Assembly (NCBI GenBank): GCA_030679255.1
Contig: JAUXTO010000013.1
Location: 190,189 to 254,188 of the forward strand
Source of the DNA: Candidatus Gottesmanbacteria bacterium
GTDB lineage: Bacteria; Patescibacteriota; Microgenomatia; UBA10105; UBA927
Direction of reading: 5' to 3'
DNA length: 64,000 bases
Shown: positions 1 through 64,000 of the stretch, one piece after another
Position numbering within the stretch: the first letter of the stretch is position 1
Layout of the letters: each line of letters opens with the position of its first letter
Made by a program: the position numbers and the translations under genes
The notes under the pieces: generated by a model
The model's database searches: none
Told to the model about the DNA's origin: nothing
The model's input: only the letters and a program-made list of their open reading frames with translations

Positions 1-76
1 CCAATCAAGTTCTTTCATTTTCATAACTATCTCACCCCCTCTCTGTATTAACCGTACGCCTGTCGTATGATTGTTG

Positions 77-277
77 TCAAGGGGTTTCCAGGATATGGAT
101 TTCCCGCTTGAGATCAGTCACAATTGCCCGCAATACCATCACTTCATTATGCCGCATCTCCGAGAGCCCGCTCTCATGAACGACACCGCGGTACCGCTTC
201 ATTTTCCCTGCAAGCTTCGTTTCGTAATGGACGAGTTTGTCTTTTAGGATCAATAGTTTCTGCAAATGACTATCCAT
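77..277 (-). CDS. small hypothetical protein (coiled-coil; possibly DUF465/YdcH-like)
   Basis: 66-aa ORF; weak resemblance to DUF465 helical proteins; no strong motif. Confidence 0.3.
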   Translation of the reverse strand: MDSHLQKLLILKDKLVHYETKLAGKMKRYRGVVHESGLSEMRHNEVMVLRAIVTDLKREIHILETP

Positions 278-291
278 GATAAAATCCTATC

Positions 292-1164
292 ATGATTTCC
301 CTTCCTATCCTATTCCCTGATGATTGGACGGATTACGAACTGTTGGATTCCGGCAATGGCATGAAGCTTGAACGGTTTGGGGAGTATACTATCGCGCGGC
401 CAGACCCACGCGCGCTTTGGAGCCCCCGCAAATCCCAAGAAGCCTGGAATAGCGCACACGCCCAATACATCCGGTCATCAAAGACAGAGGGACACTGGAG
501 TAGTCGCCTGCCTCCCCCATCCCCGTGGCTTATCCATTACCGGCATTTGACATTTCGCCTGGAGCCCACCACATTCAAGCATATTGGAATTTTTCCTGAA
601 CAAGCAGTCAATTGGGTTTGGCTTGATGAAATTATCGCACATACACCACTCTCGATACTCAATCTTTTTGCCTATACCGGAGCGGCATCTATTGCCGCAG
701 CGCTCTCAGGAGGACGGATCACGCATCTGGATAGCGTAAAAAGTACGCTCACGTGGGCACATGAAAACGCCAAACTTAATAAGGTCAATCAACAGCAAAT
801 CCGATGGATCGAGGATGACGCAATGAAGTTTGTCCTGCGGGAAAACAAACGCGGCAACACCTACGACGGTATTATCCTCGATCCACCACGGTTTGGACGC
901 GGCACAAAAGGAGAAGTTTGGAAAATTCTCGATGACCTTCCGCGACTTCTGACCGACTGTGTAACCATCTTGTCGCCGAAGCCAAAATTCATCCTCGTCA
1001 ACGCGTACACAGCAGACATTTCCGCCGTGGTTCTCGGACAACTCATAGAATCCGTTATGAAGCCATTTACAGGATCCGTAACGTATGGAGAACTTGCGCT
1101 CAAAGAATCTGGGCCTGATGGACGGATCCTCCCGAGTGGCATCTTCGCGCGATGGACTGCGTAG
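292..1164 (+). CDS. class I SAM-dependent rRNA methyltransferase (RlmI/RlmK-like, no PUA domain)
   Basis: LLDSGNGMKLERFG N-terminal motif, LNLFAYTGAASIAAA SAM-binding motif, DPPRFGRG; typical of YccW/RlmI family. Confidence 0.7.
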   Translation: MISLPILFPDDWTDYELLDSGNGMKLERFGEYTIARPDPRALWSPRKSQEAWNSAHAQYIRSSKTEGHWSSRLPPPSPWLIHYRHLTFRLEPTTFKHIGIFPEQAVNWVWLDEIIAHTPLSILNLFAYTGAASIAAALSGGRITHLDSVKSTLTWAHENAKLNKVNQQQIRWIEDDAMKFVLRENKRGNTYDGIILDPPRFGRGTKGEVWKILDDLPRLLTDCVTILSPKPKFILVNAYTADISAVVLGQLIESVMKPFTGSVTYGELALKESGPDGRILPSGIFARWTA

Positions 1165-1177
1165 TTATCCTGTAGAT

Positions 1178-2200
1178 TTAACTGTGCGCCATGCCAAATG
1201 ACTTCAGTGCATCAAAAAACCGTTGGCGGCGTTTTTCGTTCATGAGACCGGCTCTCGTCACAAATACTGTTTTCCATATCACGGTCCGGAGGCGGTAGAT
1301 ATCCATCTTCTCCTGAAAATGATCGGGGAGATTTCTTAAAGACTTGTATCCTGCGATAAGCATACTCTCCCGGGGAAAATGGGTCGCCCACGTCGGAGCC
1401 GAGGCAAGATCCAAAACCGGATCTCCAGACACTGCATTTTCCCAATCAAAAATACCGGTAATCCGGTCGCCGACGTGCATAAAATTATGATCGGCTAGAT
1501 CATGATGCACGAGCGTCCCTCTCGATATGTTCATAACAGGCCGATACTGATCAAAAAGTTTTCGTATTGAAGTTGCAATTTTTACGGTTATTTGCCCTGA
1601 ATCGGCGACAAACCGAAGATCATCATCCAGGCAAACTTCGATGTAATCAGGAAATGATTTTTTTGTTCCGATAAGATTTCCCTTTACCACCTGATCTTCA
1701 TGAAACCGACCAAATCCTTTAAGCTGAATATCTCCTAATCGCGCGACGTATTGACCCAACGCAAATGACATGCGGTCGTACTCATCTTTGGTGCCCGTAA
1801 AATGATCTTCGAGATCGCCCCCTGACAGGACTTCCTGTATCTGGAAATCGAATGGAAATACTTTTCTTGAAATGTCGACGTGGATGATGTGGTTCACAGG
1901 GATATCCAACACTGCGACCTTTTCGGTGATCAATTGTTCAAGCTTCATTTCCATCTCAGGCACCGGGATGTTGTAATTTGCGCGAAGAAGATACTCTCGA
2001 GATTGTTCCTTCGCGGTGACTCTATAGATTACATGCATCGTGCCGTAGGAATCCGGTCGAATCCATGAAGTGGCAGTCAATCCTAGCGCTTGCTTAAATA
2101 TTTTAGGAATCCAGGATACATCAAACAGTTCAAACCGTTTGGAAACAATATCAATCTCACTCTGGCTTCTATGCGCATGACGATAGTATATGTCGTTCAT
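1178..2200 (-). CDS. phosphotransferase family protein (APH/choline-kinase-like)
   Basis: HHDLADHNFM...DWENA catalytic/Brenner-like motifs of aminoglycoside phosphotransferase family. Confidence 0.6.
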   Translation of the reverse strand: MNDIYYRHAHRSQSEIDIVSKRFELFDVSWIPKIFKQALGLTATSWIRPDSYGTMHVIYRVTAKEQSREYLLRANYNIPVPEMEMKLEQLITEKVAVLDIPVNHIIHVDISRKVFPFDFQIQEVLSGGDLEDHFTGTKDEYDRMSFALGQYVARLGDIQLKGFGRFHEDQVVKGNLIGTKKSFPDYIEVCLDDDLRFVADSGQITVKIATSIRKLFDQYRPVMNISRGTLVHHDLADHNFMHVGDRITGIFDWENAVSGDPVLDLASAPTWATHFPRESMLIAGYKSLRNLPDHFQEKMDIYRLRTVIWKTVFVTRAGLMNEKRRQRFFDALKSFGMAHS

Positions 2201-2287
2201 TAACTTTTAAACAACACCACGTGTGATTTGAGAAACTCGGTGTCAAATGTCTCCAAAAATCCCAGACGGCCAAGAAGCGCAGGAACT

Positions 2288-2488
2288 TCACAATGTGAGC
2301 GATCGAGCTTTGGGAAGATATGCGATCTCTGGAGTAATGCGCGGATGAGTTTTTTCTAATTTTTTGAGAATTTCCGCTGCCCCCTCGCCAGTTTTGGCTG
2401 TGTACACCTTGCCTGCTGCTAAAATGACGTGTTTGCCTCGGTAACGGGAATTTTTAAAAATATTCATCATGGTAATAGCTTTTTTCAT
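2288..2488 (-). CDS. small DUF5678-like protein
   Basis: 66 aa; GKHVILAAGKVY...EGAAEILKKLEKTHP pattern; 4-bp overlap with upstream MFS gene. Confidence 0.35.
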   Translation of the reverse strand: MKKAITMMNIFKNSRYRGKHVILAAGKVYTAKTGEGAAEILKKLEKTHPRITPEIAYLPKARSLTL

Positions 2489-3669
2489 GATATCCGTATC
2501 CTACCACCATTAGCGCGTTCATGCAAAAAGATTTTCCGGTAGAAAAAGAGCGGGGTGAGCAGTAAAATATTGATGACAATGAGTGCAACACGCGCATCAA
2601 ATCTGTCCGCAATCAACCCCACGGCGATAGAGCATATACCAAACACTCCATGTCCCAGTAACGCATTCAAGGAACCCATGGTTGCCCGCTGACTCTGAGT
2701 AAATTCTCTTTGAAAGAGCGACCCAAGCGCCACCGACCCTACACCAAAAAGTAAGGAGGGTATACTCATGAGCGCGGGAGACAGTACGGTAGGAAAAAGC
2801 AACGCGACAAAATTTATGATTCTATTGGATAATATTTCAAAATTAAGGACCTTATACGGCGTATACTTTGTGATGACTTTGCCCGCAAAATAATAACTTA
2901 TAGCTGCTCCGATGTTTCCAAGAAAAGATGCAATGCCAATCGCCCACAACGGCCATAGGGTTATGACAAAGGCAGAACGCAGTAAATATCCCGATTCCCC
3001 AAGTCCAAACCGAAGCGCCGATGCTATGGATAGCATACGAAGTTTGCGGTTTTGCACAAAATACTTCATCGATACAGATAAATGATGGAGTACGTTGGTG
3101 CTTTCGCTAGAAATTCGCTTAGGCTCGACGAGAAGTAGCGCAATGATGAATGCTCCAATTTGAGGGATAACGGATGCCCATATGACGAGTGCGTAGGACC
3201 GCGCTGCCAAGATACCGCCTATCACTGCCGCAATTGCAAGAGCAAGCTGAAACATGGAGCCGGTTTTTCCCAAATAGGTATGATACTCGTTCTCTTTTCC
3301 AATTTCCCGAAGCGTGTCGTGAAGAAGTGCATCATTATTGCCGCTATAAAACGCCCGTGATAATCCTTGAAATAATGAACCGGTTGCCAATACCCAATAT
3401 GATCCGCCAATTGCGTATAATAAAACACATGCAACCGCAGATAAAGCTCCTAATATCGTTGTTTTCTTTCTCCCGACTAAATCTGAAATAATACCCGTCG
3501 GAACTTCAAACATTGCGGACGAAACGTATGCGATGGAAAAAATACTCATCCCCAACGCATACGAACCGGTGACATGGGCAAAGTAAAGAATGGCCACCGG
3601 CGCAAAAAACACAAAGTCCGTGCAAAAATTCAACCACGACAGGAGTTTGATATTTTTCGCAATATGCAT
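2485..3669 (-). CDS. MFS transporter
   Basis: 12-TM-like hydrophobic profile, DLVGRKK motif; start moved to Met at 3669 because the longer ORF overlaps the convergent zinc-ribbon gene. Confidence 0.65.
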   Translation of the reverse strand: MHIAKNIKLLSWLNFCTDFVFFAPVAILYFAHVTGSYALGMSIFSIAYVSSAMFEVPTGIISDLVGRKKTTILGALSAVACVLLYAIGGSYWVLATGSLFQGLSRAFYSGNNDALLHDTLREIGKENEYHTYLGKTGSMFQLALAIAAVIGGILAARSYALVIWASVIPQIGAFIIALLLVEPKRISSESTNVLHHLSVSMKYFVQNRKLRMLSIASALRFGLGESGYLLRSAFVITLWPLWAIGIASFLGNIGAAISYYFAGKVITKYTPYKVLNFEILSNRIINFVALLFPTVLSPALMSIPSLLFGVGSVALGSLFQREFTQSQRATMGSLNALLGHGVFGICSIAVGLIADRFDARVALIVINILLLTPLFFYRKIFLHERANGGRIRIS

Positions 3670-3787
3670 AGGGAAAGTATAACAGAAAATAAAGTTTAAA
3701 CAGCCAAATTCACGGTTTTTTGAACCTATTATCTTTTGATAAAAATCACTATTGCGTTTTGAAAGACTATCATGGTAATCTGACGGT

Positions 3788-4318
3788 ATGGCAGATGCTC
3801 CTGAAATGTGTCCTAAGTGCGGCGCGCCCTTGGGCGAAGTCGTGGAAACAGCAAGCGGCAAAAAGCTCCAACGCTGCACCAAAGGATCCTGGAATGCTCA
3901 AACCAAAAAAAATGAAGGGTGTGAGTATGTGAAGTGGCTCATGGTCGAGCCGAAGCCACTGGATGAAAAATGCCCCAAGTGCAGCTCGCCTCTCGTCCTG
4001 CAGGTTACCCGTTTTGGAAAGAAAATGAAGAAATGCTCTATGGGAGGGTGGGATAAAGATGCTAAAAAACCCACGGGGTGCGATTACGTCGAATGGATCA
4101 ATGGAACAACGGAACCACTGAAGGAAGCGTGCCCCGAATGCGGCAAACCGCTCGTACTCTTCACCACAAGCGCCGGAAAACGGATGATCAAATGTTCAAC
4201 CGCAGGTTGGGATAAAGCAGCAAGACAACCGACAGGCTGCGCCTACGTCCAATGGCTCAAACCCGGAGAAATGGCCAACAACGGAGAAGAAGGCCTCCCC
4301 CCCGATCCGGATCAATAA
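3788..4318 (+). CDS. triple zinc-ribbon protein (topoisomerase-I-type C4 zinc-finger repeats)
   Basis: three ~45-aa repeats CPxCxxPL...G(K)K..C..GxW...GCxYV(xW); resembles Topo IA C-terminal zinc ribbons; standalone. Confidence 0.55.
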   Translation: MADAPEMCPKCGAPLGEVVETASGKKLQRCTKGSWNAQTKKNEGCEYVKWLMVEPKPLDEKCPKCSSPLVLQVTRFGKKMKKCSMGGWDKDAKKPTGCDYVEWINGTTEPLKEACPECGKPLVLFTTSAGKRMIKCSTAGWDKAARQPTGCAYVQWLKPGEMANNGEEGLPPDPDQ

Positions 4319-4320
4319 AA

Positions 4321-4914
4321 TTATTTCCCTTGCTTTTTGCCAACCACACCCCGTCTCATGATGAGCATGATGCTAAAAAGTGCGTTTGCAAGAGCCCATG
4401 TCACGGGATAGAGCCATGTAATTATATTGTACTGTTGTAAGGCAAAAATGCTCAGTCCGTGACGGAAAGTGCTTAATGCATACGTAAAAAACGTCTCCGA
4501 GTAGGGCTTATTCCACGATTTTCTAATTGTAGGAATAAATCCGAACATCTCAACGGTGGATATGAGAATGATTGATACCACAGGCTGCTTGGCGACGATC
4601 CATATGAATATAGCGACAAGTGATAGAACAAAAAATACAGTATCTGAACGGGTGACATCCTTTTTTCCGTTACGCAATCCTAAAAAGAATATAAAGAAAG
4701 CGTTCAGAGCAATAATGAGGGTCATCCACGAACCAACTCCCGCTCCTGCGCTTACCTGAAGCGCGAAGGCGATCACTGTCGCCAATCCCCAGATAAACCA
4801 GGAATAGATATGCGGCGTTGTTTTCCCCTTATAAATATCAAGATAATACGGAATATATCCCACGATCGATAAAATCACTGTAATTATGCTGATGACCGTC
4901 TTATAATCCTGCAT
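4321..4914 (-). CDS. integral membrane protein (6 TM; PnuC/PQ-loop-like, uncertain)
   Basis: hydrophobic profile only. Confidence 0.4.
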   Translation of the reverse strand: MQDYKTVISIITVILSIVGYIPYYLDIYKGKTTPHIYSWFIWGLATVIAFALQVSAGAGVGSWMTLIIALNAFFIFFLGLRNGKKDVTRSDTVFFVLSLVAIFIWIVAKQPVVSIILISTVEMFGFIPTIRKSWNKPYSETFFTYALSTFRHGLSIFALQQYNIITWLYPVTWALANALFSIMLIMRRGVVGKKQGK

Positions 4915-4937
4915 GGGATGATTGTATCAGAAGGACA

Positions 4938-5717
4938 TTATGGTGTTTTGAAACTTCCGTCAATCCAAGCTATGTAATTATTTTCAATATTCGATGTAAT
5001 TTTTTTCGGATCTTTATTCCAAACTTCTGACACTTGCAACGGTTTTGCAAAATGAATTGTGATTACTGGTAATAAACGACTCATAAACGGAATAAGCCGA
5101 AGGCAATCCAAAAGCGACGTTCCTTGCAAATAAATCCTGGAAATATATGTAAATTTACGATTTTTGACTTTCCTCAACAGATGACTTACGCCGGGAAACC
5201 AATGCCCGTCAATGCTTCTTCTTCCGGGAAAAATAATCACCAACCCTCCTCCGTTGACGATCCGGGCTGCTCGTGCAATGCTCTTGATATTACGCTCATG
5301 TTCTTTTTCCGGCGTCAGAATTTTTTTTGGATGATACGTCTTTAGCAAATAACTCAAAATCTGATTATGATGATAAGGATTATTATGATGTTCAATGTAT
5401 ACGGGTATTAAATATCGGTCCAAATCTTTCACAATGCCTACCATCCTTGCGTTGACAATCAAATAGATATCTTTCCGCTCCGGTAGAGTGGCAATGAGCG
5501 CTATGACTTCCGCATCATCCGGGTGATTTGCCACAATTACGGCGGGTTTCGTTTGCAAAATATCCTTAACTTCATTGCTCAATCCTTGTACCACAAGCCT
5601 GGTGCGAGACCGTCTAACGACGTTGCTCATAGCTTGTATAAAACTATGACGTTTTATATCTTGATCAATTGCTTGAATTAAGTTGCCAATCAAAGGAAGG
5701 TCAGATAAAGTTTTCAT
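4938..5717 (-). CDS. lysophospholipid (1-acyl-glycerol-3-phosphate) acyltransferase family protein
   Basis: VANHPDD and FPGRRS motifs resembling PlsC HX4D / FPEGTR blocks. Confidence 0.55.
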   Translation of the reverse strand: MKTLSDLPLIGNLIQAIDQDIKRHSFIQAMSNVVRRSRTRLVVQGLSNEVKDILQTKPAVIVANHPDDAEVIALIATLPERKDIYLIVNARMVGIVKDLDRYLIPVYIEHHNNPYHHNQILSYLLKTYHPKKILTPEKEHERNIKSIARAARIVNGGGLVIIFPGRRSIDGHWFPGVSHLLRKVKNRKFTYISRIYLQGTSLLDCLRLIPFMSRLLPVITIHFAKPLQVSEVWNKDPKKITSNIENNYIAWIDGSFKTP

Positions 5718-5743
5718 ATAATCTTTGAATTATTTAATTCATA

Positions 5744-6541
5744 TTATTTGATAGGTATATAAATCTCAAAAAATTGTTTCGTTATATCCGTGTTTACTTT
5801 ACGATAGATTTCAAAATCCGGAATATCTTTCCTTATTTTAATTTTTCTTAATTCACAATACTTTTCAAGCTCTTTCCAAAATAGCGAAAGCAAACTCCCT
5901 GATCCGTTATGGGTATAGGTCAATACTTTCCCCGGATCAAACTCCATACATTTAACTGTATTCTGATACTCCCCCTTCACTTTCAAATCATTACCGGCCA
6001 AGGCTCCTATCTTTATCCTACTCTTCTTCGGACGATACCCTTGCTCTTCAAAAATTGCCAATGTCGTAAAGGCATCATCCTTATGTACAAACATCTTGGA
6101 AAGTTCTTGACAATACTCTCCTATCCTAGCGTACGCGCCCACTTTTTCGATGTAGTAGACACCAAATGGCGGCAATACCTTCACTTCAGGATTAACCATC
6201 GTTCCATTCGCCTTGATATTCTTTTGAAACTTTATTAGATTATGTAAATTGAATTCGAGTACCCGAATCTCTTTTTCAATAAATTCTTTTTTATCATCAA
6301 AAAGCTTTGCTAAATCACCATTTGTACGTAAATATTTTTTCATCTCGCCCAAGGATACTCCCAAATTAGATAAAAGAAGAATCCTTTGGTAATCAAGAAT
6401 TTGACGCTGGTCATAATATCGGTACTTGGAGCTATTGACTCGAACAGGCTTGAGCACGCCCTTCTGGTCATAAAAAAGGATCGTCCTTTTGGTCGTGGAG
6501 GCAAGTTTGGCAAATTCTCCGGCGGTGATCAAATTATTCAT
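5744..6541 (-). CDS. MerR-family transcriptional regulator with C-terminal GyrI-like/BmrR-type effector domain
   Basis: N-terminal MerR HTH (ITAGEFAKLASTTKRTILFYDQKGVLKP), 265 aa with effector-binding C-terminus. Confidence 0.7.
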   Translation of the reverse strand: MNNLITAGEFAKLASTTKRTILFYDQKGVLKPVRVNSSKYRYYDQRQILDYQRILLLSNLGVSLGEMKKYLRTNGDLAKLFDDKKEFIEKEIRVLEFNLHNLIKFQKNIKANGTMVNPEVKVLPPFGVYYIEKVGAYARIGEYCQELSKMFVHKDDAFTTLAIFEEQGYRPKKSRIKIGALAGNDLKVKGEYQNTVKCMEFDPGKVLTYTHNGSGSLLSLFWKELEKYCELRKIKIRKDIPDFEIYRKVNTDITKQFFEIYIPIK

Positions 6542-6543
6542 AT

Positions 6544-6574
6544 TTGACTATAACGTAACGTTATGCTTTATTAT
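6544..6574 (+). promoter_or_regulatory. MerR-type promoter: TTGACT -19 bp spacer containing perfect 15-bp palindrome ATAACGTAACGTTAT - TATTAT
   Basis: seen in sequence; -10 lies 6 nt upstream of ATG 6581, so likely leaderless; overlaps divergent merR start. Confidence 0.55.
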
Positions 6575-6580
6575 AGCACG

Positions 6581-8827
6581 ATGAACAACATAATCATAAA
6601 AGGAGCGAGAGAAAATAATCTTAAGTGTATCAATATTGAGATCCCCAGAAATAAGATCGTCTGTTTCGTGGGCGTCTCCGGCTCAGGAAAATCCACAATT
6701 GCTTTTGATATCATCGCAAGAGAAGGACAAAGACAGTATTTTGAGTCTCTCCCCTCTTTTGCCAGACGGTATCTTCAAAAAAGCAATCGTCCCGAAGTCG
6801 ACGAAATAAAAGGCGTATCAGCGTCGATCATCATAAGCCAAGACCGGGTACACGGCAGCCCGCGCTCCACAATAGGGACATTGACAGAAAGCTACACGTA
6901 CTTGCGGCTCCTTTACTCGCGCGTAGGTCTGCCATCCATGGATTCTTCGTACTACTCATTTAACCATCCGTATGGGGCCTGTAAGAAATGCAAAGGGTTA
7001 GGGCGGGCAGTAGAAGTGAATATCGACAAGGTGATAGATAAGAGTAAAAGCCTAAATGAAGGAGCATTAGTCCCAAGTGACTGGTACGTGGGAGGAAGAC
7101 AATGGAGCATCGTCAAGGCCTCGGGGTACTTTGCGATGGATAAAAAGTTACGGGATTATGACGCTGAGGAACTGGATCGGATTCTCTATGCTCCCCCGGA
7201 AATGTTGCAGTCTGTGAGTGGTGAGTTCATCGACCGATGGACCTTCCAAGGGATCGTTCACCGAATAATTCACCGCAATAACAACACGCATCGCAGCCTT
7301 TCAGAACATGATATGAAGTACTTTGACTTGGTAGATTGCCTGGAATGTCATGGTGGTCGTCTCAATACTAAGTCGCTAGACGTTAAGCTGAATGGTAAGA
7401 ATATAGGCGAGGTGGGCAATATGCCACTCGACGAGTGTTTAAACTTTGTCAAATGCATCGATCACAAGAATGCTGACGTCATCAAACCCAGATTAATTGA
7501 TCAACTTGAAGGGTTAATCAGTGTCGGCGTCGGATATTTGTCTTTAAACAGATCGTCAGATACATTATCCGGAGGAGAAGCTCAACGAGTAAAGATGGCC
7601 CGCCAACGAGGATGCGACCTGGTTGAGACCGTGTATGTATTGGACGAACCGACCGCCGGACTCCATCCCCGGGATGTATCAAAAGTCGTAGAAAACTTAA
7701 AAAGACTTCGTGACAACGGAAATAGTGTCATTGTCGTTGAGCATGACGAGACTATCATCAGGAACGCTGACTATTTAGTCGAAGTCGGTCCGGGTGGAGG
7801 AAAAAAAGGCGGAGAAATTGTCGCGACAGGTACCATTGATGATCTTTTAACAAACCCCAACTCGCTAACCGGAAAGTACCTTAGTGGGAATCAAAAGATC
7901 AAAGCCGCGCCTAATTATAGAAAAGCTTCGGGTGAATTAAACGTTGTTCATGCAACGCGACACAACTTAAAGAATCTCAATGTAACTATCCCGACCGGAA
8001 TTTTAATGGCTCTTACGGGAGTGTCCGGATCAGGAAAAAGCTCGCTCGTTGAGGAGATAGTAAACCAACACGACGAAAAAATCGTATTAATCGACCAGAG
8101 TCAGGTCGGAGCAAACAAGAGAGGCTGTATCGCGACCTACGTGGGTGCGTTTGACCGGATACGCACATACTTTGCCTATGAGCATCGCATGCACCCGAGC
8201 TTTTTTAGCTTTAACTCTCACGGAGGTTGCGAAGCATGTAAGGGAGTGGGATATAGAGATATGGAAATGAACTTTTTAGGCGATGTCAAAATAACGTGTG
8301 AAAGTTGTGGCGGGTCCCGGTATAAAAACAAGGTATTGCGGTATACGTATCACGGTAAAAACGTGGCTGAAATTTTGACCATGACGGCAAGCGAGATCGG
8401 TGACTTTTTCAGAGACCCGGAAATACAAACGCAGATGAAACTCCTCGACGAAGTCGGTTTGGATTACATGGAAATGGGTCAGACACTCGATACTCTCTCC
8501 GGCGGTGAATCCCAAAGACTGAAGCTGGCGAGCAAACTCCAAGCAAAGGGAGAATTTTATATACTGGATGAACCAACATCAGGACTGCACTTTGCCGACG
8601 TAGAAAAGTTATTGGTGCTTCTGAATAAATTAGTCGATAACGGTAATACCGTGCTCGTCGTAGAACACAATCTCGACGTCATAAAAAATGCCGATTGGGT
8701 CATCGACCTCGGCCCTGAAGGAGGAGACAGAGGGGGCCACATAGTCGCCCAGGGCACTCCTGCTCAGATTACAAAAATAGAAACATCTCATACAGGGAAG
8801 TACTTACAAAAAATTCTTATCACATAA
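6581..8827 (+). CDS. UvrA class II-like excinuclease ABC subunit A paralogue (UvrA2/DrrC-like)
   Basis: IKGARENNLK...VSGSGKST N-terminus, two ABC ATPase modules with zinc-finger Cys pairs; ~750 aa, shorter than canonical 940-aa UvrA. Confidence 0.75.
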   Translation: MNNIIIKGARENNLKCINIEIPRNKIVCFVGVSGSGKSTIAFDIIAREGQRQYFESLPSFARRYLQKSNRPEVDEIKGVSASIIISQDRVHGSPRSTIGTLTESYTYLRLLYSRVGLPSMDSSYYSFNHPYGACKKCKGLGRAVEVNIDKVIDKSKSLNEGALVPSDWYVGGRQWSIVKASGYFAMDKKLRDYDAEELDRILYAPPEMLQSVSGEFIDRWTFQGIVHRIIHRNNNTHRSLSEHDMKYFDLVDCLECHGGRLNTKSLDVKLNGKNIGEVGNMPLDECLNFVKCIDHKNADVIKPRLIDQLEGLISVGVGYLSLNRSSDTLSGGEAQRVKMARQRGCDLVETVYVLDEPTAGLHPRDVSKVVENLKRLRDNGNSVIVVEHDETIIRNADYLVEVGPGGGKKGGEIVATGTIDDLLTNPNSLTGKYLSGNQKIKAAPNYRKASGELNVVHATRHNLKNLNVTIPTGILMALTGVSGSGKSSLVEEIVNQHDEKIVLIDQSQVGANKRGCIATYVGAFDRIRTYFAYEHRMHPSFFSFNSHGGCEACKGVGYRDMEMNFLGDVKITCESCGGSRYKNKVLRYTYHGKNVAEILTMTASEIGDFFRDPEIQTQMKLLDEVGLDYMEMGQTLDTLSGGESQRLKLASKLQAKGEFYILDEPTSGLHFADVEKLLVLLNKLVDNGNTVLVVEHNLDVIKNADWVIDLGPEGGDRGGHIVAQGTPAQITKIETSHTGKYLQKILIT

Positions 8828-8858
8828 GCAACTCATGTTCTTGCGTTTGTAACGCACT

Positions 8859-9620
8859 TTGTACTACTCTAACATAGAGATGATAAAAAAAACGAAGAGA
8901 AAATCTGCAAAAAGAACGTCGCCCGCGAAACGTAATAAGACCGCACGCTACCGACTCGCTCTTTACACGCTCACCATGGCTATCTCTGCGATGATATACA
9001 TAGGGAGTCAGGCAGTGTTTACGCCCGCGCCTCCCTGCGCAAACTCAAAAACCTGCACCAGTGATCTCTCGGAAAAAATAGAAAATGGTGCGTTTGGTCT
9101 ATTTGCCGGACGCAAAATTGCAGCGCCGGACATAAATCTTGCTCTCGACATCACTCGCCCGAGAGTGCTGGGAACAAGCGATCCTTTGGGTGAAAAACGT
9201 ATTTACATAGACCTTTCTACGCAAATATTGTATGCATACGAAGGAACTTCCCAAATCTTCCAAACATTTGTCTCAACCGGGAGATGGAATTGGACTCCGG
9301 TTGGTAACTTCCGTATCTGGCATAAGGTGCGGTCAACCCGTATGTCCGGCGGACAGGGAGCGTCTGCTTATGACCTACCGAACGTACCGTTTGCCATGTT
9401 TTTTTATGGCGACTTTGGGATGCATGGGGCGTATTGGCATAACAACTTTGGGCATACGATGAGCCATGGGTGCGTAAATATGCGCCAAATTGACGCTGAA
9501 ACCATCTTCAACTGGTCGAATGGACCATCAAAAGAACAAAAAGGGACAATAGTATCAACATGTGATTCATTTACTGCACCGGATATCTGTACACAGGTAA
9601 ATCCGATAAATAAATTATGA
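8859..9620 (+). CDS. L,D-transpeptidase (YkuD domain)
   Basis: HGCVNM catalytic motif, N-terminal TM anchor. Confidence 0.65.
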   Translation: MYYSNIEMIKKTKRKSAKRTSPAKRNKTARYRLALYTLTMAISAMIYIGSQAVFTPAPPCANSKTCTSDLSEKIENGAFGLFAGRKIAAPDINLALDITRPRVLGTSDPLGEKRIYIDLSTQILYAYEGTSQIFQTFVSTGRWNWTPVGNFRIWHKVRSTRMSGGQGASAYDLPNVPFAMFFYGDFGMHGAYWHNNFGHTMSHGCVNMRQIDAETIFNWSNGPSKEQKGTIVSTCDSFTAPDICTQVNPINKL

Positions 9621-10270
9621 CAACAAAGCATAAAATAGTCATCGATGTCTTTATTTGCATCAGTGCTATTATCCTAGTAAGCGGTTATTCCGTGTGGCGC
9701 GTCAACCATTCAAATTCCGGTCAACTCTCCAAAGTCATAGTAGCCGGAAATACGATCCGCACAACTGTTCCGATTGTCCCGGACCCAGTATCACGGATAG
9801 ATACAGCATCACAACCTACTCCCGATGGGACGAAAAAAATAGTAATGGAAGCCACGCACAATAATAACGGGACCCTCACCTACATATTTACCTCAACCGA
9901 TGGGTCAGGAAACAACGTGCAACCTCTCTTTGACGCGGTCGTGCAAGCCTCTGCATCAGCTTCTGAGGGCATGAATGTACCGTTTAATGCATGGTCTCCG
10001 GATAATAAATATGTATTCATTCAAAAAAATGACGGTAATGCATTGGTATTTAAGGCAACGGGGGAAGAAATTATTCCGGGTCAGTATTATCTTGATGTAA
10101 AAGATGTATTTAACGCCTCTGGAAAAAAAGATACGTATCACGAAACTACCGGATGGGCATCTCCGACTCTTTTGATCGTCAACACGTTTGCCCCAGACAA
10201 TACAAAAGGCAGCTCGTATTGGTTTGAAGTTCCCTCCAAAGCCATCATCCAACTCTCCTCTTCGTTTTAA
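9617..10270 (+). CDS. hypothetical membrane-anchored secreted protein
   Basis: N-terminal TM, no recognisable domain. Confidence 0.4.
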   Translation: MTTKHKIVIDVFICISAIILVSGYSVWRVNHSNSGQLSKVIVAGNTIRTTVPIVPDPVSRIDTASQPTPDGTKKIVMEATHNNNGTLTYIFTSTDGSGNNVQPLFDAVVQASASASEGMNVPFNAWSPDNKYVFIQKNDGNALVFKATGEEIIPGQYYLDVKDVFNASGKKDTYHETTGWASPTLLIVNTFAPDNTKGSSYWFEVPSKAIIQLSSSF

Positions 10271-10312
10271 AAATTTGCTGAGTAGGTTGACAGGCCCGAT
10301 TAATCCTTATAA

Positions 10313-11239
10313 TCAATTAACTTTATTCTTTGGCTTCCCCTTAATGATTGATAATACGGTTTCGGTGGCTATTTTCGCTCTATTGAATTGCGTTCCTGCG
10401 GTAAAATAAGCTTGTTCAGGAAAAACCATGACATTCCCTTGATAATCAGTAAGCTTTTTTTCATTACTTTCAAACGCATATCCCCCTAACTTTCCACATG
10501 CCACCTTATCCAAAATATATTTTTCATCAAAAACGTGGGTATCTGACGTACTGACAATAATCGCAGTTTCTTTTAGTTGTGACAGCAATTTCTGATGAAT
10601 AGATCCTTTTAACTCCGGAGGGGTTGCGAGGGTGCTAAAAATAATATCGGCCACATCAAATAATTTTTCTAAGCTTACTGCTTTAAATAGTGTGTTCTTT
10701 TTCGTTCTATTCCAGTAATAAACATCTAATCCTAAACCCTTACAAAGTTCGGCGACTCGTTCCCCTATTCGTCCAAGTCCGATTATGCCAGCCGTTAGTC
10801 CCACTGCCTCTTTGTTTAAGTAATTGTCGTAATCCATTTTCCAATTATTTTTCACTATGAGCGGTAACTTTCGTAATAGGGAGAACATCATATAAATATT
10901 AAACTCCGCCACAGCCTCTGTCGGAGCTCCCGGAATGTTGGTCACGATAATTCCCATTTTGGCGAGTCTCCCAACATCAATCCAACTGTATGACGAGGTA
11001 GTCAAACACAAAGCCTTAAGACCCTGCATTCTTTTCACTCGTTCTATTGGGAAGGCATCCCAATTATCTTTCAAATATGCTGGATTTACGATCAAAATAT
11101 ACTCTTCCGACGAAAATAAACTTTTTACTTTTTCTAAATCGATATCATTGCCCTCAATAAACTCCACGTCATGCTTCTCCAATCTTTTCAATTGTTCTGA
11201 TCTAAAAAATATTTTTGGAAATATTATTTTGATTTTCAT
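10313..11239 (-). CDS. D-isomer-specific 2-hydroxyacid dehydrogenase, NAD-binding
   Basis: GIIGLGRIGERVAEL Rossmann motif; start set at MKIKIIF to avoid overlap. Confidence 0.7.
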   Translation of the reverse strand: MKIKIIFPKIFFRSEQLKRLEKHDVEFIEGNDIDLEKVKSLFSSEEYILIVNPAYLKDNWDAFPIERVKRMQGLKALCLTTSSYSWIDVGRLAKMGIIVTNIPGAPTEAVAEFNIYMMFSLLRKLPLIVKNNWKMDYDNYLNKEAVGLTAGIIGLGRIGERVAELCKGLGLDVYYWNRTKKNTLFKAVSLEKLFDVADIIFSTLATPPELKGSIHQKLLSQLKETAIIVSTSDTHVFDEKYILDKVACGKLGGYAFESNEKKLTDYQGNVMVFPEQAYFTAGTQFNRAKIATETVLSIIKGKPKNKVN

Positions 11240-11240
11240 A

Positions 11241-11912
11241 TTAGACTTCTTTGACTCGACCACCAACGTCGGCAAAATCAGACTCCCATGGCTTTGCATA
11301 AATTATAGATCCTTTTCCATGCATAATCTCTATACTACGCCCGAGTGTCGCTGCCAACTTCATGGAGCCTGATCCGTTTCCTTCATCTTCAGGCGTACCC
11401 CAGTCAGGTGCAAATGTACGTGCACGGATGAGTCCCTTTCTTTCGTCAATCCATGCCCAAACGAATGTATGTTTTTTTGACAAAGCTATTTTTGAGGAAA
11501 AATGCTCAACTTCTGTAGCATTCTTCAATTGTTCGTACTGCCATGGAGGCATCATATCTAAATTTGCACGTATCCAAGTAAATTCCATGTCTCTCCATGT
11601 TTTTATTACACTCCCAGCACACGTCAAACAATCGAGAGAAGGATTTCTTGTCTTATTTATAAACCACGCCGTACCAACCATTGCGTGGCCCGCAAAAGGA
11701 ACTTCTTCCCGGGGATTAAAGATGCTCACTTTGCCAGTTCGAAGATTGTTTATAAAAACAGATTCACTAAACCCAAGCTGGGTGGCAATTCGTTGGCGTT
11801 CTTTTGTGTCTATCTGATTCCCCTCATCAAGAATGACCCCTACCGGATTACCAAATTTATTATCTTGGTTCACGAATACACGGAGGGTATGTATTTTTAT
11901 ACCATTACACAT
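11241..11912 (-). CDS. PhzF-family isomerase-like protein
   Basis: FGNPVGVILDEG...LGFSESVF N-terminal block typical of PhzF/DapF-fold family. Confidence 0.55.
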   Translation of the reverse strand: MCNGIKIHTLRVFVNQDNKFGNPVGVILDEGNQIDTKERQRIATQLGFSESVFINNLRTGKVSIFNPREEVPFAGHAMVGTAWFINKTRNPSLDCLTCAGSVIKTWRDMEFTWIRANLDMMPPWQYEQLKNATEVEHFSSKIALSKKHTFVWAWIDERKGLIRARTFAPDWGTPEDEGNGSGSMKLAATLGRSIEIMHGKGSIIYAKPWESDFADVGGRVKEV

Positions 11913-12002
11913 AATCAGTTCGACCGATGAAAATACTATATAATTACAACAATTCGTTGAGCTGGATGAACTATTCCAATTTAGCCGTTATTACTCGTTT
12001 TT

Positions 12003-12623
12003 TTATTGAGACTCAATTAATTTATTAAGATCATTACTAGCTTTCCTTGGATTAGAAGAATCGTAAAGGAAAATTTGCCATCCAATTATTTTTGCTGCTT
12101 CTATATGCACTTGACTATTTTCTACAAAGAGAATTTCTCCACCACTAATACCAGCTTCCTTTTCGGCAAGTGTAAATATCCTAGAATCAGGCTTCTGTAA
12201 CTTTTTTTTACTTGAATCAATGATCACATTCCAATTCACATCTACAAAAAATCCTCGTTTTTTCATTTCGTCAAACATTCTTGGATACATATTTGTCAAA
12301 AGTCCAATCTTGAATTTTGAATGAATTTTTTCTATTACCGGTAATATCGATGTATTCTTTTCAAAACGATTAATAAACCCGTCAATGAGTAGTGAATAAT
12401 TATCCGGAATGTGAATATTGAATTGTTTTTTGAGGAGAGGTAGCAAGGATTCTACATCACGATCTATACAAACTTCATCCTTATATTTTTCCCAAAAATC
12501 ATCAAACTGCTGACTCATTCCTACAGGAATACCTAATTCTTGTTTAAGCTCTTTCCACTTATTCGTTCCACTGAAGTCCAATACTACAACACCGCCCACA
12601 TCAAAATATACGAAGGAAGTCAT
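12003..12623 (-). CDS. HAD-family hydrolase
   Basis: FDVGGVV motif I near N-terminus. Confidence 0.5.
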   Translation of the reverse strand: MTSFVYFDVGGVVVLDFSGTNKWKELKQELGIPVGMSQQFDDFWEKYKDEVCIDRDVESLLPLLKKQFNIHIPDNYSLLIDGFINRFEKNTSILPVIEKIHSKFKIGLLTNMYPRMFDEMKKRGFFVDVNWNVIIDSSKKKLQKPDSRIFTLAEKEAGISGGEILFVENSQVHIEAAKIIGWQIFLYDSSNPRKASNDLNKLIESQ

Positions 12624-12737
12624 ATCATTGCTTTAGATTAATTCTGCAATCCAATTGCGCACTGAAAGGCTTAAGCTCTTCTCCAGAGACGAATCATCCC
12701 CTACTGAGAACCAAATAAAAAATTCCCGTTGGGATCT

Positions 12738-12811
12738 GGGCTGGGAGACCTGGATTCGAACCAAGATAAACGGATTCAGAGTCCGTTGTCCGACCATTAG
12801 ACGATCTCCCA
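12738..12811 (-). tRNA. tRNA-Gln (anticodon CTG)
   Basis: manual fold: acceptor UGGGAGA/UCUCCCA with U1:A72 and G73 (Gln identity), D-stem GTCT/GGAC, anticodon loop CTCTGAA, T-loop TTCGAAT. Confidence 0.8.
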
Positions 12812-12873
12812 GCTCAAGTCCCAACCACGTGATTATATCCTACTTTTATCCTCCCCACCAACCTTCGTAACCT

Positions 12874-12907
12874 ATCACAAAATTATGCACGTGCATAATT
12901 TTGTGAT
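12874..12907. repeat. 34-bp perfect palindrome ATCACAAAATTATGCACGTGCATAATTTTGTGAT (copy 1)
   Basis: exact match to copies at 13677 and 41089. Confidence 0.9.
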
Positions 12908-12993
12908 GTTTGAGGGATACAATGATATTAGATAGTAGATAATAAATAATGATAATGGATACGAAACGAATACAATAAGTCTATAAAAAAACC

Positions 12994-13662
12994 TCAAACT
13001 CCAAAATACTCACGATATGAAGCATCATCTTCAAGTTTGGTTACGAGAAGATATTTCACCATGGAACCCACCGCGTAATACGAACGCAAAAATTCTACTT
13101 CATCATGACACGGGTATGGATAGAGATAGACACTCTCCTGCATCTGATAAAACCCCATCGTTTTAAGTGCATCCCGAATAACTGACTGTACGCTACGATC
13201 TCGAGCGGGGATGTCATAGATAACCACGCGCCAATTCCCATCCCAACTAGTTGGTTTTTTCACTTCTAACTGATCAAGAGAATATTTGAGAATCTTCGTT
13301 TTTCCTTCCCGTGTAATGGTGACTACATCCTGTCCGTCTGAATGAGAGTACTGTATGAGTTTCTGTAATTCAAGACGTTTCAATGACTGCCGAAGATACC
13401 CTCTGTTAAATCGCTTCCAACGATCTGGCTCATAGGAAAATGATGACGAAAAGAACGCTTTCCCAAGGGTACCTGCGACATTGGGCGCTATAAACGCGGT
13501 GGCAATCGTCGCGCCCATTCCTAAATATGTGAGGATGTGTTTAACCGAAGCAAACTTTTTCTCGCGATCCTCGTGCTGGTACCGTTCAAAAAGATACGAA
13601 GCAGTCTTTTGAAACTGTTTTTCAGTAAACGATGATTCTTTGACGAAATTCCTCTTCGTCAT
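12994..13662 (-). CDS. PaaX-like transcriptional regulator (N-terminal winged helix, C-terminal Cas2-fold PaaX_C domain)
   Basis: LRQSLKRLELQKLI...VTITREGK wHTH; WRVVIYDIPARDRSV...GFYQMQESVYL PaaX_C-like. Confidence 0.55.
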   Translation of the reverse strand: MTKRNFVKESSFTEKQFQKTASYLFERYQHEDREKKFASVKHILTYLGMGATIATAFIAPNVAGTLGKAFFSSSFSYEPDRWKRFNRGYLRQSLKRLELQKLIQYSHSDGQDVVTITREGKTKILKYSLDQLEVKKPTSWDGNWRVVIYDIPARDRSVQSVIRDALKTMGFYQMQESVYLYPYPCHDEVEFLRSYYAVGSMVKYLLVTKLEDDASYREYFGV

Positions 13663-13676
13663 ATCTCCTTCAGCAT

Positions 13677-13710
13677 ATCACAAAATTATGCACGTGCATA
13701 ATTTTGTGAT
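13677..13710. repeat. 34-bp perfect palindrome (copy 2), 15 bp upstream of PaaX-like start
   Basis: exact repeat. Confidence 0.9.
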
Positions 13711-13726
13711 GGTTAGAGTATGGTAA

Positions 13727-14578
13727 TTAAACTGGAAGACGCAGGACACCGCGAGAGGAACGCTCTATGAGACCATCTTTGACCAGCGAGGCGATAATAG
13801 AGAGAAGGAATGCTACCGGCTTGGTGTACGTTTTTCCTAGCTCATTGAGAAACTTTTTTTCCGATATTTCTCCTTCCCGCAATCTATCAACTATGCGACC
13901 GCGATAATATCTATTTGAGTCTTTAAATGGTTTTTGCTTTTTCCTATTGGTCATTGGATATTGCCTGCCTGCCGGCGAGGCAGGGACATTGGTCATTGCC
14001 AACGCTCCATAGTCCATGAGTGCTTGGTGCCACTGCCAGGACTTGCCCGGCGGGATTAATTGGCGGGCAATATCTTCTATCTCCTTTTCCAAAGCCCGGC
14101 CTTGTGTCTGATCTTTCAAAAAGAAATGGGTAACAATCTGACGGATATTTGTATCGATAAGTGGGACTTCTTGCTCATATGCGAATACTAATAGTGCTCG
14201 AGCAGTATATATACCCAATCCCGGAAGATTACGCAGATCTTTCTCGGTTAATGGAAATATACCGTGATACTCTTCAACAATCATTTTTGCTGCTCTCTGC
14301 AGATACAATGCGCGGCGGTTATATCCCATCCCCTTCCAGATACGCAAAACGGCGCCGGGACTGGCATGGGCAAGAATTTTTATTGTAGGATACCGTTCGA
14401 TAAACTCACGGTACTTCGCGACGACGCGAAGTACCTGCGTTTGCTGAAGCATAACCTCCGAGACCATGATCCGGTAGGGATCACGCGTATGGCGCCATGG
14501 AAGATCACGACGATGAGTCTTCCACCACGAGAAAATCTTCTGTTGAAATGAAGTGATTTGTCTTTTAGTAAGCTTCAT
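13727..14578 (-). CDS. HhH-GPD base-excision DNA glycosylase (MutY/Nth family, no Fe-S cluster motif)
   Basis: MLQQTQV, LPGLGIYTA HhH-GPD motifs; no C-x6-C-x2-C-x5-C. Confidence 0.7.
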   Translation of the reverse strand: MKLTKRQITSFQQKIFSWWKTHRRDLPWRHTRDPYRIMVSEVMLQQTQVLRVVAKYREFIERYPTIKILAHASPGAVLRIWKGMGYNRRALYLQRAAKMIVEEYHGIFPLTEKDLRNLPGLGIYTARALLVFAYEQEVPLIDTNIRQIVTHFFLKDQTQGRALEKEIEDIARQLIPPGKSWQWHQALMDYGALAMTNVPASPAGRQYPMTNRKKQKPFKDSNRYYRGRIVDRLREGEISEKKFLNELGKTYTKPVAFLLSIIASLVKDGLIERSSRGVLRLPV

Positions 14579-14648
14579 TGCGTGTCGTTATTATACTCTG
14601 GATCCCCGCGTACGCGGGGATGACCAATTGCGGTGGGAATGACAACTA

Positions 14649-15071
14649 CTAGAGGCTTTGGAGGTCGGTCGTAAATTCTGAGGAATTACCTGACTCTATC
14701 GTCGTCGTACTCAGATCCTTTTCAATATCAGTGATACTATCTGATGAAGAAAGCGCGGGAGTTGTCGTTATCGTTGGTGTAGACGTCGGCTTAGATGTAT
14801 TAAACCCCTCATTGGGTTTGTTCGCCTGATTTACGAGTGGCGGCGGAGTATTGGATACATTTTCTACCGGCTTTTGTTGTCCGGCATAGTAAAAATATGC
14901 ACTCCCACCGATAATTGCTACACCGAGTACAACTGCAAGCCAAAGGAGTCCGGGTCCTTTTTTGGCGGGCTCCGGAGGCACTACAACAGCACCCGATCCC
15001 ATGATCGAGGGCATGTCTTGTGCTGGCGTGGGTTCTACAGGAACTGATGGTGCTTGTTCTGCCATAGTCAT
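14649..15071 (-). CDS. hypothetical membrane-anchored low-complexity (Pro/Thr-rich) protein
   Basis: single TM, low complexity. Confidence 0.4.
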   Translation of the reverse strand: MTMAEQAPSVPVEPTPAQDMPSIMGSGAVVVPPEPAKKGPGLLWLAVVLGVAIIGGSAYFYYAGQQKPVENVSNTPPPLVNQANKPNEGFNTSKPTSTPTITTTPALSSSDSITDIEKDLSTTTIESGNSSEFTTDLQSL

Positions 15072-15814
15072 TATTGAGCGACACTACTGCCCGTAGCGGT
15101 CGGTGTCGTCGTAGTTTTAGACAAAGAAACCATTGTTTTGATTTCGCTGTATACTTTTTGCACCAAATCGCGTGCGGTCTGCACCGTCCGATGCACTGAT
15201 TGCAGATCTGATTCTAACTGCTTCACTGTCGCGCCTACATCATTTTTTGCCGTCGTATCATCGGCGACCGTCACCTGATACGTCTTCACTTTCTGCGCTG
15301 CAACCGCAGTCTCTGCAGTAGTGATTGCTGTGCGTGCCGTCGTAATTGCCGTCTCGATATTGGTAACATTTTTCCCTTCAGTTTTTGCTTTTTCCGTACG
15401 AGAGGTGATTTTATCCAAAACCGTCGATAAACGCTCAAGCACTTTTAGAAAATGCTCGGTCCTTCGTTCGTTGACGTTTCCAAGCTTTTCTTGCACCCGT
15501 TCAACAACTTTTTTTTTGCGTTCATCACGCATTGCCGTTACTTTTGCTTTCATTTCTTCTCTCTTCGCCCCAACAACGGCTTTTACTTCCGCACGTTTTG
15601 CTTCACGGCTGGCTTCACGAGTGTTTTTGAGATTTTCCCATCGTTCCTTAGTCGCGGTTCGAATCTCTTCTCGCTTCTCCTTGACTTCTTCTTTGACGGC
15701 CGCACGGCTTGCTGCTGTTTCTGCGCGAAACTCTTTCGCGGTTGTCGCAGCAATGACCGGCGTTGTAAGAAGTAAAAATGAAAGTGTCGGTACAATTATA
15801 TTTCGTAAACTCAT
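15071..15814 (-). CDS. hypothetical secreted coiled-coil protein (Lys/Glu-rich)
   Basis: signal peptide MSLRNIIVPTLSFLLLTTPVIAA; start trimmed to that Met. Confidence 0.4.
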   Translation of the reverse strand: MSLRNIIVPTLSFLLLTTPVIAATTAKEFRAETAASRAAVKEEVKEKREEIRTATKERWENLKNTREASREAKRAEVKAVVGAKREEMKAKVTAMRDERKKKVVERVQEKLGNVNERRTEHFLKVLERLSTVLDKITSRTEKAKTEGKNVTNIETAITTARTAITTAETAVAAQKVKTYQVTVADDTTAKNDVGATVKQLESDLQSVHRTVQTARDLVQKVYSEIKTMVSLSKTTTTPTATGSSVAQ

Positions 15815-15867
15815 ATATACATGGTTACACGGAATGCCATGGTCTGTCAACCCCACCCGATCTAAAA

Positions 15868-16920
15868 TTACTCCACCCATTCTGGGGCGACTGCTGGTAC
15901 ATACGCCAAAAACCCGTAATCTCCCTCAAACACAAATACCGGTTGTAAGTACATTTGCGGATCAAAACTATCGTAGTACCCTAAATACACCTGCCGGATG
16001 ACGACATTTGTAGCGGCACTCGTCGGGTACCGCGCGATATACACGCGTCCCGCTTGAAGTTCCTCCCATGCTGTGCTGCTGGGTTTGAGCGCATACGTGC
16101 CTTGCGTTTCATAATCTATAGGCCAGAGGGTATAGGCAATCTGCAGTATCTTTTTCTTCTCATTTTTTGATCCGGAAAAAACGAACACTGCCTGTCCCTC
16201 ATCCGGATTTGGCGGAAACAGCCGCATCCCACTCACATTCTTGCGGAAAAAATCCACCCGCACCGCATCGGCTTGAGAAAGACTCGTCGTTCCCAAAAGT
16301 TTATCACCCACGAGCTTGAGAAAACTTACTTTACTCGTGCCCTGAGATAAATCCGTCCCATAAAGCGCAAACGTCTGGAGCATGGCTTTTCCTTCGGCAA
16401 TTGCAGCATCCACACCCGGGATATTGCGGTCGGAAAAAAGACCTGTGTCTTGTTCAAATCCATACCGTAAAATAAAATTGTTGGATACGATATCATACCG
16501 CAACCTTCGAAGTGGCGCGGTGACATCCTCAAAACGGTACACTGATTTCGTTTCTTCTATGGGACTAGGATCAAGACCCAAACGGGTCGCGAAGTCCTGT
16601 GTCCGGGACAGGGCGAGGAGATTGGCCGCGGGTTTGGGCATGAAATAGACCGCTGCCGATTCAGACGCTACCGGAACATTGCCGACGATAGTTTCCAGTC
16701 GATACGTAAATTGAGCGGAAGGTGATGCTTCAGAAAATTTTAATGCCGGTAGCTTTCCAAACCGGAAATTTGGCGGTGGCGGTTTGGGCGGAAATATCTC
16801 AAGCCAAACAGCGACGAACACACTCCAAAAAAAACGAAGAACGATATAAGAAATGACGGCAAGTATCGACCAATTGATCGTCCGGCGGGTGTAATAGGCG
16901 GTTTCGGTGAGATTAGCCAT
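15868..16920 (-). CDS. hypothetical membrane-anchored protein
   Basis: N-terminal TM then PKPPPP linker; no known domain. Confidence 0.4.
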   Translation of the reverse strand: MANLTETAYYTRRTINWSILAVISYIVLRFFWSVFVAVWLEIFPPKPPPPNFRFGKLPALKFSEASPSAQFTYRLETIVGNVPVASESAAVYFMPKPAANLLALSRTQDFATRLGLDPSPIEETKSVYRFEDVTAPLRRLRYDIVSNNFILRYGFEQDTGLFSDRNIPGVDAAIAEGKAMLQTFALYGTDLSQGTSKVSFLKLVGDKLLGTTSLSQADAVRVDFFRKNVSGMRLFPPNPDEGQAVFVFSGSKNEKKKILQIAYTLWPIDYETQGTYALKPSSTAWEELQAGRVYIARYPTSAATNVVIRQVYLGYYDSFDPQMYLQPVFVFEGDYGFLAYVPAVAPEWVE

Positions 16921-16986
16921 ACATTAGATAGACATCAGTACATTGAGTATAAGGTGACCAGTTGATAGAATCAATCGTACAAGCTT

Positions 16987-18435
16987 ATGAAACCCGTACG
17001 TACGCGTATCGCGCCATCACCTACCGGCGAAAATCTCCACATTGGCAATGCCTATACGGCGCTTATCAACTACGTCGTTGCGAGACAAAACAACGGACAA
17101 TTCATTATCCGCATCGAAGACACAGACCGGACGCGGTTTGTAGAAGGATCAGAGACACGGATACTTGAGTCTCTCTCTTGGCTCGGCATCCCCCACGACG
17201 AAGGGCCGGATAACGGTGGCCCTTTTACTCCCTACAGGCAATCAGACCGCCTCGCTATCTACAAACAATATGCTGAAGAGTTAGTCAAAAAAGACCATGC
17301 CTACTACTGTTTCTGCACACCGGAACGCCTCAGCGCAATGAGGAAAGATCAGGAAGCACGGCATGAGGCGCCGAAGTATGATGGACACTGTAGAAAAGTC
17401 GAAAGTCGAAAGTCGCCTGCCCGCAATGCTACGCAAAGCGTTGCAGGCGGGAAAGTCGAAAGTGAAAAATATGTTATAAGACTCAAGGTTCCGGAAGAAG
17501 GGACGACAACATTCACCGATCTCATCCGGGGGGAGATTTCTTTTGAAAACAAGCTCATTGATGATCAGGTCATCCTCAAATCCGACGGGTATCCGACGTA
17601 TCACCTGGGGGTCGTCGTTGATGATCACCTCATGGAGATATCTCATATCATCCGCGGCGAAGAATGGATTTCCTCAACGCCAAAACACATCCTTCTCTAT
17701 AAATTTTTTGGGTGGGAGCCGCCGATCTATGCCCACATGCCGCTTCTGCGAAACCCGGATAAAAGCAAACTCTCAAAGAGAAAAAACCCGGTATGGGTGT
17801 CCTGGTACAAAGAGCAGGGATTTTTGCCTGAAGCCGTCGTCAATTATCTGGCAACGATTGCCTGGACGCATCCCGATGGAAAAGAATTATTTACGATTCT
17901 GGAAATGATACGCGTGTTTGATCTGAAAAAAATCCAAACCACGGCGCCTGTTTTTGATCTAGAAAAATTACGATGGATGAATGGAGAGTATCTAAGGCGA
18001 AGTCAAAAGTCACCTGCCCGCAATGCTACGCAAAGCGTTGCAGGCGGGAAAGTCAAAAGTCAAATCTTTGATTTTTATCATGGTAAATACGATGAAGCCA
18101 TAATAGAAAAAACTCTCTCTCTCGTAATTGAACGGATAAAAACACTGGGGGAATATGAGATGATGGCAGGATTTTTCTTTGAGAGACCTAAAGTATTCGA
18201 GCGGCCAATCAATAAAAAATTATTAACCATTGCCCAGGAAACCCTCGAAACCTGTATTTGGAATCATGACGCGATGGAAAAAGCTATACGGGAAGCGGCA
18301 GATAAGGCCAAAATGAAGGCAAAGGACGTATTTATGGAGCTTCGCGTGGCCGTCACCGGTAAAACCGTCGGACCACCACTCCTCGAGTCATTAGAACTAT
18401 TGGGAAAAGAGGAAACACTTACCCGTCTTTCTTAA
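16987..18435 (+). CDS. gltX: glutamyl-tRNA synthetase
   Basis: PSPTGENLHIGNAYTAL (HIGH) and KLSKR (KMSKS) motifs; two internal identical 14-aa segments KSPARNATQSVAGGKV. Confidence 0.9.
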   Translation: MKPVRTRIAPSPTGENLHIGNAYTALINYVVARQNNGQFIIRIEDTDRTRFVEGSETRILESLSWLGIPHDEGPDNGGPFTPYRQSDRLAIYKQYAEELVKKDHAYYCFCTPERLSAMRKDQEARHEAPKYDGHCRKVESRKSPARNATQSVAGGKVESEKYVIRLKVPEEGTTTFTDLIRGEISFENKLIDDQVILKSDGYPTYHLGVVVDDHLMEISHIIRGEEWISSTPKHILLYKFFGWEPPIYAHMPLLRNPDKSKLSKRKNPVWVSWYKEQGFLPEAVVNYLATIAWTHPDGKELFTILEMIRVFDLKKIQTTAPVFDLEKLRWMNGEYLRRSQKSPARNATQSVAGGKVKSQIFDFYHGKYDEAIIEKTLSLVIERIKTLGEYEMMAGFFFERPKVFERPINKKLLTIAQETLETCIWNHDAMEKAIREAADKAKMKAKDVFMELRVAVTGKTVGPPLLESLELLGKEETLTRLS

Positions 18436-18474
18436 CTATTTGTCGGATTGGGTTATTGGTCGGATTGGTCTGGA

Positions 18475-19374
18475 TTAAACCGTATCCATCCAGTGCGGAT
18501 CGGTTTCGACGGTAAGCTCTAAGTAAACCTTCTTATTGGTCGCAGTCTCCAATTCCTTGCGGGCGGCCATACTGATTTCTTTGACCATGACGCCACCTTT
18601 ACCAATAATCATGGATTTATAACGGTCTGCCGAGGTCAGGATGCGTGCTTTGACATAAAGGAGCCCGTTGTCCCGGACAATTACATCGTCTACAACTGCC
18701 GTCACCGAATAAGGCACTTCCCGCCGGAGAAACAGAAATGCTTTTTCCCGGATGATCTCGGATAGAAAGGTCTTGCTGTCGATGTTAAGTCCCGGCTGGA
18801 CCAAATCTTTTGACTGCACCAATGGCTTACCTTCGGGTAAAAATTCAAAAATCACCTGAAGGAGTTTTCCTAAATGTTTGCGTTCCAAGGCAGAAATTTC
18901 GACCACATCGTCAAACTCCTCTTCCATGAATTTATATTGGACGATGTGCGTGGGGCGCACGACGTCAATCTTGTTGATGACAAGGAGTTTTGGCCCCTGA
19001 AATTTACGGACAATTCCGAACGTTTTATTTTCCTCGAGATCCCGCTCCCGCGTATGGTCAACGAGATAAATGACCAGATCAAGCTCTTTATTCACCTGAC
19101 TTTCAGCTTCCAAATTGATCCGTCGGGCGAGTTGGTCCTTTACCTTCCCTACGACCCCCGGAGTATCGACAAATATGATCTGACCGCGGTCATCCTCGTA
19201 GACGGCCTGAATGGCAAACCGGGTGGTCTGCGGTTTGGGCGAAGTAATAGACACTTTCTGACCAAGAAGATTATTAAGAAGTGTCGATTTACCGGAATTC
19301 GGGCGGCCAATGATGGCGACCACACCTGCTTTTTGTACGACTGGTTCCATGAAGGGCATTGTATCACACCCCAC
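18475..19374 (-). CDS. era: GTPase Era
   Basis: GRPNSGKST G1, DTPG G3, NKID G4, C-terminal KH domain; exact start uncertain. Confidence 0.85.
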   Translation of the reverse strand: MGCDTMPFMEPVVQKAGVVAIIGRPNSGKSTLLNNLLGQKVSITSPKPQTTRFAIQAVYEDDRGQIIFVDTPGVVGKVKDQLARRINLEAESQVNKELDLVIYLVDHTRERDLEENKTFGIVRKFQGPKLLVINKIDVVRPTHIVQYKFMEEEFDDVVEISALERKHLGKLLQVIFEFLPEGKPLVQSKDLVQPGLNIDSKTFLSEIIREKAFLFLRREVPYSVTAVVDDVIVRDNGLLYVKARILTSADRYKSMIIGKGGVMVKEISMAARKELETATNKKVYLELTVETDPHWMDTV

Positions 19375-20340
19375 TCACGAAGCTGGGACTTCCCATCGGT
19401 GGTTAGCAAATACCCAATCGATGAGCTTGGTGGTATCGATGAAGCGGTCTTTACTTTTGAGAACCACAATAATCACACGATGTCCCCCGCGCTCAACGAG
19501 CGTCACAAGGTTCTCCCCCGATTCCTCAGTCCACCCGGTTTTAATGCCGCCGACACCGGGAATTTTACCCAAAAGTGCGTTGACGTTTGTGAGATTATGA
19601 AAATACGTATGGGTGACGTCAGAAATGGTAATCTGCGGGATAGCGACCATTTTGACAATCGTTTTATTGGAAAGGGCAACTCCCGCCAGTCGCGCGAGAT
19701 CCATAGGAGTCATTTTATGCGTCGGATCATCAAAGCCTACGGGATTGGTAAAATGTGATTGGGTTAGATGGAGCGTCTTTGCTTTCTCATTCATGGCCAC
19801 GACGAACGCTCCCACTCCACCAGGATAGTTTTCGGCGAGCGCATAGGCAGCATCATTACCGGACTGGATAAGCGCGCCGTACAGAAGATTTTCAACCGTA
19901 ATCCGCTCGCCTGCCACAAGCTTCATCGAGGCCCCGCTATTCTGGAGTGTTTTAACCGTCATAACGTCATCCAAAGAAAACATATCAAGGGTCACGAGTG
20001 CGGTCAAAATTTTTGTTGTCGATGCAGGAGAAAATGATTCATAACTATTGCGCTGAAAAAGCACGACTCCCGAGTTAACATCTACTATGACGACGCCTCC
20101 CGCCGTGACCTCATCACCGGGATGCACACCAGTGACATTGGTAGGATACGGCGCAATCGAAGGAAGAGGAAATGGGATGGTAAAATCGCTTGAAGTGTTT
20201 CCCGGAGTCATCATCAATAAACGGTTCTGTCCTGGGTACCAAAGAAAAAATCCGGCAAGAATAACAAGGTACAAAATTTTATGCCATGCACCTCGAATCC
20301 ACGGACTGGAATGCTGGTAGACAATTTTATCTTTGGGCAT
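19375..20340 (-). CDS. D-alanyl-D-alanine carboxypeptidase (S11 peptidase, PBP5-like)
   Basis: SxxK (ASTTK), SGN (QSGND), KTG (IKTGWT) motifs. Confidence 0.8.
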   Translation of the reverse strand: MPKDKIVYQHSSPWIRGAWHKILYLVILAGFFLWYPGQNRLLMMTPGNTSSDFTIPFPLPSIAPYPTNVTGVHPGDEVTAGGVVIVDVNSGVVLFQRNSYESFSPASTTKILTALVTLDMFSLDDVMTVKTLQNSGASMKLVAGERITVENLLYGALIQSGNDAAYALAENYPGGVGAFVVAMNEKAKTLHLTQSHFTNPVGFDDPTHKMTPMDLARLAGVALSNKTIVKMVAIPQITISDVTHTYFHNLTNVNALLGKIPGVGGIKTGWTEESGENLVTLVERGGHRVIIVVLKSKDRFIDTTKLIDWVFANHRWEVPAS

Positions 20341-20343
20341 GAA

Positions 20344-21744
20344 TTATACTTTTTTTGGTCGTACCGATATTCCTAACTCAAGAAGTTGTTCGGCAGAAGC
20401 CTCGCTCGGTGCGTCCATGACAGATATCTGACCGGAGGCGTTTGCCGGATACGCCATAACTTCGCGCACACTTGGCTCGCCAAGGATTGCCATAAGGAAA
20501 CGGTCTATGCCCGGCGCGATACCCCCATGCGGCGGTACGCCATAGGTGAAAGCCGTGAGCATGTGGTTAAACTGTGCTTTTTGCGCTTCGGTAAATCCGA
20601 TGAGGTCAAATACTTTTTCCTGGACTTCTTTCTGGTGAATTCTGATGCTGCCGCCGCCCACCTCATACCCATTGAGCACTAAATCATGCTGCAGACCACG
20701 GACTTTAAGCGGATTGGTCTCCAGAAGCCCGATATCATCCGGGTGAGGGCTCGTAAACATATGATGAGACGGAGCAAATTTTGCTTTCCCCGATCCATGA
20801 TAGAAGTCTTCTTGGGATTGCTCGGTAAAGAGCGGAAAATCCACCGTCCAGGAAAAGGCAAGCTCGTTGGGATCCTTTTTATCACGCCGGAGATCCGGTT
20901 TATCCGTCCCATATTTGGCTTTGGCCTCGCCGTGCGGGATCCGCGGCCATGGAGACTGGGAAATATGCTTTTCGGGAAACAGTTCGGCAACAAGTTTGGT
21001 AAAAAGATCTTCGGCTAGCGTGATAATGTCGTTTTGGGTGATGAAGGACATCTCCATATCAAGTTGGGTAAATTCGCCGTACGCGCGGTCATGGCGTGGG
21101 TCCTCATCGCGGAAACAGCGCGCGATCTGGAAGTACCGCTCAAATCCTGCGACCATGAGGAGCTGTTTATATTGCTGCGGGCTCTGGGGAAGAGCGTAAA
21201 ACTTGCCTTTCTGCAGCCGCGACGGCACGATGAAGTCACGGGCGCCCTCCGGCGTGGTTTTAGTGAGTATTGGCGTTTCTATTTCAACGAAATCCAGAGC
21301 GTTCAAATAATTGCGGATAAACATGGTCATCTTTGAACGCAAGCGGATATTCCTGTTCATCCGCGGACGGCGCATATCGAGATACCGGTACTTGAGCCGG
21401 ACTTCTTCGTTAATCTCCAATCCATCCGTATCTATAGGAAACGGAAGCTCCCGGGCTTTGGATACTATCTTGAGCTCCTTAACTTCCACTTCAACTGTGC
21501 CTGTAGGAATCTTCGGGTTGACCATGGATGCAGGGCGTTCTTTGACTAATCCAATAACTTCGATAACATCTTCAGGACGGGCATCGCCCTTATCTTTGGT
21601 CGAAACCAATTGTACTAGCCCTGACCGGTCCCGGAGATCCAAAAACATGATCTTCCCGTGATCGCGCCGCGCCCCAACCCAACCTTGGAGGAGAACTTCC
21701 TGGCCGACCTTTTGAATTGTTTCTAAACTTAATATCCTGTTCAT
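20344..21744 (-). CDS. aspS: aspartyl-tRNA synthetase, short archaeal/eukaryal-type (no GAD insertion domain)
   Basis: N-terminal OB fold, FQIARCFRDED motif 2, GGGSIRIH motif 3; 466 aa. Confidence 0.8.
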   Translation of the reverse strand: MNRILSLETIQKVGQEVLLQGWVGARRDHGKIMFLDLRDRSGLVQLVSTKDKGDARPEDVIEVIGLVKERPASMVNPKIPTGTVEVEVKELKIVSKARELPFPIDTDGLEINEEVRLKYRYLDMRRPRMNRNIRLRSKMTMFIRNYLNALDFVEIETPILTKTTPEGARDFIVPSRLQKGKFYALPQSPQQYKQLLMVAGFERYFQIARCFRDEDPRHDRAYGEFTQLDMEMSFITQNDIITLAEDLFTKLVAELFPEKHISQSPWPRIPHGEAKAKYGTDKPDLRRDKKDPNELAFSWTVDFPLFTEQSQEDFYHGSGKAKFAPSHHMFTSPHPDDIGLLETNPLKVRGLQHDLVLNGYEVGGGSIRIHQKEVQEKVFDLIGFTEAQKAQFNHMLTAFTYGVPPHGGIAPGIDRFLMAILGEPSVREVMAYPANASGQISVMDAPSEASAEQLLELGISVRPKKV

Positions 21745-22487
21745 GGTTGTTCCTTTCTGTATGATAATCTATTGTAGACCTGTTGACTATCGCCCAAGGC
21801 AAATGTTACCGCTGACTGAGCCAAAATCTGTGTAGGGTTAACGAGTAGACACCGAACATCGCCTTCCTGAAACACTAGAGGAATCTCCGTACATCCCATG
21901 ATAATAGTTCTGATGCCCTTCTTAGTGAGATGCTCCACCGCTAACCTTAATAAAACTTCTGGAATCCCACGGGTGAACCCTGCCTTAATACCTCGTGAGC
22001 CATAAATTGCCTCCATGACGTTCCTCTCTTGAACGCTCATTGGCGGAACGATTATTTCGAGCCCATAACGAGAAAAAGTGTCGTGATAGATCTTTGTCTT
22101 TATGGTACCTGTTGTAGCGAGCAAACCAACTCGTTTCTCTTCCTGCCCCAGGCTAATCACGTATTTGGCGGTTTCTTCAATCATGTTAATGATCGGAATT
22201 CTCACCTTTTTTTGTAATTGATCGATAAAAGCGTGTGCTGTATTACACGGAATAATACAAAAGTCAGCACCCCCCTTTTCTAATACCTTTGCGGCTTTTA
22301 CCAGGTACGGAAGAGGGTCTTTCCCGCCATAAAGGAGTGCTCGTGTTCTATCTGGAATTTGCGGCAAACTATAAATCAACGTTGGGACATGGTCTTGATC
22401 TTTTTTGGCGGGCGTAAGTTTAATAATCCAACGATACAGATCCAACGTTGCCTCCGGACCAACACCGCCAATGATACCAATGGTTTT
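21741..22487 (-). CDS. aspartate/glutamate racemase family protein
   Basis: MKTIGIIGGVGPEATLDLY N-terminus; CNTAH and GCTE catalytic-Cys motifs; start at MKTIG. Confidence 0.7.
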   Translation of the reverse strand, partial: KTIGIIGGVGPEATLDLYRWIIKLTPAKKDQDHVPTLIYSLPQIPDRTRALLYGGKDPLPYLVKAAKVLEKGGADFCIIPCNTAHAFIDQLQKKVRIPIINMIEETAKYVISLGQEEKRVGLLATTGTIKTKIYHDTFSRYGLEIIVPPMSVQERNVMEAIYGSRGIKAGFTRGIPEVLLRLAVEHLTKKGIRTIIMGCTEIPLVFQEGDVRCLLVNPTQILAQSAVTFALGDSQQVYNRLSYRKEQP

Positions 22488-22494
22488 CATCGGT

Positions 22495-23598
22495 TTAATC
22501 ATAACTATTCGCCTCCTCATCACTTGGCCAACCAAGAGACTTCTGGCAAAACTCGAAAGAGTAATTCATCCACTCTTCGACCCCCTCTTCATAGGAGCGC
22601 TCCGGGGAGCCTAAAAATGTAGCTATACTTCTTGTAAATTGTGACCGTGGGTCATCCACCAGTCCCCTAGCAAATTCAGCAAGAAAAGGAAGATATCGCC
22701 CATCTGTCTTTTCTTGCAAAGAACTCATTTCTTGACTAACTTCTGATCCTAACGGGCTATATCGACTTCTGATTCTTCCTTCTCCTTCACCATGCGTTTC
22801 AACCGCCTTGAGAGGCTCTCTTAACATATATCGTCCAGATGCAGCAATATCAAGCAACGTAGGCTCGCCTGTTCGCGAGTAGTAAGCAGCACCAAACCCT
22901 GCGTAGGTTTGCAACAAAATCGGTGAAAAGTTTTCCCCATAGGTTTCAGCGATAATTTTTACCACCTCTTGGAAGGGCCGCTCTGTTATGCCGCCAGTAC
23001 CAATGACCAATCCTTCACTTTCTGCCAACACTCCATATGATAATCCATGCCTGAGCGCATAAACGAGCGAACCGCCGGATTTTTTTGCAAGCGCCTTGAT
23101 TGCCGGTGGCATTTTGTCAGCCACAGCGCCAGACCATTGTCCAATCAAATGCAGTGCGCCTTCGTTATAGGGCAGCCAAGCAAATTTTACCCTTGATAGA
23201 AGATCTGGATAAAATCGTTCTACAAAGCGAAACACCAGTTCTGCCGCCACGGCAGACCCTGCAAAAATTTCCTCCTCGTCCAAGAGTACTCCCCGTGGAT
23301 CAACTTTCGTTTCATAGAGTTGCCAGAGTGGTGATTGAAAAACATACAGATTAGGCGGCTCTATCCCCATGCTTTGCACTGTTCTCATGGCTTCTAATTG
23401 AGGAAGTATGCAAACCGGAGTTCGCGGAGAAGGAACCGGGTCTCCGCCGAGACATATTTGAAATCGTGCCTCATGCAATAAATTAGGTTTGGCAGCCATG
23501 GCGAGCAAGGCCCCTTCGGGCCTTTCATAGGTAGCGGTAGCGCCATTGGTTAAAGCGCTGCCAATCATTTCCGGTGATAATGCTTCATGTAACATACG
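22495..23598 (-). CDS. hypothetical protein (GC-richer than surroundings)
   Basis: long ORF, no recognised motif; start uncertain (23598 or 23646). Confidence 0.35.
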   Translation of the reverse strand, partial: RMLHEALSPEMIGSALTNGATATYERPEGALLAMAAKPNLLHEARFQICLGGDPVPSPRTPVCILPQLEAMRTVQSMGIEPPNLYVFQSPLWQLYETKVDPRGVLLDEEEIFAGSAVAAELVFRFVERFYPDLLSRVKFAWLPYNEGALHLIGQWSGAVADKMPPAIKALAKKSGGSLVYALRHGLSYGVLAESEGLVIGTGGITERPFQEVVKIIAETYGENFSPILLQTYAGFGAAYYSRTGEPTLLDIAASGRYMLREPLKAVETHGEGEGRIRSRYSPLGSEVSQEMSSLQEKTDGRYLPFLAEFARGLVDDPRSQFTRSIATFLGSPERSYEEGVEEWMNYSFEFCQKSLGWPSDEEANSYD

Positions 23599-23872
23599 TT
23601 TTTCCACAAAAAAAACTCGTCCACATACCGAATATTTTCGGTACAAGGGCGAGTTCTTTCGAATCGCGGTGCCACCTTGCTTATTTCTCTCAAGCGCTCC
23701 GCTTCCTGCGACACGCTCTTTGTGCTATCACGGGCACTTCCCGTCGAGGTCTAATTTCCGAAAGGATTTCTTCTCGAGGCTCTGGCTTGTTAGGCCGTCA
23801 TCGCCTTTCGTTCAATTATAAAAGCAGTCTACCACACTACTCTTTTCTCGTCAAATTTTCTGTCAGATCAGA

Positions 23873-24226
23873 CTACTCTAGTACGACAGAAATTTTACGT
23901 AAATCCAAAACAAACTTTAATCCGGTAAGAAACTCAATACCGACCAATCCTTCGCTGCTCTTCGTAAAAAATGCACTCACCCTTTTTATTGTCTTACCGT
24001 ACCGTACCTGCACATTATAGACGGTAAACAACACTATGGTACCGTCTGCAAGCTCATACTCCTGATATCCAATAGGCTCTTGTTTCATCTGTGATTTATA
24101 CGATTCCGGCAAGACCAGTCCACCGGAAAATCCTGTATCGATCAAGCAATCAATAGCTATCCATGCGGAAAACGAGACGTCCAGACGAAGTCGCGGACTG
24201 TTGCGTAAGCCAAGATATGGATTCAT
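23873..24226 (-). CDS. retropepsin-like (clan AA) aspartic protease
   Basis: IDTGFSGGLVLP with catalytic DTG, 117 aa. Confidence 0.6.
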   Translation of the reverse strand: MNPYLGLRNSPRLRLDVSFSAWIAIDCLIDTGFSGGLVLPESYKSQMKQEPIGYQEYELADGTIVLFTVYNVQVRYGKTIKRVSAFFTKSSEGLVGIEFLTGLKFVLDLRKISVVLE

Positions 24227-24456
24227 TTGAGGACGCCGGCAACTCTGCCAACTTGGGCAATGAAGAACTGCTTTTTGGGAAATTTTGCTTTTGCCTTACT
24301 CGCGGATTCAATAGGAGTTTTACCCACAAAATACTTGCCAGAATTTACTTCAATACTAACATAGTCGGCTAAATTATATTTCTTTTCGAGCCGAGACTTA
24401 ATCTGATAATAGATCATTTTTCCTTTTTCGACAATCTCCCGTGGCGAAATGTTCAT
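24223..24456 (-). CDS. small hypothetical protein (DUF5678-like pattern) overlapping retropepsin gene by 4 bp
   Basis: 77 aa; promoter TTGTCA-17-TATACT 9 nt upstream of ATG on minus strand. Confidence 0.4.
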   Translation of the reverse strand: MNISPREIVEKGKMIYYQIKSRLEKKYNLADYVSIEVNSGKYFVGKTPIESASKAKAKFPKKQFFIAQVGRVAGVLK

Positions 24457-24738
24457 AATAACCTTAGTATATTCCCTTTTTCCCCTCTTGACAACCAGCG
24501 CCGTGAGATGATATAAAAACTATGTCCTATGGCCGCATCCAGGAATAATTTAAACGCTTTTTAATTTGAAGATGCGGCACAAGGGCTGTATCAGTAAATC
24601 CCTAGGAAGCTATTTACTGACGATCCCTATGCAAACCAACGGTCACCAATTTATTCACGTCCTCCTTATTAACCCCGCACGAAGCGGGGCGAGGGGTCGT
24701 GTGGTGATTGACTAATTTTTCTAAAAAACATTCACACG

Positions 24739-24763
24739 AACCCCGCCAATAAGCGGGGTTTTT
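24739..24763 (+). terminator. Rho-independent terminator hairpin CCCCGC-CAATAA-GCGGGG followed by TTTTT
   Basis: seen in sequence; no plus-strand CDS upstream, which implies a non-coding transcript. Confidence 0.5.
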
Positions 24764-24895
24764 GATGGCTCGTTAGTGAACAAATTCTTATTTGTGAGCT
24801 TACGAGCCGATCAATCCGCCAGCAATCGCAGCACGAGCCGCGCTACGAATAGTAGGTAAGGCGAGTGCTTAGATGCGGCGGATTATGGAGGAAAT

Positions 24896-25129
24896 ATGGG
24901 AGAATTAGTATCACAATTTGATCCGACTGACCAATCATCATCTGTAGAGGGTGAAACGGGAGGTGGTGGAGATAAAAATATACCGGAAAACCCGTGGCGA
25001 ATTCCTGGTGGTTTAGCTATTCTATGGCCAGAAGCTGTTAGATACGGATGGACGGAAGATATAGGTTTGGATTCAACACAAAAAGCTGTACTAGTAGCGA
25101 CAAAAAAATTAATTGGAGGGGAGGTGTAA
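24896..25129 (+). CDS. hypothetical small protein
   Basis: GGAGG SD 6 nt upstream of ATG; no homology recognised. Confidence 0.3.
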   Translation: MGELVSQFDPTDQSSSVEGETGGGGDKNIPENPWRIPGGLAILWPEAVRYGWTEDIGLDSTQKAVLVATKKLIGGEV

Positions 25130-25297
25130 ATGTATGATATATATTCGACAGAATAAAGAAATACCAGGCACAGGATCAGGAAGCGGCGACGGTACTTTTG
25201 AGCCAGACGCCGAACCATCTCCTCAGCCAGTACCACAACCAACGCCGAAACCTCAAAATTAAGCGGAGTTAAAATCACTAAACAATAAATTACACCA

Positions 25298-27022
25298 TTA
25301 CACGATATGGATGTCTTTAATTTTAAGTTGAAGCCTGGAGCTGCCATTCCAGGTGTTCATGTCAATGGTATAAGCAAGGTCCACTTGTGCATCCTTCTGT
25401 AATGATCCATAGAGACTTCCTTGGTTAAAGGCTATTGCGTCCAAGAGATGAGTCGAATGGGGCTCATGGATCTCATGGGTCAGATGAATAGATGGGGAAA
25501 CCTTTAATTTGAGGTGCTTGCCGGTCGCGCCGACGAGGCGTGCTTCTTTGACAAGGAGGCATCTTGTCACAAAGACCGGCTCGGGATTACCGAAACCGAA
25601 TGGTTGAAATTGTTGGAGTGCCGTATATAACTCCATCGTCACGAACTCTAACGGAATTTCCGAATCGATTTTAAGCGAACGTGTCAGCATATCTTCCGTA
25701 ATTTCCTTTTTTGCCAATTGCTCGAGCCGCGCCTGCAACGATTCTAGATGCTTATTCTCAACAGTAAACCCTGCAGCCATCGGGTGTCCGCCGACGTCAA
25801 TGAGAATATCGCTGCACGCGCGGATCGCCTCGACAATATTAAATCCGCTGATCGATCGCGCCGATGCTTTACTGATACTCTCTCCTTTGCTTGCCACGAT
25901 CGCCGGCAGGTAATATTCTTCCATAAGTTTTCCCGCGACCAATCCGATCACGCCTGGGTTGTAGGATTCGTGGGAAACAAATAATAATTTCAATGATGAA
26001 TGCTGAATGATGAATGATGAAACAAGATTTTTGGCGTGGAGGACCGTCTCTTCTGTCAATTTTTGCCGGTCGCGGTTGGTCATTCCCAATTTTTCGGCAA
26101 GCATACTCGCTTTATCTTTTTGTTTCGTGCATAAAAGCCGGAGCGCGTCCATGGCGTGTTCGAGCCTGCCCATGGCGTTCAAGCGCGGAGCAAGCATGTG
26201 AGAAACGGTAAATACATCCAGAGCCCCACGGGTCAATCCTGCATCGGTCATGAGCGCCTCGAGCCCCACCCGTTTCGTATCATTGAGTGCAGCCAATCCA
26301 TATTTGACGATGGAACGGTTGGGACCGGTGAGCTGCACTAAATCTGCAATCGTTCCGATAGCCGCAAGAGCGATATGATCATTTAATGCTGAATGCTGAA
26401 TGCTCAATGATGAATGCTTTTGTAATTCCTTTGATAAAAACCAGGAAACGCCGGAACCAGAAAGCTTCGTCGTATGGACAATCGTGCAGTCCGGAAGTTT
26501 GTCGGGCTTGACGTGGTGGTCCGTAACAATGACTTCTATCCCCTTCTCTCGGGCATACTCTACTTTTTCCCATGCCGTAATCCCATGGTCAACGGTGATA
26601 ATGAGCGTTGGATCAAATTGTGCGCGTACTGCGTCTATTCCTTTTCGTGACAATCCATACCCTTCCTCTACCCTGTGGGGAATGTAAGGCATTGCACTCG
26701 CCCCCAAACTATGGAGCGTCTCCCACATGATGGCCCCCGCAGTGATGCCATCTGCGTCATAGTCTGCATAGACGACTATGGATTCTTTGTCCTGAATGGC
26801 TTTTTGGATGCGTTTGATGGCTTTGGAAAGCGAGGCCTTGTCTATACCAACGTCAGAGGCGGTAAGTTTGGAAGGATCGGGAGAATTCAGAAAGAGTTCG
26901 ATATCTTTTCTTGTCTTGAGCCCCCTATTTTTTAATAAAATCTTGACAATGTCTTCAACTTTCCCAGCCATAGGCTGGTCCGCCTCTGGCGGAGACTTGG
27001 CGGCAATTTCCCATTTCTTCAT
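25298..27022 (-). CDS. recJ: single-stranded-DNA-specific exonuclease RecJ
   Basis: DHH (VYADYDADGITAG, VDHGI) and DHHA1 motifs, C-terminal OB fold; contains two in-frame heptamer-repeat tracts. Confidence 0.85.
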   Translation of the reverse strand: MKKWEIAAKSPPEADQPMAGKVEDIVKILLKNRGLKTRKDIELFLNSPDPSKLTASDVGIDKASLSKAIKRIQKAIQDKESIVVYADYDADGITAGAIMWETLHSLGASAMPYIPHRVEEGYGLSRKGIDAVRAQFDPTLIITVDHGITAWEKVEYAREKGIEVIVTDHHVKPDKLPDCTIVHTTKLSGSGVSWFLSKELQKHSSLSIQHSALNDHIALAAIGTIADLVQLTGPNRSIVKYGLAALNDTKRVGLEALMTDAGLTRGALDVFTVSHMLAPRLNAMGRLEHAMDALRLLCTKQKDKASMLAEKLGMTNRDRQKLTEETVLHAKNLVSSFIIQHSSLKLLFVSHESYNPGVIGLVAGKLMEEYYLPAIVASKGESISKASARSISGFNIVEAIRACSDILIDVGGHPMAAGFTVENKHLESLQARLEQLAKKEITEDMLTRSLKIDSEIPLEFVTMELYTALQQFQPFGFGNPEPVFVTRCLLVKEARLVGATGKHLKLKVSPSIHLTHEIHEPHSTHLLDAIAFNQGSLYGSLQKDAQVDLAYTIDMNTWNGSSRLQLKIKDIHIV

Positions 27023-27045
27023 GGGCTCTATGATATCATACGGCC

Positions 27046-28440
27046 ATGATATCCCTTCCCAAAACAGCCCAGACTGTCATCGATACCCTCAAAAAAGCGG
27101 GGTTTGAAGCGTATGCAGTGGGAGGATCAGTGCGGGACACGATCATGGGAAGACCAACGAAAGGTTGGGACTTTACGACCAACGCAAAACCTGAGGAAGT
27201 ACTTGCGCTTTTTCCGGATAGTTTCTATGACAATCAGTTTGGGACGGTTGGAGTGAAAATATATAAGTCGTCAGTCGTCAGTCGTCAGTCGTCAGATGAA
27301 ATCGAAGATATCTACGAAATAACCACGTATAGAAGCGAGAAGGGATACACGGATCGGAGGCATCCGGATACCGTCATCTGGGGAAATACCATTGAGGAAG
27401 ATCTTGCCCGACGCGATTTTACGATCAATGCAATCGCCTCCGACGGACAAAAGCTCATCGATCCCTATGATGGACAAAAGGATCTCCATACAAAAATCAT
27501 CCGGTCAGTCGGTGATCCTAAAGATCGATTTGCAGAAGACGCCCTCCGTATGATGCGGGCCGTGAGACTGGCCGCTGAACTAGGATTTAGTATCGAAGAG
27601 TCAACTCTCGCCGGAATTACAACAAACGCCGGACTTTTGACGAATATTTCTCTGGAACGCATACGAGACGAACTTCTCAGGATCCTCGCCGCACAATTTG
27701 CTTCTGACGCAATCCTCGTGCTCAAAGCAACCGGCCTTCTTTCGCACATTATCCCGGAATTTGACGCGGCGTTTAGTACGCCACAAAAAAGTCCCAAACG
27801 CCACCATATCTACGATGTTGGTACCCACAGCGTGATGGCACTTAAATTTTGTCCCTCTGCTGATCCCATTGTACGGCTCGCGACACTTCTCCATGACATC
27901 GGTAAACCAAAAACCTTTCATAAAGACGAGACCGGTCTCATCACGTTTTATAACCATGAAGTCGCGGGAACGCGAATGGTGAGAACCATTGTAGAGCGCC
28001 TTCGGCTTTCTAAAAAACAAGCAGAACTCGTCCTCACGCTCGTCCGCTGGCATCAATTCAGTGTCGACGAACGCCAAACAGACGCGGCTCTCCGGCGGTT
28101 CATACGCCGCGTAGGCAAAGAGAATCTGGAAGCTATGTTGGCCCTACGGATCGGAGACCGTTTAGGTGGCGGAGCGCTCGAGACGTCGTGGCGGCTTGAA
28201 CTTTATAAAAAACGTCTGGTGGAGGTTCAAAAACAACCCTTTACGGTCCACGACCTCCTCGTCGACGGCCATGATGTGATGAGCGAGCTCAGGGTGAAAC
28301 CCGGACCCATCATTGGAAAAATCTTAGATCAATTGTTCGCCGAAGTTGAAAAAGGCACACTCACAAATAAACGGGAGGCTCTGTTGAATCGAATAAAAGA
28401 GCTTAAATCTACGAATTATGAATCTACGAATAATAATTAG
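27046..28440 (+). CDS. cca: CCA-adding tRNA nucleotidyltransferase with HD domain
   Basis: AYAVGGSVRD...GWDFTT PolBeta-NT head, HD motif LLHDIGK. Confidence 0.8.
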   Translation: MISLPKTAQTVIDTLKKAGFEAYAVGGSVRDTIMGRPTKGWDFTTNAKPEEVLALFPDSFYDNQFGTVGVKIYKSSVVSRQSSDEIEDIYEITTYRSEKGYTDRRHPDTVIWGNTIEEDLARRDFTINAIASDGQKLIDPYDGQKDLHTKIIRSVGDPKDRFAEDALRMMRAVRLAAELGFSIEESTLAGITTNAGLLTNISLERIRDELLRILAAQFASDAILVLKATGLLSHIIPEFDAAFSTPQKSPKRHHIYDVGTHSVMALKFCPSADPIVRLATLLHDIGKPKTFHKDETGLITFYNHEVAGTRMVRTIVERLRLSKKQAELVLTLVRWHQFSVDERQTDAALRRFIRRVGKENLEAMLALRIGDRLGGGALETSWRLELYKKRLVEVQKQPFTVHDLLVDGHDVMSELRVKPGPIIGKILDQLFAEVEKGTLTNKREALLNRIKELKSTNYESTNNN

Positions 28441-28488
28441 AATAATGTAAATACGTTCCCCATTCGTAGATTTATAGATTCATCATTT

Positions 28489-29367
28489 TCAAGATCTCTT
28501 ACGTCTCTCCCACCGATCCCAAAGAAGTAATATCGGGGTTGCAACAAACGGCGACGAGTACGTACCGGAAATTGTCCCCACCAAAAGCGCTACAACAAAC
28601 CACCGCACCGTTTCCCCACCCATAAGGATGAGCGCCAATAACATGAATATGATCGTAAACGAATTGGTGAGAGATCGCCCCATAGTCTCGGTGAGCGCCC
28701 GGTCAGCAAGCTCGTCAAACTTACTCTTGTCATCGCGCCTACGGTATTCCCGTATACGGTCAAATACGACGATCGTATCATGGACCGAAAAACTCATCGT
28801 CGTTAAAAATGCCGTGACAAACAGTGTATCTACCTCAATTCCCCACCATACACCAAGAAGCGAAAACACACTTAACACGACAAGGAGATCGTGAATAAGG
28901 GCTACAATTGCTGACGCACCAAATTTAATATTTTTGAACGCATAGGCGACATAAGCAAAAATACACAATATCGCCAAGATTGCCGCGGCAAACGCTTTAA
29001 CCAGAAGCTCGCTCCCCAATACCGGTCCCACGGTCTCATTACGCAGTATTGTGGCGGCACTACTGGCCTGAGCCTCAACGTTTCGCTCAAAACCCGAAAC
29101 TTTTTCACTTCCCTCGGGTTTGATACGGAGAAGAAATGTGTTATTTCCGGACTGTTGAAAGCTCGCGACAGACATTCCTTGATTTTGGGCAACATTTGCA
29201 AGAATACTCGGAGCAACTGGCTTGTCAAATGATAGCTCCAGAAGAGTACCACCCGTAAAATCGATCGAAGGCTGCAGGCCAAACCGGACAAGCGAATATA
29301 TACCCGGTACGAGTATAAGGCCGGAAATAAAAGCATAAAGCCAGAGATATTTGCTAAATCGAATCAT
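28489..29367 (-). CDS. secF: protein translocase subunit SecF
   Basis: SecD/SecF family membrane domain, adjacent to secD with 4-bp overlap. Confidence 0.85.
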   Translation of the reverse strand: MIRFSKYLWLYAFISGLILVPGIYSLVRFGLQPSIDFTGGTLLELSFDKPVAPSILANVAQNQGMSVASFQQSGNNTFLLRIKPEGSEKVSGFERNVEAQASSAATILRNETVGPVLGSELLVKAFAAAILAILCIFAYVAYAFKNIKFGASAIVALIHDLLVVLSVFSLLGVWWGIEVDTLFVTAFLTTMSFSVHDTIVVFDRIREYRRRDDKSKFDELADRALTETMGRSLTNSFTIIFMLLALILMGGETVRWFVVALLVGTISGTYSSPFVATPILLLWDRWERRKRS

Positions 29368-30740
29368 ATTTTTCCTTTTTCCTTTTCTCTATACAGCACT
29401 CTTACAAAAGTCCTTGTCACAATGATACCGGTAAACAGACCAACGATCACACCCAAAAATAACGTGAGCGCAAAACCCCTCACCATGCCGGACATGGGCA
29501 AAAACTGCCAATTACCGGGATTATAGAGGATGATGGCCGTCAAAATAGTCGTGACATTGGCGTCCCGTATACTATCCCACGCCCGCCCAAATGCCTGTTC
29601 CATAGCGATGCCCGATGGTTTTCCACGGCGTCGCTCCTCTTTGTACCGCTCAAAGATTAGGATATTACTATCTACCGCCATACCAATAGACAATATAAAT
29701 CCGGCAACACCGGGAAGCGTAAGCGTCACCGGAATCAAGCGAAACAACGCAAACGTCATGAGTCCATAAACGACGAGAGCCATATCTGCTAACAAACCAA
29801 GTTTCCCGTATTGAGCGATCATAAAAATTGCCACAATCGTAAGGCCAATAATCCCAGCTCTCACGCTCTTGGCAACCGATGCCGCGCCCAAGCTTGCCCC
29901 GATCGTCCGCTTCTCTACGACGCTAACGGGAACCGGAAGCGCACCGGCGGCAAGTTGCAATGATAAATTTTTTGCCTGCTCAACGCTAAACCCTCCGGTA
30001 ATGACTGCCCGTCCGTCGGTAATAGCTGTACTCACCCTCGGCCAAGTAAGCGGTTGGTCATCAAGAAATATAATAAGATGTTTATTTACTAATCGAGCCG
30101 TCTCAGAAGCAAACTTTGTGGCCCCGTCGCCACTAAACTCGAGTGCTACCTGGGGAGCCCCGGTGTCACTGCTAAAATCGAGATTTGCACTTTTCAGATC
30201 CTTACCGGTAATATTCACCGATGCGGTATTGGTAAGATTCGGAAAAACATTGGCGGCGCCTGTGGCAGCGGCGACATCACGAAACTCACGGAACTCAAGA
30301 CTTGCTGTTTGCCCGATGAGAGCAACAGCCGCCTCAACATCGGTAACGCCCGGAAGTTCGACGATCACGCGATATGCATCTGATGTTTTAGCTGTCTGCA
30401 CGACCGGTTCACTGACCCCAAAAAAATTAACCCTCCGGTCAATCACCTGGCGGGAAGATTCCAACGCATCATCGCGCTGTGCGGGCGGAATACTCTTCAT
30501 GTCAGCGTTCAGTACGATGTGCGTACCACCGGAGAGATCCAGTCCTAAACGTGTTTTGAATTGTTTTTGAATACGGAATTTCCCGGTATTTATGTTGATC
30601 TCCGGAGGATTAACCGTCACATCAATTTTTTTACCAAACAACGTTTGCTGAATCCTATAATTTTCCGGAAGATCGACTGCGGCAAGAATAATCGTGAGTA
30701 TCACGATGAACAAAAAAACCCTATGAGGATTTTGAAACAT
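29364..30740 (-). CDS. secD: protein translocase subunit SecD
   Basis: LGLDLSGG motif, SecD periplasmic and 6-TM domains. Confidence 0.85.
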   Translation of the reverse strand: MFQNPHRVFLFIVILTIILAAVDLPENYRIQQTLFGKKIDVTVNPPEININTGKFRIQKQFKTRLGLDLSGGTHIVLNADMKSIPPAQRDDALESSRQVIDRRVNFFGVSEPVVQTAKTSDAYRVIVELPGVTDVEAAVALIGQTASLEFREFRDVAAATGAANVFPNLTNTASVNITGKDLKSANLDFSSDTGAPQVALEFSGDGATKFASETARLVNKHLIIFLDDQPLTWPRVSTAITDGRAVITGGFSVEQAKNLSLQLAAGALPVPVSVVEKRTIGASLGAASVAKSVRAGIIGLTIVAIFMIAQYGKLGLLADMALVVYGLMTFALFRLIPVTLTLPGVAGFILSIGMAVDSNILIFERYKEERRRGKPSGIAMEQAFGRAWDSIRDANVTTILTAIILYNPGNWQFLPMSGMVRGFALTLFLGVIVGLFTGIIVTRTFVRVLYREKEKGKI

Positions 30741-30905
30741 GCCAGGTAGTGAAAATTCGACTTATATATAAGCTAACGACACATAACTCATCACTTGAAA
30801 CTTAGATATCCATCTATGCCAGAAGTATTACTTTGTTACGCTTGCAAAAGGCAAGCGTGTCGAATTTCTACAACCTGGCATGATGAGTATTGTAGCACGC
30901 GGGGA

Positions 30906-31499
30906 TTATAGTCCGTCAACGAGTTCCTCGACGTCCCCGACGATCATGACGCGCGATCCGGTAAGAATGCCGATTACGAACGGATCCCGCCGGCGCTTAC
31001 GGAAAAGAAATTCCTCTTCCGTCATCACGGTATAGTTAAGCTCCCTCCCACGTTTCGTTTCCTCAAGCTTGACAAGCTGGGCAAGCTCAGGGAGAACAAC
31101 CGTGCCCACCACTAAAAGGTCTACATCTGAAGGTCCTTTTTTGGGTAATGCGCGGAGAAACCTTCCTGAAAGCATGACAAATTTCAGTTTACCGAGTTTC
31201 GGCCGATGCTTGAGAATATCCCATCCAAGTCCACTTGTCTTTCCGATCAATTCGATAAGCTCAAAATATAAGGGGTAATCTTTACGGAACATGTAAAAAA
31301 GCCTGTTTGCCCGGGCTTCTTTGCTCACCATACCGGCTTTTTCCATGTGTGCAAGCTCACGTCGAACCGCATTGATTTCTTCATCTACTCTGCGCACGAT
31401 ATCCCGGACATGAAAAATAGTTCCGGGGTGAGAGAGAAACAGGGACAACATCTTCACCCTCACTTTGGAGATAATTAAATCTTCTAATATCATAATCAC
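30906..31499 (-). CDS. winged-helix regulator fused to minimal nucleotidyltransferase (MNT) domain
   Basis: N-terminal wHTH; GRFLRALPKKGPSDVDLLVVG matches GSx(n)SDxDLLV MNT signature. Confidence 0.55.
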   Translation of the reverse strand: MIMILEDLIISKVRVKMLSLFLSHPGTIFHVRDIVRRVDEEINAVRRELAHMEKAGMVSKEARANRLFYMFRKDYPLYFELIELIGKTSGLGWDILKHRPKLGKLKFVMLSGRFLRALPKKGPSDVDLLVVGTVVLPELAQLVKLEETKRGRELNYTVMTEEEFLFRKRRRDPFVIGILTGSRVMIVGDVEELVDGL

Positions 31500-31531
31500 T
31501 CCCTTCAGGGGCAGAAGAGGAATCGTAATAA

Positions 31532-32710
31532 TTATTTCTTAATCGGTGTTCCGATGGGCAGCATTTCTATCCAAATTTGGCCACGGTTGAGAGAAACTTC
31601 TTTTCCTCCGGCATCATAAAATTTCATCCGGGCGTTACGGGTGGGCTTTTTCCAGGTAATCAGCGTTTCCTTCCCGTCCTGCCAGACAAACCCGGTACCC
31701 GACCCGACGTTTTCATAGAGAAGATGCATGTGTTCGTCAACCGGTCCGGTTTCTTTAGCAAATTGAATAATGATTACTTTTGCCGTCAATTGCTGTTTCG
31801 TCTCGAGATCCGTATGGGCCACTCCGCCGTTGAAACGCTTATAGGTATTTGTCGTCGCGTCCCAATCCCACCGTACGCCGTACTCCTTTTCATATCCCTT
31901 CCATGCGACAAAACTCGCGGAAAATGATGCACCACGTTCTCCCTCTTTGGCATCATCTTTAAACTTCCACTGCTCAAACGATTTGTCCCACGACATTCCT
32001 TTGGTATCCACGTTGGTCCAGCCGCGTTCTGCTGCCAGCTTGTACAACTTATCCGTAAAACACACCATCGTATGCTCCGTGGCCACCGGATGATCCAGAC
32101 GGTCATAATTTCTGTAACACGTCGGAAAAGAAATACCAAACTGATCCATATCTTTCACTTTCCAATTTTCTATCTGACAAAGCGCTTTTGCCCGATCATC
32201 GACCGTCGGGTCTTCACATCGACCTGCTCCTCCAACATGATTATAGAGAGCGTCGTACTCCAGCACCCACGGAAGAAAATAAATCCGGGCACTTCGGACT
32301 GGTGCAAGCGTCACCGGAGCGGCAGCTGCCCCACAATAAAAGACACCCATGAAACGGGAAATACCTCCCTCGGCTATAGTTTCATACACGACATCAGCAG
32401 AAGAAAGACCGGACTGGGGACGGCTTTCTGCGTGATTTTCGATCATGACAGCGAGGGGTCGGCGCTTCTCCCAAGTCTCCCGTTCTGGTTTCGTAAAATA
32501 CACACCATTAGTCGGGCATAACTCTGATTTCGGAAGGCTGGGATCAACAGTAAAATGATCCTGCGGTCCTTTTTGTGCCGTTCCTTTTACTTCTGTTGGT
32601 GCCTGACCACGGCTTGCCAATACCGAAAAAACGCCAAACGAGAGACCGGTCGCGATCAGATAGAGCGCAAGACCGACGATACTCATGACTAAATATTGTT
32701 GTTTCTTCAT
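31532..32710 (-). CDS. DUF3048 (YerB-like) lipoprotein
   Basis: signal/TM, AVMIENHAESRPQSGLSSADVVYETIAEGGISRFMGVFY block typical of DUF3048. Confidence 0.6.
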   Translation of the reverse strand: MKKQQYLVMSIVGLALYLIATGLSFGVFSVLASRGQAPTEVKGTAQKGPQDHFTVDPSLPKSELCPTNGVYFTKPERETWEKRRPLAVMIENHAESRPQSGLSSADVVYETIAEGGISRFMGVFYCGAAAAPVTLAPVRSARIYFLPWVLEYDALYNHVGGAGRCEDPTVDDRAKALCQIENWKVKDMDQFGISFPTCYRNYDRLDHPVATEHTMVCFTDKLYKLAAERGWTNVDTKGMSWDKSFEQWKFKDDAKEGERGASFSASFVAWKGYEKEYGVRWDWDATTNTYKRFNGGVAHTDLETKQQLTAKVIIIQFAKETGPVDEHMHLLYENVGSGTGFVWQDGKETLITWKKPTRNARMKFYDAGGKEVSLNRGQIWIEMLPIGTPIKK

Positions 32711-33177
32711 TGCTCTCCTACCGCCTGCCTGATTGCAGACATTTCCTCTTTCGATAATTCAATATTTTTTCCTTTTCCGTTATCAATCTGTTTTACGTAC
32801 CAACGGTTTCCACTTCGGGCGTAAAGCGAAGTCATGACGACGCCATCATGCTTACCGTCGAGTATTGCCATCGTAAAACTTTGTGCGCCTCCAGTATCGG
32901 AAAACGGATTAAACCGTACCACGCCAATGCGTTGTACATGTCCTCTCCCCTCCGTCTCCAGAAGACGCACCGCTTCATCTGTCTGAGCAGTCCGTATTTT
33001 CAAATCCCGGATCTCACTCAATAGTTCATTGAGCACCTGGCTCAAAGTTGCGGTGTTCACTCCTCCTGTTAAACGATTGTAATGAACTTGGAGCTTCCAG
33101 ACAATATATGTTAACGCGCAAAACCCAAGTATTAAAAGCACTAATAAACCGATAATTAAATGAGTGTTGAACACCAT
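32707..33177 (-). CDS. DUF4446 family protein
   Basis: N-terminal TM; VRFNPFSDTGGAQSFTMAILDGKHDGVVMTSLY block; canonical pairing with DUF3048. Confidence 0.55.
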   Translation of the reverse strand: MVFNTHLIIGLLVLLILGFCALTYIVWKLQVHYNRLTGGVNTATLSQVLNELLSEIRDLKIRTAQTDEAVRLLETEGRGHVQRIGVVRFNPFSDTGGAQSFTMAILDGKHDGVVMTSLYARSGNRWYVKQIDNGKGKNIELSKEEMSAIRQAVGEQ

Positions 33178-33321
33178 CAGTATTCATTATCTTACGATTA
33201 CTCACAAAGCATTGTCAATCATGAATTGACAAGATCAAGTTGACAAAGATACTTCTGCCGTGTTACGCTCTTCTCCACTTGAGGCTAAATAGCTTCATCA
33301 AAAAAAATTATTTTCTCGGCT

Positions 33322-33615
33322 ATGCCAAAGAAAACTAAAAAGGAAAAAATCATCGCTCAATACCGCAGAAAACTCCAACAAATTCATGAGACAGCGCTCC
33401 CTATTGCTGAGCGCATTAGCCAATCACAGAACGCCAAACAAACAACGCCGTCAACACCCTTTGTCTTTCAGGCAACAACGAATGTCACTCATGCCACTCC
33501 CACACAAATACTACCCATGGACCAGGCAATACGCAGGGGTCTGGTAAAAACTCTCATCCTAGCAAGCATGGCAATTGGCGCAGAAGTGGCGTTGTCGGTA
33601 TTTTTTAGAAAATAA
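33322..33615 (+). CDS. small hypothetical protein with C-terminal TM
   Basis: ORF only. Confidence 0.3.
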   Translation: MPKKTKKEKIIAQYRRKLQQIHETALPIAERISQSQNAKQTTPSTPFVFQATTNVTHATPTQILPMDQAIRRGLVKTLILASMAIGAEVALSVFFRK

Positions 33616-33810
33616 AATATTTTATTTACGCTTGCCCGCCGCAACTTTGAGTATTATTAAAAACTTACGGAGGATCCTCCCGATCTTTCCATTCGCCTTA
33701 CCTACTATTCGTAGCGCGGCTCATGGAGCGATCTTGGGAGGACGTAAGAAACAGTAATCCTCACAAATATAGTTCGGAAACTGTTTCTAACGAAGGAGGT
33801 GAAATAAATT

Positions 33811-33954
33811 ATGGCAAGCATGTATTGTGTAAAATGTCGCGCAAAGAGAGAAGACCCAAGTGCCGTCAAAGTGACAATGAAAAACGGAAAACCGGCAATG
33901 AAAGGGAAATGTCCAACGTGTGGAACCGGAATGTACAAAATCGGAGCCGCATAA
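33811..33954 (+). CDS. DUF5679-type small zinc-ribbon protein (47 aa)
   Basis: MASMYCVKCRAKRED...KGKCPTCGTGMYKIG; GGAGGTG SD 8 nt upstream; not in ORF track (<60 aa). Confidence 0.6.
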   Translation: MASMYCVKCRAKREDPSAVKVTMKNGKPAMKGKCPTCGTGMYKIGAA

Positions 33955-33972
33955 TATTTTAGAACTATAAAG

Positions 33973-34007
33973 AAACTCCGTCTTTATGACGGGGTTTCTT
34001 TGTTTTT
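33973..34007 (+). terminator. Rho-independent terminator (CTCCGTC-tttat-GACGGGG, T-run)
   Basis: hairpin plus TTTCTTTGTTTTT. Confidence 0.55.
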
Positions 34008-34020
34008 CAGGTGTCTTTTC

Positions 34021-35553
34021 TTATGAAACGTCTTCACGCACCCGGTTTTGTAACGCTTCTGCAACATGGGTCTTTGTCATGATCTCATCCCCAAAAATAT
34101 CAGCAATAGTCCGGGCAACCTTAATAATACGATAGTAGCTCCGTGCGGAAAGCCCAAGCTCTCCTACGGCGCTGCGCATAAAAACCTGCACATCAGTGGT
34201 AAGCGGACAAAGCTCTTTAACCATTTTATTGGACATCTCTGCGTTTGAGGTAATCGAGAATTTACTCAGTCGTTTTATTTGCCGATTCCGTGCACCCTGC
34301 ACGCGTGCGCGGATGATTATTGATGACTCCGCCTTCATCCCATCATCGAATGTCAGTTTCTCGACTTTCACTGCCGGAACTGGCATGACGAGATCGATCC
34401 GGTCAATAATCGGTCCGGATATTCGCTTCTCGTAGCGGCTTACGAGCCCAGGCAAGCAGGTACACCGTTTGGTTTGGCTTCCATGATTGCCACACGGACA
34501 GGGATTGGCTGCTCCTACGAGCATAAACTTGGCCGGGTATTGAACTGTGCCGGCTGCCCGAGAAATCGTGACTATACCATCTTCCATGGGTTGCCTGAGG
34601 GCTTCTAATACATGACGGGGAAACTCCGGAAACTCATCCAAAAAAAGTACGCCGCGATGAGCAAGCGATATCTCACCCGGCATGGGATGGGCGCCTCCGC
34701 CGATAAGTCCAATACGGGATGTAGTATGGTGGGGGGCGCGGAAAGGCCTGGATTTAAAAATCGAGGTGCCTAACGGAAGATTTCCGGTAACGGAATATAT
34801 TTTTGTCACGGCAAGCGCTTCTTCTTGAGTCATCGCCGGAAGAATGGAGGGGAGCGTACGGGCAAGAAGTGTCTTTCCCGCTCCGGGCGGTCCTTGCATA
34901 AACACATTATGTCCCCCCGCTGCAGCGATCTCCAATCCTCGTTTGACGTGTTCCTGACCATGAATCTCGCTCATATCAAATTCAAAATTCGTATCTTCCT
35001 GTAATGTATTAAAGGGAACGTACGGATGAGGTGCAATGGTCGTGAGTCCTCTAAGATGATGGGTAAGCGCACTTAAAGATCCGATAGGGTAAACATCGAT
35101 CCCGGCAATAACACTCGCTTCTTTGGCGTCGACTGCAGGCAAGAATAAAGCCGGACTTTTTTGCTCTTTGGCAAGAAATGCGATAGAAAGGACCCCATTT
35201 GTATGCCGGAGACTTCCATCGAGCGAAAGTTCACCGATGCATACGGTGTCTTCCGCGATGACGGGAAGCTGTTCTGATGCAATGAGAATTCCGATGGCAA
35301 TCGGGAGATCATAGGCCGGACCGACTTTGGGCAAATCTGCGGGGGCAAGATTAACGGTAATCCTTTTTGCCGGAAACTCCGCACCACTATTTTTTATAGC
35401 GCTCCGTACCCGCTCGCGGCTTTCTTCGACTGCTTTATCCGGAAGACCCACTATGGTAAATGAAGGAAGACCCTGGGAAGCTATATCAACTTCTACTACA
35501 ATCGGAACAGCATCAAGGCCAACGACCGCGCCGGATAGAACCTTTGCGAGCAT
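34021..35553 (-). CDS. comM: YifB/ComM family Mg-chelatase-like AAA+ ATPase
   Basis: N-terminal Lon-like domain, Walker A GPPGAGKT, C-terminal ChlI domain. Confidence 0.85.
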   Translation of the reverse strand: MLAKVLSGAVVGLDAVPIVVEVDIASQGLPSFTIVGLPDKAVEESRERVRSAIKNSGAEFPAKRITVNLAPADLPKVGPAYDLPIAIGILIASEQLPVIAEDTVCIGELSLDGSLRHTNGVLSIAFLAKEQKSPALFLPAVDAKEASVIAGIDVYPIGSLSALTHHLRGLTTIAPHPYVPFNTLQEDTNFEFDMSEIHGQEHVKRGLEIAAAGGHNVFMQGPPGAGKTLLARTLPSILPAMTQEEALAVTKIYSVTGNLPLGTSIFKSRPFRAPHHTTSRIGLIGGGAHPMPGEISLAHRGVLFLDEFPEFPRHVLEALRQPMEDGIVTISRAAGTVQYPAKFMLVGAANPCPCGNHGSQTKRCTCLPGLVSRYEKRISGPIIDRIDLVMPVPAVKVEKLTFDDGMKAESSIIIRARVQGARNRQIKRLSKFSITSNAEMSNKMVKELCPLTTDVQVFMRSAVGELGLSARSYYRIIKVARTIADIFGDEIMTKTHVAEALQNRVREDVS

Positions 35554-35572
35554 AATGAATTATTGTGGGAAA

Positions 35573-36010
35573 TTACCAATCGCGGCCACCGGAGTTATCT
35601 CCGCCACGGTATCCACCTCGGTCTCCACCGCGGTGTCCACCTCCACCACCACCGCCGTATCCACCTCTATTTCCGCCGCCGCCTCCTCCACCGCCGCGGT
35701 ACCCACCGCTTGAACCACCGCCCCGATATCCACCGCCTCCACCGCCGCCGCCAGTACGTGGCTCCATGGGTCGGGCTTCATTAACGATCACTGGCCGTCC
35801 ATCAAGTTGTTTCCCGTTCCAAAGCTCAATAGCTTTATTGGCTTCTTCTTGACTCGCCATTTCCACAAATCCAAATCCTTTGGATCGCCCCGTCATCCGG
35901 TCGATGATGACTTTGGCAGATACGACCGATCCAGCTTGAGCAAACGCATCAGCAAGGGATTGGTCCGTAACATTATATGATAAACTTCCTACAAATAATT
36001 TATTTGCCAT
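35573..36010 (-). CDS. RRM-type RNA-binding protein with Gly/Arg-rich tail
   Basis: KLFVGSL RNP2 and KGFGFVEM RNP1; GGYRGG repeats. Confidence 0.75.
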   Translation of the reverse strand: MANKLFVGSLSYNVTDQSLADAFAQAGSVVSAKVIIDRMTGRSKGFGFVEMASQEEANKAIELWNGKQLDGRPVIVNEARPMEPRTGGGGGGGGYRGGGSSGGYRGGGGGGGGNRGGYGGGGGGGHRGGDRGGYRGGDNSGGRDW

Positions 36011-36101
36011 AACACTCCTTTATATATGCGGAACTACATCGTTCCTTCCTTACCCAGTAGGATACCAGATACCAGCCCTAACAGAAAGAGGCAGATTATT
36101 G

Positions 36102-37094
36102 TCACTCAATAAGCCGCAACAAGCCCTCCCCGGTACGCCTTCCGGCCCGGAGTCTTGGCATATGAAACAAGCGGCTTTTGTACTGGTATGTGCCCGGCAT
36201 GGTAGTCGCAGCACCCACATACCCCGCATCCCTGACCGCCAAAACCACACGCTCATCAAACGAGCCATAGGGATAGGCCATCCAATTGATGGGATATGGC
36301 GCATGCTGCTGCAAAATTTTTTTGCTTTCTTCAAGTTCATTTTTAAGAATCGCCGTATTGGACTTTGTCAAAACATAATGATGCATGGAATGTGCTGCAA
36401 CGACGACAAAAGGTGATCGGGCAATTTCCTCTACCTGACTCCACGTCATGTACGCTCCCCCACCAATAAGTCCGGTCGAAATAAATGCAACTCCCTTCAT
36501 ACCGGCACCAGCAAGAATCGGGTATGCATTGAAATAAAAATCGCTATACCCGTCATCAAATGTCAGAATAACCGGCTTGGAAGGGAGTGACGATGTTCCA
36601 TCAAAAAATGCGGCGAGCTCATCGAAGGTGACTGTCGTATATCCGGCGCTCTTGAGCGTGTCAAGCTGACTCTTAAAAATTGACGGTGGGGTTGAGAGGC
36701 CATCCCTCGCTTTATCATCTTTGTTCGGATTATCACTTATATAATGATACAGGAGTATGGGCACCCGGACGCTCCGTTCATTGGGCGCTATCGGTGGTAA
36801 TACTATCCCGGGCGTTGGAGACGGGATAATGGCAGACGATTGAGTGGCGGTTTGTTCTATTTGAGCAGATGCGGTAGCTGTGGTTTGTTCGATCTTTGAG
36901 ATAGTTGTTATCTCATCGGGTTTGACTAAAATAGTCTTTATTGAATTTCGATATACAAACCCGCCAACAACTATCACGAAACTAACACCGATCATCCCCA
37001 CGATCATGGCAACATTGTTCTTCACCCCCTCATTGTACGGGTGTACCCCAGTCTCATACAAGATAGATACTTCATGGTATAATATAGAATGCAC
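36102..37094 (-). CDS. polysaccharide deacetylase (NodB homology domain), membrane anchored
   Basis: ILTFDDGYSD and HSMHHY motifs. Confidence 0.7.
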   Translation of the reverse strand: MHSILYHEVSILYETGVHPYNEGVKNNVAMIVGMIGVSFVIVVGGFVYRNSIKTILVKPDEITTISKIEQTTATASAQIEQTATQSSAIIPSPTPGIVLPPIAPNERSVRVPILLYHYISDNPNKDDKARDGLSTPPSIFKSQLDTLKSAGYTTVTFDELAAFFDGTSSLPSKPVILTFDDGYSDFYFNAYPILAGAGMKGVAFISTGLIGGGAYMTWSQVEEIARSPFVVVAAHSMHHYVLTKSNTAILKNELEESKKILQQHAPYPINWMAYPYGSFDERVVLAVRDAGYVGAATTMPGTYQYKSRLFHMPRLRAGRRTGEGLLRLIE

Positions 37095-37514
37095 ATTGGT
37101 ATCCGGACGCTCGAGGGGATGGAAGACGAAAGCCTTTAATATCCCTTAGGAAAGTCCAGACAGCAGAATGCAGGGGAAGGAGTGTAAGCTCCTTGTCCGT
37201 CAGCTGACGGACCAGGTGTCCCGGTGTCGAAAGGCAACGGGAACGAGTCCTGAATTGACAGGATGAGAGAGCCACAGAGACGATCATCAACCTTTAGCCT
37301 AACGGGCTTGGTCGATGGGTGAAACGATGGTAATCCCACCCGCTGCAACCGGCGAATACACCGCCACGACGACGCATTCCGGAACCTCGCGACCTGCGGG
37401 GTGCGGTGACAAGTTTACGGGCATCGCGTCAAACGCGATTTGCCACGTTTGACGTGGCACTAGAGAAATGAGCGACTAAAAACAGAATCTGGCTTATGAG
37501 ATGCCAGTGTGCAC
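37091..37514 (+). ncRNA. rnpB: RNase P RNA (bacterial type)
   Basis: GGAAAGTCCAGAC (P4 5' strand), GGTAATCCCACCCGCTGCAACCGGCGAATA (P10/11-12 junction), ACAGAATCTGGCTTATGAG (P4 3' strand); 13-bp P1 between 37091-37103 and 37500-37512; extended -10 TGgTATAAT at 37075-37083. Confidence 0.6.
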
Positions 37515-37516
37515 CT

Positions 37517-37547
37517 AAAAAAGATCCTCTCAACGAGGATCTTTTTT
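37517..37547 (+). terminator. bidirectional terminator AAAAAAGATCCTC-tcaac-GAGGATCTTTTTT
   Basis: perfect 10-bp stem flanked by A6 and T6; ends 7 nt before ABC-F ATG. Confidence 0.6.
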
Positions 37548-37554
37548 ACTTATT

Positions 37555-39177
37555 ATGTTACTCGATGCGTCCCACCTATCTAAATCAATTGGATCAAAGG
37601 ATCTTTTCACGGATCTGACTTTTGCCATTGATTCCGGGGAAAAAATTGCCCTTATCGGACGTAATGGGCAAGGAAAAACAACATTACTGAAAATACTTGC
37701 GGGTGAAGATACCGACTTTGGTGGGACGGTAATCGCGCGAAAAAATCTCCGGGCAACTCTCACCAAGCAGGAACATGTTGAAGATGTCCAACAATCAGCG
37801 CTGACATACATTCTCAAAAATGTACCTAATTATTATATACTCGAAAAAATACTCCATGATTTTGAACAGGGGCTTCTCACGGATATTCATCGTTACTCCG
37901 AAGCATTAGATACGTTTACCCAAAAAGGGTATTTCAATACAAAAGAATTGATACTCAGGACTCTTTCGAGCTTTCAACTATCCAATGAGCAGGCCCATCT
38001 GCCTCTAAGCGCGCTCTCGGGTGGAGAAAAACGTTATGTGGAATTGACCCGACTCATGTATTCCCAATCTGATCTTTTCCTCATCGACGAACCGACCAAT
38101 CATATGGATTATTTGGGAAAAGAACAATTTATTTCCTGGATGCAAGAGACTCACGAAAGTGTAGTCGTCGTAACGCACGACCGGGACGTATTACGTCACG
38201 TCACAAAAATAATTGAATTAAAAGATAAAATGATCTCCGTATATCATGGAAACTACGACCAGTATCTCGCTCAAAATGCATCACAAACGACCAATTCCGT
38301 CAAACAGTACTCCGACCAATTAAACCGTCTGAAAGAAGCGAAAAAACGGGTCGAATGGGGTCTCCAGATGCGGGCAAAAAGCAAAGAATGGAAGACGCGG
38401 TATGATCACTGGCTCCGGGATTACGAAAAAATTAAATCGGAAACTATCAAACCCTCTTTCTGGATAGACCAGGATTCCGCTGAATTACTTGATAAAAAAG
38501 TATTGGATTCTTATCACAAATTTAAAGAAAAAAATATTTCGATCGCCATCCATGCCAATAGTGAACGGACCAGTGAGCTCGTCTCAGTGAAGAATCTTTC
38601 ATTAGGATATCGTTCGCTCTTGTTTTCAGGATTAACGTTTTCGATAAAAAATAATGACCGTGTTTTTATTAAAGGAAAAAATGGCGCCGGGAAAAGCACC
38701 ATAGTCCGAACGATCCTGTCCTTATCTAAACAGGAAATTCCAAACGCCAAACAATTTGCAGGCGAAATGAGACTGGGTACAACCCTCCGTATAGGAGAGT
38801 ATGAGCAGGAAATCAGTGATACCTATCTGTCATTGACCCTAGAAGAAGCTATACTCCTCAACTATTCAACATTGGGAATTCCATTGGAAGACCGGCAGTT
38901 AAAAAGTTTATTAGCCCGGTATTTGTTTGACCCGATTATCGATGGACGACAAAAAATAATAAATCTTTCCGGCGGACAAAAGGCGCGGTTTCAACTCATG
39001 AAAATGTTCGCCGCAAAACCAAATCTCCTTGTATTAGACGAACCGACCAATCACTTGGATTTACCATCCATAGAAGAATTGGAAAAGGCACTGAACGGTT
39101 TTGATGGAGGAATCCTGTATATCACCCATGACACATACTTCACGAAACAAATAGGAGGAGAAGTCATCGAGATATAA
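37555..39177 (+). CDS. ABC-F family ATPase (two fused ABC domains, no TM)
   Basis: two Walker A/signature (LSGGEKRY, LSGGQKAR) sets with inter-domain linker. Confidence 0.8.
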   Translation: MLLDASHLSKSIGSKDLFTDLTFAIDSGEKIALIGRNGQGKTTLLKILAGEDTDFGGTVIARKNLRATLTKQEHVEDVQQSALTYILKNVPNYYILEKILHDFEQGLLTDIHRYSEALDTFTQKGYFNTKELILRTLSSFQLSNEQAHLPLSALSGGEKRYVELTRLMYSQSDLFLIDEPTNHMDYLGKEQFISWMQETHESVVVVTHDRDVLRHVTKIIELKDKMISVYHGNYDQYLAQNASQTTNSVKQYSDQLNRLKEAKKRVEWGLQMRAKSKEWKTRYDHWLRDYEKIKSETIKPSFWIDQDSAELLDKKVLDSYHKFKEKNISIAIHANSERTSELVSVKNLSLGYRSLLFSGLTFSIKNNDRVFIKGKNGAGKSTIVRTILSLSKQEIPNAKQFAGEMRLGTTLRIGEYEQEISDTYLSLTLEEAILLNYSTLGIPLEDRQLKSLLARYLFDPIIDGRQKIINLSGGQKARFQLMKMFAAKPNLLVLDEPTNHLDLPSIEELEKALNGFDGGILYITHDTYFTKQIGGEVIEI

Positions 39178-39187
39178 CAACTATCTC

Positions 39188-40162
39188 TTACTTTTTCTGC
39201 GTTGGAAAGAGAAACGCACGAAGCAATGATTGTAGTACTAATACAACGGGAACCGCAAGAACAGCCCCGACCACTCCTGCTAGTCTCGCCCCAACCATAA
39301 GTGCAAAGATCGTCACAATAGGTGAAAGTCCGACGCTTTTCTTAAGAACCAACGGCACAAATATATTATTTTCTACCTGTTGGACGATAAAATAGAGCGC
39401 TACCACCGAGAGCGCGAGAAAAGGCGATATGGTCAGGGCCACTAATACCGCAGGCACCGCAGAAACAATCGGACCGATCATCGGCACAATTTCGAGCACC
39501 CCGGCAATGATGGCGAGGGGGAGGGCAAATTCAACATGAAGGAGCGTAAGCCCCAGATACACCAACACGCCGATAAGTATCATGAGGAATAACTGACCAT
39601 TCACCCATGCCCCAAGGCGCGATTCGACTTCTTTCAGCGTCCTAATAATCCGATCAGCCGCCTCCTCTCCCATTGTATTGACGAGCATATCCTCGACCTT
39701 GCGGCGTTCGAGCAAAAAATAAAATGTAAACACTAACACAGTAAGTGTCGTGAGCAGATTGGAGAATATCCCAACGGTGAGTTTGACGATATTTTCACTA
39801 ATGGGGGCAATTTGTTGTGAGAGAGACCGCGCGTCGATATTCCAATACGGAAGTACTTTTTCCAAAAATGTCGGTAGTTCCTGGACAAACTTGGTGGATT
39901 GGATGACGAGTGTTGGTATAGTGCCTGCAAACGATACTCCAAAAAATCCAAACACGATGCCATAAATCAAGAGTATCGTCAGCACCCGTGGTATCCTGAC
40001 CCATGCCAACCAATCAACGAGAGGACGGAGTGCCGTCATGAGGATGAAGGCAATAAAAATGAGAAACAAAATATCTTTGATCTGAAAGAGCACCCAAAGG
40101 GCTAGGAGAAAAATCACGGTAAAAATGATGGTTTTATGGGAAATTTCGATTTTGGATGTCAT
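39188..40162 (-). CDS. AI-2E family transporter (UPF0118/PerM)
   Basis: 8-TM profile with long N-terminal TM hairpin. Confidence 0.65.
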   Translation of the reverse strand: MTSKIEISHKTIIFTVIFLLALWVLFQIKDILFLIFIAFILMTALRPLVDWLAWVRIPRVLTILLIYGIVFGFFGVSFAGTIPTLVIQSTKFVQELPTFLEKVLPYWNIDARSLSQQIAPISENIVKLTVGIFSNLLTTLTVLVFTFYFLLERRKVEDMLVNTMGEEAADRIIRTLKEVESRLGAWVNGQLFLMILIGVLVYLGLTLLHVEFALPLAIIAGVLEIVPMIGPIVSAVPAVLVALTISPFLALSVVALYFIVQQVENNIFVPLVLKKSVGLSPIVTIFALMVGARLAGVVGAVLAVPVVLVLQSLLRAFLFPTQKK

Positions 40163-40166
40163 ACGA

Positions 40167-41069
40167 TTAAGTATACCATTCTCTCACCAGTGCTTCTATA
40201 TCAGTCTGATAGTTTTTTTGTGTGATGTCAAACCAATGCACTCTTTGCTCTTTGCGGAACCATGTGAGTTGACGTTTGGCATAGGCAAACTCCTGAGAAG
40301 TCCATTGTATAACCGCTTCAGCCTCCTGTAATTGTCCCGCAACCACTCCCTGGACAATCGCAAGACCCAATGATGTGGCTGCGGGAAGCGTCGCATCATC
40401 AATCGTATTCCCAAGAGATCTCACTTCGTCCACAACACCATGGGCAAACCTCGCCCGCACACGTTGTTCTATATTTTTTTTCAATACTTCCAATGGTCCG
40501 GTCAATCCTATCCAGCAAGAATCATATGATGCATCCCGCGGATTATCATTTTTGGGGTGACTCTGATACCACTTGGCTACTTCGATTGCGCGCGCGAGCC
40601 GTCGTGGATTCGCGCGGTCAGAACTATTCATACTCCCCCATTTGGGTGGATCAAGAAATTGAAGTGTTTTTTGCAATTCCGGAAGAGTTTGTTTATATAC
40701 CGTATCTCTCAAAGAAATATTAGGAGGCACTAATACTGTGTCAATATGTTGAGTAACCGCGCGGATATACAATCCGGTTCCTCCGACGAGAATCGGTAAA
40801 TTTCCACGTATCTGGATACGATCGATGATTCCTCTCGCTAATTGTTGATACTGCGAAACACTGTACGGGACACGCATCTCAACGAGATCAGTGGCCCAAA
40901 TCTTTGTCCCATCAACGGGCAGGTCTTTGCCGGTCAAAATATTTAGGCCTTTATAGACATGACGGGAGTCTGCGCCAATAAGTTCACCATTAAATTTTTT
41001 TGCCAAATCGATAGCAATCTTGGTTTTGCCCGTCGCCGTAGGTCCACAAATGATGAGAAGTTTATTCAT
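40167..41069 (-). CDS. miaA: tRNA dimethylallyltransferase
   Basis: LLIICGPTATGKTKIAIDLA P-loop; start set at MNKLL because upstream ORF codons lie in the 34-bp palindrome. Confidence 0.85.
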   Translation of the reverse strand: MNKLLIICGPTATGKTKIAIDLAKKFNGELIGADSRHVYKGLNILTGKDLPVDGTKIWATDLVEMRVPYSVSQYQQLARGIIDRIQIRGNLPILVGGTGLYIRAVTQHIDTVLVPPNISLRDTVYKQTLPELQKTLQFLDPPKWGSMNSSDRANPRRLARAIEVAKWYQSHPKNDNPRDASYDSCWIGLTGPLEVLKKNIEQRVRARFAHGVVDEVRSLGNTIDDATLPAATSLGLAIVQGVVAGQLQEAEAVIQWTSQEFAYAKRQLTWFRKEQRVHWFDITQKNYQTDIEALVREWYT

Positions 41070-41088
41070 GTGATAGTACTGACTGACT

Positions 41089-41122
41089 ATCACAAAATTA
41101 TGCACGTGCATAATTTTGTGAT
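41089..41122. repeat. 34-bp perfect palindrome (copy 3), 20 bp upstream of miaA start
   Basis: exact repeat. Confidence 0.9.
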
Positions 41123-41129
41123 GATTATA

Positions 41130-42320
41130 TTAACTATATGTACCATTTCTAAGATTCGTCTTATTAATCAGTTCTTCCAAAATCTGCCACCTCCGCTTTT
41201 TTTCCGCGTGAGGGACGTCGTCGGAATACACCTTGTGGGCTGAGGTATGGGGTCGGTCAGAATACATCGCGACGTATGCTTTCGTAAATCCAACCTTTTT
41301 GGCAAGGGCCACGGTGTTCTCAAACTGGTCCACGGTCTCCCCACAAAAACCCACAATGATATCCGTCGACAACGTCACTCCTGGTACGTGCTCGCGTAAC
41401 TTTTTGACCAGAGTCAAATATTCTTCCCGGGTGTACCATCGGTTCATGCGGCGCAATACTTCGGTATCTCCGGACTGTACGGGCAAATGAATATGGCGGG
41501 AAATCTTTGCATTGCTGGCGATAACGCCAATAAGTTCGTCGGAAAAATCCCATGGATTACTGGATATAAAATCGATGAGTTTTAGGCCGTCTATCCTGCA
41601 AACTTCCTCAAGAAGATGAGGAAACAACGTGGGAATCCGTAATCTTCCAAGATGTTTGACATACGTTACTTTCTTCTCCATACCGGGCTTGACCCGGAAT
41701 CTATCACTCTTGAATCGACTGGATCCCGGCTCGGTGGCCGGGATGACAGACTGCGATGCAAAATCAGCACCATAGGAATTAACATTTTGACCTACTAATG
41801 TCACATATGACATGCCCTGGATGGCAACCGTCCGGCATTCGAGAAGAATATCTTCAAACGGACGGCTGACTTCCCGCCCGCGTGTAATCGGAACGACGCA
41901 AAATGTACAAAAGTTATTACATCCGTTCGTGATTAGCACAAGCGCGTGATCCTTGTCTGTCCGGATGGGTGCGTGATCAAATCCTACTTCTTCGATGGGA
42001 AGAAATTCGTCCACCGAGGGCATTTTTTTCTTGAGAAGCGTGAGCATCTTACCCGTTTTTTCCCGGGCTGCCATCCCGACCATGCAACCCGTGACAACAA
42101 TTTTGAGTTTTCTCCCCTTTTTCTTGGCTAATGATAAATTGTAAACTAAACCATACACGCGGTCTTCCGCTTTTTGACGGATCATGCAGGTATTGATCAC
42201 TACGTCGTCTGCAGAGCGGATTGAGCGGGCTTTGGTGTACCCTCTCGCTTCATAGTACCTTGCAATGCGTTCACTATCCGCCTCATTAGCGGCGCAGCCG
42301 AACGTGACAATCCAGTATTT
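41130..42320 (-). CDS. miaB: radical-SAM methylthiotransferase (MiaB-like)
   Basis: MKYWIVTFGCAANEADSE (UPF0004), CNNFCTFCVVP radical SAM CxxxCxxC, TRAM domain. Confidence 0.8.
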   Translation of the reverse strand, partial: KYWIVTFGCAANEADSERIARYYEARGYTKARSIRSADDVVINTCMIRQKAEDRVYGLVYNLSLAKKKGRKLKIVVTGCMVGMAAREKTGKMLTLLKKKMPSVDEFLPIEEVGFDHAPIRTDKDHALVLITNGCNNFCTFCVVPITRGREVSRPFEDILLECRTVAIQGMSYVTLVGQNVNSYGADFASQSVIPATEPGSSRFKSDRFRVKPGMEKKVTYVKHLGRLRIPTLFPHLLEEVCRIDGLKLIDFISSNPWDFSDELIGVIASNAKISRHIHLPVQSGDTEVLRRMNRWYTREEYLTLVKKLREHVPGVTLSTDIIVGFCGETVDQFENTVALAKKVGFTKAYVAMYSDRPHTSAHKVYSDDVPHAEKKRRWQILEELINKTNLRNGTYS

Positions 42321-42384
42321 CATACGTGGTATTGTATCATGAGCCAATACAATCATAGGAGTAATTAGGAGGAGTGAAGAGATA

Positions 42385-42867
42385 TTATGGGGCTTCGATA
42401 GTAAAAGATTCGAGCATGTTGCCCGAAGTATAGACGGCCGTATATGAGAGCACTTCTTTGGTCGTTGAAAACAGCCGGTTTCCTAGTAGTTTAATCTCAG
42501 CCAACACCTTGTCGTGCGAAAATATTTCCGAAGGCGTCAACCACACGAGTCTTCCTTCCGGACAGTTTTCCAGAACGTTACCTTTGTCATAATCGGCAAA
42601 CACAAAATGAAAATAAAATTCCTGATCCAGGTCCCGTAGATACGCGTTGCCGGTGGCTTTGATCCTGAGATTTTTTATACGGAGCCCCGTCTCTTCGAAG
42701 ACCTCCCTCCTAGCACAGGCAAAGAGTCCCTCATTAAACTCCCGTTTTCCTCCCGGGGCCATCAAAACTCCCGGCATGATCCGCTTCCCCGAGTCACGAT
42801 GAAGCATGAGATACTTCCCGTCCTTGTGGATAAAACACTCGAGAGTAACAGCTATATTACGGTTCAT
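42385..42867 (-). CDS. NUDIX hydrolase
   Basis: GGKREFNEGLFACARREVFEETGL Nudix box. Confidence 0.7.
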   Translation of the reverse strand: MNRNIAVTLECFIHKDGKYLMLHRDSGKRIMPGVLMAPGGKREFNEGLFACARREVFEETGLRIKNLRIKATGNAYLRDLDQEFYFHFVFADYDKGNVLENCPEGRLVWLTPSEIFSHDKVLAEIKLLGNRLFSTTKEVLSYTAVYTSGNMLESFTIEAP

Positions 42868-42927
42868 ATCAACATTGTAGCAATAACAAAAAATAATTTA
42901 TAGGAGTTTAAAGGAATTTAAAGGAGT

Positions 42928-43677
42928 TTATGAAAGAATGAACTTTTCTATGACGGTTGCAACGCCGTCCTCATCAACAGAAGGCGCGATAAAGTCTGCA
43001 ATTGCTTTGAGTTGCGGTACTGCATTTCCCATAGCGATTTTCAGACCACACGCGGAAAGTAGCGGATAATCATTATAACTATCCCCGACACCAATTATTT
43101 CATCTGTTCGTATTTTTAATAATTCTGCAATCCTTACAACCGCATGAAGTTTTGTCGCAAGCGCGTTTGACACTGATGCCCAGAATAAGCCTTTTTTAAA
43201 CGATGGATTTTTATGTACTGCGATACCTTGTATTTTTGTTAAGTGTTCTATCAGCTTATCAACAGTAGATTCTGATAAATCAGGCATTGCTATATCAGTC
43301 AGAGTATCCGGCCAGGGTCCCCCTGTATACTCATATTCTTTTTCCCCTTCACCGATAAGCACAACTTCGGGTTTGTATTGTTTTATTATCCTGTATGCCT
43401 GATCTGCAATGCCATGATCCAGAGAAATCGTGTCAATGATGGTGTCATCGGCTGCATTATATAATTGCGTCGAATCATGAACCGAACACAAGCTGTTAAG
43501 ACCTAATTCCTTGATCACGCGCTTGGCAATAAAAAGCGGTCTCCCCGTGGCAACGCAAACATGCGTCTGTTTTTGTGCCAGACCAATGGTTTCCAACACC
43601 CGAACGCTAGGATGAGAATCAATACCCAATGGAATGGTGGTACCATCCAAATCTAAAATAATCGCTTTATATTTCAT
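42928..43677 (-). CDS. Cof-type HAD-IIB hydrolase
   Basis: AIILDLDGT motif I, GDSYND motif IV. Confidence 0.7.
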   Translation of the reverse strand: MKYKAIILDLDGTTIPLGIDSHPSVRVLETIGLAQKQTHVCVATGRPLFIAKRVIKELGLNSLCSVHDSTQLYNAADDTIIDTISLDHGIADQAYRIIKQYKPEVVLIGEGEKEYEYTGGPWPDTLTDIAMPDLSESTVDKLIEHLTKIQGIAVHKNPSFKKGLFWASVSNALATKLHAVVRIAELLKIRTDEIIGVGDSYNDYPLLSACGLKIAMGNAVPQLKAIADFIAPSVDEDGVATVIEKFILS

Positions 43678-43759
43678 AACGGCATTGTAGCAATACCAAA
43701 GAATAATTTATAGGAGTTTAAAGGAGTTTAAGGGAATCTAGAAAAAAATGAACGACTAG

Positions 43760-44656
43760 TTATTCTTTTCCGACGATGACTTGGGCGTCGTAGGAGGAAT
43801 CGGCGGATAAATCTGCTGACGACGTGCCGAGCGTATAATCCGATGCAACGTCTTTCTTCAAAAGCTCAAGATATGCTTCTTTCCCCGCTTTGACGTGAAT
43901 CTCTGTTTTTTTGTACGTATATTCATCCGTGTTTCCTGTCGCTGCCACAGTGTATCCAATCTTTTCCAACAATGCTTTTGCCTTACTTGCCGATCCGGGT
44001 GTCCCTCCACCATTGAGGACTTGAACTGTAATATCGCCTCTGACGACTGCAGCCGGTGTAGGCATAGCAGTCGGAACTGGGGTAGGCGTGGGCGTGGGTT
44101 TAGAAAACAATGACGGAACCTTGGGCAATCCGCTTGCTACAACCAAAAGTATTCCGCCTGTGAGAAGTGCCACTCCGATGATAATGACAGCCCACAAAAA
44201 TACCGGAGCAGCACCAATCCGCTTCTGCTGGCCACTTTCTGGCAGGATATCAGAGGTTTTTTCTTTCGAAAATAATTCGGAGAGCATTTCTTTATTCTCC
44301 TCCTGTTTACCTTCGGCGCTTGCTGTGTCATCGGGAGATTCTTCAACGGGCGTCGTTTCATCGTTTTCGGGCTCATCATGAATCGGGTCCTCCAGCTTGT
44401 CCACAATCTCATGTTCCTTGGCCGCTTCGGCTTTCTCTTCCTTCTGCTCTTCCTGGATTTCCTCGACAACTTCTTCTATCTGTTCTGCTTTTTCTTTAAT
44501 CGTCTCAAGCGCTTCCTGGGATACGTCAACGCCTTCATTGACCGGCATCTCGGAAACACTCGACGCAGGCAATTCTTCTACAACCTGAGTGACAAATTGA
44601 GGTTTGGCAGCGTGCGATGCAACTTCTTTTGGTGCGGTCTTTTTCTTGGTTGGCAT
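43760..44656 (-). CDS. LytR_C domain membrane protein with acidic N-terminal region
   Basis: TM then ITVQVLNGGGTPGSASKAKALLEKIGYTVAATGN LytR_C-like. Confidence 0.5.
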   Translation of the reverse strand: MPTKKKTAPKEVASHAAKPQFVTQVVEELPASSVSEMPVNEGVDVSQEALETIKEKAEQIEEVVEEIQEEQKEEKAEAAKEHEIVDKLEDPIHDEPENDETTPVEESPDDTASAEGKQEENKEMLSELFSKEKTSDILPESGQQKRIGAAPVFLWAVIIIGVALLTGGILLVVASGLPKVPSLFSKPTPTPTPVPTAMPTPAAVVRGDITVQVLNGGGTPGSASKAKALLEKIGYTVAATGNTDEYTYKKTEIHVKAGKEAYLELLKKDVASDYTLGTSSADLSADSSYDAQVIVGKE

Positions 44657-44761
44657 ACTCTCTATAGTATTACAGATATTACCACAGGGTTCAAGTCCAA
44701 CGCGATGCCAATCTACGAATGCATGCTAATGCTACGAATGAAGTCAACACAACTGCGAAGT

Positions 44762-45553
44762 TTAACTGGAAGCAGAGGAATATTGGGTAAGGGCGTAATG
44801 CCAGACCTTAAGACAAAGAAGAAGAAACAATAAGCCTAAGGCAATAGAAAAAAGCGTCATCCATGGGGATAATAGCCCCATGAGAGCTTTAGCAGGAAAT
44901 GTCATCATGACTCCGACGGGAATGACAAAGGTCATGATGCTACGCAGTGGCTCGTGATATACATCTGTAGGAATCCGCCCCATGCTGACAACATCCCGGA
45001 ATATCATAATGGCGTGATCCACTTCTGTAGCAAGAATCCCCAATGCTAACACAAGGATATGAAACCCGGTGGAGATAATAAGTCCGTTGATAAAAAGCAA
45101 TATATAAAATACAACATTCACCCCGTGGATATCTCCTAGTCTTCCTCCGGTATATATCACGGCGGCGATATACAGAGGAAGCATGCCTAAATCCAACGGA
45201 TCAGCTCCACCGACGAGTGCCCGCAGGAGCGGACTCATGGGTTTGACGAGGGCAAAATCAAAATCTCCGCTGACGATCAGCGGACGGAAACGGTATACTT
45301 CACGGAAAAAAAGCTGTGCTATCGTATCGACAAGGGAAAACGATAAATAGAAAAAAATCATTTGATGAGATGAGTACCCTGCGAGCGTTTCGGTCCTGGT
45401 AAATATGGTAATAAGAAACAGGAGAAAAAATAAGAAACGCAATAATTTTCCCACAAAAAATACTCCCGCATTAAACCGGCTGGTGAGCGAAATCATAAAT
45501 GAGCTTACCGTCAGTTTCCACCAAATCCGGATGTAGAGATTCAGACGTTTCAT
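44762..45553 (-). CDS. ABC-2 family transporter permease
   Basis: 6-TM ~260 aa, paralogue of the three neighbours. Confidence 0.55.
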   Translation of the reverse strand: MKRLNLYIRIWWKLTVSSFMISLTSRFNAGVFFVGKLLRFLFFLLFLITIFTRTETLAGYSSHQMIFFYLSFSLVDTIAQLFFREVYRFRPLIVSGDFDFALVKPMSPLLRALVGGADPLDLGMLPLYIAAVIYTGGRLGDIHGVNVVFYILLFINGLIISTGFHILVLALGILATEVDHAIMIFRDVVSMGRIPTDVYHEPLRSIMTFVIPVGVMMTFPAKALMGLLSPWMTLFSIALGLLFLLLCLKVWHYALTQYSSASS

Positions 45554-45555
45554 AG

Positions 45556-46350
45556 TTATTTCCCCTCAGCAGTATACGCGCGGAGTCCCCTGTTCCAAAC
45601 GATGACTGCCAACCACCATAATCCGGCGGTCCATACGAACCCAATCGAAAAACCCTGCAGTATTTCGATTGGCGTTAATTGCCCAAGATATACTTTGAGC
45701 GGAAAATAGATGAAATAGAAAAACGGAAGGCTTTTGGCTATGAGATAAAGGGGGCCGGACAGAATATCCAACGGAAATAAAGCACCGGTAAAAAACTCGG
45801 CGAACACAAACGAAAGGAACCGGGGTGCCCATACATCTGGAGTCCAAAAACCCATATACGAGATAAGGAGACTAAAATAAAAAAACAGTATCATGCCCAT
45901 GACGAGAGCGGCAAAAAAGAAAAGAATCATCACTATATCCGTCTGAATAAAAAGCTGCGGCCGGAGTAAAAAATAGAGCACGACAATTTCAAATACAGCA
46001 AAGAGAACATTTAATAATTTGTCGGCTACATCACGGCTCGCACAAAAACCTAAAAAATTCATGGGCCGCACAAGATAATTGGATAAACTCCCGCTCCTAA
46101 TATACTCCGCCACTTCCTGCGTCCGGGTCCCCATCACGAACGGGCGGACAAATGAGCTGAAGAGAACATACGTAAGCATCGCACCCTGCGAATATCCGAA
46201 AAGATTATTGTGTCCGGAAAAAAGTGCCCACCACATGAAATAGACGACGAGAAGCTGTACGACCAAACGCACACGCCAGAGAATAAAACTCAAGCGATAG
46301 GTGGCGTATTCATCTATGGTTCCCTTTATGATTTGTAAATAAACGTTCAT
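45556..46350 (-). CDS. ABC-2 family transporter permease
   Basis: 6-TM profile. Confidence 0.55.
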   Translation of the reverse strand: MNVYLQIIKGTIDEYATYRLSFILWRVRLVVQLLVVYFMWWALFSGHNNLFGYSQGAMLTYVLFSSFVRPFVMGTRTQEVAEYIRSGSLSNYLVRPMNFLGFCASRDVADKLLNVLFAVFEIVVLYFLLRPQLFIQTDIVMILFFFAALVMGMILFFYFSLLISYMGFWTPDVWAPRFLSFVFAEFFTGALFPLDILSGPLYLIAKSLPFFYFIYFPLKVYLGQLTPIEILQGFSIGFVWTAGLWWLAVIVWNRGLRAYTAEGK

Positions 46351-46447
46351 GCTCTGATCATACTATATCGCAAACCCGAATAAGACGGTGATAATAAAGC
46401 AGCTTTATTTCTTTACGCTTAGCGGTCATTTGCCAGAAGGAGTATGT

Positions 46448-46558
46448 ATGAGCACAATACAAAATCCTGTTTTATTTGCCTATACATTGGGATTCCTTTT
46501 TACGAGCATCTTGGTTCTCTATATATATCTTGATACTCGTAACGCAAGAAAAAATTAA
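46448..46558 (+). CDS. candidate 36-aa single-TM peptide
   Basis: AAGGAG SD 5 nt upstream; hydrophobic core, basic C-terminus; antisense to operon. Confidence 0.3.
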   Translation: MSTIQNPVLFAYTLGFLFTSILVLYIYLDTRNARKN

Positions 46559-46564
46559 ACTCCT

Positions 46565-46651
46565 ATGACATTGGAAAACATCGTCTATGTGCTTGCCGCA
46601 ATTTTCGGCGTCATAGCCGTCTATATCGTCTTCTTTAAAATGGGCCGATAA
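46565..46651 (+). CDS. candidate 28-aa single-TM peptide
   Basis: immediately downstream of previous; hydrophobic. Confidence 0.2.
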   Translation: MTLENIVYVLAAIFGVIAVYIVFFKMGR

Positions 46652-46709
46652 TGTATTGGGATCCCTCGACACTGAGCGTAGTCGAAGTGCTCAGGATGAC
46701 AGAAGTCTG

Positions 46710-47498
46710 TCAGCTACTCGCGCTCGTGTAGGAACGCAGGGCAAAACGCCAAAATGCACGGGAGAACGCAAACAATCCCACAGCCAATAGTCCTATGGTA
46801 ACGAGCTCGCCCCACCCCAAACGGCCCAGGAGTGCTTTTGTCGGGAGTGTGATAATAAGGGTGAGCGGAAATAGAAACAAAAATACGTATTGGCTCACCT
46901 GACGCATAATTTCCTGCGGGTACCGAGCCGCCCCGGTGATTGTGAACATAAGCTCAGCTAAATTATGAAGCCTGGTAAACCAAACGGTGAATGTGATGAC
47001 CATAAACCAAAGGGAATACAAGGTCACGAGTCCTAAAACCGCGAGTACCACAAAACCAGCGATCCGGGAAAAAGAAAGAGACATATGCATCATCGTAACA
47101 ATGTATATCGTATATCCAATCGCGATAATGGTCCGGGAAATACTCGCGTACCCAAACAACCAGAACGAAACAAGAAACTGTGAATCCATGGGCTTAACAA
47201 GGATGCTATCCAGTTGTCCATGATGAATAATTTCAGAAAACCGTTCAAAATTCTTGGAAAACTGCATATGAAAAAGACTTATGATAATACCGTATGCCCC
47301 GTTGAGAAGCAGCATCTCCTCCCGTTTCCATCCGAATATCATGGTGGATTTAGACGTAAGGAGCACAATTGAGTACAGGGAAAAACTCCCCCAAGCGAGA
47401 CTTGCGAGCATACTATTATAAAAATTTCCCCGGTAACCAGCGAGCATGGAAAAATTCATCTTTAATAGCATCCTGTATACGGAAAAATATCGCTTCAT
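46710..47498 (-). CDS. ABC-2 family transporter permease
   Basis: 6-TM profile. Confidence 0.55.
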   Translation of the reverse strand: MKRYFSVYRMLLKMNFSMLAGYRGNFYNSMLASLAWGSFSLYSIVLLTSKSTMIFGWKREEMLLLNGAYGIIISLFHMQFSKNFERFSEIIHHGQLDSILVKPMDSQFLVSFWLFGYASISRTIIAIGYTIYIVTMMHMSLSFSRIAGFVVLAVLGLVTLYSLWFMVITFTVWFTRLHNLAELMFTITGAARYPQEIMRQVSQYVFLFLFPLTLIITLPTKALLGRLGWGELVTIGLLAVGLFAFSRAFWRFALRSYTSASS

Positions 47499-47500
47499 AA

Positions 47501-48298
47501 TTATTGACCGACTCCTGTAAACCTTTTAATACCGTTTTTCCATATATGGAATAAACAAAAAACAAAAAATACAAACCAGGCTGTTTGAACACCCATAACA
47601 CGCAGGGATTCATGAAGTGTTAACGCTCCCTGCGCCGCTCGAATGGGGTAGTACGCCATATAGGAAAACGGCAAAACGTCAGCGACGAGACGCATTCCGT
47701 CCGGCAAAAAATTAACCGGAACCAGGTATCCGGCCAGTACGATTGACACGACGGTAGACAACTGCTGCAAACCACTATACTCAGTTATCCAAAGCGCAGA
47801 TAAACCCAGAATCATACTCCATAAAAAGGAAATCCCATAGGCAAGAATTACGATGGTTGCCGCAGTGACTATCCCCTGCCAGTCGGACACCAACCGGACG
47901 TTGATATGAAAAAATAGCATGCTGGCCACAAAAACAACTATGCCAAACGTTCCCTGAATAATTCTCCAGGGGATCTCCTCCAAAAACTTCGTTTTAAAAT
48001 AAGAAAATGGCCGCATGAGATGGGCGACTAATAAACCCTGCTTGATATCCCGGTATGCGATATCTTCATCCACATGAGAAGCGATAAATGACCCGGTAAT
48101 CATAAGCAGAAGATAATAGGTAGAAATATCCGCAAGGGTCATACCCCCGGGACTTATTCCTTCAGACTGTATGGATCCCTGCCAAAATAATAAATAGAGC
48201 CACACGTTGAGAAACGTAATGAGAAGCCACACCACTGAAAGACTACGAAGTTCAAAGGCATTTTGTAAATGAAGGAGAAAAATGCGGAAGTAGCGCAT
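47501..48298 (-). CDS. ABC-2 family transporter permease
   Basis: 6-TM profile; start at MRYFRIF. Confidence 0.55.
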   Translation of the reverse strand: MRYFRIFLLHLQNAFELRSLSVVWLLITFLNVWLYLLFWQGSIQSEGISPGGMTLADISTYYLLLMITGSFIASHVDEDIAYRDIKQGLLVAHLMRPFSYFKTKFLEEIPWRIIQGTFGIVVFVASMLFFHINVRLVSDWQGIVTAATIVILAYGISFLWSMILGLSALWITEYSGLQQLSTVVSIVLAGYLVPVNFLPDGMRLVADVLPFSYMAYYPIRAAQGALTLHESLRVMGVQTAWFVFFVFCLFHIWKNGIKRFTGVGQ

Positions 48299-48299
48299 A

Positions 48300-49274
48300 C
48301 TACTTTTTCTGGGTGAACACATCCCGGATGATGTCTTCGATATCCGGCTCCTCGATGTTCAGGTCATCGACCGGAAACTTCTGGAGGAGTTGGGCGGCAG
48401 CGACGTTGCTGGCACTTCGGGGGACCCGGATGACCGCTTTAGGAAAATTGTATGAAACGAGCTCGCCCACGGCTTCCAGTTTATCCGGCGCCACATATTC
48501 ATCCAAAACAATTGAAAGCACTTTATGTTTGGCAAATTTTTTGACTAAGCTATCCAGCTTCCCGTCATACAGAATCTTCCCGTGGTCGATAATGATCACC
48601 CGCCCTGCAAGCTGCTTGACGTCCTCCATATAATGGGATGTCAGAAGTATGGTAGATTTTTTCAGCTCGTTGTATTGTTTGATAAAATCCCGCATGTTTT
48701 TTTGCATGACGACGTCCAGTCCAATCGTCGGCTCATCGAGAAACAAGACCTTAGGCGAGTGGATAAGGGCCGCGATAAGCTCCATCTTCATGCGTTCGCC
48801 AAGGGATAGCTTACGGACCTGGACTTTCAGAAGTGCCTCAACATCGAGAAGTTCGACCAGGATCTGAAGTGTTTTCTTGTACTCGCCATCCTCTATTTCA
48901 TAAATTTCTTTATTGAGAAGAAACGTCTCCTGTGCGGGCAGATCCCACCAGAGTTGATTCTTCTGTCCCATGACGAGGGCAATTTGTTTAAGATAATTAT
49001 TTTTTCTATCAAACGGAGTAAACCCTAAGACCGAGACCGTTCCGCTTGTGGGATAGAGTAATCCGGAAAGACATTTAAGCGTCGTCGTCTTGCCGGCGCC
49101 ATTTGGCCCGATGAAGCCCACGAGCTCACCTTCATCGATATCAAATGAAATGTCGTCAACGGCCTTGACCGTCTGATATTTCCGATGAAAAAGTGAGCGC
49201 ACTGACCCCATGAACCCAGGTTCTTTCTCGTGAACCTGATAATATTTTTTTAAGTGAGAAAGGGAGATGACCAT
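48300..49274 (-). CDS. ABC transporter ATP-binding protein
   Basis: GPNGAGKTT Walker A, LSLGERMK signature, LDEPT Walker B. Confidence 0.8.
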   Translation of the reverse strand: MVISLSHLKKYYQVHEKEPGFMGSVRSLFHRKYQTVKAVDDISFDIDEGELVGFIGPNGAGKTTTLKCLSGLLYPTSGTVSVLGFTPFDRKNNYLKQIALVMGQKNQLWWDLPAQETFLLNKEIYEIEDGEYKKTLQILVELLDVEALLKVQVRKLSLGERMKMELIAALIHSPKVLFLDEPTIGLDVVMQKNMRDFIKQYNELKKSTILLTSHYMEDVKQLAGRVIIIDHGKILYDGKLDSLVKKFAKHKVLSIVLDEYVAPDKLEAVGELVSYNFPKAVIRVPRSASNVAAAQLLQKFPVDDLNIEEPDIEDIIRDVFTQKK

Positions 49275-49374
49275 ACATTGAGTATACCCGGTAGTAGAAC
49301 TTCGACACAAGCGCGGAAGCGCTTGCTTATTGTTTGCTACGCAAACAATGTCGAAGTTTCACTACGGGGATACC

Positions 49375-49416
49375 AAAAAGAGACGCCCCGCAGTACGGGG
49401 AACGTCTCTTTAAAAT
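49375..49416 (-). terminator. hairpin terminator downstream of hupB
   Basis: AAAGAGACG-(CCCCG cagta CGGGG)-ACGTCTCTTT with flanking A/T runs. Confidence 0.5.
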
Positions 49417-49427
49417 TTCTCTTCCTT

Positions 49428-49700
49428 TTACCGGACAACTTTCTTCAGTGCTTTGCCAGCGGTAAATCCCGGTGTTTTTCGCGCCGGAATATTGATCGCG
49501 GCTCCAGTCTGCGGATTCCGTCCTGTTCTGGATTTCCTCGAACGCACCATGAATGTTCCGAATCCTGTGACGACCACTTTGTCACCTTTTTTGAGTGAAT
49601 CCGTGATCGAACCAAACACAGCTACCACTGCTTCACGAGCGGCTTTGGCTGTGAGACTCGCTTTTTTTGCAACGACTTCAATGAGATCTGCTTTTGTCAT
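49428..49700 (-). CDS. hupB: DNA-binding protein HU
   Basis: MTKADLIEVVA...GFGTF...RNPQTG; GGAGGTG SD. Confidence 0.85.
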   Translation of the reverse strand: MTKADLIEVVAKKASLTAKAAREAVVAVFGSITDSLKKGDKVVVTGFGTFMVRSRKSRTGRNPQTGAAINIPARKTPGFTAGKALKKVVR

Positions 49701-49780
49701 TTTCTATTCACCTCCAGTCGGGCAGAGGGTTAGAACAAGTAGAAAATTTTTTCGTCCCGCCCTGGCGGGATCTATGAGGC

Positions 49781-49809
49781 AATGTAGAAGAAATGGAGCG
49801 GTATGTCAA
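49781..49809 (-). promoter_or_regulatory. sigma70-like promoter TTGACA-17-TACATT for hupB
   Basis: seen on minus strand upstream of a 5'UTR hairpin. Confidence 0.45.
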
Positions 49810-49886
49810 TACATCAATTCAAAAAATTAAAAGTCGAAAGTCATAAAGTCAAAAGTCCATAACGTTATAAAAGTGAAATGTGGAGT

Positions 49887-51434
49887 TCATTTGGCAATCT
49901 CAACAACTCTGAGTTCACGCACTACCGTCACTTTTATCTGGCCGGGGAACGTGAGTTTAGCCTGAATTTCATCTTTAATTTCTGTGGCCATGATGGTTGC
50001 GGCTGCGTCATCCACCATACCCGGATCGACCATTACCCGGAGTTCCCGTCCGGCCGAAAAAGCAAAACATTCACGGACTCCCTTTTTGGATTTCGCAATT
50101 TCCTCTATATCTTTGAGTCTCTTCACATACCCTTCAATATCCTCATGTCTGGCTCCGGGTCGGCTCCCGGATATAGCGTCAGAGATATAGACAAGCATGG
50201 ATTCAAGCGAGGTAAACGGCGTGTCCTCATGATGTTGGGCCACGCAATCGATGACTTTGGGCGGCAATCCATACTTTTTGAGAACAGTCACCCCAAGTTC
50301 GACATGGCTCCCCTCTCCGTCCGGAACAACTTTACCTAAATCATGGAGAAGACACCCCAAACGCACAATGTTTGCATCCGCGCCGACCTCTTGGGCGAGG
50401 GCAATACCAATTTTCGTTTCCTCAAGCGTGTGGGCAATCATATTTTGCCCATAACTGGTCCGATACTTGAACCTACCAAGGAGTGCTACAATCGGAGCCG
50501 GGAGATTGTAAACACCCACGGCGTGGCAAAGCTTCTGGCCTTCTTCAAACATGATACGCTCGACTTCTTTCCTGACCTGAACCACGATTTCCTCAATCCT
50601 GCCGGGCTGTACCCGACCATCCCGCATGAGCCGTTCGAGGGAAACGCGCGCAACCTCCCGACGCACAGGATCAAAACACGAAAGCCGGATGACGCCCTCT
50701 TCATCAAGGTCAACGTCAACCCCCGTGGCCGTCTCAAACGCACGGATATTCCTTCCCTCTTTCCCGATGATTCTCCCCTTGACGTCATCATCGGCAATCT
50801 TGACGACCGAGACCGTATATTCAGCGACATAATCCGTCGCCCCATGACGCATGGCGTCCACAAGGATCTCCCGCGCTTTGGTTTCGGCCTCCTCATGCGC
50901 GCGATGCTCCCCTTCACGAATCTCGCGGGCGACATCCTCACGTACTCGGGCTTTCACATCTTCAAGGAGCTGGTTACGTGCTTCATCACGGGTGAGATGC
51001 GCAGCTTTTTCTAGCTTAGCCAGTGAATCCTGTTTAATTTTCTCAATATCGCCTAACTTCGTCCGGGCATCTTCTTCTAATGTAACGAGCCGTTTTTCAC
51101 GTTCATCGAGACTTCCCTCGTGCCGGTCAATACTTTCGCTTCGGCGTCTGAGGTCTTCCTGCGCGTCACGCCTCAACCGCAATGCTTCATCTTTGGCCTC
51201 CACAACAATTTCCCGTGCTTGTGCTTGAGCGATCCGCAATTGAGCTTGTGCGTCTTCAATTTCTTTGCGGTTGACCACAGGAACAGCTGGGGGAGGTGCA
51301 GGCGACGGGACTGGCGCTATCTTTGGAGATTTGTCGGTAACAAGAGTAGGTTTCTGATCAACTTTTTGTTTAACACTCCTTGCGGGTTTTCTGGATTTTA
51401 CTAAGCCGGATAAGGTTTTGAGTACATCAAACAT
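49887..51434 (-). CDS. rny: ribonuclease Y
   Basis: KH domain GKEGRNIRAFE, HD domain HSLEVA-like LLHDLGK. Confidence 0.85.
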   Translation of the reverse strand: MFDVLKTLSGLVKSRKPARSVKQKVDQKPTLVTDKSPKIAPVPSPAPPPAVPVVNRKEIEDAQAQLRIAQAQAREIVVEAKDEALRLRRDAQEDLRRRSESIDRHEGSLDEREKRLVTLEEDARTKLGDIEKIKQDSLAKLEKAAHLTRDEARNQLLEDVKARVREDVAREIREGEHRAHEEAETKAREILVDAMRHGATDYVAEYTVSVVKIADDDVKGRIIGKEGRNIRAFETATGVDVDLDEEGVIRLSCFDPVRREVARVSLERLMRDGRVQPGRIEEIVVQVRKEVERIMFEEGQKLCHAVGVYNLPAPIVALLGRFKYRTSYGQNMIAHTLEETKIGIALAQEVGADANIVRLGCLLHDLGKVVPDGEGSHVELGVTVLKKYGLPPKVIDCVAQHHEDTPFTSLESMLVYISDAISGSRPGARHEDIEGYVKRLKDIEEIAKSKKGVRECFAFSAGRELRVMVDPGMVDDAAATIMATEIKDEIQAKLTFPGQIKVTVVRELRVVEIAK

Positions 51435-51460
51435 AGTAATATGTGAGTTTAATGAGAGGA

Positions 51461-51496
51461 AAAAGCACAGATCAAAACCCCTTGCTTATAGCAAGG
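51461..51496 (-). terminator. terminator hairpin CCTTGCT-ATA-AGCAAGG plus GGTTTTGATC downstream of recX
   Basis: seen in sequence. Confidence 0.5.
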
Positions 51497-51586
51497 TTAT
51501 GTGTGTAGGAGAGAATGATGTGAGCGTGACTATTTTCATGGATTCCTACAATATAATGCTTTCTCTTCGGACAAAAACTCTATCTA

Positions 51587-52072
51587 CTATTGTACCCTAC
51601 CGCCCACCACCTCGTCAATGACCCTGCGGATAGTATCTGCGTCAAAACCACGCCGACCGAGGAATCCGTAGATCTTCTTTTTTTGCTCAATCTTAGGCAA
51701 TGTTTGCCACCGTTCTAACTTTTTAGCCAGGGCCTGGCGGGCTAATCCCACCTCATCTGGCTGTTTGATTTCAACTGCAACTCCCTTGGCTTTCAATTCC
51801 TGAAGAATAAGTCGGTTTCCTTTAGGCTTATGGGATTGGCGTTGATCCACCCACCACGCGGCGAATTTCTCATCATTGACGTAATCAAGCTCACGCAGAC
51901 GGGCGATGACGCGATCAAGAATAGGAAACTGGATCCTCGCGTCTCGCGCGGGGATGACAGATAAACGAGAAAGTTTTTTTGCCAAATACGCTCTCATTTC
52001 CTTTTCGCTCCGGGGACGGAAGGAGACGAAGTGAAACGAAGCATCGAGAAGTTTTTGGTAGAGATCCTCCAT
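51587..52072 (-). CDS. recX: recombination regulator RecX
   Basis: RecX three-helix repeat family; start set at MEDLY since upstream codons lie in a nonamer tandem repeat. Confidence 0.65.
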   Translation of the reverse strand: MEDLYQKLLDASFHFVSFRPRSEKEMRAYLAKKLSRLSVIPARDARIQFPILDRVIARLRELDYVNDEKFAAWWVDQRQSHKPKGNRLILQELKAKGVAVEIKQPDEVGLARQALAKKLERWQTLPKIEQKKKIYGFLGRRGFDADTIRRVIDEVVGGRVQ

Positions 52073-52128
52073 AAGAAATACTACCAATACTACCAATAAT
52101 CAAATACTACCAATACTACCAAAACAAA

Positions 52129-53166
52129 TTACTCTTCCTCCTCCACCCCCATGGCAACTTTCGGGTGGGCAGCTCCGGTCTTGACGGCTTTCCAGATAGC
52201 GTCGGTGATTTCCTTCGTGAGTTTTCCGTTTTCTTTTAGGAAAAGCTTCGCCGCTTCCCTCCCTTGTCCGAGCATCTGGGTGCCGTACTTGAGAAACGCG
52301 CCGGATTTTGTCAAAATATTGAGTTCCAATCCGACGTCAATCAAGCCTCCCTCTTTGGAGATGCCGTCATGCATGACGTCAAACTCCGCGACCCGAAACG
52401 GCGGCGAGACTTTATTTTTTACGATCCGCACGCGGTGACGGCTCCCAATCACGCGGTCTCCATCTTTGAGACTCTCGATTTTGCGTGAGTCCATCCGGAC
52501 GCTCGCATAAAACTTGAGGGCCATCCCTCCGGTCGTCGTTTCGGGATTACCGAACATCACACCGATTTTTTGGCGCAACTGATTGGTAAATATGACAATC
52601 GTTTTGGATTTGGAAATGACTGCAGTGAGCTTGCGAAGAGCCTGGGACATGAGCCGGGCATGGACGCCCATCATGCTATCGCCCATCTCGCCTTCGATTT
52701 CCGCACGCGGCACCAACGCTGCTACTGAATCGATAACGATCACGTCAATGCCACCGCTGCGGATGAGGGTCTCCGCTATCTCCAGACCCTGCTCGCCGGT
52801 ATCCGGTTGAGAAATGAGCAGATCATCAAGTTTGACGCCCAAAATCTCCGCCCATTGGGGATCGAGGGCATGTTCGGCGTCGATAAACGCGGCTACCCCG
52901 CCAGCCTTCTGCGCTTCAGCAATCGTCGAGAGACATACCGTCGTTTTGCCCGATGCCTCGGGGCCGTATATTTCTACAATCCTGCCGCACGGCAGGCCTC
53001 CAACACCAAGTCCCAAATCTAAAGGAAGAATGCCTGTGGAAATAACGTCGATGGCTAGTTTTCCTGCATTTTGCTCACCCAACATCATGATCGAACCTTT
53101 TCCGTATTGTTTCTCGATCTGGTCCATGGCGAGGCGAATGGCGGCGAGTTTTGGGTCTGTAGCCAT
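52129..53166 (-). CDS. recA: recombinase RecA
   Basis: GPEASGKTT Walker [13 protein letters not shown]1/L2 loops. Confidence 0.9.
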
Positions 53167-53271
53167 AATGATCTCCTTATGAGGCAGGAATATACTATTG
53201 AAGAATTTATGCAATTCTTACACAATAAATGATAGAATACAAGAGATCAACAAATCTTCATGAAAATTTGG

Positions 53272-53330
53272 TCGGGGTGTGGCGTAATTGGTAGCGGCAC
53301 GTCAAACGTGCCAGTCGCGTTTGACGCGAC
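53272..53330 (+). other. tRNA-like 5' fragment (acceptor start CGGGGTG, D-loop TAATTGGTAG, CAA hairpin, long-arm hairpin; no T-arm)
   Basis: manual inspection; does not fold as a complete tRNA. Confidence 0.3.
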
Positions 53331-53358
53331 GCATTCGGTTGGCACATGGAAATTCTGT

Positions 53359-53431
53359 CGGGGTGTAGCTCAGTTGGTAGAGCACACGGCTGGGGGTCGT
53401 GTGGTCGCAGGTTCAAATCCTGTCACCCCGA
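53359..53431 (+). tRNA. tRNA-Pro (anticodon GGG)
   Basis: manual fold: acceptor CGGGGTG/CACCCCG + A73, D GCTC/GAGC, anticodon loop CTGGGGG, T-loop TTCAAAT; CCA not encoded. Confidence 0.8.
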
Positions 53432-53641
53432 CTGAATTTCCAGTGTAAAGGGTTCGAGCGGTTGGCAGTTTCCCGCGGAGCGGGATTAACTGACAGTAAA
53501 TACTCGCTATGGCTCGTAAACTGTCAGTTGAACAAGTCTGCCCACCCCGACCAAAAACTGATCTCTATCTGGGTTGTTATGACACACACCTCAAAGACCG
53601 ATATCAATATTTAAATTACAAATATACTGAAATTATCGCTT

Positions 53642-54718
53642 ATGCGTAAGTTTATTGTTTTTATAACTGGCTTAGTATTAGTAATAATTGGGTTAGTTAC
53701 TCTTTTTGAAGCAGTTATTATTCCGATGGTAATGCCATATACACTATTTTTAATAATTACTGGAATTTATCTCATAAAAAAATATTCATACCGTGTGGCA
53801 GTTGGCATCATCATTCTAGTCGTAATAATCGGAGCGTATGTTTATTATATGAGCAATCCAAATATAGGAGCATATAAAGGAGTAAAAATAATTAAAACTG
53901 ATCTAGGACCAAAAATAGAAGAAAACCAAGCGACAAATGGGACGGGGGTATATGTTATTCCAGATTATATCAACGGATTACATATATTACTTACACGTGG
54001 AAATAGACTGTACGGCATAAATAGTAATACCGGATACAAAAAAACAAATGTTGTTAGTACGATATTAGAAATACAAGACGAAGGATATATTGGAAACAAT
54101 ATCGGAAAATTTATGTTAGGGTGTGATCAACTATCCCACACATGTTTTATTCTTGATTTTAGATATAACTATTCTTTAAATTATGCTAATCTACCATATT
54201 ATTCTCCAGTAAAAATTATTAGTTACAATTATTTTACGCAAATATTCTCAACGATATACACATTTCAATCAGGACTACAAGAACCCCGACTCATAAACAA
54301 AATAATAAAATACCCAAGCGCCGCGACAATAATTATTAATTCCGACTTGGATAATTTATATTATAACGTTATTTTCCAAACCGCACAGGTGAACAACATT
54401 AACAAAATTCCCGATTTACAAGGAAATACAGAATTAACATTTTTAGTAAAGGATCAAAACTATTTCACAAATAATAAATATCCTGGTCTTATCTCTGGAG
54501 ATTCTACATGGACAGTTGTGACGAAATCAGAATGTGCATCAGGTGGTATGGGCGGATGTGACAATGTTGTCTCAATTTTTAAAAATGACAACCTTAAAAA
54601 TGTATTCAACTGTCATAACTGTTCCGTTTTCTATATGGGCAAGTTACAAAATAAGCTATTATTATTGATTCAAGAAAATTTAAAATTTAAGATAGGAGAA
54701 ATTGAGGAACAAGAGTAA
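53642..54718 (+). CDS. hypothetical membrane protein, strongly AT-rich
   Basis: ~3 N-terminal TM segments, Asn/Tyr/Ile-rich; compositionally foreign. Confidence 0.45.
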   Translation: MRKFIVFITGLVLVIIGLVTLFEAVIIPMVMPYTLFLIITGIYLIKKYSYRVAVGIIILVVIIGAYVYYMSNPNIGAYKGVKIIKTDLGPKIEENQATNGTGVYVIPDYINGLHILLTRGNRLYGINSNTGYKKTNVVSTILEIQDEGYIGNNIGKFMLGCDQLSHTCFILDFRYNYSLNYANLPYYSPVKIISYNYFTQIFSTIYTFQSGLQEPRLINKIIKYPSAATIIINSDLDNLYYNVIFQTAQVNNINKIPDLQGNTELTFLVKDQNYFTNNKYPGLISGDSTWTVVTKSECASGGMGGCDNVVSIFKNDNLKNVFNCHNCSVFYMGKLQNKLLLLIQENLKFKIGEIEEQE

Positions 54719-54892
54719 TAAAAATCGCGCGCGGGGCGTCAAACGTCCCTGCCACATTTGACTGTGGTGCAAAAAAAGAATCCGGAAGCGCGGCGGGCCG
54801 ACCCTTCGACAAGCTCAGTGTAAAGGCGCCGCCCAGACAATGCGAGGCCCGCGAAGATGGCCGACCGCGCCCTGCAGTAGCTTTAGCGGAGG

Positions 54893-55003
54893 AGGGGCTA
54901 ACAGCTTTGAAATTCGATTCTAACTTTTTGATATAACCCGACTTAAAAACTGCATTAATTTGGATTGTTCTGACAATGTTTTCAAGGACCGTCCCTAAAA
55001 ATA
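54893..55003 (+). repeat. direct repeat, left copy (~93% identical to 56338-56453)
   Basis: alignment by eye; on minus strand it ends in RIFRDGP-stop. Confidence 0.8.
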
Positions 55004-55188
55004 CGAAATATTTACTTTTACGATAAACGAAATATCAAACCGTTTTTGAATATACTATATTTATGAAACATGATTAGTTGTCAAGAATCAAAAAAACACC
55101 GCTTAACAAGCTAATTTGTATATAAATTTTGATTTGAATAGTAAAATATGCTACTATAGCTATGGTCGCGATGCAAGTCGCGCCCATC

Positions 55189-55229
55189 AAAAACGGATCT
55201 CTACTGGAAATAGGTGAGATCCTTTTTTG
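55189..55229 (-). terminator. bidirectional terminator GGATCTC-loop-GAGATCC with A5/T6 flanks
   Basis: overlaps DUF3800 stop codon. Confidence 0.55.
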
Positions 55230-55983
55230 TAACTTCGGGGAAAAATTTGAGACCAATCCCGTCTACGATATTCCCTTTGCGGTGTAATTTGGGATGCGTG
55301 ACGTCGTGATACCGCCAGTAATCCTCTTTTTTCTTGTTGTACTCAAACACATGGTACACAGGATAGCAGTAAAGATCAGTAATCTGGATGCCTACTGTTT
55401 TGTCGGATGTGGAAAATAAAACGCGCTCAATAATATTAGGGCACTTTTGCCAAAACCCATTTTCATTCCAACGAAGCAAGCTATGAATGCGATCAAGTTC
55501 CGGTCCTATATAGCTTTTTTCCACTTGACCCTCACGTGGATCAATAATACAAATGCCGAATGCATTTTGTTCTTTAAGATACATTTGGAATCGCTCCATC
55601 AAGAATATATAGGCAATCTCGTACGGATTTTGCGATGGATACTGTTTCCAATACCCAACTTTATCAATCACGACAGAAAAAACTGTCACTGGGATTTTTT
55701 TAAGAAAAGTAGCAACGTCTACTTCTAGCTCATCATATTTTTGTCGATCGTTGAGCTTAATCGGTGAAGACTGTGCAAGATCTGGATTGGCATATCGAAG
55801 AAAATTTGATTTGAACTCAACTTCAGGATTTTGATAGTAACTCAGTTTAATGTCACGAAACGAACTTTCGATAGCCACTTTATCACTCTCATTGATTACG
55901 CAACCTGTAAGGACTAAAAATTTCTTTCCTTTTTGTGAAAGAGAAATCGTATCGCCGGACTCATCAATATACATGATCTGCAT
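55201..55983 (-). CDS. DUF3800 family protein
   Basis: MQIMYIDESGD N-terminus characteristic of DUF3800; GAGGG SD; start trimmed from the longer ORF. Confidence 0.55.
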   Translation of the reverse strand: MQIMYIDESGDTISLSQKGKKFLVLTGCVINESDKVAIESSFRDIKLSYYQNPEVEFKSNFLRYANPDLAQSSPIKLNDRQKYDELEVDVATFLKKIPVTVFSVVIDKVGYWKQYPSQNPYEIAYIFLMERFQMYLKEQNAFGICIIDPREGQVEKSYIGPELDRIHSLLRWNENGFWQKCPNIIERVLFSTSDKTVGIQITDLYCYPVYHVFEYNKKKEDYWRYHDVTHPKLHRKGNIVDGIGLKFFPEVTKKDLTYFQ

Positions 55984-56337
55984 AATTACCCTCAAGTATA
56001 CCACCAAATTTTTGCGATAAAAATGGCGGCTCTGCCGACCCCGCCACTCGGGTGGTACCTTCCAAAAAAAGATCAACCGTGGAAAAGACAACTGAGTTGC
56101 CCGACGCTTCGTATGGGCGGCTCTTTCGCACAAAGGTGGGGTCGCCGCCCTGCCTGCCGGCAGGCAGGCATCCTTTTTGAGCCGGGTGGGTGGGCTGATT
56201 GGAATCAGGACAGACTGATTTTGTGTTATTATAAATCTTACCGCACGCGAATCCGCCAGCAGGCAGATGAACGGAACGCGCGCTAAAAAAACGGAATCAA
56301 GGCCGCGTTTACCCTGAGCGAAGTCGAGGGGAAGCGA

Positions 56338-56453
56338 CCGAACTAATAGTTTTGAAATTCGGTTCTAACTTTTTGATATAACCCGACTTAAAAACTGCAT
56401 TAATTTGGATTGTTCTGACGCTCTTTTCAAGGACCATCCCTAAAATAGGGACA
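56338..56453 (+). repeat. direct repeat, right copy; contains the 3' end of the HAD-IB gene
   Basis: see left copy. Confidence 0.8.
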
Positions 56454-57089
56454 CTTCTCAACAATTTTGTTCAATACTTGAAACAAATCCCCAGAGTTCA
56501 AACATTGGTCAGAATAAATTTTTAAATTATCATCAGCATTCAATGCAATTCTATATCCTACTTTTTCAAAGATGGGAATATCTGATCTTGAATCTCCAAC
56601 TGCAATTATTTCAGACATCTCGATATTTTTTTCTTTACTTAGTTTTTCAAGAATAAGTACCTTATCGCCACCTGTAAGAACATTAAGCATTCTGCCTGTA
56701 TGAATTCCGTTAATAAACTCATGTTCTGAACCACTGATAAAATCGAATCCAAAACTTTTTTTAAAATATTCACTTGCGAATATTGGACCTATGGAAGTAA
56801 TGCCAACCATAAATCCTACCTGTTTTAATTTATCAACGGTTTCTTTTATATTACCCATCCTTGGTATTTCCGAAGTCCATTCATCAAATTGTTTTTTACT
56901 TGTATCCTTTAGTATTTTTGCGTATCTATTAGCAATCTCATAATCATCAATCTTATGATTTTTGTACAGATTTTCTAAATCTATTGCTTTATCCTCAACC
57001 CCAAGTTTTTTAACATAATACTGAAGACACGTTGTTCCCATAGTAAGCGTACCATCCAGATCAAATGAAACTAATTTATAGTTTCTCAT
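56427..57089 (-). CDS. HAD-IB hydrolase (phosphoserine-phosphatase-like)
   Basis: LVSFDLDGTLT motif I, GDSRSD motif IV; AT-rich. Confidence 0.6.
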   Translation of the reverse strand: MRNYKLVSFDLDGTLTMGTTCLQYYVKKLGVEDKAIDLENLYKNHKIDDYEIANRYAKILKDTSKKQFDEWTSEIPRMGNIKETVDKLKQVGFMVGITSIGPIFASEYFKKSFGFDFISGSEHEFINGIHTGRMLNVLTGGDKVLILEKLSKEKNIEMSEIIAVGDSRSDIPIFEKVGYRIALNADDNLKIYSDQCLNSGDLFQVLNKIVEKCPYFRDGP

Positions 57090-57096
57090 GCTTAAT

Positions 57097-64000: not shown

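Follow-up and report, generated by a model that had tools for sequence, protein, structure and literature searches.

A 64-kb stretch of DNA (the window) from the uncultured, groundwater-type Candidatus Gottesmanbacteria contains, back to back, a gene for a BmrR-like transcription regulator and a gene for a shortened UvrA-like DNA-binding ATPase. Does the first gene control the second, and against what would the ATPase act? The two genes form a strictly conserved unit, in which the regulator, acting on a textbook MerR-type promoter, most likely switches on the ATPase. Both proteins belong to known families, joined here in a new wiring; the arrangement is tidy and unsurprising. No publication linking a MerR regulator with a UvrA paralogue was found among open-access papers and preprints.

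Gene organisation and conservation

The regulator gene (positions 5744–6541, minus strand) encodes 265 amino acids plus stop. The class II uvrA-like gene (uvrA2; 6581–8827, plus strand) encodes 748 amino acids plus stop and was assigned from the NCBIfam UvrA profile, PDB matches and alignment. A divergent pair of this kind had been described in the original prediction; its sequence features are all in place, and their conservation across loci strengthens the case. In all 13 loci whose sequence covers the upstream side, the regulator gene is located upstream of, and divergent from, the uvrA-like gene, and the pair is present together with its promoter and operator geometry in all 15 Patescibacteria loci examined, which represent different lineages. 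Among the matches listed, 31 contigs are apparently common to the homologue lists of the two proteins.

Across the loci examined, no gene other than these two is conserved, and the flanks vary. The neighbours in the window encode an APH-family kinase, an MFS transporter, a Zn-ribbon protein, an L,D-transpeptidase and a dehydrogenase; inspection of neighbouring genes and of the flanks across loci revealed neither a biosynthetic cluster nor an efflux pump within the module. The module measures 3.1 kb, with two genes and one operator. Base composition was examined for signs of recent horizontal transfer: the GC content of the module follows that of its flanks in 12 of 13 loci, the only deviating one (L006) having a module GC of 39.7% and flanks of 51.2%.

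The pair also resembles parts of an anti-phage defence system, MADS, of which it could be a fragment or relative instead of a xenobiotic module. In PADLOC, the helix-turn-helix of the regulator matches mad1 (E=8e-8), and the ATPase matches mad3 (E=5.6e-81) and mad8 (E=2.8e-31). However, MADS is an eight-gene operon whose mandatory members are MAD6–8, MAD1 and MAD3 counting as accessory owing to their likeness to widespread proteins (bioRxiv 10.1101/2023.03.30.534895), whereas here only two genes are conserved, an operon with the mandatory MAD6, MAD7 and MAD8 is lacking, and a methyltransferase and other mad genes are absent among the neighbours. We consider a kinship with this defence system extremely unlikely. 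The PADLOC matches were rejected as generic helix-turn-helix and ABC-ATPase similarity, those to mad3 and mad8 falling within one and the same protein.

Structure of the regulator

The expectation of a MerR-family regulator with a GyrI-like effector domain holds, and NCBI likewise names the protein a MerR family regulator. From the amino- to the carboxy-terminus, it consists of a winged helix-turn-helix (residues 6–72; 6326–6526, minus strand), a long predicted dimerisation helix (residues 85–112; 6206–6289, minus strand) and a GyrI-like small-molecule-binding domain (residues 117–265; 5747–6193, minus strand), the traits of the BmrR/EcmrR subgroup of the family. The first of these is matched by the Pfam profiles MerR_1 (PF13411, E=2.8e-13) and PF00376 (E=4.2e-9), and the last by PF06445 at 29.7 bits (cutoff 26). 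When 42–47 homologues are aligned, the helix-turn-helix residues T16–T20, Y24, Y40, R41 and Y43 are invariant; across the 15 loci, the identity between regulators is 38–82%.

The AlphaFold (AF2) model of the monomer is confident (pLDDT 91.9), with the helix of residues 85–112 assigned by DSSP in a block of pLDDT 93–97. The top full-length Foldseek matches of the model are BrlR, EcmrR and BmrR, with STM3175 also among the best; all are MerR plus GyrI-like proteins. Matches to PDB sequences (SkgA, BmrR, EcmrR and BrlR) cover residues 5–92. The GyrI-like domain by itself resembles CTR107, CtaZ, the carboxy-terminal domains of EcmrR and BrlR, and SbmC, with TM values of about 0.7; these structural ranks discriminate neither in favour of a cyclopropanoid hydrolase nor of a binder.

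Promoter and operator of the uvrA-like gene

The intergenic region, put at 40 bp in the original prediction, measures 39 bp (6542–6580) and has the promoter content ascribed to it. The plus-strand uvrA2 promoter starts with a -35 hexamer, TTGACT (6544–6549), followed by a spacer of 19 bp (6550–6568) and a -10 hexamer, TATTAT (6569–6574), identified from the sequence and from comparison of loci. The latter is separated from the ATG by 6 nt (6575–6580). Inside the spacer lies the perfect 15-bp palindrome that had been predicted, ATAACGTAACGTTAT, at 6550–6564: two 7-nt arms (ATAACGT and ACGTTAT) flank a single central A:T pair at 6557, giving the dyad ATAACGTaACGTTAT, of 7+1+7 organisation.

The window contains a single match to the composite pattern TTGACW-N3-ACGTNACG-N8-TATWAT, and 100 dinucleotide shuffles yielded none, even with two mismatches allowed; the search revealed no further copy of the palindrome with fewer than three mismatches. 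The layout TTGAC[TA]-19 bp-TAT[TAG]AT, with the dyad in the same register, recurs at all 15 loci compared, which were drawn from different lineages of Patescibacteria; one locus has TATATT as the second hexamer. TTGAC is invariant throughout, and in all 20 of the 31 promoter and operator positions are. This is the layout of promoters of the MerR subgroup as defined in PMC8113463, and the MerR operator architecture of the original prediction thus extends to every locus compared. A 19-bp spacer, a pseudo-palindrome and unpairing of the central A:T pair are the documented activation mechanism of MerR, BmrR and EcmrR (PMC8113463; PMC9909328). The regulatory anatomy is well supported, and the conservation of the hexamers suggests that the promoter is used by the host RNA polymerase.

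The regulator gene has a predicted promoter of its own, with an extended -10 element, TGCTATAAT, in the minus-strand reading (6570–6578), which overlaps the -10 box of uvrA2 by 5 bp. Transcription from it would begin near 6563 and pass through the operator. In loci with longer intergenic regions, a minus-strand -35 hexamer TTGACA (TTGACT in two loci), a spacer of 16–18 bp and TATAAT or TATTAT are present in the matching place.

Some members of the MerR family are repressors only, and the regulator might likewise be solely a repressor or autoregulator, with the 19-bp-spacer element not activatable and uvrA2 expressed constitutively or from elsewhere. A promoter scan with a rule of 16–18 bp for the spacer indeed omits the 19-bp site. 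However, all 15 loci keep near-consensus hexamers at exactly 19 bp with the dyad in fixed register, a pattern that makes little sense unless hexamers and bound regulator work together, and the 39-bp intergenic region offers no space for another promoter. Pure repression is in our view very unlikely, and activation of uvrA2 by the regulator is the reading carried forward.

The start codon of uvrA2 was placed at ATG 6581 because the NCBI protein P0001 is 748 amino acids long and 100% identical, because the amino-terminal sequence MNNIIIKGA is conserved, and because the upstream ATG is missing from one relative (L004). The start of the longest open reading frame, ATG 6563, which is located inside the palindrome, was rejected. 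Since the ATG lies only 6 nt past the -10 box, the uvrA2 mRNA is probably leaderless, with the A of the ATG as predicted transcription start. Downstream of the gene, a weak terminator-like hairpin (8842–8856, plus strand) has a poor T-tract, and the count of such sites is near shuffle expectation.

The UvrA-like protein

Both ABC ATPase modules of the protein are intact, with two copies each of the Walker A, LSGGE, Walker B and H-loop motifs and a match to Pfam ABC_tran. About 145 residues are missing, matching UvrA profile positions ~118–264: residues 119–746 map to positions 264–941 of the NCBIfam profile, and class I UvrA chains in the PDB align only from about residue 256–278 onwards. In the alignment, the missing segment corresponds to zinc module 1 and the UvrB-binding domain. 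The close homologues are without PF17760, which is present in canonical UvrAs of the same phylum. Profile, PDB matches and alignment agree that the UvrB-binding domain has not been retained, and the description of a UvrA-like protein without the extra domains of canonical UvrA is borne out.

The protein contains exactly four CxxC motifs, at residues 134, 253, 550 and 573. The first two (C134/C137 and C253/C256) form zinc module 2 around an insertion domain of ~115 amino acids (6980–7348, plus strand; alignment and motif scan), and the others (C550/C553 and C573/C576) form zinc module 3 (8228–8308, plus strand; motif scan). The retention of zinc modules 2 and 3, of the insertion domain and of both ATPase modules, together with the absence of zinc module 1 and of the UvrB-binding domain, makes the protein a class II (IIa) UvrA by the zinc-module and insertion-domain definition of PMC9328131 and PMC10192343.

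The original prediction had spoken of a UvrA2/DrrC type. The class II architecture stands, but a specific closeness to DrrC or Ecm16 does not, as class I UvrA structures score higher (672 bits) than Ecm16 (583) and D. radiodurans UvrA2 (507). The clade is isolated: in a representative search, one other 50%-identity cluster is found at 63% identity and the remainder at 48% or less, with the top ranks occupied by double-length UvrA fusions (~1,600–2,300 amino acids) through summed scores, so that the ranking does not show the nearest short UvrAs. For this genome, the label of paralogue given in the original prediction is provisional. Among the matches listed (at most 120 per list), no class I UvrA apparently shares a contig with the module, a comparison that carries no weight either way.

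The higher score with class I UvrA than with Ecm16 lends some weight to a different role, that of an accessory lesion sensor, or even of the main UvrA of a reduced genome, with the regulator responding to stress or to a signal from within the cell, for instance an oxidised metabolite or a change in supercoiling. Such a role would fit with the small UV phenotypes of class II uvrA mutants of Xanthomonas and Pseudomonas and the radiation induction of D. radiodurans uvrA2 (PMC9328131), and with the YafY/WYL-type regulator that adjoins a staphylococcal plasmid copy. Nor was a second uvrA, class I included, found within the 64-kb window. Against this, canonical UvrA is widespread in Microgenomates, a canonical uvrB-uvrA operon being present in a related Roizmanbacteria MAG; a protein without a UvrB-binding domain has no known route into nucleotide excision repair; and the effector domain of the regulator is of the xenobiotic-binding GyrI-like type. 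A repair factor is thus unlikely, without being far-fetched.

Proposed mechanism and function

The best explanation, and one we hold to be reasonably probable, is a ligand-activated induction of the DNA-distortion type, by which a class II UvrA would protect DNA from DNA-binding xenobiotics without the help of UvrB. A regulator dimer of the BmrR/EcmrR type would bind the dyad at 6550–6564 in the over-long 19-bp spacer and, without ligand, keep the uvrA2 promoter inactive. The bound dimer would also block its own minus-strand promoter, because the two -10 boxes overlap and the regulator transcript must cross the operator. Upon binding of a hydrophobic, planar or cationic xenobiotic to the GyrI-like domain, the dimer would kink and under-twist the spacer at the central A:T pair (6557), realigning the -35 and -10 hexamers, so that RNA polymerase could initiate at about 6581 and produce the leaderless uvrA2 mRNA.

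The product would be a double-ABC ATPase that forms dimers, has a groove for DNA and an insertion domain, and has no way to recruit UvrB. It may recognise drug-distorted DNA and use ATP to remove or neutralise the bound compound, independently of UvrB and UvrC. This putative function is drawn by analogy with Ecm16 and DrrC, which are not especially close relatives; the case for drug tolerance is therefore built on the architecture they have in common and on the kind of regulator. Ecm16 and DrrC give ATP-dependent resistance to DNA intercalators independently of nucleotide excision repair (PMC9328131; PMC10192343), a role of the insertion domain has been described for Ecm16 (PMC10192343), and drrC is, judging from the title of a reference, drug-induced. 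The roles of class II UvrAs outside antibiotic producers are unclear and partly UV-related (PMC9328131).

In a bolder version, the promoter itself would take part in sensing. Two 5'-ACGT-3' steps lie in the conserved core of the operator; CpG-specific (bis)intercalators, echinomycin among them, bind by preference to ACGT, and each occupied site unwinds the DNA by about 20 degrees (PMC9328131). Drug bound within the 19-bp spacer would under-twist the DNA in the direction in which an activated MerR dimer does, so that spacer-bound drug and free drug at the GyrI-like domain could jointly induce the ATPase that removes these drugs from DNA, in a feedback loop that would in effect read how much drug sits on the DNA. 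The module would then serve ultra-small Patescibacteria as a dedicated means of defence against antibiotics that bind DNA and are produced by their neighbours or hosts. This version is speculative, and we give it very little probability.

With induction through the GyrI-like domain as the preferred reading, a promoter of well-understood logic would tie a class II UvrA directly to a sensor of small molecules; the ligand of the regulator would therefore point to the target of the ATPase. The module is compact enough for transfer into E. coli or B. subtilis as reporter plus effector. Its strong conservation in Microgenomates and related Patescibacteria, which have very small genomes, suggests an important place in their lifestyle for protection from compounds that bind DNA.

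Comparison with known systems

BmrR-bmr of Bacillus subtilis, EcmrR of E. coli and BrlR of P. aeruginosa are multidrug-sensing MerR activators with the same order of winged helix-turn-helix, antiparallel coiled coil and GyrI-like domain, and with an operator dyad in a 19-bp spacer around a central A:T pair. The regulator described here is only about 18–20% identical to them, sequence searches aligning the helix-turn-helix alone. Where their target is an efflux pump, here it is a UvrA-like DNA-binding ATPase, and the regulator gene is divergent with an overlapping promoter.

In this last respect the module resembles the mer systems of Tn21 and Tn501, in which, as here, the overlapping divergent promoters (merR and merT) share one dyad set in a 19-bp spacer. 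With the dyad in common, one bound dimer can turn on the structural gene while shutting off its own gene. As in Tn21 mer, the predicted minus-strand promoter of the regulator overlaps that of the structural gene, but here the overlap reaches the -10 boxes themselves. The MerR proteins of Tn21 and Tn501 have a metal-binding cysteine site, in contrast to the GyrI-like effector domain of the present regulator.

On the ATPase side, Ecm16, DrrC and other class IIa UvrAs of Streptomyces are likewise without the UvrB-binding domain and zinc module 1, and keep the insertion domain, zinc modules 2 and 3 and two ABC ATPase sites; a plasmid homologue from Streptomyces globisporus C-1027 has about 41% identity. 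Unlike the self-resistance genes drrC and ecm16, the gene described here is located outside any biosynthetic cluster, and its regulator is different. The class II UvrAs of Firmicutes and Deinococcus (from a Macrococcus chromosome, from plasmid records of Staphylococcus, Listeria and Bacillus cereus, and UvrA2 of D. radiodurans) have the same deletion boundaries and similar insertion-domain motifs, and in a neighbour-joining tree they form the sister group of the Patescibacteria clade. Their identity is 41–45%, however, and a MerR gene is not adjacent: in the plasmid and Firmicute contexts inspected, class II uvrA has no MerR neighbour, the nearby regulator being of the YafY/WYL or MarR type or there being none. 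The link with MerR is therefore lineage-specific.

An independent parallel is provided by a Bacillota MAG (L040). There the regulator has a DNA-binding domain of another family, the genes are on one strand and the UvrA keeps the cysteines of zinc module 1, but the same association recurs, the gene of an AraC-HTH plus GyrI-like regulator immediately preceding that of a UvrA without the UvrB-binding domain.

Gene models

The regulator ORF occupies positions 5744–6541 on the minus strand (265 amino acids), while uvrA2, the UvrA-like ORF, runs on the plus strand from 6581 to 8827 (748 amino acids). The source is a MAG of Candidatus Gottesmanbacteria (Patescibacteria/CPR, Microgenomates), and each protein has a 100% identical NCBI entry on the same 307,295-bp contig, under the names "MerR family transcriptional regulator" and "excinuclease ABC subunit UvrA". 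The longest mechanical ORF for the UvrA-like protein starts at 6563, inside the palindrome; this start was rejected in favour of 6581, because the database protein has 748 residues, because its N-terminus, MNNIIIKGARENNLK, is the one conserved in UvrA and because the close relative L004 has ATA, not ATG, at the upstream position.

Structure of the regulator

Pfam places a MerR_1 domain at residues 6–72 (E=2.8e-13) and a GyrI-like domain at residues 117–265 (29.7 bits, against a 26-bit cutoff). When the sequence is searched against the PDB, the HTH alone aligns, to SkgA, BmrR, EcmrR and BrlR. The AlphaFold model, made from 42 homologues, has high confidence (mean pLDDT 91.9) and consists of a wHTH, a long helix (residues 85–112) and a C-terminal domain with a duplicated beta-alpha-beta-beta unit. 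Full-length Foldseek matches in the PDB are BrlR (E=2e-16), EcmrR (2e-14), BmrR (3e-13) and STM3175, which binds albicidin; domain-level matches are CTR107 and Rho-tag (rhodamine), CtaZ (closthioamide), SAV2435 (TPP), lin2189, Rob and SbmC. The DNA-reading residues T16–T20, Y24, Y40, R41 and Y43 are invariant in 42–47 regulator homologues. Pfam, AlphaFold and Foldseek thus agree with the original prediction of a 265-residue MerR-family regulator with a GyrI-like domain and, by its domains and modelled structure, the protein is predicted to be a xenobiotic-sensing MerR regulator of the BmrR/EcmrR type. Toxins directed against DNA or gyrase are bound by several of these structural neighbours, which would fit uvrA2 as a target.

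Structure of the UvrA-like protein

The match to the NCBIfam UvrA profile is split in two, with profile positions ~118–264 skipped. Class I UvrA structures (2r6f, 3pih and 9gxk) align from chain residue ~256–278 on. When the uvrA2 product is aligned with a canonical UvrA from Roizmanbacteria, a further two class I proteins and three short UvrAs, the ~150 absent residues coincide exactly with zinc module 1 (the first CxxC...CxxC pair) and the UvrB-binding domain, in line with the predicted protein of about 750 residues without the extra canonical domains. Two Walker A motifs (GVSGSGKS), two LSGGE signatures, two Walker B motifs and two H-loops are intact. There are exactly four CxxC motifs, forming zinc module 2 (C134/C137 and C253/C256), which encloses an insertion domain of ~115 amino acids, and zinc module 3 (C550/C553 and C573/C576). 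Among the matches listed with precomputed Pfam domains, PF17760 (UvrA_inter) is missing from close homologues and present in every canonical Microgenomates UvrA. Judged by sequence, the protein fits the published class IIa UvrA definition (PMC9328131, PMC10192343).

Bit scores are 672 for class I structures, 583 for Ecm16 and 507 for D. radiodurans UvrA2, and special kinship to the characterised class II proteins is not apparent. In a neighbour-joining tree, which is distance-based only, the Patescibacteria clade has Macrococcus class II UvrA as its sister and stands separate from the canonical UvrA of its own phylum. Within a representative library of 1.84 billion proteins, one other 50%-identity cluster lies at 63% identity to this clade, the rest at 48% or less. 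The metagenomes also contain very many double-length UvrAs (~1,550–2,340 amino acids, tandem UvrA units, for example protein P0245), which rank above single-length relatives in the whole-library search.

No second uvrA, uvrB or uvrC is present within the 64-kb window. One Roizmanbacteria MAG has a canonical uvrB-uvrA operon, and class I UvrA occurs widely across Microgenomates; in the genome studied here, uvrA2 is a candidate paralogue.

Conservation of the gene pair

A scan of the genome collection yielded 15 loci with UvrA-like genes 68–85% identical, from Roizman-, Ames-, Beckwith-, Dojka- and 'Parcu'-bacteria and unclassified Patescibacteria MAGs. A regulator homologue (38–82% identity) lies divergently upstream in all 13 loci with upstream sequence, and the truncated start of one is visible in a fourteenth, L011. 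Among the compared loci, the window shares flanking genes with L004 only, and all-against-all comparison of flanking ORFs revealed no third conserved gene; the pair is therefore a strict two-gene module in varied genomic contexts. Among the matches listed, the UvrA-like and regulator homologues share at least 31 contigs, matched by size, and from this size fingerprint we infer that the two genes are likewise linked on many further metagenomic contigs.

The UvrA-like protein is 79–89% identical across more than 60 clusters of Roizman-, Ames- and Gottesmanbacteria among the matches listed, while for the canonical UvrA of one Roizmanbacterium identity falls to ~60% past the four closest matches listed. 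Either unusually strong selection or spread of the module between Microgenomates lineages may account for the high identity. In L006 (CP011210.1, Beckwithbacteria GW2011_GWC1_49_16, 3146–6250), the sole locus with a clear compositional mismatch, the module has a GC content of 39.7% against 51.2% in the flanks, suggestive of a recent horizontal acquisition there. The module is also present in MAGs labelled 'uncultured Gammaproteobacteria' or 'Bathyarchaeia' (L002, L004, L012 and P0189); L004 is syntenic with the window, and these labels probably reflect wrong taxonomic assignment or bin contamination.

Promoter and operator

The intergenic region (6542–6580) had been put at 40 bp and is 39 bp long, reading AT-TTGACT-ATAACGTAACGTTATGCTT-TATTAT-AGCACG, then ATG; its other elements are as predicted. 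Sequence reading places the uvrA2 -35 box TTGACT at 6544–6549 and the -10 box TATTAT at 6569–6574, both on the plus strand, with a spacer of exactly 19 bp and a gap of 6 nt to the ATG. The perfect 15-bp palindrome is likewise present in the spacer (6550–6564), with two perfect 7-nt arms and a central A:T pair at 6557. The composite promoter/dyad pattern has one match in 64 kb and, with two mismatches allowed, none in 100 dinucleotide-preserving shuffles; no second dyad copy with fewer than three mismatches was found in the window. The built-in promoter scan misses this promoter only because its spacers are restricted to 16–18 bp.

The predicted MerR operator architecture recurs in 15 of 15 loci, as TTGAC[TA], a 19-bp spacer and TAT[TAG]AT (in L011 the second hexamer is TATATT), with the dyad beginning directly after the -35 box in each. 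Comparison of the loci gives 20 invariant positions out of 31 in the promoter/operator and a half-site AT[ATG]AC[GC]T. That the regulator acts as a repressor only is hard to reconcile with this layout, since the conserved hexamers at 19 bp speak against it. A 19-bp spacer, a pseudo-palindrome and unpairing of a central A:T belong to the documented mechanism of BmrR, EcmrR and CueR (PMC8113463; PMC9909328).

The distance from the -10 box to the ATG is 6–8 nt in four loci (the window, L004, L009 and L013), about 24–36 nt in the remaining ones and rather more in L010. The longer versions carry a near-perfect regulator promoter on the minus strand, with a -35 box (TTGACA; TTGACT in two loci), a 16–18 bp spacer and TATAAT or TATTAT, the regulator -10 box overlapping that of uvrA2. 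The short versions, including the window, are without a regulator -35 box and carry an extended -10, TGCTATAAT. The regulator transcript is predicted to start near 6563 and to run across the operator; thus, one bound dimer could control both genes, and the sequences imply that the two promoters could not be occupied simultaneously. In the Tn21/Tn501 merR/merT region, too, one dimer governs two overlapping divergent promoters. The regulatory anatomy of the module is well supported. More speculatively, the two ACGT steps of the operator could let a DNA-bound drug add to spacer under-twisting, ACGT being the preferred echinomycin site (PMC9328131).

Predicted leaderless starts and surroundings

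As the -10 box ends at 6574, uvrA2 transcription would be expected to start at ~6581, the A of the ATG, giving a predicted leaderless mRNA. An SD-like motif precedes only ~10 of 56 long ORFs of the window, and -10-like TAnnnT boxes are concentrated ~6 nt ahead of start codons (the 4–9 nt bin contains 7, against ~2.9 expected), for example upstream of 4914(-), 42867(-), 43677(-), 58243(+) and 19375–20340(-). This suggests that leaderless mRNAs may be common in this Gottesmanbacteria genome. The divergent ORFs 25298–27022(-) and 27046–28440(+) are ~23 bp apart (27023–27045), and a palindromic box, TATGATATCATA, is located just upstream of both starts; its appearance is that of a further divergent promoter, shared or overlapping.

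An APH-family phosphotransferase (1178–2200, minus strand) and an MFS transporter (2485–3882, minus strand), both encoded a few kb away, hint at a small resistance-like neighbourhood; neither is conserved beside the module in other loci. The most conserved neighbour, 95% identical in L004, is a 176-residue protein (3788–4318, plus strand) with three topoisomerase-I-type C4 zinc ribbon repeats (PF01396 and related).

Comparison with known systems

Neither the two protein families nor the promoter logic departs from the textbook, and family-level annotation already exists for both genes. In the open-access papers and preprints searched, three features are apparently undescribed: the coupling of class II UvrA to a BmrR-type sensor, the strict two-gene cassette across Patescibacteria and the overlapping divergent promoter pair. 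No MerR neighbour of class II uvrA was seen in the Macrococcus, Listeria, Staphylococcus, Clostridium and B. cereus loci inspected; the gene is accompanied there by a YafY/WYL or a MarR regulator, or by no relevant neighbour. In L047 (Staphylococcus xylosus plasmid p14BME10-1, 1895–8175), class II uvrA is divergent from a YafY/WYL-type regulator; the plasmid is mobilisable, with an MDR-type MFS transporter and mph(C) beside the gene, suggesting that staphylococcal class II UvrA moves together with resistance genes.

In a Bacillota MAG (L040), a regulator with an AraC-HTH and a GyrI-like domain lies directly upstream of another UvrA without UvrB-binding domain; this independent pairing supports a recurrent functional link. 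L040 (1519–5960) and L029 (4001–7533) represent a separate clade of such UvrAs (787–827 amino acids) that keeps the zinc module 1 cysteines, and in both a beta-lactamase-like serine hydrolase gene follows. Membership of MADS, raised by PADLOC similarity to mad1, mad3 and mad8, was rejected because only two genes are conserved; MADS calls for MAD6-8 in an operon of eight genes, and MAD1 and MAD3 are regarded as non-specific by the authors who described it (bioRxiv 10.1101/2023.03.30.534895).

The module offers a practical handle on the role of class II UvrA proteins, of which those from non-producers have weak, partly UV-related phenotypes (PMC9328131). Most simply read, the GyrI-like sensor and the UvrA-like protein would constitute xenobiotic-inducible DNA protection, a reading tempered by these phenotypes and by the lack of a MerR neighbour in the Firmicutes loci inspected; we infer effector activity for the UvrA-like protein. 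It shares its architecture with Ecm16 and DrrC, self-resistance proteins of Streptomyces; drrC is reportedly induced by daunorubicin. [quoted passage not shown]

What the first reader, a model, noticed from the sequence alone, without database searches (positions are those of the whole stretch)
17392..18066. Identical 42-bp in-frame core with AAAGTCR heptamer flanks occurs twice inside gltX
CCTGCCCGCAATGCTACGCAAAGCGTTGCAGGCGGGAAAGTC is identical at 17414-17455 and 18013-18054, each time flanked by (G/A)AAAGTC(G/A) heptamer repeats. It is in the same frame at both sites, so GluRS contains KSPARNATQSVAGGKV twice, in linker regions that are variable in other GluRS. Related AAAGTC-rich heptamer clusters lie in intergenic DNA at 49813-49862 (upstream of hupB) and 63028-63100 (upstream of rpsM). 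This resembles Rickettsia palindromic elements that insert in-frame into protein genes, or a small repeat family that also tolerates coding contexts. The two copies could also mediate intragenic deletion of about 600 bp.
Basis: seen in the sequence. Interest (0 to 1): 0.6.

Follow-up and report, generated by a model that had tools for sequence, protein, structure and literature searches.

The report
Mobile 36-base hairpin inside gltX
Two identical copies of a 36-base hairpin-forming mobile DNA element have recently landed, in frame, inside the essential glutamyl-tRNA synthetase gene of a Gottesmanbacteria (CPR) genome; the same element is scattered through many CPR lineages and always accompanies a small GIY-YIG nuclease gene that sits in tRNA genes.

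Summary
The repeat extends to 65 nt at 94% identity, in one frame of gltX.

Orthologue DNA shows the inserted unit is only the 36-nt imperfect hairpin CCTGCCCGCAATGCTACGCAAAGCGTTGCAGGCGGG, which encodes 12 codons, PARNATQSVAGG. It has no target-site duplication. The AAAGTCR heptamers are not part of it. Relatives that lack the hairpin carry uninterrupted (AAAGTCA)4 arrays at both sites.

AlphaFold2 predicts both inserts as the only disordered loops in an otherwise confident GluRS model.

The same 36-mer, or single-base variants, occurs at 140 distinct sites found in capped scans of CPR genomes and metagenomes. Of 51 unambiguous intragenic copies, 39 use this same frame. Hosts include LeuRS, LepA, sigma-70 and an AddA-like helicase. 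Other copies are nested in or tandem to each other, or sit in tRNA-gene fragments. No copy was found in phage or plasmid collections.

A core or near-core hairpin lies just upstream of a ~79-aa GIY-YIG nuclease ORF wedged between a 5' tRNA fragment and an intact tRNA. This held in 6 of 6 independently sampled homologues.

Best reading: an RPE-like selfish hairpin, apparently undescribed. The GIY-YIG nuclease is its candidate mobiliser, which is inferred and not shown.

The parts
16987..18435 (+). Host gene gltX, glutamyl-tRNA synthetase, 482 aa
   Evidence: ORF. Pfam PF00749 plus PF19269. E=3.9e-126 to PDB 1j09. 100% identical to P0001, labelled Candidatus Gottesmanbacteria MAG, on a 307-kb contig.
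17395..17415 (+). Host heptamer array (AAAGTCG)x3, left of copy 1; encodes KVESRKS
   Evidence: TRF and pattern search. The orthologue P0002 has an uninterrupted (AAGTCAA)~4.5 array at this position.
17416..17451 (+). Hairpin element copy 1: 36 nt, encoding residues 144-155 PARNATQSVAGG
   Evidence: Exact repeat. Hairpin fold of -22.8 kcal/mol. Absent from orthologues P0002 and P0016. AlphaFold2 pLDDT is below 50 at residues 148-157.
17452..17465 (+). Host heptamers right of copy 1 (AAAGTCGAAAGTGA); encode KVESE
17999..18012 (+). Host heptamers left of copy 2 (GAAGTCAAAAGTCA); encode SQKS
   Evidence: Orthologues P0005 and P0014 carry an uninterrupted (AGTCAAA)x4 here.
18013..18048 (+). Hairpin element copy 2: 36 nt, encoding residues 343-354 PARNATQSVAGG
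   Evidence: Exact repeat. Absent from P0004, P0005, P0006 and P0014, which read RRSQKS|KVKSQIF. AlphaFold2 pLDDT is below 50 at residues 346-352.
18049..18064 (+). Host heptamers right of copy 2 (AAAGTCAAAAGTCAAA); encode KVKSQ
49829..49857 (+). Unoccupied AAAGTC(R) heptamer cluster in the rny-hup intergenic region. It has the same host heptamer but no hairpin.

Best explanation
SHOWN. The two repeats are separate, recent insertions of a 36-nt GC-rich imperfect hairpin, CCTGCCCGCAATGCT-ACGCAA-AGCGTTGCAGGCGGG, into gltX.

- Each insertion adds exactly 12 codons. There is no target-site duplication.
- Each splits a pre-existing tandem heptamer array at the same heptamer phase (...GTCR|hairpin|AAAGTC...).
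- The insert carries no stop codon in this frame and is translated as P-ARNATQSVA-GG. At both sites it is predicted to be a disordered loop on an otherwise well-folded enzyme.
- The element belongs to a family spread across CPR/Patescibacteria lineages. Members are found inside many unrelated, often essential genes, overwhelmingly in this one benign reading frame. Others are intergenic, in tandem, nested in the loop of another copy, or inside partial tRNA-gene copies.

INFERRED.

- The frame bias reflects purifying selection on random insertions. Of the five open frames, this is the hydrophilic one bounded by Pro and Gly-Gly.
- Within a genome the element spreads between arrays of the same heptamer. 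In this reading the heptamers act as a preferred landing site or as short homology, which would explain two hits in one gene.
- The best candidate mobilising enzyme is a ~79-aa stand-alone GIY-YIG nuclease related to UPF0213 proteins. Its gene always has this hairpin or a close variant a few nucleotides upstream, inside a displaced 5' tRNA fragment and next to an intact tRNA, usually tRNA-Gln(CTG).
- If so, the hairpin behaves as a non-autonomous, MITE-like partner of that nuclease cassette. Dependence on recognition by a conserved enzyme would then explain its near-invariant sequence across phyla.

No nuclease gene of this kind lies in the 64-kb window.
For: Presence and absence at exact boundaries:
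- Protein alignment of 16 and of 80 orthologues.
- Codon-level DNA of four orthologues.
- A second clean case at a non-repeat site in LeuRS...NEQVI|PARIATQSVAGG|DGKCERC....

Family breadth:
- 22 loci in species-representative genomes carry an exact 30-mer, with the 6 unsearched end bases almost invariant.
- Two master variants dominate (78 and 35 copies), plus scattered non-compensatory point variants.

Frame bias:
- 39 of 51 unambiguous intragenic copies are in sense frame 0 (chi-square p=2e-21), and 47 of 51 are in sense orientation.

Structure:
- AlphaFold2 gives mean pLDDT 91.5. The only segments below 50 are residues 148-157 and 346-352, which lie inside the inserts.

Heptamer phase:
- Copies flanked on both sides by AAAGTCA-type heptamers sit at the same heptamer phase: window x2, L010, L013, L017 x2 (one of these loci also recovered as L102) and L071.
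- Extra inserts at the two GluRS sites occur only in orthologues whose site is heptamer-type.

Structured-DNA contexts:
- Nested copies sit at the exact dyad centre of another copy, and many copies sit in loops of tRNA fragments.

GIY-YIG linkage:
- 12 GIY-YIG ORFs occur in 1.0 Mb of held DNA. Eleven lie within 500 nt of a core, and none lies in the roughly 730 kb that is more than 1 kb from a core.
- The cassette architecture was read directly from sequence.
- About 22 of 25 over-long gene calls among 820 homologues read through a core-like hairpin just before the true Met.
- 6 of 6 homologues sampled without regard to the core show the same unit.
Against: - No GIY-YIG gene, and no transposase of any kind, was found in the window. 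I could not scan the rest of the source genome.
- The link between solo copies and the nuclease is correlative. The hairpin may simply accumulate or be retained in the dead tRNA fragment upstream of the nuclease gene. For example, an interrupted direct repeat would stabilise the cassette. Other GC hairpins also occur in such fragments (L067, L084).
- Most copies are not in heptamer arrays.
- Insertion sites overall show no preference for hairpin apexes over control positions (p=0.25), and only a weak A|(G/C)AA target preference.
- No mechanism is known by which a GIY-YIG nuclease would insert a defined 36-mer without a duplication.
- All counts come from capped, exact-pattern scans, so they are biased toward unmutated copies.
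Confidence: 0.7

Rival explanations
1. The hairpin needs no dedicated enzyme. It spreads passively by homology or microhomology. Routes would be gene conversion or template switching between arrays of the same heptamer within a genome, and uptake of short DNA fragments between genomes. In this view conserved tRNA sequence provides the homology that carries the hairpin across lineages. Its link with the GIY-YIG cassette is survivorship in non-essential tRNA fragments.
For: - There is no target-site duplication, and boundaries are exact.
- Copies in AAAGTCA arrays share one heptamer phase in several genomes.
- Copies are strongly enriched in partial tRNA copies next to intact tRNAs.
- No enzyme gene recurs next to solo copies.
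- CPR bacteria are naturally competent (my own knowledge, not tested here).
Against: - Most intragenic sites are unique sequences with no evident homology to a donor.
- The hairpin stays nearly invariant while the flanks differ completely between genomes.
- The hairpin sits at varying positions and in both orientations next to GIY-YIG genes. This looks like repeated local insertion, not inheritance.
- The two gltX copies have different heptamer flanks (G versus A in every unit), so any conversion tract was limited to the core.
Confidence: 0.2
2. The hairpin is a REP-like element mobilised in trans by a RAYT or IS200-type HUH tyrosine (Y1) transposase acting on single-stranded DNA. That would also explain insertion without a duplication.
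For: - It is a 36-nt imperfect palindrome, and insertions lack a target-site duplication.
- Y1_Tnp (PF01797) ORFs occur within 4 kb of the core in 7 loci.
- One of these ORFs hits NCBIfam REP_Tyr_transpos, at 32.8 bits against a cut-off of 80.
Against: - Y1 genes lie 0.5-7 kb away and never flank a core. No core-like sequence or shared hairpin is present within 400 nt of any of them.
- The density excess is small: 7 in 666 kb near cores against 1 in 313 kb farther away.
- Most copies are intragenic rather than extragenic.
- GTAG lies in the loop (on the complementary strand), not at the foot of the hairpin.
Confidence: 0.07
3. The sequence is kept for a host function rather than as selfish DNA. 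It could be a protein module (a flexible P...GG loop) or an mRNA hairpin that modulates translation or stability, recruited repeatedly.
For: - Strong bias to one reading frame and to sense orientation.
- The hairpin sits 7-20 nt upstream of the GIY-YIG start codon, where its G-rich 3' arm could sequester a Shine-Dalgarno-like sequence (inference).
Against: - Hosts are unrelated proteins, and the insert falls at unrelated, poorly conserved positions.
- The closest orthologues function without it.
- Many copies are intergenic, nested or tandem, or lie in dead tRNA fragments.
- Point variants are not compensatory, and the commonest variant weakens the stem.
- The inserts are predicted to be disordered.
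Confidence: 0.05
4. The repeat is ancestral GluRS sequence, an internal duplication, or an assembly artefact.
For: Only one contig carries this exact GluRS in the protein database.
Against: - 79 other orthologues lack the exact 36-nt core at both sites; one, P0014, has a related 57-nt long variant at site 1. 74 of 80 have the uninserted length at site 2.
- Identical element copies occur in independent assemblies from many studies and platforms, including a Sanger-era record (AACY...).
- Both inserts preserve the frame.
- Point variants among copies show that the family evolves in nature.
Confidence: 0.01

Closest known systems
Rickettsia palindromic elements (RPEs)
   Same: Palindromic repeat families that insert in frame into unrelated, often essential genes. 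They are translated as extra peptide segments compatible with protein folding, and no transposase is known for them (review PMC10969869).
   Different: - RPEs are about 100-150 bp and confined to Rickettsia. This element is 36 nt, shares no sequence with them, and is spread across CPR phyla with near-identical sequence.
- This element is physically linked to a nuclease gene in cassette copies.
- No target-site duplication was found for this element; I did not check whether RPEs have one.
[quoted passage not shown]
   Same: Short, non-autonomous and multi-copy, with inverted-repeat arms. Presence/absence polymorphism occurs between relatives, and a putative protein-coding partner element carries the same sequence.
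   Different: - It has no target-site duplication.
- At 36 nt it is below the usual 50-500 bp range.
- The candidate partner is not an insertion sequence with matching terminal repeats. It is a GIY-YIG ORF with a single adjacent hairpin.
REP elements and their RAYT (Y1 HUH) transposases
   Same: An imperfect palindrome of 20-40 nt, with insertion without duplication.
   Different: - Most copies are intragenic.
- No RAYT gene is flanked by copies.
- Copy density looks low, at 2 in 64 kb.
Free-standing GIY-YIG homing endonuclease genes (for example phage T4 segB in a tRNA gene cluster, PMC2330249)
   Same: A small GIY-YIG ORF embedded in tRNA-gene DNA. It behaves as a selfish cassette found at several different tRNA genes.
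   Different: - The protein is only about 79 aa, a nuclease core with no DNA-binding domain. Its closest solved relatives are the UPF0213 proteins 1zg2 and 1ywl.
- The cassette duplicates about 19-24 nt of the tRNA 5' end.
- It carries a conserved hairpin that also exists as hundreds of solo copies. No homing has been demonstrated.
GC clusters of yeast mitochondrial DNA and double-hairpin elements of Allomyces mitochondria (from my own knowledge, not checked here)
   Same: Short GC-rich palindromic mobile sequences in AT-richer genomes. They occasionally sit in frame inside protein genes, and their mechanism is unknown.
   Different: They are organellar, eukaryotic and unrelated in sequence. 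No linked nuclease cassette of this kind is known for them.

Membership tests
Rickettsia palindromic elements | Palindromic repeat inserted in frame in protein-coding genes and translated | tested here: met
   Hairpin fold. In-frame 12-codon insertions in GluRS and LeuRS and in further hosts. Translation itself is inferred from the frame bias.
Rickettsia palindromic elements | Length of about 100-150 bp and sequence membership of one of the RPE families, in Rickettsia | tested here: not met
   The element is 36 nt. Hosts are CPR/Patescibacteria MAGs. I made no sequence comparison with RPE consensus sequences.
MITE | Terminal inverted repeats | tested here: met
   The two 15-nt arms are imperfectly complementary, pairing at 14 of 15 positions around a 6-nt loop.
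MITE | Target-site duplication flanking each insertion | tested here: not met
   Filled and empty sites differ by exactly 36 nt at both gltX sites, and by exactly 12 residues in LeuRS.
MITE | A related autonomous element carrying the same termini and a transposase | tested here: inconclusive
   A GIY-YIG ORF carries one adjacent copy of the hairpin in 6 of 6 sampled homologues. It is not bounded by two copies, and GIY-YIG is not a known transposase.
REP / RAYT system | Short imperfect palindrome | tested here: met
REP / RAYT system | RAYT (Y1_Tnp) gene flanked by copies of the repeat | tested here: not met
   No core-like sequence lies within 400 nt of any of 7 Y1_Tnp ORFs.
REP / RAYT system | Predominantly extragenic, with hundreds of copies per genome | tested here: not met
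   62 of 140 unique sites lie in open frames of at least 150 aa (51 unambiguous, 11 ambiguous). The window has 2 copies in 64 kb. The whole-genome count was not obtainable.
GIY-YIG homing-endonuclease cassette | ORF with a GIY-YIG catalytic domain | tested here: met
   This holds in related loci only. PF01541 at E=5e-15, and 820 homologues. No such ORF is in the window.
GIY-YIG homing-endonuclease cassette | Site-specific cleavage of the empty target and copying of the cassette into it (homing) | not testable with these tools
   The only available evidence is architecture: a duplicated tRNA 5' end, and occupancy of different tRNA genes.
Self-splicing intron or intein (removed insert) | A ribozyme or protein-splicing domain, or a known RNA family, covering the insert | tested here: not met
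   No Rfam match overlaps either hairpin copy except one weak chance-level hit (ceN88, E=4.8, 13.9 bits against a gathering score of 40). At 36 nt and 12 aa it is far too small. The frame bias argues that it is translated.

The most novel reading that the evidence does not exclude
The 36-nt hairpin and the ~79-aa GIY-YIG ORF together form a previously unrecognised kind of bacterial mobile system. A minimal structure-specific nuclease colonises tRNA genes, regenerating an intact tRNA beside a displaced fragment. It also mobilises its cognate hairpin in trans, without a target duplication. The hairpin lands in tRNA-gene loops, in other hairpin copies and, in tolerated frames, in essential protein genes. 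In this reading, dependence on enzyme recognition explains why a 36-mer stays nearly invariant across deeply divergent CPR phyla.
Probability: 0.3. Interest if true: 0.85.

Novelty: new variant of a known kind. Interest (0 to 1): 0.68.

Why it matters
- **Selfish DNA in tiny genomes.** Even the very small genomes of CPR bacteria tolerate, and are being reshaped by, a selfish micro-element. It writes the same 12-residue loop into essential enzymes such as GluRS, LeuRS, LepA and sigma-70.
- **Practical uses.** The element is a concrete marker for recent DNA movement between CPR lineages. It is also a source of annotation artefacts: over-long GIY-YIG gene calls and odd "insertions" in housekeeping proteins. 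It is a natural experiment on which protein sites accept insertions.
- **A testable mechanism.** The tight link to a tiny GIY-YIG nuclease lodged in tRNA genes gives a testable handle on how in-frame palindromic elements move. To my knowledge no mobilising enzyme has been identified for such elements, including Rickettsia RPEs (the review read names none).

Tried and rejected
- **Known RNA family:** an Rfam E-value scan of 17300-18150 found only weak chance-level matches; one (ceN88, E=4.8) overlaps copy 2.
- **Phage or plasmid carriage:** there was no exact copy in IMG/VR and no blastn match in the phage or plasmid collections.
- **GC-island scan** of the window for similar hairpins was too noisy at 45% GC. 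A targeted CCTGCC...GGCAGG search replaced it.
- **General rule that insertions sit at hairpin apexes:** not supported against control positions. This applies only to the tRNA-fragment and nested subsets.
- **Core interrupting functional tRNA genes (intron-like):** ARAGORN on core-deleted sequence shows that the intact tRNA lies beside a partial copy and not across the junction.
- **Copies inside rRNA:** none was found in 20 non-coding loci. One copy lies about 140 nt beyond a 16S 3' end.
- **RAYT/REP architecture:** rejected.
- **Linked enzyme next to solo copies:** neighbour clustering within 4 kb found no family in more than 8 of about 146 loci.
- **Peptide census:** the search with the peptide was defeated by the E-value ceiling. 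Only 489 word-sharing candidates were reported.
- **Literature:** six searches, including literal sequence strings, found no description of the hairpin or the cassette.
- **Not resolved:** whether the four MAGs labelled Gammaproteobacteria that carry copies (L003, L005, L006, L020) are truly non-CPR.
Full report
**1. The observation**

The 42-mer is present exactly twice, at 17416-17457 and 18013-18054. None was found in 100 shuffles. The similarity extends to 65 nt (17403-17467 versus 18000-18064) at 94% identity, spaced 597 nt. All differences lie in the flanking heptamers.

Both copies sit in one ORF, 16987-18435(+). It is a 482-aa GluRS, identical to a protein annotated in a Candidatus Gottesmanbacteria MAG. 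Both copies are in the same frame. The first 36 nt of the 42-mer form an imperfect hairpin with two 15-nt arms and a 6-nt loop. It folds at about -23 kcal/mol alone, and in context is significantly more stable than shuffles.

**2. What was inserted**

The orthologue alignments are decisive.

- At the second site, P0004, P0005, P0006 and P0014 read RRSQKS|KVKSQIF. The window reads RRSQKS-PARNATQSVAGG-KVKSQIF.
- At the first site, P0002 and P0016 read ...KS|KVKSEKYVIRL. The window has the same 12 extra residues there.

At the DNA level, the empty sites are uninterrupted tandem heptamer arrays. P0005 and P0014 have (AGTCAAA)x4, and P0002 has (AAGTCAA)~4.5. The window has the same arrays split at a heptamer boundary by exactly 36 nt, with nothing duplicated.

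So the element is the 36-nt hairpin alone. In 80 orthologues, 74 have the uninserted length at site 2. No other orthologue carries the exact 36-nt core; P0014 has a related 57-nt variant at site 1. The nearest relatives are 82-86% identical and lack it at both sites, while the two copies are 36/36 identical. The insertions are therefore recent.

**3. The heptamer arrays**

These are a feature of the host lineage in their own right. Period 7 is the commonest period among tandem repeats in the window, in both coding and intergenic DNA.

At the two GluRS sites, different orthologues carry different perfect arrays: AAAGTCA, AAAACTC, AATTCAA, CAGCAGA and NATCAGC. Segment length is nevertheless conserved, so the arrays replace ancestral sequence in place. 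In the window every unit at site 1 ends in G, where P0002 has A, which implies concerted change.

Every additional insert at these sites occurs in an orthologue whose site is heptamer-type. These are:

- a 21-nt CCTGCCTCGCCGGCAGGCAGG plus a 57-nt long form of the core in P0014;
- a different 36-nt GC-rich insert in P0010;
- further inserts in P0008, P0016, P0019 and P0046.

The same 21-mer sits in an ATTGGTC array inside an HhH-GPD glycosylase ORF at 13964-13984. Arrays thus look like preferred landing sites for GC hairpins. I have no explanation for how the arrays themselves arise.

**4. The family**

A 30-nt piece of the core occurs exactly in 22 loci of species-representative genomes. The lineages include Nomura-, Woese-, Davies-, Portnoy- and Moranii-bacteria, Saccharibacteria and others, plus four MAGs labelled Gammaproteobacteria that I could not verify. 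The six unsearched end bases are almost invariant, while the flanks are unrelated.

Two variants dominate...GCATTGC... with 78 copies and ...GCAATGC... with 35. The rest are scattered point changes that are not compensatory, and the commonest variant adds a stem mismatch. No copy was found in viral, phage or plasmid collections.

**5. Coding copies**

Of 140 unique sites, 51 lie unambiguously in an open frame of at least 150 aa:

| Frame | Copies |
|---|---|
| Sense, PAR[N/I]ATQSVAGG | 39 |
| Sense, LPAMLRKALQAG | 6 |
| Sense, third frame | 2 |
| Antisense | 4 |

The chi-square p-value is 2e-21. Outside frame 0, sense and antisense counts do not differ much. The bias is therefore best explained by selection for the one hydrophilic peptide bounded by Pro and Gly-Gly (inference).

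Hosts include LeuRS, LepA, sigma-70 and an AddA-like helicase-nuclease. LeuRS gives a clean exact 12-residue insertion at a non-repeat site.

AlphaFold2 on GluRS gives mean pLDDT 91.5. Only two segments fall below 50, residues 148-157 and 346-352. Both lie inside the inserts, between well-predicted elements. Against T. thermophilus GluRS, both sites fall in gapped, variable stretches.

**6. Non-coding contexts and the nuclease link**

- Some copies are tandem (L009, P0241).
- Some are nested in another copy, four times exactly at its dyad centre.
- About 13 copies lie in the D-, T- or anticodon loop of a partial tRNA copy. That partial copy lies next to an intact copy of the same tRNA.

Clustering all ORFs within 4 kb of the core found no common neighbour of solo copies. 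It did turn up a small GIY-YIG ORF. An HMM scan of all 1.0 Mb of held DNA found 12 such ORFs. Eleven lie within 500 nt of a core, and none lies in the roughly 730 kb farther than 1 kb away.

Reading the sequences gives one architecture, in this order:

1. a 5' tRNA fragment of about 19-24 nt, interrupted by the hairpin;
2. the rest of the D-loop;
3. the ATG and a ~79-aa GIY-YIG ORF;
4. an intact tRNA of the same kind, most often tRNA-Gln(CTG).

Among 820 homologues, all in CPR-type sources where a source name is given, about 22 of 25 over-long gene calls read through a core-like hairpin just before the true Met. All six homologues sampled without reference to the core show the same unit. The hairpin's position in the fragment ranges from tRNA nt ~7 to ~12 in the six sampled tRNA-Gln cassettes (and up to ~18 in other cassettes), and its orientation also varies. 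This points to repeated insertion beside the nuclease gene rather than one inherited event.

The nuclease's closest solved relatives are the UPF0213 proteins 1zg2 and 1ywl.

**7. Mechanism**

Shown:

- precise, duplication-free, recent insertion of a conserved 36-mer;
- the insert is in frame, and its frame bias implies it is read through;
- family-wide mobility;
- tight physical linkage of the hairpin with a GIY-YIG cassette in tRNA genes.

Inferred:

- the nuclease, or less likely a Y1 transposase or plain recombination, mobilises the hairpin;
- heptamer arrays act as a landing pad or as short homology, which accounts for two hits in one gene;
- enzyme recognition maintains the sequence across phyla.

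The RAYT/REP alternative fails its architectural test. A purely recombinational spread remains possible. It explains the tRNA and array contexts well and the unique coding sites poorly.

Recombination between the two gltX copies would remove 199 codons, including the KLSKRK loop. It should be lethal (inference).

**8. Comparison with known elements, and novelty**

Functionally this is an RPE-like element. It also resembles mitochondrial GC clusters (from memory). It is not a member of the RPE family, because size, sequence and host all differ. It fails the MITE criterion of a target duplication and the REP criterion of a RAYT flanked by copies.

Searches of full-text literature, including literal sequence strings, found no description of the hairpin or of the GIY-YIG/tRNA cassette. 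The recent work on Patescibacteria tRNA genes concerns group I introns.

I therefore rate it a new variant of a known kind. There is a non-negligible chance that the nuclease-hairpin pair is a new kind of mobile system.

**9. Limits**

- All scans were capped and used exact patterns.
- No expression or biochemical data exist.
- The origin of the heptamer arrays is unexplained.

Noticed in passing
window 17395-17415, 18049-18064, 25992-26021, 26385-26418, 27264-27295, 49829-49857, 60527-60561, 63219-63253, 63258-63287: Tandem arrays of 3-5 copies of a 7-nt unit are the commonest tandem repeat in the window, in both coding and intergenic DNA. In GluRS orthologues, different perfect heptamer arrays occupy the same two sites without changing segment length, and units change in concert (AAAGTCG versus AAAGTCA). 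I have no explanation for how they arise.
   Followed up: partly
window 13964-13984 (inside ORF 13727-14578, minus strand, HhH-GPD glycosylase-like): A second hairpin type, the 21-nt CCTGCCTCGCCGGCAGGCAGG, encodes PASPAGR. It is embedded in an ATTGGTC/AATGACC heptamer array. The identical 21-mer is inserted in the gltX of orthologue P0014 (L025).
   Followed up: partly
window 60527-60561 and 63219-63253: Two identical 35-nt (TATCAGC)x5 arrays lie in intergenic gaps of the ribosomal-protein/rpoA cluster, rpoA-rplQ and infA-rpsM. The second is followed by an oppositely oriented CTGATGA-type array at 63258-63287. The same unit encodes site 2 of GluRS in orthologue P0002.
   Followed up: no
L147, L149-L157, L128, L135, L085, L035, L124, L134 (related loci): A small GIY-YIG ORF of about 79 aa is wedged between a duplicated 5' tRNA fragment and an intact tRNA, usually tRNA-Gln(CTG) but also Asn, Lys, Met, Gly and Ile. 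In L153 and L157 the stop codon lies inside the tRNA D-loop. L157 has two such ORFs in tandem. L155 and L156 carry extra hairpin copies in front of further tRNA-Gln copies.
   Followed up: partly
L067:3178-3440 and L084:85-345: The displaced tRNA fragments upstream of GIY-YIG ORFs also accumulate other short GC hairpins, such as TCCGCCAAAGGCGGA, GTCGCCATAGGCGAC and GGGCCCGGCAAAGCCGGATC. This suggests a wider class of hairpin inserts.
   Followed up: no
L009:3563-3628; protein P0241: The 36-nt unit also occurs head-to-tail: 2 copies in L009, and at least 3 in P0241, where it is translated as PARNATHSVAGG repeats.
   Followed up: no
L103:2980-3124 (minus strand): An Rfam tRNA match spans 145 nt for a 71-position model. 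This is a tRNA gene with an insert of about 70 nt that is not the core. It may be an intron or another insertion.
   Followed up: no
window 56149-56168: A perfect 20-nt palindrome, CCTGCCTGCCGGCAGGCAGG, has the same stem ends as the core family. It lies just upstream of, or at the 5' end of, the ORF 55201-56133 (minus strand).
   Followed up: no
window 42897-42930 and 43707-43735: The same 10-nt unit, TTTAAAGGAG, is repeated about 3 times in two successive intergenic gaps of a minus-strand gene row.
   Followed up: no
L003, L005, L006, L020: Four contigs carrying the core come from MAGs titled 'uncultured Gammaproteobacteria'. I did not establish whether this reflects a wider host range or mislabelled or mis-binned CPR contigs.
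   Followed up: no

Follow-up and report, generated by a model that had tools for sequence, protein, structure and literature searches.

The 30-bp sequence TCGCCTTACCTACTATTCGTAGCGCGGCTC, which occurs twice in opposite orientations in the window (the entire 64-kb stretch of DNA that was analyzed), is the conserved core of an imperfect hairpin of ~70-80 nt that we designate H1. Judged from its sequence, the H1 family appears to be widespread in Microgenomates (CPR) and previously undescribed, and it is invisible to Rfam. We propose, with a probability of about 0.7, that H1 is a mobile or selfish palindromic repeat of Microgenomates that behaves like the Rickettsia palindromic elements, because it is multi-copy and patchily distributed, occurs in either orientation, is tolerated as an RNA helix or a protein loop, can be bracketed by flank duplications, and forms the same composite at non-homologous loci. 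The genomes of CPR bacteria (Patescibacteria) are tiny and streamlined and, to our knowledge, their non-coding sequences and repeats have been little annotated. H1 would be a widespread structured-repeat family in one major lineage of these ultra-small groundwater bacteria, offering a handle on the genome dynamics of unculturable organisms and posing the question of the mobilizing agent. Repeats of this type also call for caution before they are designated as regulatory motifs.

The H1 hairpin and its two copies in the window

Exactly two occurrences of the 30-mer were found in the window, at 24835-24864 on the minus strand and at 33693-33722 on the plus strand. The original prediction had reported this inverted repeat with 30/30 identity, which is present as described; the number of matches expected by chance in the window is zero, even if three mismatches are allowed. 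Similarity extends beyond the 30-mer into arms of 59 nt displaying 83% identity, and over ~130 nt if gaps are admitted. Independent confirmation came from two Logan contigs of the same sample, one ending at position 24863 and the other starting at 24834, which indicates that the assembly breaks at the repeat. A covariance model derived from an alignment of 111 copies and used with the filters off retrieved exactly two copies in the window. Copy A is located at 24814-24883 on the minus strand (covariance-model match at 24809-24887(-), 71.3 bits, E = 1.7e-19) and copy B at 33675-33742 on the plus strand (match at 33670-33748(+), 78.5 bits, E = 9.4e-22).

The two copies fold alike when copy A is read on the minus strand and copy B on the plus strand. 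Their cores are identical and their outer helices compensate, with CCUCCC/GGGAGG, GAUC/GAUC, and UCCAU/AUGGA in copy B, versus AUCCGCC/GGCGGAU and AGCAC/GUGCU in copy A. Orthologous leaders from other samples contained additional compensatory changes relative to copy B. In both cases, a second hairpin is present on the 3' side of H1, as is often observed in the family. Copy B is followed by the H2 module (GAAACAG-UAAUCCUC...-CUGUUUC, 33748-33787, plus strand), which ends 5 nt before an AAGGAGG ribosome-binding site. The latter belongs to a gene (33811-33954, plus strand) encoding a 47-aa zinc-ribbon protein of the DUF5679 family (Pfam PF18930, E = 8e-16). Copy B is situated in the interval from the stop codon of a 97-aa ORF to this ribosome-binding site and is presumably co-transcribed with the DUF5679 gene as a stable leader hairpin. 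Copy A is located on the minus strand just past the terminator of an unrelated small-RNA gene and is followed by a distinct module, H2' (UUGAUCGGCUCG-UAAGCUC...-CGAGCCAUCAA, 24762-24814, minus strand, delineated by its hairpin fold). No flanking direct repeats were detectable at either window copy, indicating that both copies appear to be old.

H1 comprises five stems (P1 to P5), with CUUA/AGCG, UC/UC, and UUAC/CGC as internal loops between them, and is capped by the apical loop UAUUC. Covariation was assessed in the alignment of 111 distinct copies. Pairing was conserved in 86.5% of the stem cells, versus 71.0% in shuffled alignments, and none of the 500 shuffles reached 86.5%. Cells in which both sides had changed numbered 426, versus 162 in the shuffles. 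Sliding the 3' partners by 1 to 3 columns decreased pairing to 33-45%. The P3/P4 helices and the apical helix were 98% paired. Conservation of the loops in the metagenome set is partly due to construction, since the scan pattern used to collect the copies fixed TCGCCTT, CTATTCG, GGCTC, and GCG; the stems lay outside this pattern.

Base pairing in the stems was almost purely of the Watson-Crick type (1816 of ~2050 stem cells, with 29 G.U and 52 A.C). The G.U and A.C counts did not correlate with genomic context and favored neither strand. Assignment of a functional strand on the basis of these counts (29 versus 52) was accordingly rejected. The positions upstream from H1 contained at most 0.18 bits of information, showing no conserved promoter, and the possibility that H1 is a stand-alone small RNA transcribed from its own promoter was rejected on the basis of these uninformative positions.

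Distribution, genomic contexts, and flanking sequences of H1

Scanning metagenomes with the degenerate core pattern revealed at least 120 loci, with 119 distinct sequences among the matches listed. One of the 119 was a chance match in a GC-rich coding region, approximately as predicted by the information content of the pattern. Contigs selected because of one copy frequently contained others, with four copies of H1 in one contig (L185) and two copies each in seven others. The model based on the 111-copy alignment detected 6 copies in 1.29 Mb of DNA surrounding the DUF5679 genes of 80 species, indicating that the presence of H1 is patchy. Most orthologous DUF5679 leaders at these 80 loci of Microgenomates species were devoid of H1. 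The pattern scan gave no match in viral contigs. No Rfam family corresponds to H1, and no description of it was found in the literature on DUF5679, on repeats of CPR or Microgenomates, or on structured RNAs.

Four recurrent arrangements were observed in intergenic regions. In class I, a gap of 1-5 nt separates the end of the H1+H2 composite from the ribosome-binding site or the start codon of at least 20 unrelated genes, which encode, among others and according to our reading of the N-termini, DUF5679, ribosomal proteins L33 (twice) and S21, HU, LexA-like, MraZ, and secreted proteins. In four cases, a convergent tRNA gene is found instead, its 3' end being at most ~50 nt from where the composite ends. 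An A-run and a GC hairpin, serving as the terminator of a convergent transcript, come after H1+H2' in class II. This class includes copy A as well as the copies of L088, L091, L111, L160, L129, and L150; the H1+H2' composites of copy A and L088 are ~85% identical, and their flanking genes are unrelated. In class III, H1 and a short hairpin are located directly 5' of a CTTGACA -35 box. In class IV, H1 is found in antisense orientation right past the stop codon of rpsI, as established by translation of three contigs, several additional contigs having the same flank.

H1 was also found in RNA genes. In L011, L203, and L141, a sense copy stands in for the P3 helix of RNase P RNA. The copy of L011, a Gottesmanbacteria-like genome related to that of the window, was the second site matched in this genome by a covariance model based on six copies, and the RNA that contains it was identified as RNase P RNA (RF00010, E = 9e-11; GAGGAAAGUCC follows the hairpin). 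In L132, H1 is present in P3 in the antisense orientation (RNase P at 973-1548(-), E = 3e-16; H1 at 1457-1535(+)). Scores under the Rfam cut-offs and extended helices are already known for CPR RNase P RNAs (PMC8172020). The presence of H1 in P3 is one concrete cause of low-scoring, extended RNase P RNAs and helps to explain both observations. In the RNase P RNA of the window (37096-37511, 56.8 bits, E about 1e-15), P3 is short and unrelated to H1, and most RNase P RNAs lack H1. Among the 122 pattern matches listed, two preceded the P4 strand of RNase P, GGAAAGUCC, and none preceded the start of a DUF5679 gene. The idea, suggested by L011, that the DUF5679 leader mimics the P3 helix was dropped as a general explanation because the window RNase P RNA and most DUF5679 genes are devoid of H1 and because only two of the 122 listed matches were in RNase P. 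In L129 and L185, H1 precedes the 16S rRNA by 2-36 nt. Copies located between or beside tRNA genes (L164, L090, L128, L118, and L162) were mostly antisense or divergent, including the antisense copies found between tRNA-Cys and tRNA-Ser in L164 and L090.

Insertions in protein-coding genes preserved the reading frame. In L143, H1 splits an S1 domain of a four-domain ribosomal protein S1, and the Pfam match picks up at profile position 28 directly past the 26 residues encoded by H1. In L117, H1 splits a GT2 glycosyltransferase domain, the additional peptide corresponding to a 32-residue gap in the alignment with the homologue of L084. H1 was also in frame within long ORFs of L097 and L125.

The orientation of H1 relative to the flanking ORFs was random according to crude gene calls, with 20, 18, 16, and 15 copies in the four possible flank arrangements. 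Between co-directional genes (ORFs of at least 110 aa), 13 copies were antisense versus 7 sense. Thus, H1 does not display the consistent sense orientation and coherent gene set expected for a riboswitch or cis-regulatory leader, the downstream genes being unrelated.

Flanking direct repeats were sought in 104 copies by determining the best local alignment between the 5' flank and the 3' region. Alignments with a score of at least 24 were obtained for nine of the 104 copies, versus 0.4 expected, and alignments with a score of at least 20 for 12 copies, versus 2.8 expected. Approximately 10% of the copies are bracketed by direct repeats of 12-45 bp, most copies lacking them. H1 was also found bracketed by CTTGAY and CTTGAC, as all ten copies with CTTGAY at the 5' edge had CTTGAC 20-90 nt downstream, versus 4 of the 98 other copies (p = 2.6e-11). 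The 5' repeat stops where H1 starts and the 3' repeat opens 0-43 nt past H1. In L149, H1 stands between two copies of the start of a trxB-like gene (MYDVIILGSG, H1, MEKLYDVIILGSGPAG). The duplicated flank is the N-terminus (5' end) of a miaB-like gene in L095 and the 3' end of rpsI in L151 and L156. These long and variable flanking duplications match no classical bacterial transposition mechanism. A tblastn search of ~2.1 Mb of loci with approximate RAYT and IS200/IS608 TnpA queries returned a single weak match, in L076, a locus devoid of H1. No transposase or other mobilizing gene linked to H1 was found in the loci searched, and no candidate parent insertion sequence was seen in them.

Nature of the H1 repeat

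The features of the family can be compared with those of known dispersed repeats. The Rickettsia palindromic elements comprise 728 copies in R. felis, including 85 in ORFs and 3 in RNA genes (PMC1166351). Like H1, they are palindromic (~100 nt) and multi-copy, reside between genes, in frame within ORFs, and inside RNA genes, have no known transposase, and occur in small, reduced genomes. The combination of locations by which these elements are recognized was thus observed in full for H1. The resemblance is claimed in behavior only, and the hosts of H1 are Microgenomates rather than Rickettsiales. Unlike the Rickettsia elements, H1 contains strongly conserved asymmetric internal loops and can take the place, in either orientation, of an entire RNase P RNA helix, and some members of the family have flanking duplications that are long and variable, as well as additional modules on the 3' side (H2 and H2').

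REP and REPIN sequences are also interspersed imperfect palindromes forming long hairpins maintained by compensatory changes (PMC3116915), with an orientation independent of the neighboring genes and lineage-specific families. In contrast to H1, which is also present in protein genes and RNase P RNA, they are strictly extragenic. REPINs are doublets of short REPs, whereas H1 is a single hairpin of ~70 nt, and REPs are associated with a REP-flanked RAYT (TnpA-REP) gene, whereas our approximate queries detected no RAYT-like gene near H1. MITEs and mosaic repeats (Correia/NEMIS, ERIC, BOX, and BIME) resemble H1 in being short, non-coding, co-transcribed, and modular hairpin repeats for which target duplications are possible. 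MITEs have conserved terminal inverted repeats and short target duplications of fixed size (e.g. TA), whereas the outer arms of H1 vary by compensation, its internal loops are conserved, and its flanking repeats range from 6 to 45 bp. By analogy, the closest behavioral counterparts of H1 would therefore be the Rickettsia palindromic elements, followed by REPINs.

According to the proposed mechanism, H1 would insert in either orientation wherever an additional hairpin or a protein loop of ~26 residues can be tolerated, i.e. in intergenic spacers, mRNA leaders and trailers, tRNA and rRNA spacers, the P3 helix of RNase P RNA, and protein surface loops. A target segment of 12-45 bp would often be duplicated in the process. 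A more speculative extension, which we regard as rather improbable, is that H1 represents a new kind of mobile element propagated as a folded single-stranded hairpin (DNA or RNA) by an unrecognized enzyme that generates the 12-45-bp duplications, with repeated co-option by CPR hosts in RNase P P3, pre-rRNA and tRNA spacers, mRNA leaders, and protein loops.

The main competitor of the mobile repeat is a structured RNA module with a function for the host, H1 (with H2) acting as a protein-binding element or as a processing or stability element in the leaders of strongly expressed genes, in pre-rRNA, and in RNase P RNA. One version of this proposal is that the DUF5679 zinc-ribbon protein binds H1 in its own leader and autoregulates its synthesis, as L7Ae does with K-turns. 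Structured cis-regulatory leaders and K-turn/L7Ae modules do have covarying helices and conserved loops and, like H1, recur in mRNA leaders, RNase P RNA, and pre-rRNA. Orthologous H1 copies persist across species with compensatory changes in the DUF5679 leader, downstream of rpsI, and in RNase P P3. This persistence implies long-term selection on pairing and on the sequences of the loops, an unusual property for DNA that is purely selfish. The placement of H1+H2 so close (1-5 nt) to a ribosome-binding site or a start codon is non-random and could reflect function rather than target preference; many of the corresponding genes encode small and abundant proteins, such as L33, S21, HU, and DUF5679. 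This compensation in orthologous copies, the conservation of the asymmetric loops in the presence of strong stem covariation, and the precise placement of H1+H2 keep the functional module under consideration, as do the substitution of H1 for P3 in several genomes and the JGI label 'RNase P subunit RPR2' carried by some DUF5679 proteins. We nevertheless regard it as unlikely. Between co-directional genes, antisense copies are as frequent as sense copies, and antisense copies reside in the RNase P P3 of L132, past rpsI, and between tRNA genes. H1 also occurs in coding sequences, where it is in frame, and the stems contain no excess of G.U pairs on either strand. The set of downstream genes is incoherent, no upstream promoter is conserved, and most DUF5679 genes and most RNase P RNAs lack H1. 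Cis-regulatory leaders and K-turn modules differ from H1 on the same points, as H1 is equally antisense, present in coding sequence, and devoid of an Rfam family or a coherent regulon.

Two explanations confined to the window copies are far less probable. The original prediction regarded the 30-mer as a regulatory element shared by two small-protein genes, i.e. a DNA operator or cis-regulatory site for the ORF at 24896-25129 and the DUF5679 gene. Each copy is indeed located at most 90 nt from the start of a small ORF, and the identity is perfect over 30 positions. This interpretation did not survive closer analysis, since the two copies are oppositely oriented relative to their ORFs, what is conserved is not a 30-bp box but a covarying hairpin of 80 nt, and H1 recurs in at least 120 unrelated contexts, including the interior of genes. 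In addition, the ORF at 24896-25129 had no homologue among 87 related loci, in the ORF found at the same place in the related genome L014, or in any other sample, and its status as a conserved small gene was rejected. Even less likely is that the inverted copies are recombination substrates flipping the intervening 8.8-kb segment, or remnants of a composite transposon. The arms are in the required inverted arrangement (59 nt at 83% identity, 8790 nt apart). The segment contains housekeeping genes, including recJ and cca, and neither a recombinase nor a transposase is present between the copies. Inversion was rejected because gene order and orientation are unchanged in L011 and in many species, with or without H1. 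Thus, a dispersed palindromic repeat related in behavior to the Rickettsia elements is our preferred reading of both window copies.

A candidate small RNA in the 440-bp region

The remainder of the 440-bp region containing copy A appears to be occupied by a conserved candidate small-RNA gene that is separate from the repeat. Its promoter comprises TTGACA (24488-24493), an 18-nt spacer, and TATAAA (24512-24517) on the plus strand, with a TG dinucleotide at 24509-10 (extended -10). A promoter-like site on the minus strand (TTGTCA-17-TATACT, 24466-24494; 10 of 12 positions in a consensus scan) serves a 77-aa gene located at 24456-24223. The plus-strand promoter was absent from the list produced by the consensus scan because its second hexamer ends in A. 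Three promoter-like sites were observed in the region, versus 2.6 in shuffled sequence, i.e. no excess, and support for the promoters therefore relies on their conservation in other genomes. Comparisons were made with L011 and L014, two related Gottesmanbacteria-like genomes in which BLAST identified the same region in the same recJ-cca neighborhood. The TTGACA-18-TATAAA promoter preceded by TG was conserved in both genomes. The minus-strand hexamers and their spacing were conserved in L011, ahead of a gene similar in size to the 77-aa ORF. The overlapping divergent promoters described in the original prediction thus hold, and the 77-aa gene and the small-RNA gene are likely to have these back-to-back promoters in common.

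The candidate RNA would consist of ~240 nt (24524-24763, plus strand), with a start deduced from the -10 box and an end corresponding to the U-run of the terminator. The two GC-rich hairpins noted previously are both present. The second one is an intrinsic terminator (24741-24763, plus strand) made of CCCCGC, the loop CAAUAA, and GCGGGG, with stem arms at 24741-24746 and 24753-24758, followed by T5 at 24759-24763. It was overlooked by a terminator scan because the scan stretched the stem into the T run. In L011 and L014, a version of ~125 nt was found to contain the same 5' sequence UAUGCAAACC, the long hairpin, and the terminator. The long hairpin (GGUCACCA..CACGUCCUC..GAGGUCGUGUGGUGA) is conserved in both genomes, CACG.CCUC pairing with GAGG.CGUG. 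Several pairs of the terminator stem have changed and stay paired, the arms being CCCCGC/GCGGGG in the window and CCUCCC/GGGAGG in L011 and L014, and the stem is followed by U5-7 in all three genomes. Stem changes affecting a single side generate G.U pairs when the sequence is read as the plus strand. Taken together, conservation of the promoter, the main hairpin, and the terminator, with compensation in the latter, supports the plus-strand transcript initially proposed. The two strands of 24518-24768 fold equally well (-83.6 and -86.9 kcal/mol).

The earlier statement that this RNA contains no ORF longer than 8 codons is valid for ATG starts. It does not extend to TTG, as an ORF of 49 codons initiated by this codon exists mechanically at 24566-24715, where the upstream sequence lacks a ribosome-binding site. 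With its own promoter and an intrinsic terminator conserved across species and no conserved ORF, the locus displays, at the sequence level, the organization of a bacterial small-RNA gene, providing a separate new candidate for this lineage. Rfam 15 at the gathering threshold identified only two tRNAs in the window, and scans by E-value, run on 24400-24960 and on the entire window, returned only terminator-like noise over the region, so that no family was matched to the small RNA by the Rfam analysis that had been recommended. The possibility that the minus strand contains a decayed paralogue of DUF5679 around 24690 was rejected, since the AAGGAGG found at this position corresponds to the conserved CCUCCU of the plus-strand RNA read on the opposite strand and since, according to our reading, the short minus-strand ORF is not retained in L014.

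Within the predicted RNA, the conserved CCUCCU is mostly paired and the conserved unpaired stretch is UUAUUA. Relative to its counterparts in the two related genomes, the window RNA contains a lineage-specific insertion of 100 nt forming two hairpins (24532-24631), which is absent from the aligned sequences of L011 and L014 and is bracketed by a direct repeat, CCTATG, at 24526-31 and 24626-31. On the 3' side of the terminator, L011 and L014 contain an H2'-like module, and hairpins of another repeat family stand where H1 would be, suggesting that these intergenic regions are mosaics of hairpin modules.

Hairpin modules between and within genes

Different hairpin modules form a mosaic in the intergenic regions. 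Where the window has H1, the ~70-nt imperfect hairpin repeat of Microgenomates, other loci carry a second conserved family of hairpin repeats (core ..CCUUGCGGGYGUGGAYGYAGACCACRACGCAAGGUAAG..). Copies of this second family were found in three of the loci compared with the window, at 232-298 in L014, at ~866-935 in L011, and after the H1 copy in L158. The candidate plus-strand small RNA gene of the window contains a two-hairpin insertion of 100 nt (24532-24631), which has the 6-nt direct repeat CCTATG on both sides and is missing in L011 and L014. This insertion has the look of a further small palindromic element.

H1 also occurs in frame within protein-coding genes of L143 (1130-2239), L117 (2492-3373), L097, and L125. 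The genes concerned encode ribosomal protein S1, a GT2 glycosyltransferase, and two membrane proteins, and each gains approximately 26 residues per H1 copy. The encoded peptide is ..PSGTIRTRLTER.. or a close variant in three of the four copies, the peptide of L117 being the close variant ..LPGTIRTRLVER... In L129, which harbors two H1 copies on the same contig, signatures of a group II intron and a group I intron, at 8877-8967 and 9591-10323, were observed downstream of the 16S rRNA gene.

Small genes and a T-box leader

Two overlapping small genes for products of 77 aa and 117 aa are located on the minus strand (24223-24456 and 23873-24226), and neither product has a Pfam match. L011 contains a 78-aa ORF at the position equivalent to that of the 77-aa gene, preceded by the same promoter; tblastn revealed no similarity between this ORF and the small gene present there in the window. 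On the plus strand, the interval between H1 copy A (24814-24883) and the end of recJ contains two small ORFs (24896-25129 and 25124-25262), each with a good ribosome-binding site. Homologues of these ORFs are absent from all related loci, and both are regarded as candidate genes only.

A T-box leader was detected on the minus strand at ~23830-23610 (RF00230, 34.7 bits, E = 5e-4). It contains AGCAAGGUGGCACCGCG and its terminator ends with U8. The start at 23646 of the mechanically called 383-aa ORF is therefore too far upstream. The leader is followed by genes for a 366-aa uncharacterised protein, an Asp/Glu racemase, and a class II aminoacyl-tRNA synthetase.

RNase P RNA and other repeats of the window

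The RNase P RNA is located at 37096-37511 on the plus strand. It was missed at the Rfam threshold because its score for RF00010 (56.8 bits) is below the gathering score of 100. Its P3 helix is a short hairpin bearing no relation to H1.

Direct-repeat pairs of 65 nt (17403-17467 and 18000-18064), 103 nt (54898-55000 and 56343-56445), and 75 nt (60526-60600 and 63218-63292) were also identified. Within the 65-nt repeat, a GC hairpin has AAGTCG repeats on either side; the 75-nt repeat starts with ATCAGCT tandem units. The 34-nt perfect palindrome ATCACAAAATTATGCACGTGCATAATTTTGTGAT, present in three copies (12874-12907, 13677-13710, and 41089-41122), looks like an operator or a further family of repeats.

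Follow-up and report, generated by a model that had tools for sequence, protein, structure and literature searches.

Several classes of tandem repeat with a seven-nucleotide unit have been described in prokaryotes. According to the accounts given in two later papers, Mrazek et al. (2007) found heptanucleotide repeats to be the most abundant class of long SSRs in many prokaryotes; the repeats were described mainly from Burkholderia, cyanobacteria, Xanthomonas and actinobacteria. The same accounts give slippage of the polymerase, over a contact of ~7 nt, as the suggested source, and report that non-triplet units avoid coding regions (PMC4679880, PMC4692102). TAACTGA repeats occur in marine Beggiatoaceae, cyanobacteria and Bacteroidetes as 2-6 copies directly upstream of start codons, and this unit gives stops in all frames in one orientation and is translatable in the reverse (MacGregor 2015; PMC4679880). 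Xanthomonas and Nostoc contain GGGAATC and GGGGAYT heptamer repeats (Rehm et al., 2015; PMC4692102). In E. coli K1, the 5' end of neuO, a dispensable phage-borne surface-modification gene, carries (AAGACTC)n in 3-53 copies with a mode of 20, and the population heterogeneity has been measured (PMC13001214). Borg tandem repeats are perfect, lie inside ORFs and create disordered protein regions, and their in-ORF unit lengths are all divisible by three (PMC9879509).

The arrays described here are a variant of this known heptanucleotide-repeat phenomenon. They were found in a window of 64,000 nt, the whole stretch of DNA analysed, from Candidatus Gottesmanbacteria (CPR, Microgenomates), an uncultivated, groundwater-type bacterium, and in a comparison set of 80 related loci (1.37 Mb). 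Set against the long heptanucleotide SSRs as the later papers summarise them, they likewise consist of tandem 7-nt units with an over-representation of period 7 and many units per genome, but ~87% of them lie inside genes and in frame, their length is fixed at ~32 nt and their hosts belong to a CPR lineage. The TAACTGA system is resembled by the spacer arrays of the window, in which (TAGCTGA)5 on the gene strand is one mismatch off and adjoins the rpmJ and rplQ starts, whereas the recJ and cca tracts adjoin no start; moreover, a single unit dominates that system, nearly all of which is intergenic, while dozens of units are found here, mostly in coding DNA. Like neuO, the arrays place a 7-nt unit in coding sequence, which in neuO is translated as a 7-residue repeat and is in frame only when the copy number is divisible by three. 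Unlike neuO, they have 4-5 copies and lie mid-gene in housekeeping enzymes, and essentially no variation has been observed in them. They share with Borg repeats a recent, fast-evolving character, differences between relatives and the addition of polar or disordered loops, but the unit here is 7 nt and each unit step therefore shifts the frame.

Heptamers named STRR were reportedly described in cyanobacteria by Mazel et al. in 1990. These and the Xanthomonas and Nostoc repeats are similar to the present arrays in being heptamer arrays, some of them inverted pairs able to form stem-loops, and in varying in length and sequence at the same intergenic positions among close species; they are G-rich, quadruplex-forming and intergenic, whereas the present arrays lie mostly in coding DNA and have an A-rich sense strand. 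Rickettsia palindromic elements, palindromes of 100-150 bp, are said to have been found by Ogata et al. in 2000 inserted in frame in protein genes, and Elhai et al. reportedly described small dispersed repeats of Nostoc in 2008. As with both of these, the arrays are dispersed and in frame in conserved genes, at surface-exposed sites and with function kept. Unlike the Rickettsia elements they are direct tandem repeats of 30-35 nt, and only a 36-nt element nested in gltX (17416, 18013) is a hairpin and is the closer analogue.

Excess of period seven in the window and the lineage

Exact runs were counted when they reached at least 11 matching positions, with 100 dinucleotide-preserving shuffles of the window as the control. 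The window contains seven runs at period 7, none at periods 5 and 6, one at period 8 and two at period 9, and its shuffled versions average 0.00-0.03 runs per period (0.00 for period 7). Across the 80 related loci, 52 exact runs have period 7, and periods 6, 8 and 9 account for 5, 8 and 5 runs, respectively. TRF reports 69 arrays of period 7, 35 of period 14 and 2 of period 6 in the same loci. The lengths of the arrays form a sharp peak at 30-35 nt, equivalent to 4.3-5 copies; the range of 15-22 matching positions is nearly empty, and longer arrays of 7.4 and 8.3 copies exist. Window arrays with 4.3-4.9 head-to-tail copies start at 25992, 26385, 27266, 60527 and 63219.

Sixty of the 69 period-7 arrays lie in frame inside ORFs against a coding fraction of 0.91, both values resting on crude ORF calls, and coding DNA is thus not depleted of arrays. 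Intergenic arrays, which are free of the frame constraint, have the same mode of 4.3-4.9 copies; a frame filter alone is therefore insufficient to explain array size. On the sense strand, coding arrays are 47% A and 10% G, and units of the TCAAANN type make up 26 of 59. The consensus unit is stop-free on the sense strand in 48 of the 59 but on the antisense strand in only 12, and the encoded peptides are rich in K, S, I, N and Q. These data support the sequence-only reading in its suggestion that one repeat-generating process left the tracts as its footprints, and the suggestion holds more broadly than proposed, since the signal is specific to period 7, lineage-wide and of common size and composition.

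Arrays within recJ and cca

The gene recJ (25298..27022, minus strand) encodes a single-stranded-DNA exonuclease of 574 aa and hosts two heptamer tracts and one hairpin-type insert. Its product has DHH, DHHA1 and RecJ_OB domains and is 100% identical to a Candidatus Gottesmanbacteria RecJ, and no relative of the window genome exceeds 79% RecJ identity. The neighbouring cca (27046..28440, plus strand) encodes a CCA-adding enzyme (tRNA nucleotidyltransferase) of 464 aa with the Pfam domains PolyA_pol, PolyA_pol_RNAbd, HD and tRNA_NucTran2_2 and a match to structure 1MIV (E = 2e-51). The four tracts first named from the sequence, two in recJ, one in cca and one in the recX spacer, are all present at most 1-2 nt from where they had been placed, and the translations ..QKHSSLSIQHSALN.., ..SSFIIQHSSLK.. 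and ..KSSVVSRQSSD.. are as claimed. The description of recJ as essential needs correction, since it is not an essential gene in general.

The first recJ tract (25992..26021, minus strand) is of the AATGATG type with 4.3 copies and 91% matches in TRF. Its sense strand reads (TCATCAT/TCAGCAT)4.3 and encodes approximately residues 334-344 (SSFIIQHSSLK), which fall in a hypervariable indel site of the RecJ alignment and, in an AF2 model with a pLDDT of 86.7, form the C-terminal end of helix 302-340 and the loop 341-346. The second tract (26385..26418, minus strand; AATGCTG type, 4.9 copies, 85% matches in TRF) actually has period 14, with the sense sequence (GCATTCA TCATTCA)2.x. It encodes residues ~201-213, KHSSLSIQHSALN, and lies in loop 203-209 (pLDDT 67) between helices 189-202 and 210-226. 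The hairpin-type insert occupies the N-terminal variable site of RecJ (26963..26998, minus strand; KSPPEADQPMAGK) with AAGTC../GAAAGTTG array remnants on both sides, and the same site carries heptamer arrays in L006, L011, L016, L060 and L076. The cca tract (27266..27295, plus strand) is a perfect (AGTCGTC)4.3 in TRF and encodes residues ~74-84, SSVVSRQSSD. In the alignment with 1MIV it falls opposite a gap of 12 residues, which lies in the beta-hairpin of the head domain. The loop has 15 aa in the window and 8 aa in L005 and L022; the additional 7 aa correspond to three units.

Conservation differs between the two genes. The second recJ tract is common to L094, L095 and L097 at 83-90% nucleotide identity, and third codon positions flanking it are 39-45% identical to those of the same genomes. 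In the four genomes third codon positions are better kept inside the array than in its flanks, and the conservation of the tract is far above that of synonymous sites, which is not what neutral slippage predicts. The cca tract is unique among 62 orthologs. Conservation in distant relatives, which the sequence-only reading had taken as the mark of ordinary low-complexity protein segments, was thus found for recJ at 26385, in three diverged genomes, and not for cca. That the tracts are such segments with a role at the protein level and an incidental DNA periodicity is extremely improbable. Four RecJ orthologs do have a KHSSFSIHHSALNDH-type segment in common; against this, the repeats are exact at the nucleotide level and hold a 7-nt register through all three codon phases, non-coding spacers carry the same arrays, and both the third-position pattern in recJ and the uniqueness of the cca tract count against it as well.

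Copy-number variation

The recJ and cca ORFs are intact despite their heptamer tracts, and the reading frame is kept. One-unit slippage does occur in nature: in a related species, L081 has three AATTTCA copies at recJ codons 9-19 where 13 other contigs have four, and an overlapping ATG rescues the ORF of this minus-one-unit variant. The minus-7 variant is known from one metagenomic contig. No in-frame length variants were found among the members of ten RecJ clusters (90% identity), and no events adding 21 nt were observed. The idea that the tracts are slipped-strand variable is therefore only weakly supported, by one slip in 14 contigs of a related species; the window tracts themselves are short, two of them are imperfect, and they lie mid-gene with no in-frame variants in the ten clusters.

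It is very unlikely that the tracts are phase-variable contingency loci at which slipped-strand mispairing turns recJ and cca ON or OFF, in the manner of AAGACTC in E. coli neuO. A 7-nt unit shifts the frame unless the copies change by three, the natural recJ 5' variant with its rescuing ATG shows the loss of one unit, and neuO is a precedent for a coding heptanucleotide switch (PMC13001214). However, the tracts have 4.3-4.9 copies against 3-53 (mode 20) in neuO, both recJ tracts are imperfect at 85-91% matches, and the copy number is the same in 13 of the 14 contigs of the related species. The tracts also lie in the middle of housekeeping enzymes (RecJ residues 201-213 and 334-344, CCA residues 74-84), where an OFF state would mean loss of function, and the ten RecJ clusters lack in-frame variants. 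Since they are short, in two cases imperfect and mid-gene in housekeeping proteins, and since the ten RecJ clusters have no in-frame length variants, the tracts in recJ and cca appear to be loop insertions that are fixed and translated, and they are not demonstrable ON/OFF switches.

Arrays in gltX and in operon spacers

Further arrays of the window confirm the AAAGTC and AGCTATC tracts that had been noted in passing. AAAGTCN arrays are located at 17395, 18049 and 49829, the first two within gltX (16987..18435, plus strand), which encodes a glutamyl-tRNA synthetase of 482 aa with the Pfam domains tRNA-synt_1c and Anticodon_2. Array 1 (17395..17470, plus strand) consists of (AAAGTCG)3, a 36-nt hairpin element at 17416-17451 that folds with a dG of -19.8 kcal/mol, and then AAAGTCG AAAGTGA. 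Array 2 (18000..18066, plus strand) consists of (AAGTCAA)2, an identical 36-nt hairpin element at 18013-18048, and then (AAAGTCA)2.x. Without its hairpin, array 2 is 30 nt long, as is the uninterrupted array of L032, and a target-site duplication is therefore absent. Both gltX sites hold arrays in many orthologs, and small hairpin elements are nested within several arrays.

The spacer arrays that follow are all on the minus strand. The junction of the secD stop and the secF start carries (GGAAAAA)2.6 (29369..29386), and an imperfect AAAGTCN array of period 7-8 and ~4 copies (49829..49871) lies between the rny stop and the HU gene (49428..49700, minus strand). The recA-recX spacer holds 9-mer repeats AATACTACC (52069..52129) as two copy pairs 8 nt apart, which read (TTGGTAGTA)2 N8 (TTGGTAGTA)2 on the minus strand; these had been assigned to the spacer and the 5' end of recX, of which the spacer part stands, but the repeat lies just upstream of the likely recX ATG at 52072, outside recX itself. 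Between rpoA and rplQ, a composite element (60526..60600) pairs an AGTCNTC-type arm with (GATAGCT)5 to give a long imperfect hairpin that adjoins the rplQ ATG at 60525 (-30.6 kcal/mol, z = -3.6). A second copy, 92% identical, lies between infA and rpmJ (63218..63292; -32.3 kcal/mol, z = -4.1), and its (TAGCTGA)5 overlaps or adjoins the rpmJ start codon at 63219. The AGCTATC tracts correspond to (TATCAGC)4.9 at 60527-60560 and 63219-63252 in these two copies. Two opposed 8-9-nt arrays (AAGTCTATA / AAGGACTTT) form a hairpin between rpmJ and rpsM (63030..63087; -20.3 kcal/mol, z = -4.5), and a perfect octamer array, (AATCTACA)3.4, lies between map and infA (63553..63579).

These hairpins raise the possibility that the arrays are functional nucleic-acid elements, either periodic RNA or ssDNA platforms for an oligomeric binding protein or hairpins controlling translation or processing, with periodicity and length selected and sequence not. 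Position, length and periodicity are indeed kept while the unit sequence is free, the array at recJ site A (the second recJ tract) is conserved at the nucleotide level, and stable intergenic hairpins adjoin the rpmJ, rplQ and rpsM start codons (z of -3.6 to -4.5). The TAACTGA repeats upstream of Beggiatoaceae start codons have been proposed as translation regulators, and the TAGCTGA of the window is one base off (PMC4679880). Many orthologs, however, have no array at a given site, or have unrelated hairpin filler, with no apparent cost. The units are too varied to suit a binder that recognises a given sequence, no complementary partner lies close to the coding arrays, conservation between orthologous arrays is generally lacking, and no Rfam family matches the arrays. 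A functional role of this kind is accordingly judged quite improbable.

Recurrent sites and genome-specific units

Arrays recur at a limited set of positions: at RecJ residues ~8-20, 120-130, 200-215 and 490-540, in GluRS after YDGxC[RK] and after NGEY[LI]R, and in a hairpin loop of the CCA-adding enzyme. The units at these positions differ between genomes. Array pairs at orthologous sites of different genomes have a similarity of 0.56 against 0.54 for unrelated sites, and in L060 and L076, the two closest genomes, the four RecJ sites that carry arrays coincide but the units differ. Pairs reaching 0.8 identity are more frequent within a genome (17.9%) than between genomes (6.0%, p = 6e-5), a similarity partly confounded by genome base composition, and some within-genome pairs have irregularities in common. 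In the window, repeat families are dispersed across loci of one genome (AATGMTG twice, AGTCNTC twice, TATCAGC twice and AAAGTCN three to four times). On these comparisons, array units appear to be genome-specific and not site-specific. The cca tract is 91% complementary to the array at 63257-63290, and the two agree in phase, in length and in their short flanks, a pattern that resembles the copying and pasting of a ready-made element more than slippage at each locus independently.

The arrays could accordingly be dispersed mobile or copy-pasted elements of ~32 nt with an internal 7-nt periodicity, inserted as pre-formed blocks at permissive or preferred sites, so that the tandem structure belongs to the element. 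This is a serious but doubtful possibility. Such blocks would in this respect be comparable to the small dispersed repeats of cyanobacteria or the palindromic elements of Rickettsia. The narrow size of 30-35 nt in coding and intergenic DNA alike, the presence of one unit family at 2-4 window loci in equal phase and length, the greater similarity within than between genomes with its common irregularities, the patchy presence of arrays at orthologous sites in relatives, and the near-identity of the site A array in four genomes with saturated synonymous sites can all be explained in this way. Conserved termini, target-site duplications and an associated transposase were not seen, and the units, of which there are dozens, differ even at a single locus. 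The one-unit deletion and the arrays of 7.4 and 8.3 copies show local register slippage, and ectopic gene conversion between resident arrays accounts equally well for the common copies.

Proposed origin and maintenance

The explanation that we favour, at about an even chance of being right, is that the tracts belong to a lineage-wide class of heptanucleotide arrays in Gottesmanbacteria and related Microgenomates, made by a 7-nt-biased process, spread by ectopic copying and filtered by selection, through a mechanism that is as yet hypothetical. Arrays would arise and stay internally uniform through strand slippage or template switching with a strong bias to a 7-nt register. Arrays at different loci of one genome would then swap sequence by short-homology copying or gene conversion, and this may produce the genome-specific unit families, for which the within-genome similarities provide partial evidence. 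Selection would filter the survivors in gene-dense DNA, and coding arrays would persist under three conditions, for which composition and loop location are observed and causation is presumed: the net added length is divisible by three, in the typical case through three additional units that contribute 7 residues; the unit encodes polar residues and reads without a stop codon in all three sense frames; and the site is a surface loop. Because selection would filter coding arrays in this way, the recJ and cca tracts may be understood as fixed translated loop insertions, in which a one-unit slip would be a deleterious or neutral accident and not a programmed switch. In intergenic spacers, opposed arrays would pair into long hairpins beside start codons.

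A slippage model of this kind faces several objections. Steps of 21 nt cannot homogenise adjacent units, perfect period-14 arrays need frame-shifting events of 14 nt, and the model offers no reason for the 7-nt register. An alternative, which we regard as unlikely, is that the arrays of ~32 nt form an actively maintained, lineage-wide class of the Microgenomates at fixed positions, both in housekeeping genes and in the spacers of operons. Some replication or recombination activity, either dedicated to this task or otherwise unusual, would keep them homogeneous within and between loci. The arrays would also have a role as nucleic acid, perhaps offering landing sites to small hairpin elements or a periodic platform for binding or structure, with length, periodicity and position selected while the unit drifts.

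Significance

Since every slip breaks the reading frame, genes are expected to be purged of repeats with non-triplet units. An entire class of uncultivated bacteria with small genomes nevertheless bears them in frame, at recurrent loops of a tRNA synthetase, the CCA-adding enzyme and RecJ. In the annotation of metagenomes, the arrays lead to miscalled start codons and to apparent frameshifts, as seen here, and they could be usable as strain markers. New protein loops and nested hairpin insertions arise from them steadily, and they suggest that replication or repair has some unusual feature in these bacteria, one that is open to study from sequence alone. If it is true that size and periodicity are selected, the arrays would constitute a cis element of a new type.

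Heptamer tracts in the window

Two heptamer tracts in recJ and one in cca had been described by the sequence-only reading, and all three are present at those places. Tract 1 (25992-26021; AATGATG-type unit, 4.3 copies, 91% matches) and tract 2 (26385-26418; AATGCTG-type unit, 4.9 copies, 85% matches) lie in the 574-aa recJ ORF on the minus strand (25298..27022), the product of which is 100% identical to RecJ of a Candidatus Gottesmanbacteria MAG. The divergently transcribed gene for the CCA-adding enzyme (cca, 27046..28440) hosts 4.3 perfect copies of AGTCGTC at 27266-27295, and the glutamyl-tRNA synthetase gene (gltX, 16987..18435) carries two heptamer arrays. The 9-mer repeat (52069-52129) and the TATCAGC and AAAGTCN tracts named in the same reading are also real. 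The longest recX ORF begins at TTG 52096, within the 9-mer repeat; ATG 52072 (MEDLYQKLL...), which follows the repeat immediately, seems to be the true recX start and would place the repeat wholly within the recA-recX spacer. An Rfam search matched only two tRNAs and no array.

An exact-run scan of the window, counting runs with at least 11 matching positions, returned seven runs at period 7, one at period 8, two at period 9 and none at periods 5 and 6, against means of 0.00-0.03 in 100 dinucleotide-preserving shuffles. The repeat excess in the window is specific to period 7.

Other repeats are also found in the window. Three copies of a perfect 34-nt palindrome, ATCACAAAATTATGCACGTGCATAATTTTGTGAT, lie within similar ~45-nt flanks (12874-12907, 13677-13710 and 41089-41122); an operator, terminator or REP-like role is possible. 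An 81-nt repeat (42863-42943 and 43673-43753, 85% identity), which holds the decamer TTTAAAGGAG in three tandem copies, sits at the boundaries between three minus-strand genes in tandem. A 103-nt direct repeat (54898-55000 and 56343-56445, 93% identity, spacing 1445 nt) falls in a low-GC stretch at 54-58 kb (36-37% vs about 46% elsewhere) that may be an island or mobile segment. Inverted 59-nt arms, 83% complementary and 8.8 kb apart (24825-24883 and 33674-33732), bracket recJ, cca, secF, secD and neighbouring genes. Triplet-compatible long repeats are limited in the window to those of a 145-aa minus-strand ORF (35573-36010), which consists mostly of period-12/24/27 repeats with CCACC/GCC-rich units and encodes a Gly-rich protein.

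Period, size and composition across the lineage

Arrays specific in period, narrow in size, mostly coding and skewed in composition are found across 80 loci, 1.37 Mb in all, from the neighbourhood of recJ orthologs in Gottesmanbacteria, Levybacteria and other Microgenomates. Period 7 has 52 exact runs, compared with 5 at period 6, 8 at period 8 and 5 at period 9. Tandem Repeats Finder (TRF) gives 69 non-redundant arrays at period 7, 35 at period 14, 2 at period 6 and 10-11 at periods 8 and 9, the period-14 arrays being paired diverged heptamers. Array length peaks sharply at 30-35 nt, and the run-length histogram is bimodal, with modes at 11-14 and 23-28 matching positions, a nearly empty gap between them and very few longer arrays. 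Density differs strongly by genome, from zero up to 8 arrays in 13 kb. Of two origins that the sequence-only reading had offered, slipped-strand variable tracts or the footprints of a single repeat-generating process, this lineage-wide pattern favours the part that invokes a common process.

The period-7 arrays are not depleted from genes, since 60 of 69 lie wholly inside ORFs (crude ORF calls) at a coding fraction of 0.91. In prokaryotic coding sequences generally, simple sequence repeats are suppressed in the middle of proteins (PMC3315296), and repeats with a unit that is not a multiple of three have been reported to avoid coding regions (PMC4679880); the arrays described here, mostly within ORFs, contrast with both trends. 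Intergenic arrays have the same size as coding arrays (~32 nt), which weakens the idea that a frame filter alone produces the 4.x-copy mode.

A makes up 47% and G 10% of the sense strand of the arrays, where the background values are 30% and 23%. TCAAANN-type units account for 26 of 59, and consensus units are free of stops in every frame in 48 of 59 cases on the sense strand but in 12 of 59 on the antisense strand. A stop-free filter alone predicts just 24% A, so that a further contribution must come either from selection favouring polar loops or from a sequence bias in the generator itself. The encoded peptides are enriched in K, S, I, N and Q. That the tracts are ordinary low-complexity protein is hardly credible.

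Array sites in RecJ, the CCA-adding enzyme and GluRS

When 31 RecJ orthologs are aligned, the two recJ tracts coincide with hypervariable indel sites, at which other genomes have different fillers or none. The AlphaFold2 model of RecJ (pLDDT 86.7) places tract 2 in the loop 203-209 between two helices, and tract 1 where the long helix 302-340 ends and in the loop after it. The cca tract, unique to the window genome among 62 orthologs, aligns with a 12-residue gap in the head-domain beta-hairpin of the Bacillus enzyme 1MIV. The loop has 15 residues in the window and 8 in two related loci (L005 and L022), a difference of three units. Elsewhere the same loop holds other arrays ((AAGCGAC)4.9 in L006, (ACAGGAA)4 in L058 and an octamer array in L016) or palindromic hairpin elements (L032, L015, L025 and L075). 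In GluRS, many genomes repeatedly show arrays at two places, one following YDGxC[RK] and one following NGEY[LI]R.

Hairpin-derived peptides are also found at these sites. The RecJ N-terminal variable site (26963-26998 in the window; columns 1-60 of the RecJ protein alignment A1) carries a small double-hairpin insert encoding SPPEADQPMAG, a peptide that reappears in the form PPKADQPLAEK in the RecJ of several further Gottesmanbacteria. Dispersed hairpin-derived peptides that fill the same loops in other genomes are SVIPAKAGIQ, SFPRKRES, GSRPVKKQGE and GLTLRWQGETF.

Array sequences within and between genomes

Array positions are shared between genomes, whereas array sequences are genome-specific, as judged from similarity within and between genomes, from the unit families in the window and from the closest genome pair. 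Of array pairs from different loci of one genome 17.9% reach 0.8 identity, and of pairs from different genomes 6.0% (p = 6e-5, partly confounded by base composition). Every unit family in the window is found at 2-4 loci: recJ tracts 1 and 2 match each other at 88%, complementarity between the cca tract and the array at 63257-63290, equal in length and phase, reaches 91%, a composite element of ~75 nt is present twice (60526-60600 and 63218-63292, 92% identical), and AAAGTCN arrays occur three to four times. Some array pairs share irregular variants, such as the recJ N-terminal and gltX arrays of L076 and two recJ sites of L061. In the two most closely related genomes, L060 and L076 (third-position identity 0.67), arrays occupy the same four RecJ sites, with units that differ.

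A post-hoc list of orthologous arrays that hardly differ between genomes whose synonymous sites are saturated had suggested general conservation at the nucleotide level. An unbiased control removed most of it, with a mean best-register identity of 0.56 for orthologous-site pairs and 0.54 for unrelated-site pairs, and the claim is therefore kept for one array only. This exception is the period-14 array at recJ 26385, which L094, L095 and L097 also carry, with 83-90% identity to the window copy and 83-95% over all six pairs, while flanking third codon positions are 39-52% identical.

Copy number

One-unit slippage happens, but the arrays are not hypervariable, and the proposal of slipped-strand variable tracts is weakly supported. 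The first two statements follow from a single natural unit deletion and from ten RecJ clusters at 90% identity in which no in-frame length variants were found. In a groundwater Gottesmanbacteria species, (AATTTCA)4 stands at recJ codons 9-19 in 13 contigs, and three copies are present in one (L081, about 1495-1560, compared with L082-L093). With three copies, the first 8 codons, which include the canonical start, lose the frame, and an overlapping ATG (MGHHQ...) reopens the ORF. For identical recJ DNA in this comparison, gene callers picked three different starts. Two further candidates were rejected: length variants in a second RecJ cluster reflect a 1-nt homopolymer indel and differing start calls with the array unchanged, and the difference between the RecJ proteins P0138 and P0046 is gene-caller start choice only. 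A pattern scan of metagenome contigs, as a population survey, returned one contig. No relative nearer than 79% RecJ identity to the window genome was found in the protein collection, and no exact-protein record of the window cca product was found elsewhere.

In neuO, a genuine heptanucleotide switch within a coding sequence, the gene is dispensable and the repeat, of 3-53 copies, lies at its 5' end (PMC13001214); the window tracts differ from it with 4.3-4.9 copies. That the tracts act as contingency switches is accordingly very improbable, the one-unit variant notwithstanding.

Hairpins nested in and beside arrays

The same 36-nt hairpin element interrupts each of the two window gltX arrays (17416-17451 and 18013-18048; dG about -20 to -23 kcal/mol). 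The element, CCTGCCCGCAATGCTACGCAAAGCGTTGCAGGCGGG, lies in frame and mid-array in both cases and encodes PARNATQSVAGG; none of the 100 other loci has it. The surrounding array totals 30 nt, the length of the uninterrupted array in L032, which indicates that the hairpin was inserted without target duplication. Three further hairpin-split arrays occur in L001, L016 and L064, and in both the window and L095 the RecJ N-terminus has hairpin fillers beside array remnants. Unit families found at several loci could be taken to mean that the arrays are themselves mobile mini-elements, which is unlikely though by no means negligible. The idea that arrays are stacked 7-bp target-site duplications from repeated hairpin insertion and excision was rejected because the gltX hairpin shows no duplication.

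In the ribosomal-protein operon, opposed arrays pair as long imperfect hairpins in the infA-rpmJ, rpmJ-rpsM and rpoA-rplQ spacers (z from -3.6 to -4.5), and (TAGCTGA)5 on the gene strand adjoins the rpmJ and rplQ start codons. Each spacer holds two opposed short-repeat arrays (60526-60600, 63218-63292 and also 63020-63100), with a start codon immediately downstream of the hairpin and no obvious Shine-Dalgarno sequence. These spacer repeats resemble the TAACTGA repeats of Beggiatoaceae (PMC4679880), and their opposed arrangement resembles the inverted heptamer pairs of Xanthomonas (PMC4692102). The spacer hairpins would suit a reading of arrays as functional periodic platforms or structures; that reading is quite doubtful.

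Origin and significance of the arrays

Generation in a 7-nt register, copying between arrays and a selective filter, taken together, have about an even chance of being the correct account. A slippage- or template-switch-type process biased to a 7-nt register would create and homogenise arrays, and short-homology copying (conversion between loci) would give rise to the unit families particular to each genome. Selection would then remove arrays unless they are in frame, stop-free, polar and located in loops. Three observations fit this account poorly: the ~32-nt size also of intergenic arrays, the identity of adjacent units, which would have to arise with no frameshifted intermediate, and the nucleotide-level conservation of the recJ array at 26385.

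According to the summaries in PMC4679880 and PMC4692102, heptanucleotide over-representation in prokaryotes has been known since 2007 and is still unexplained. No report of it in CPR bacteria was found in the literature, nor any of arrays that are mostly coding, in-frame, of fixed size, recurring in core enzymes and nested with hairpins.
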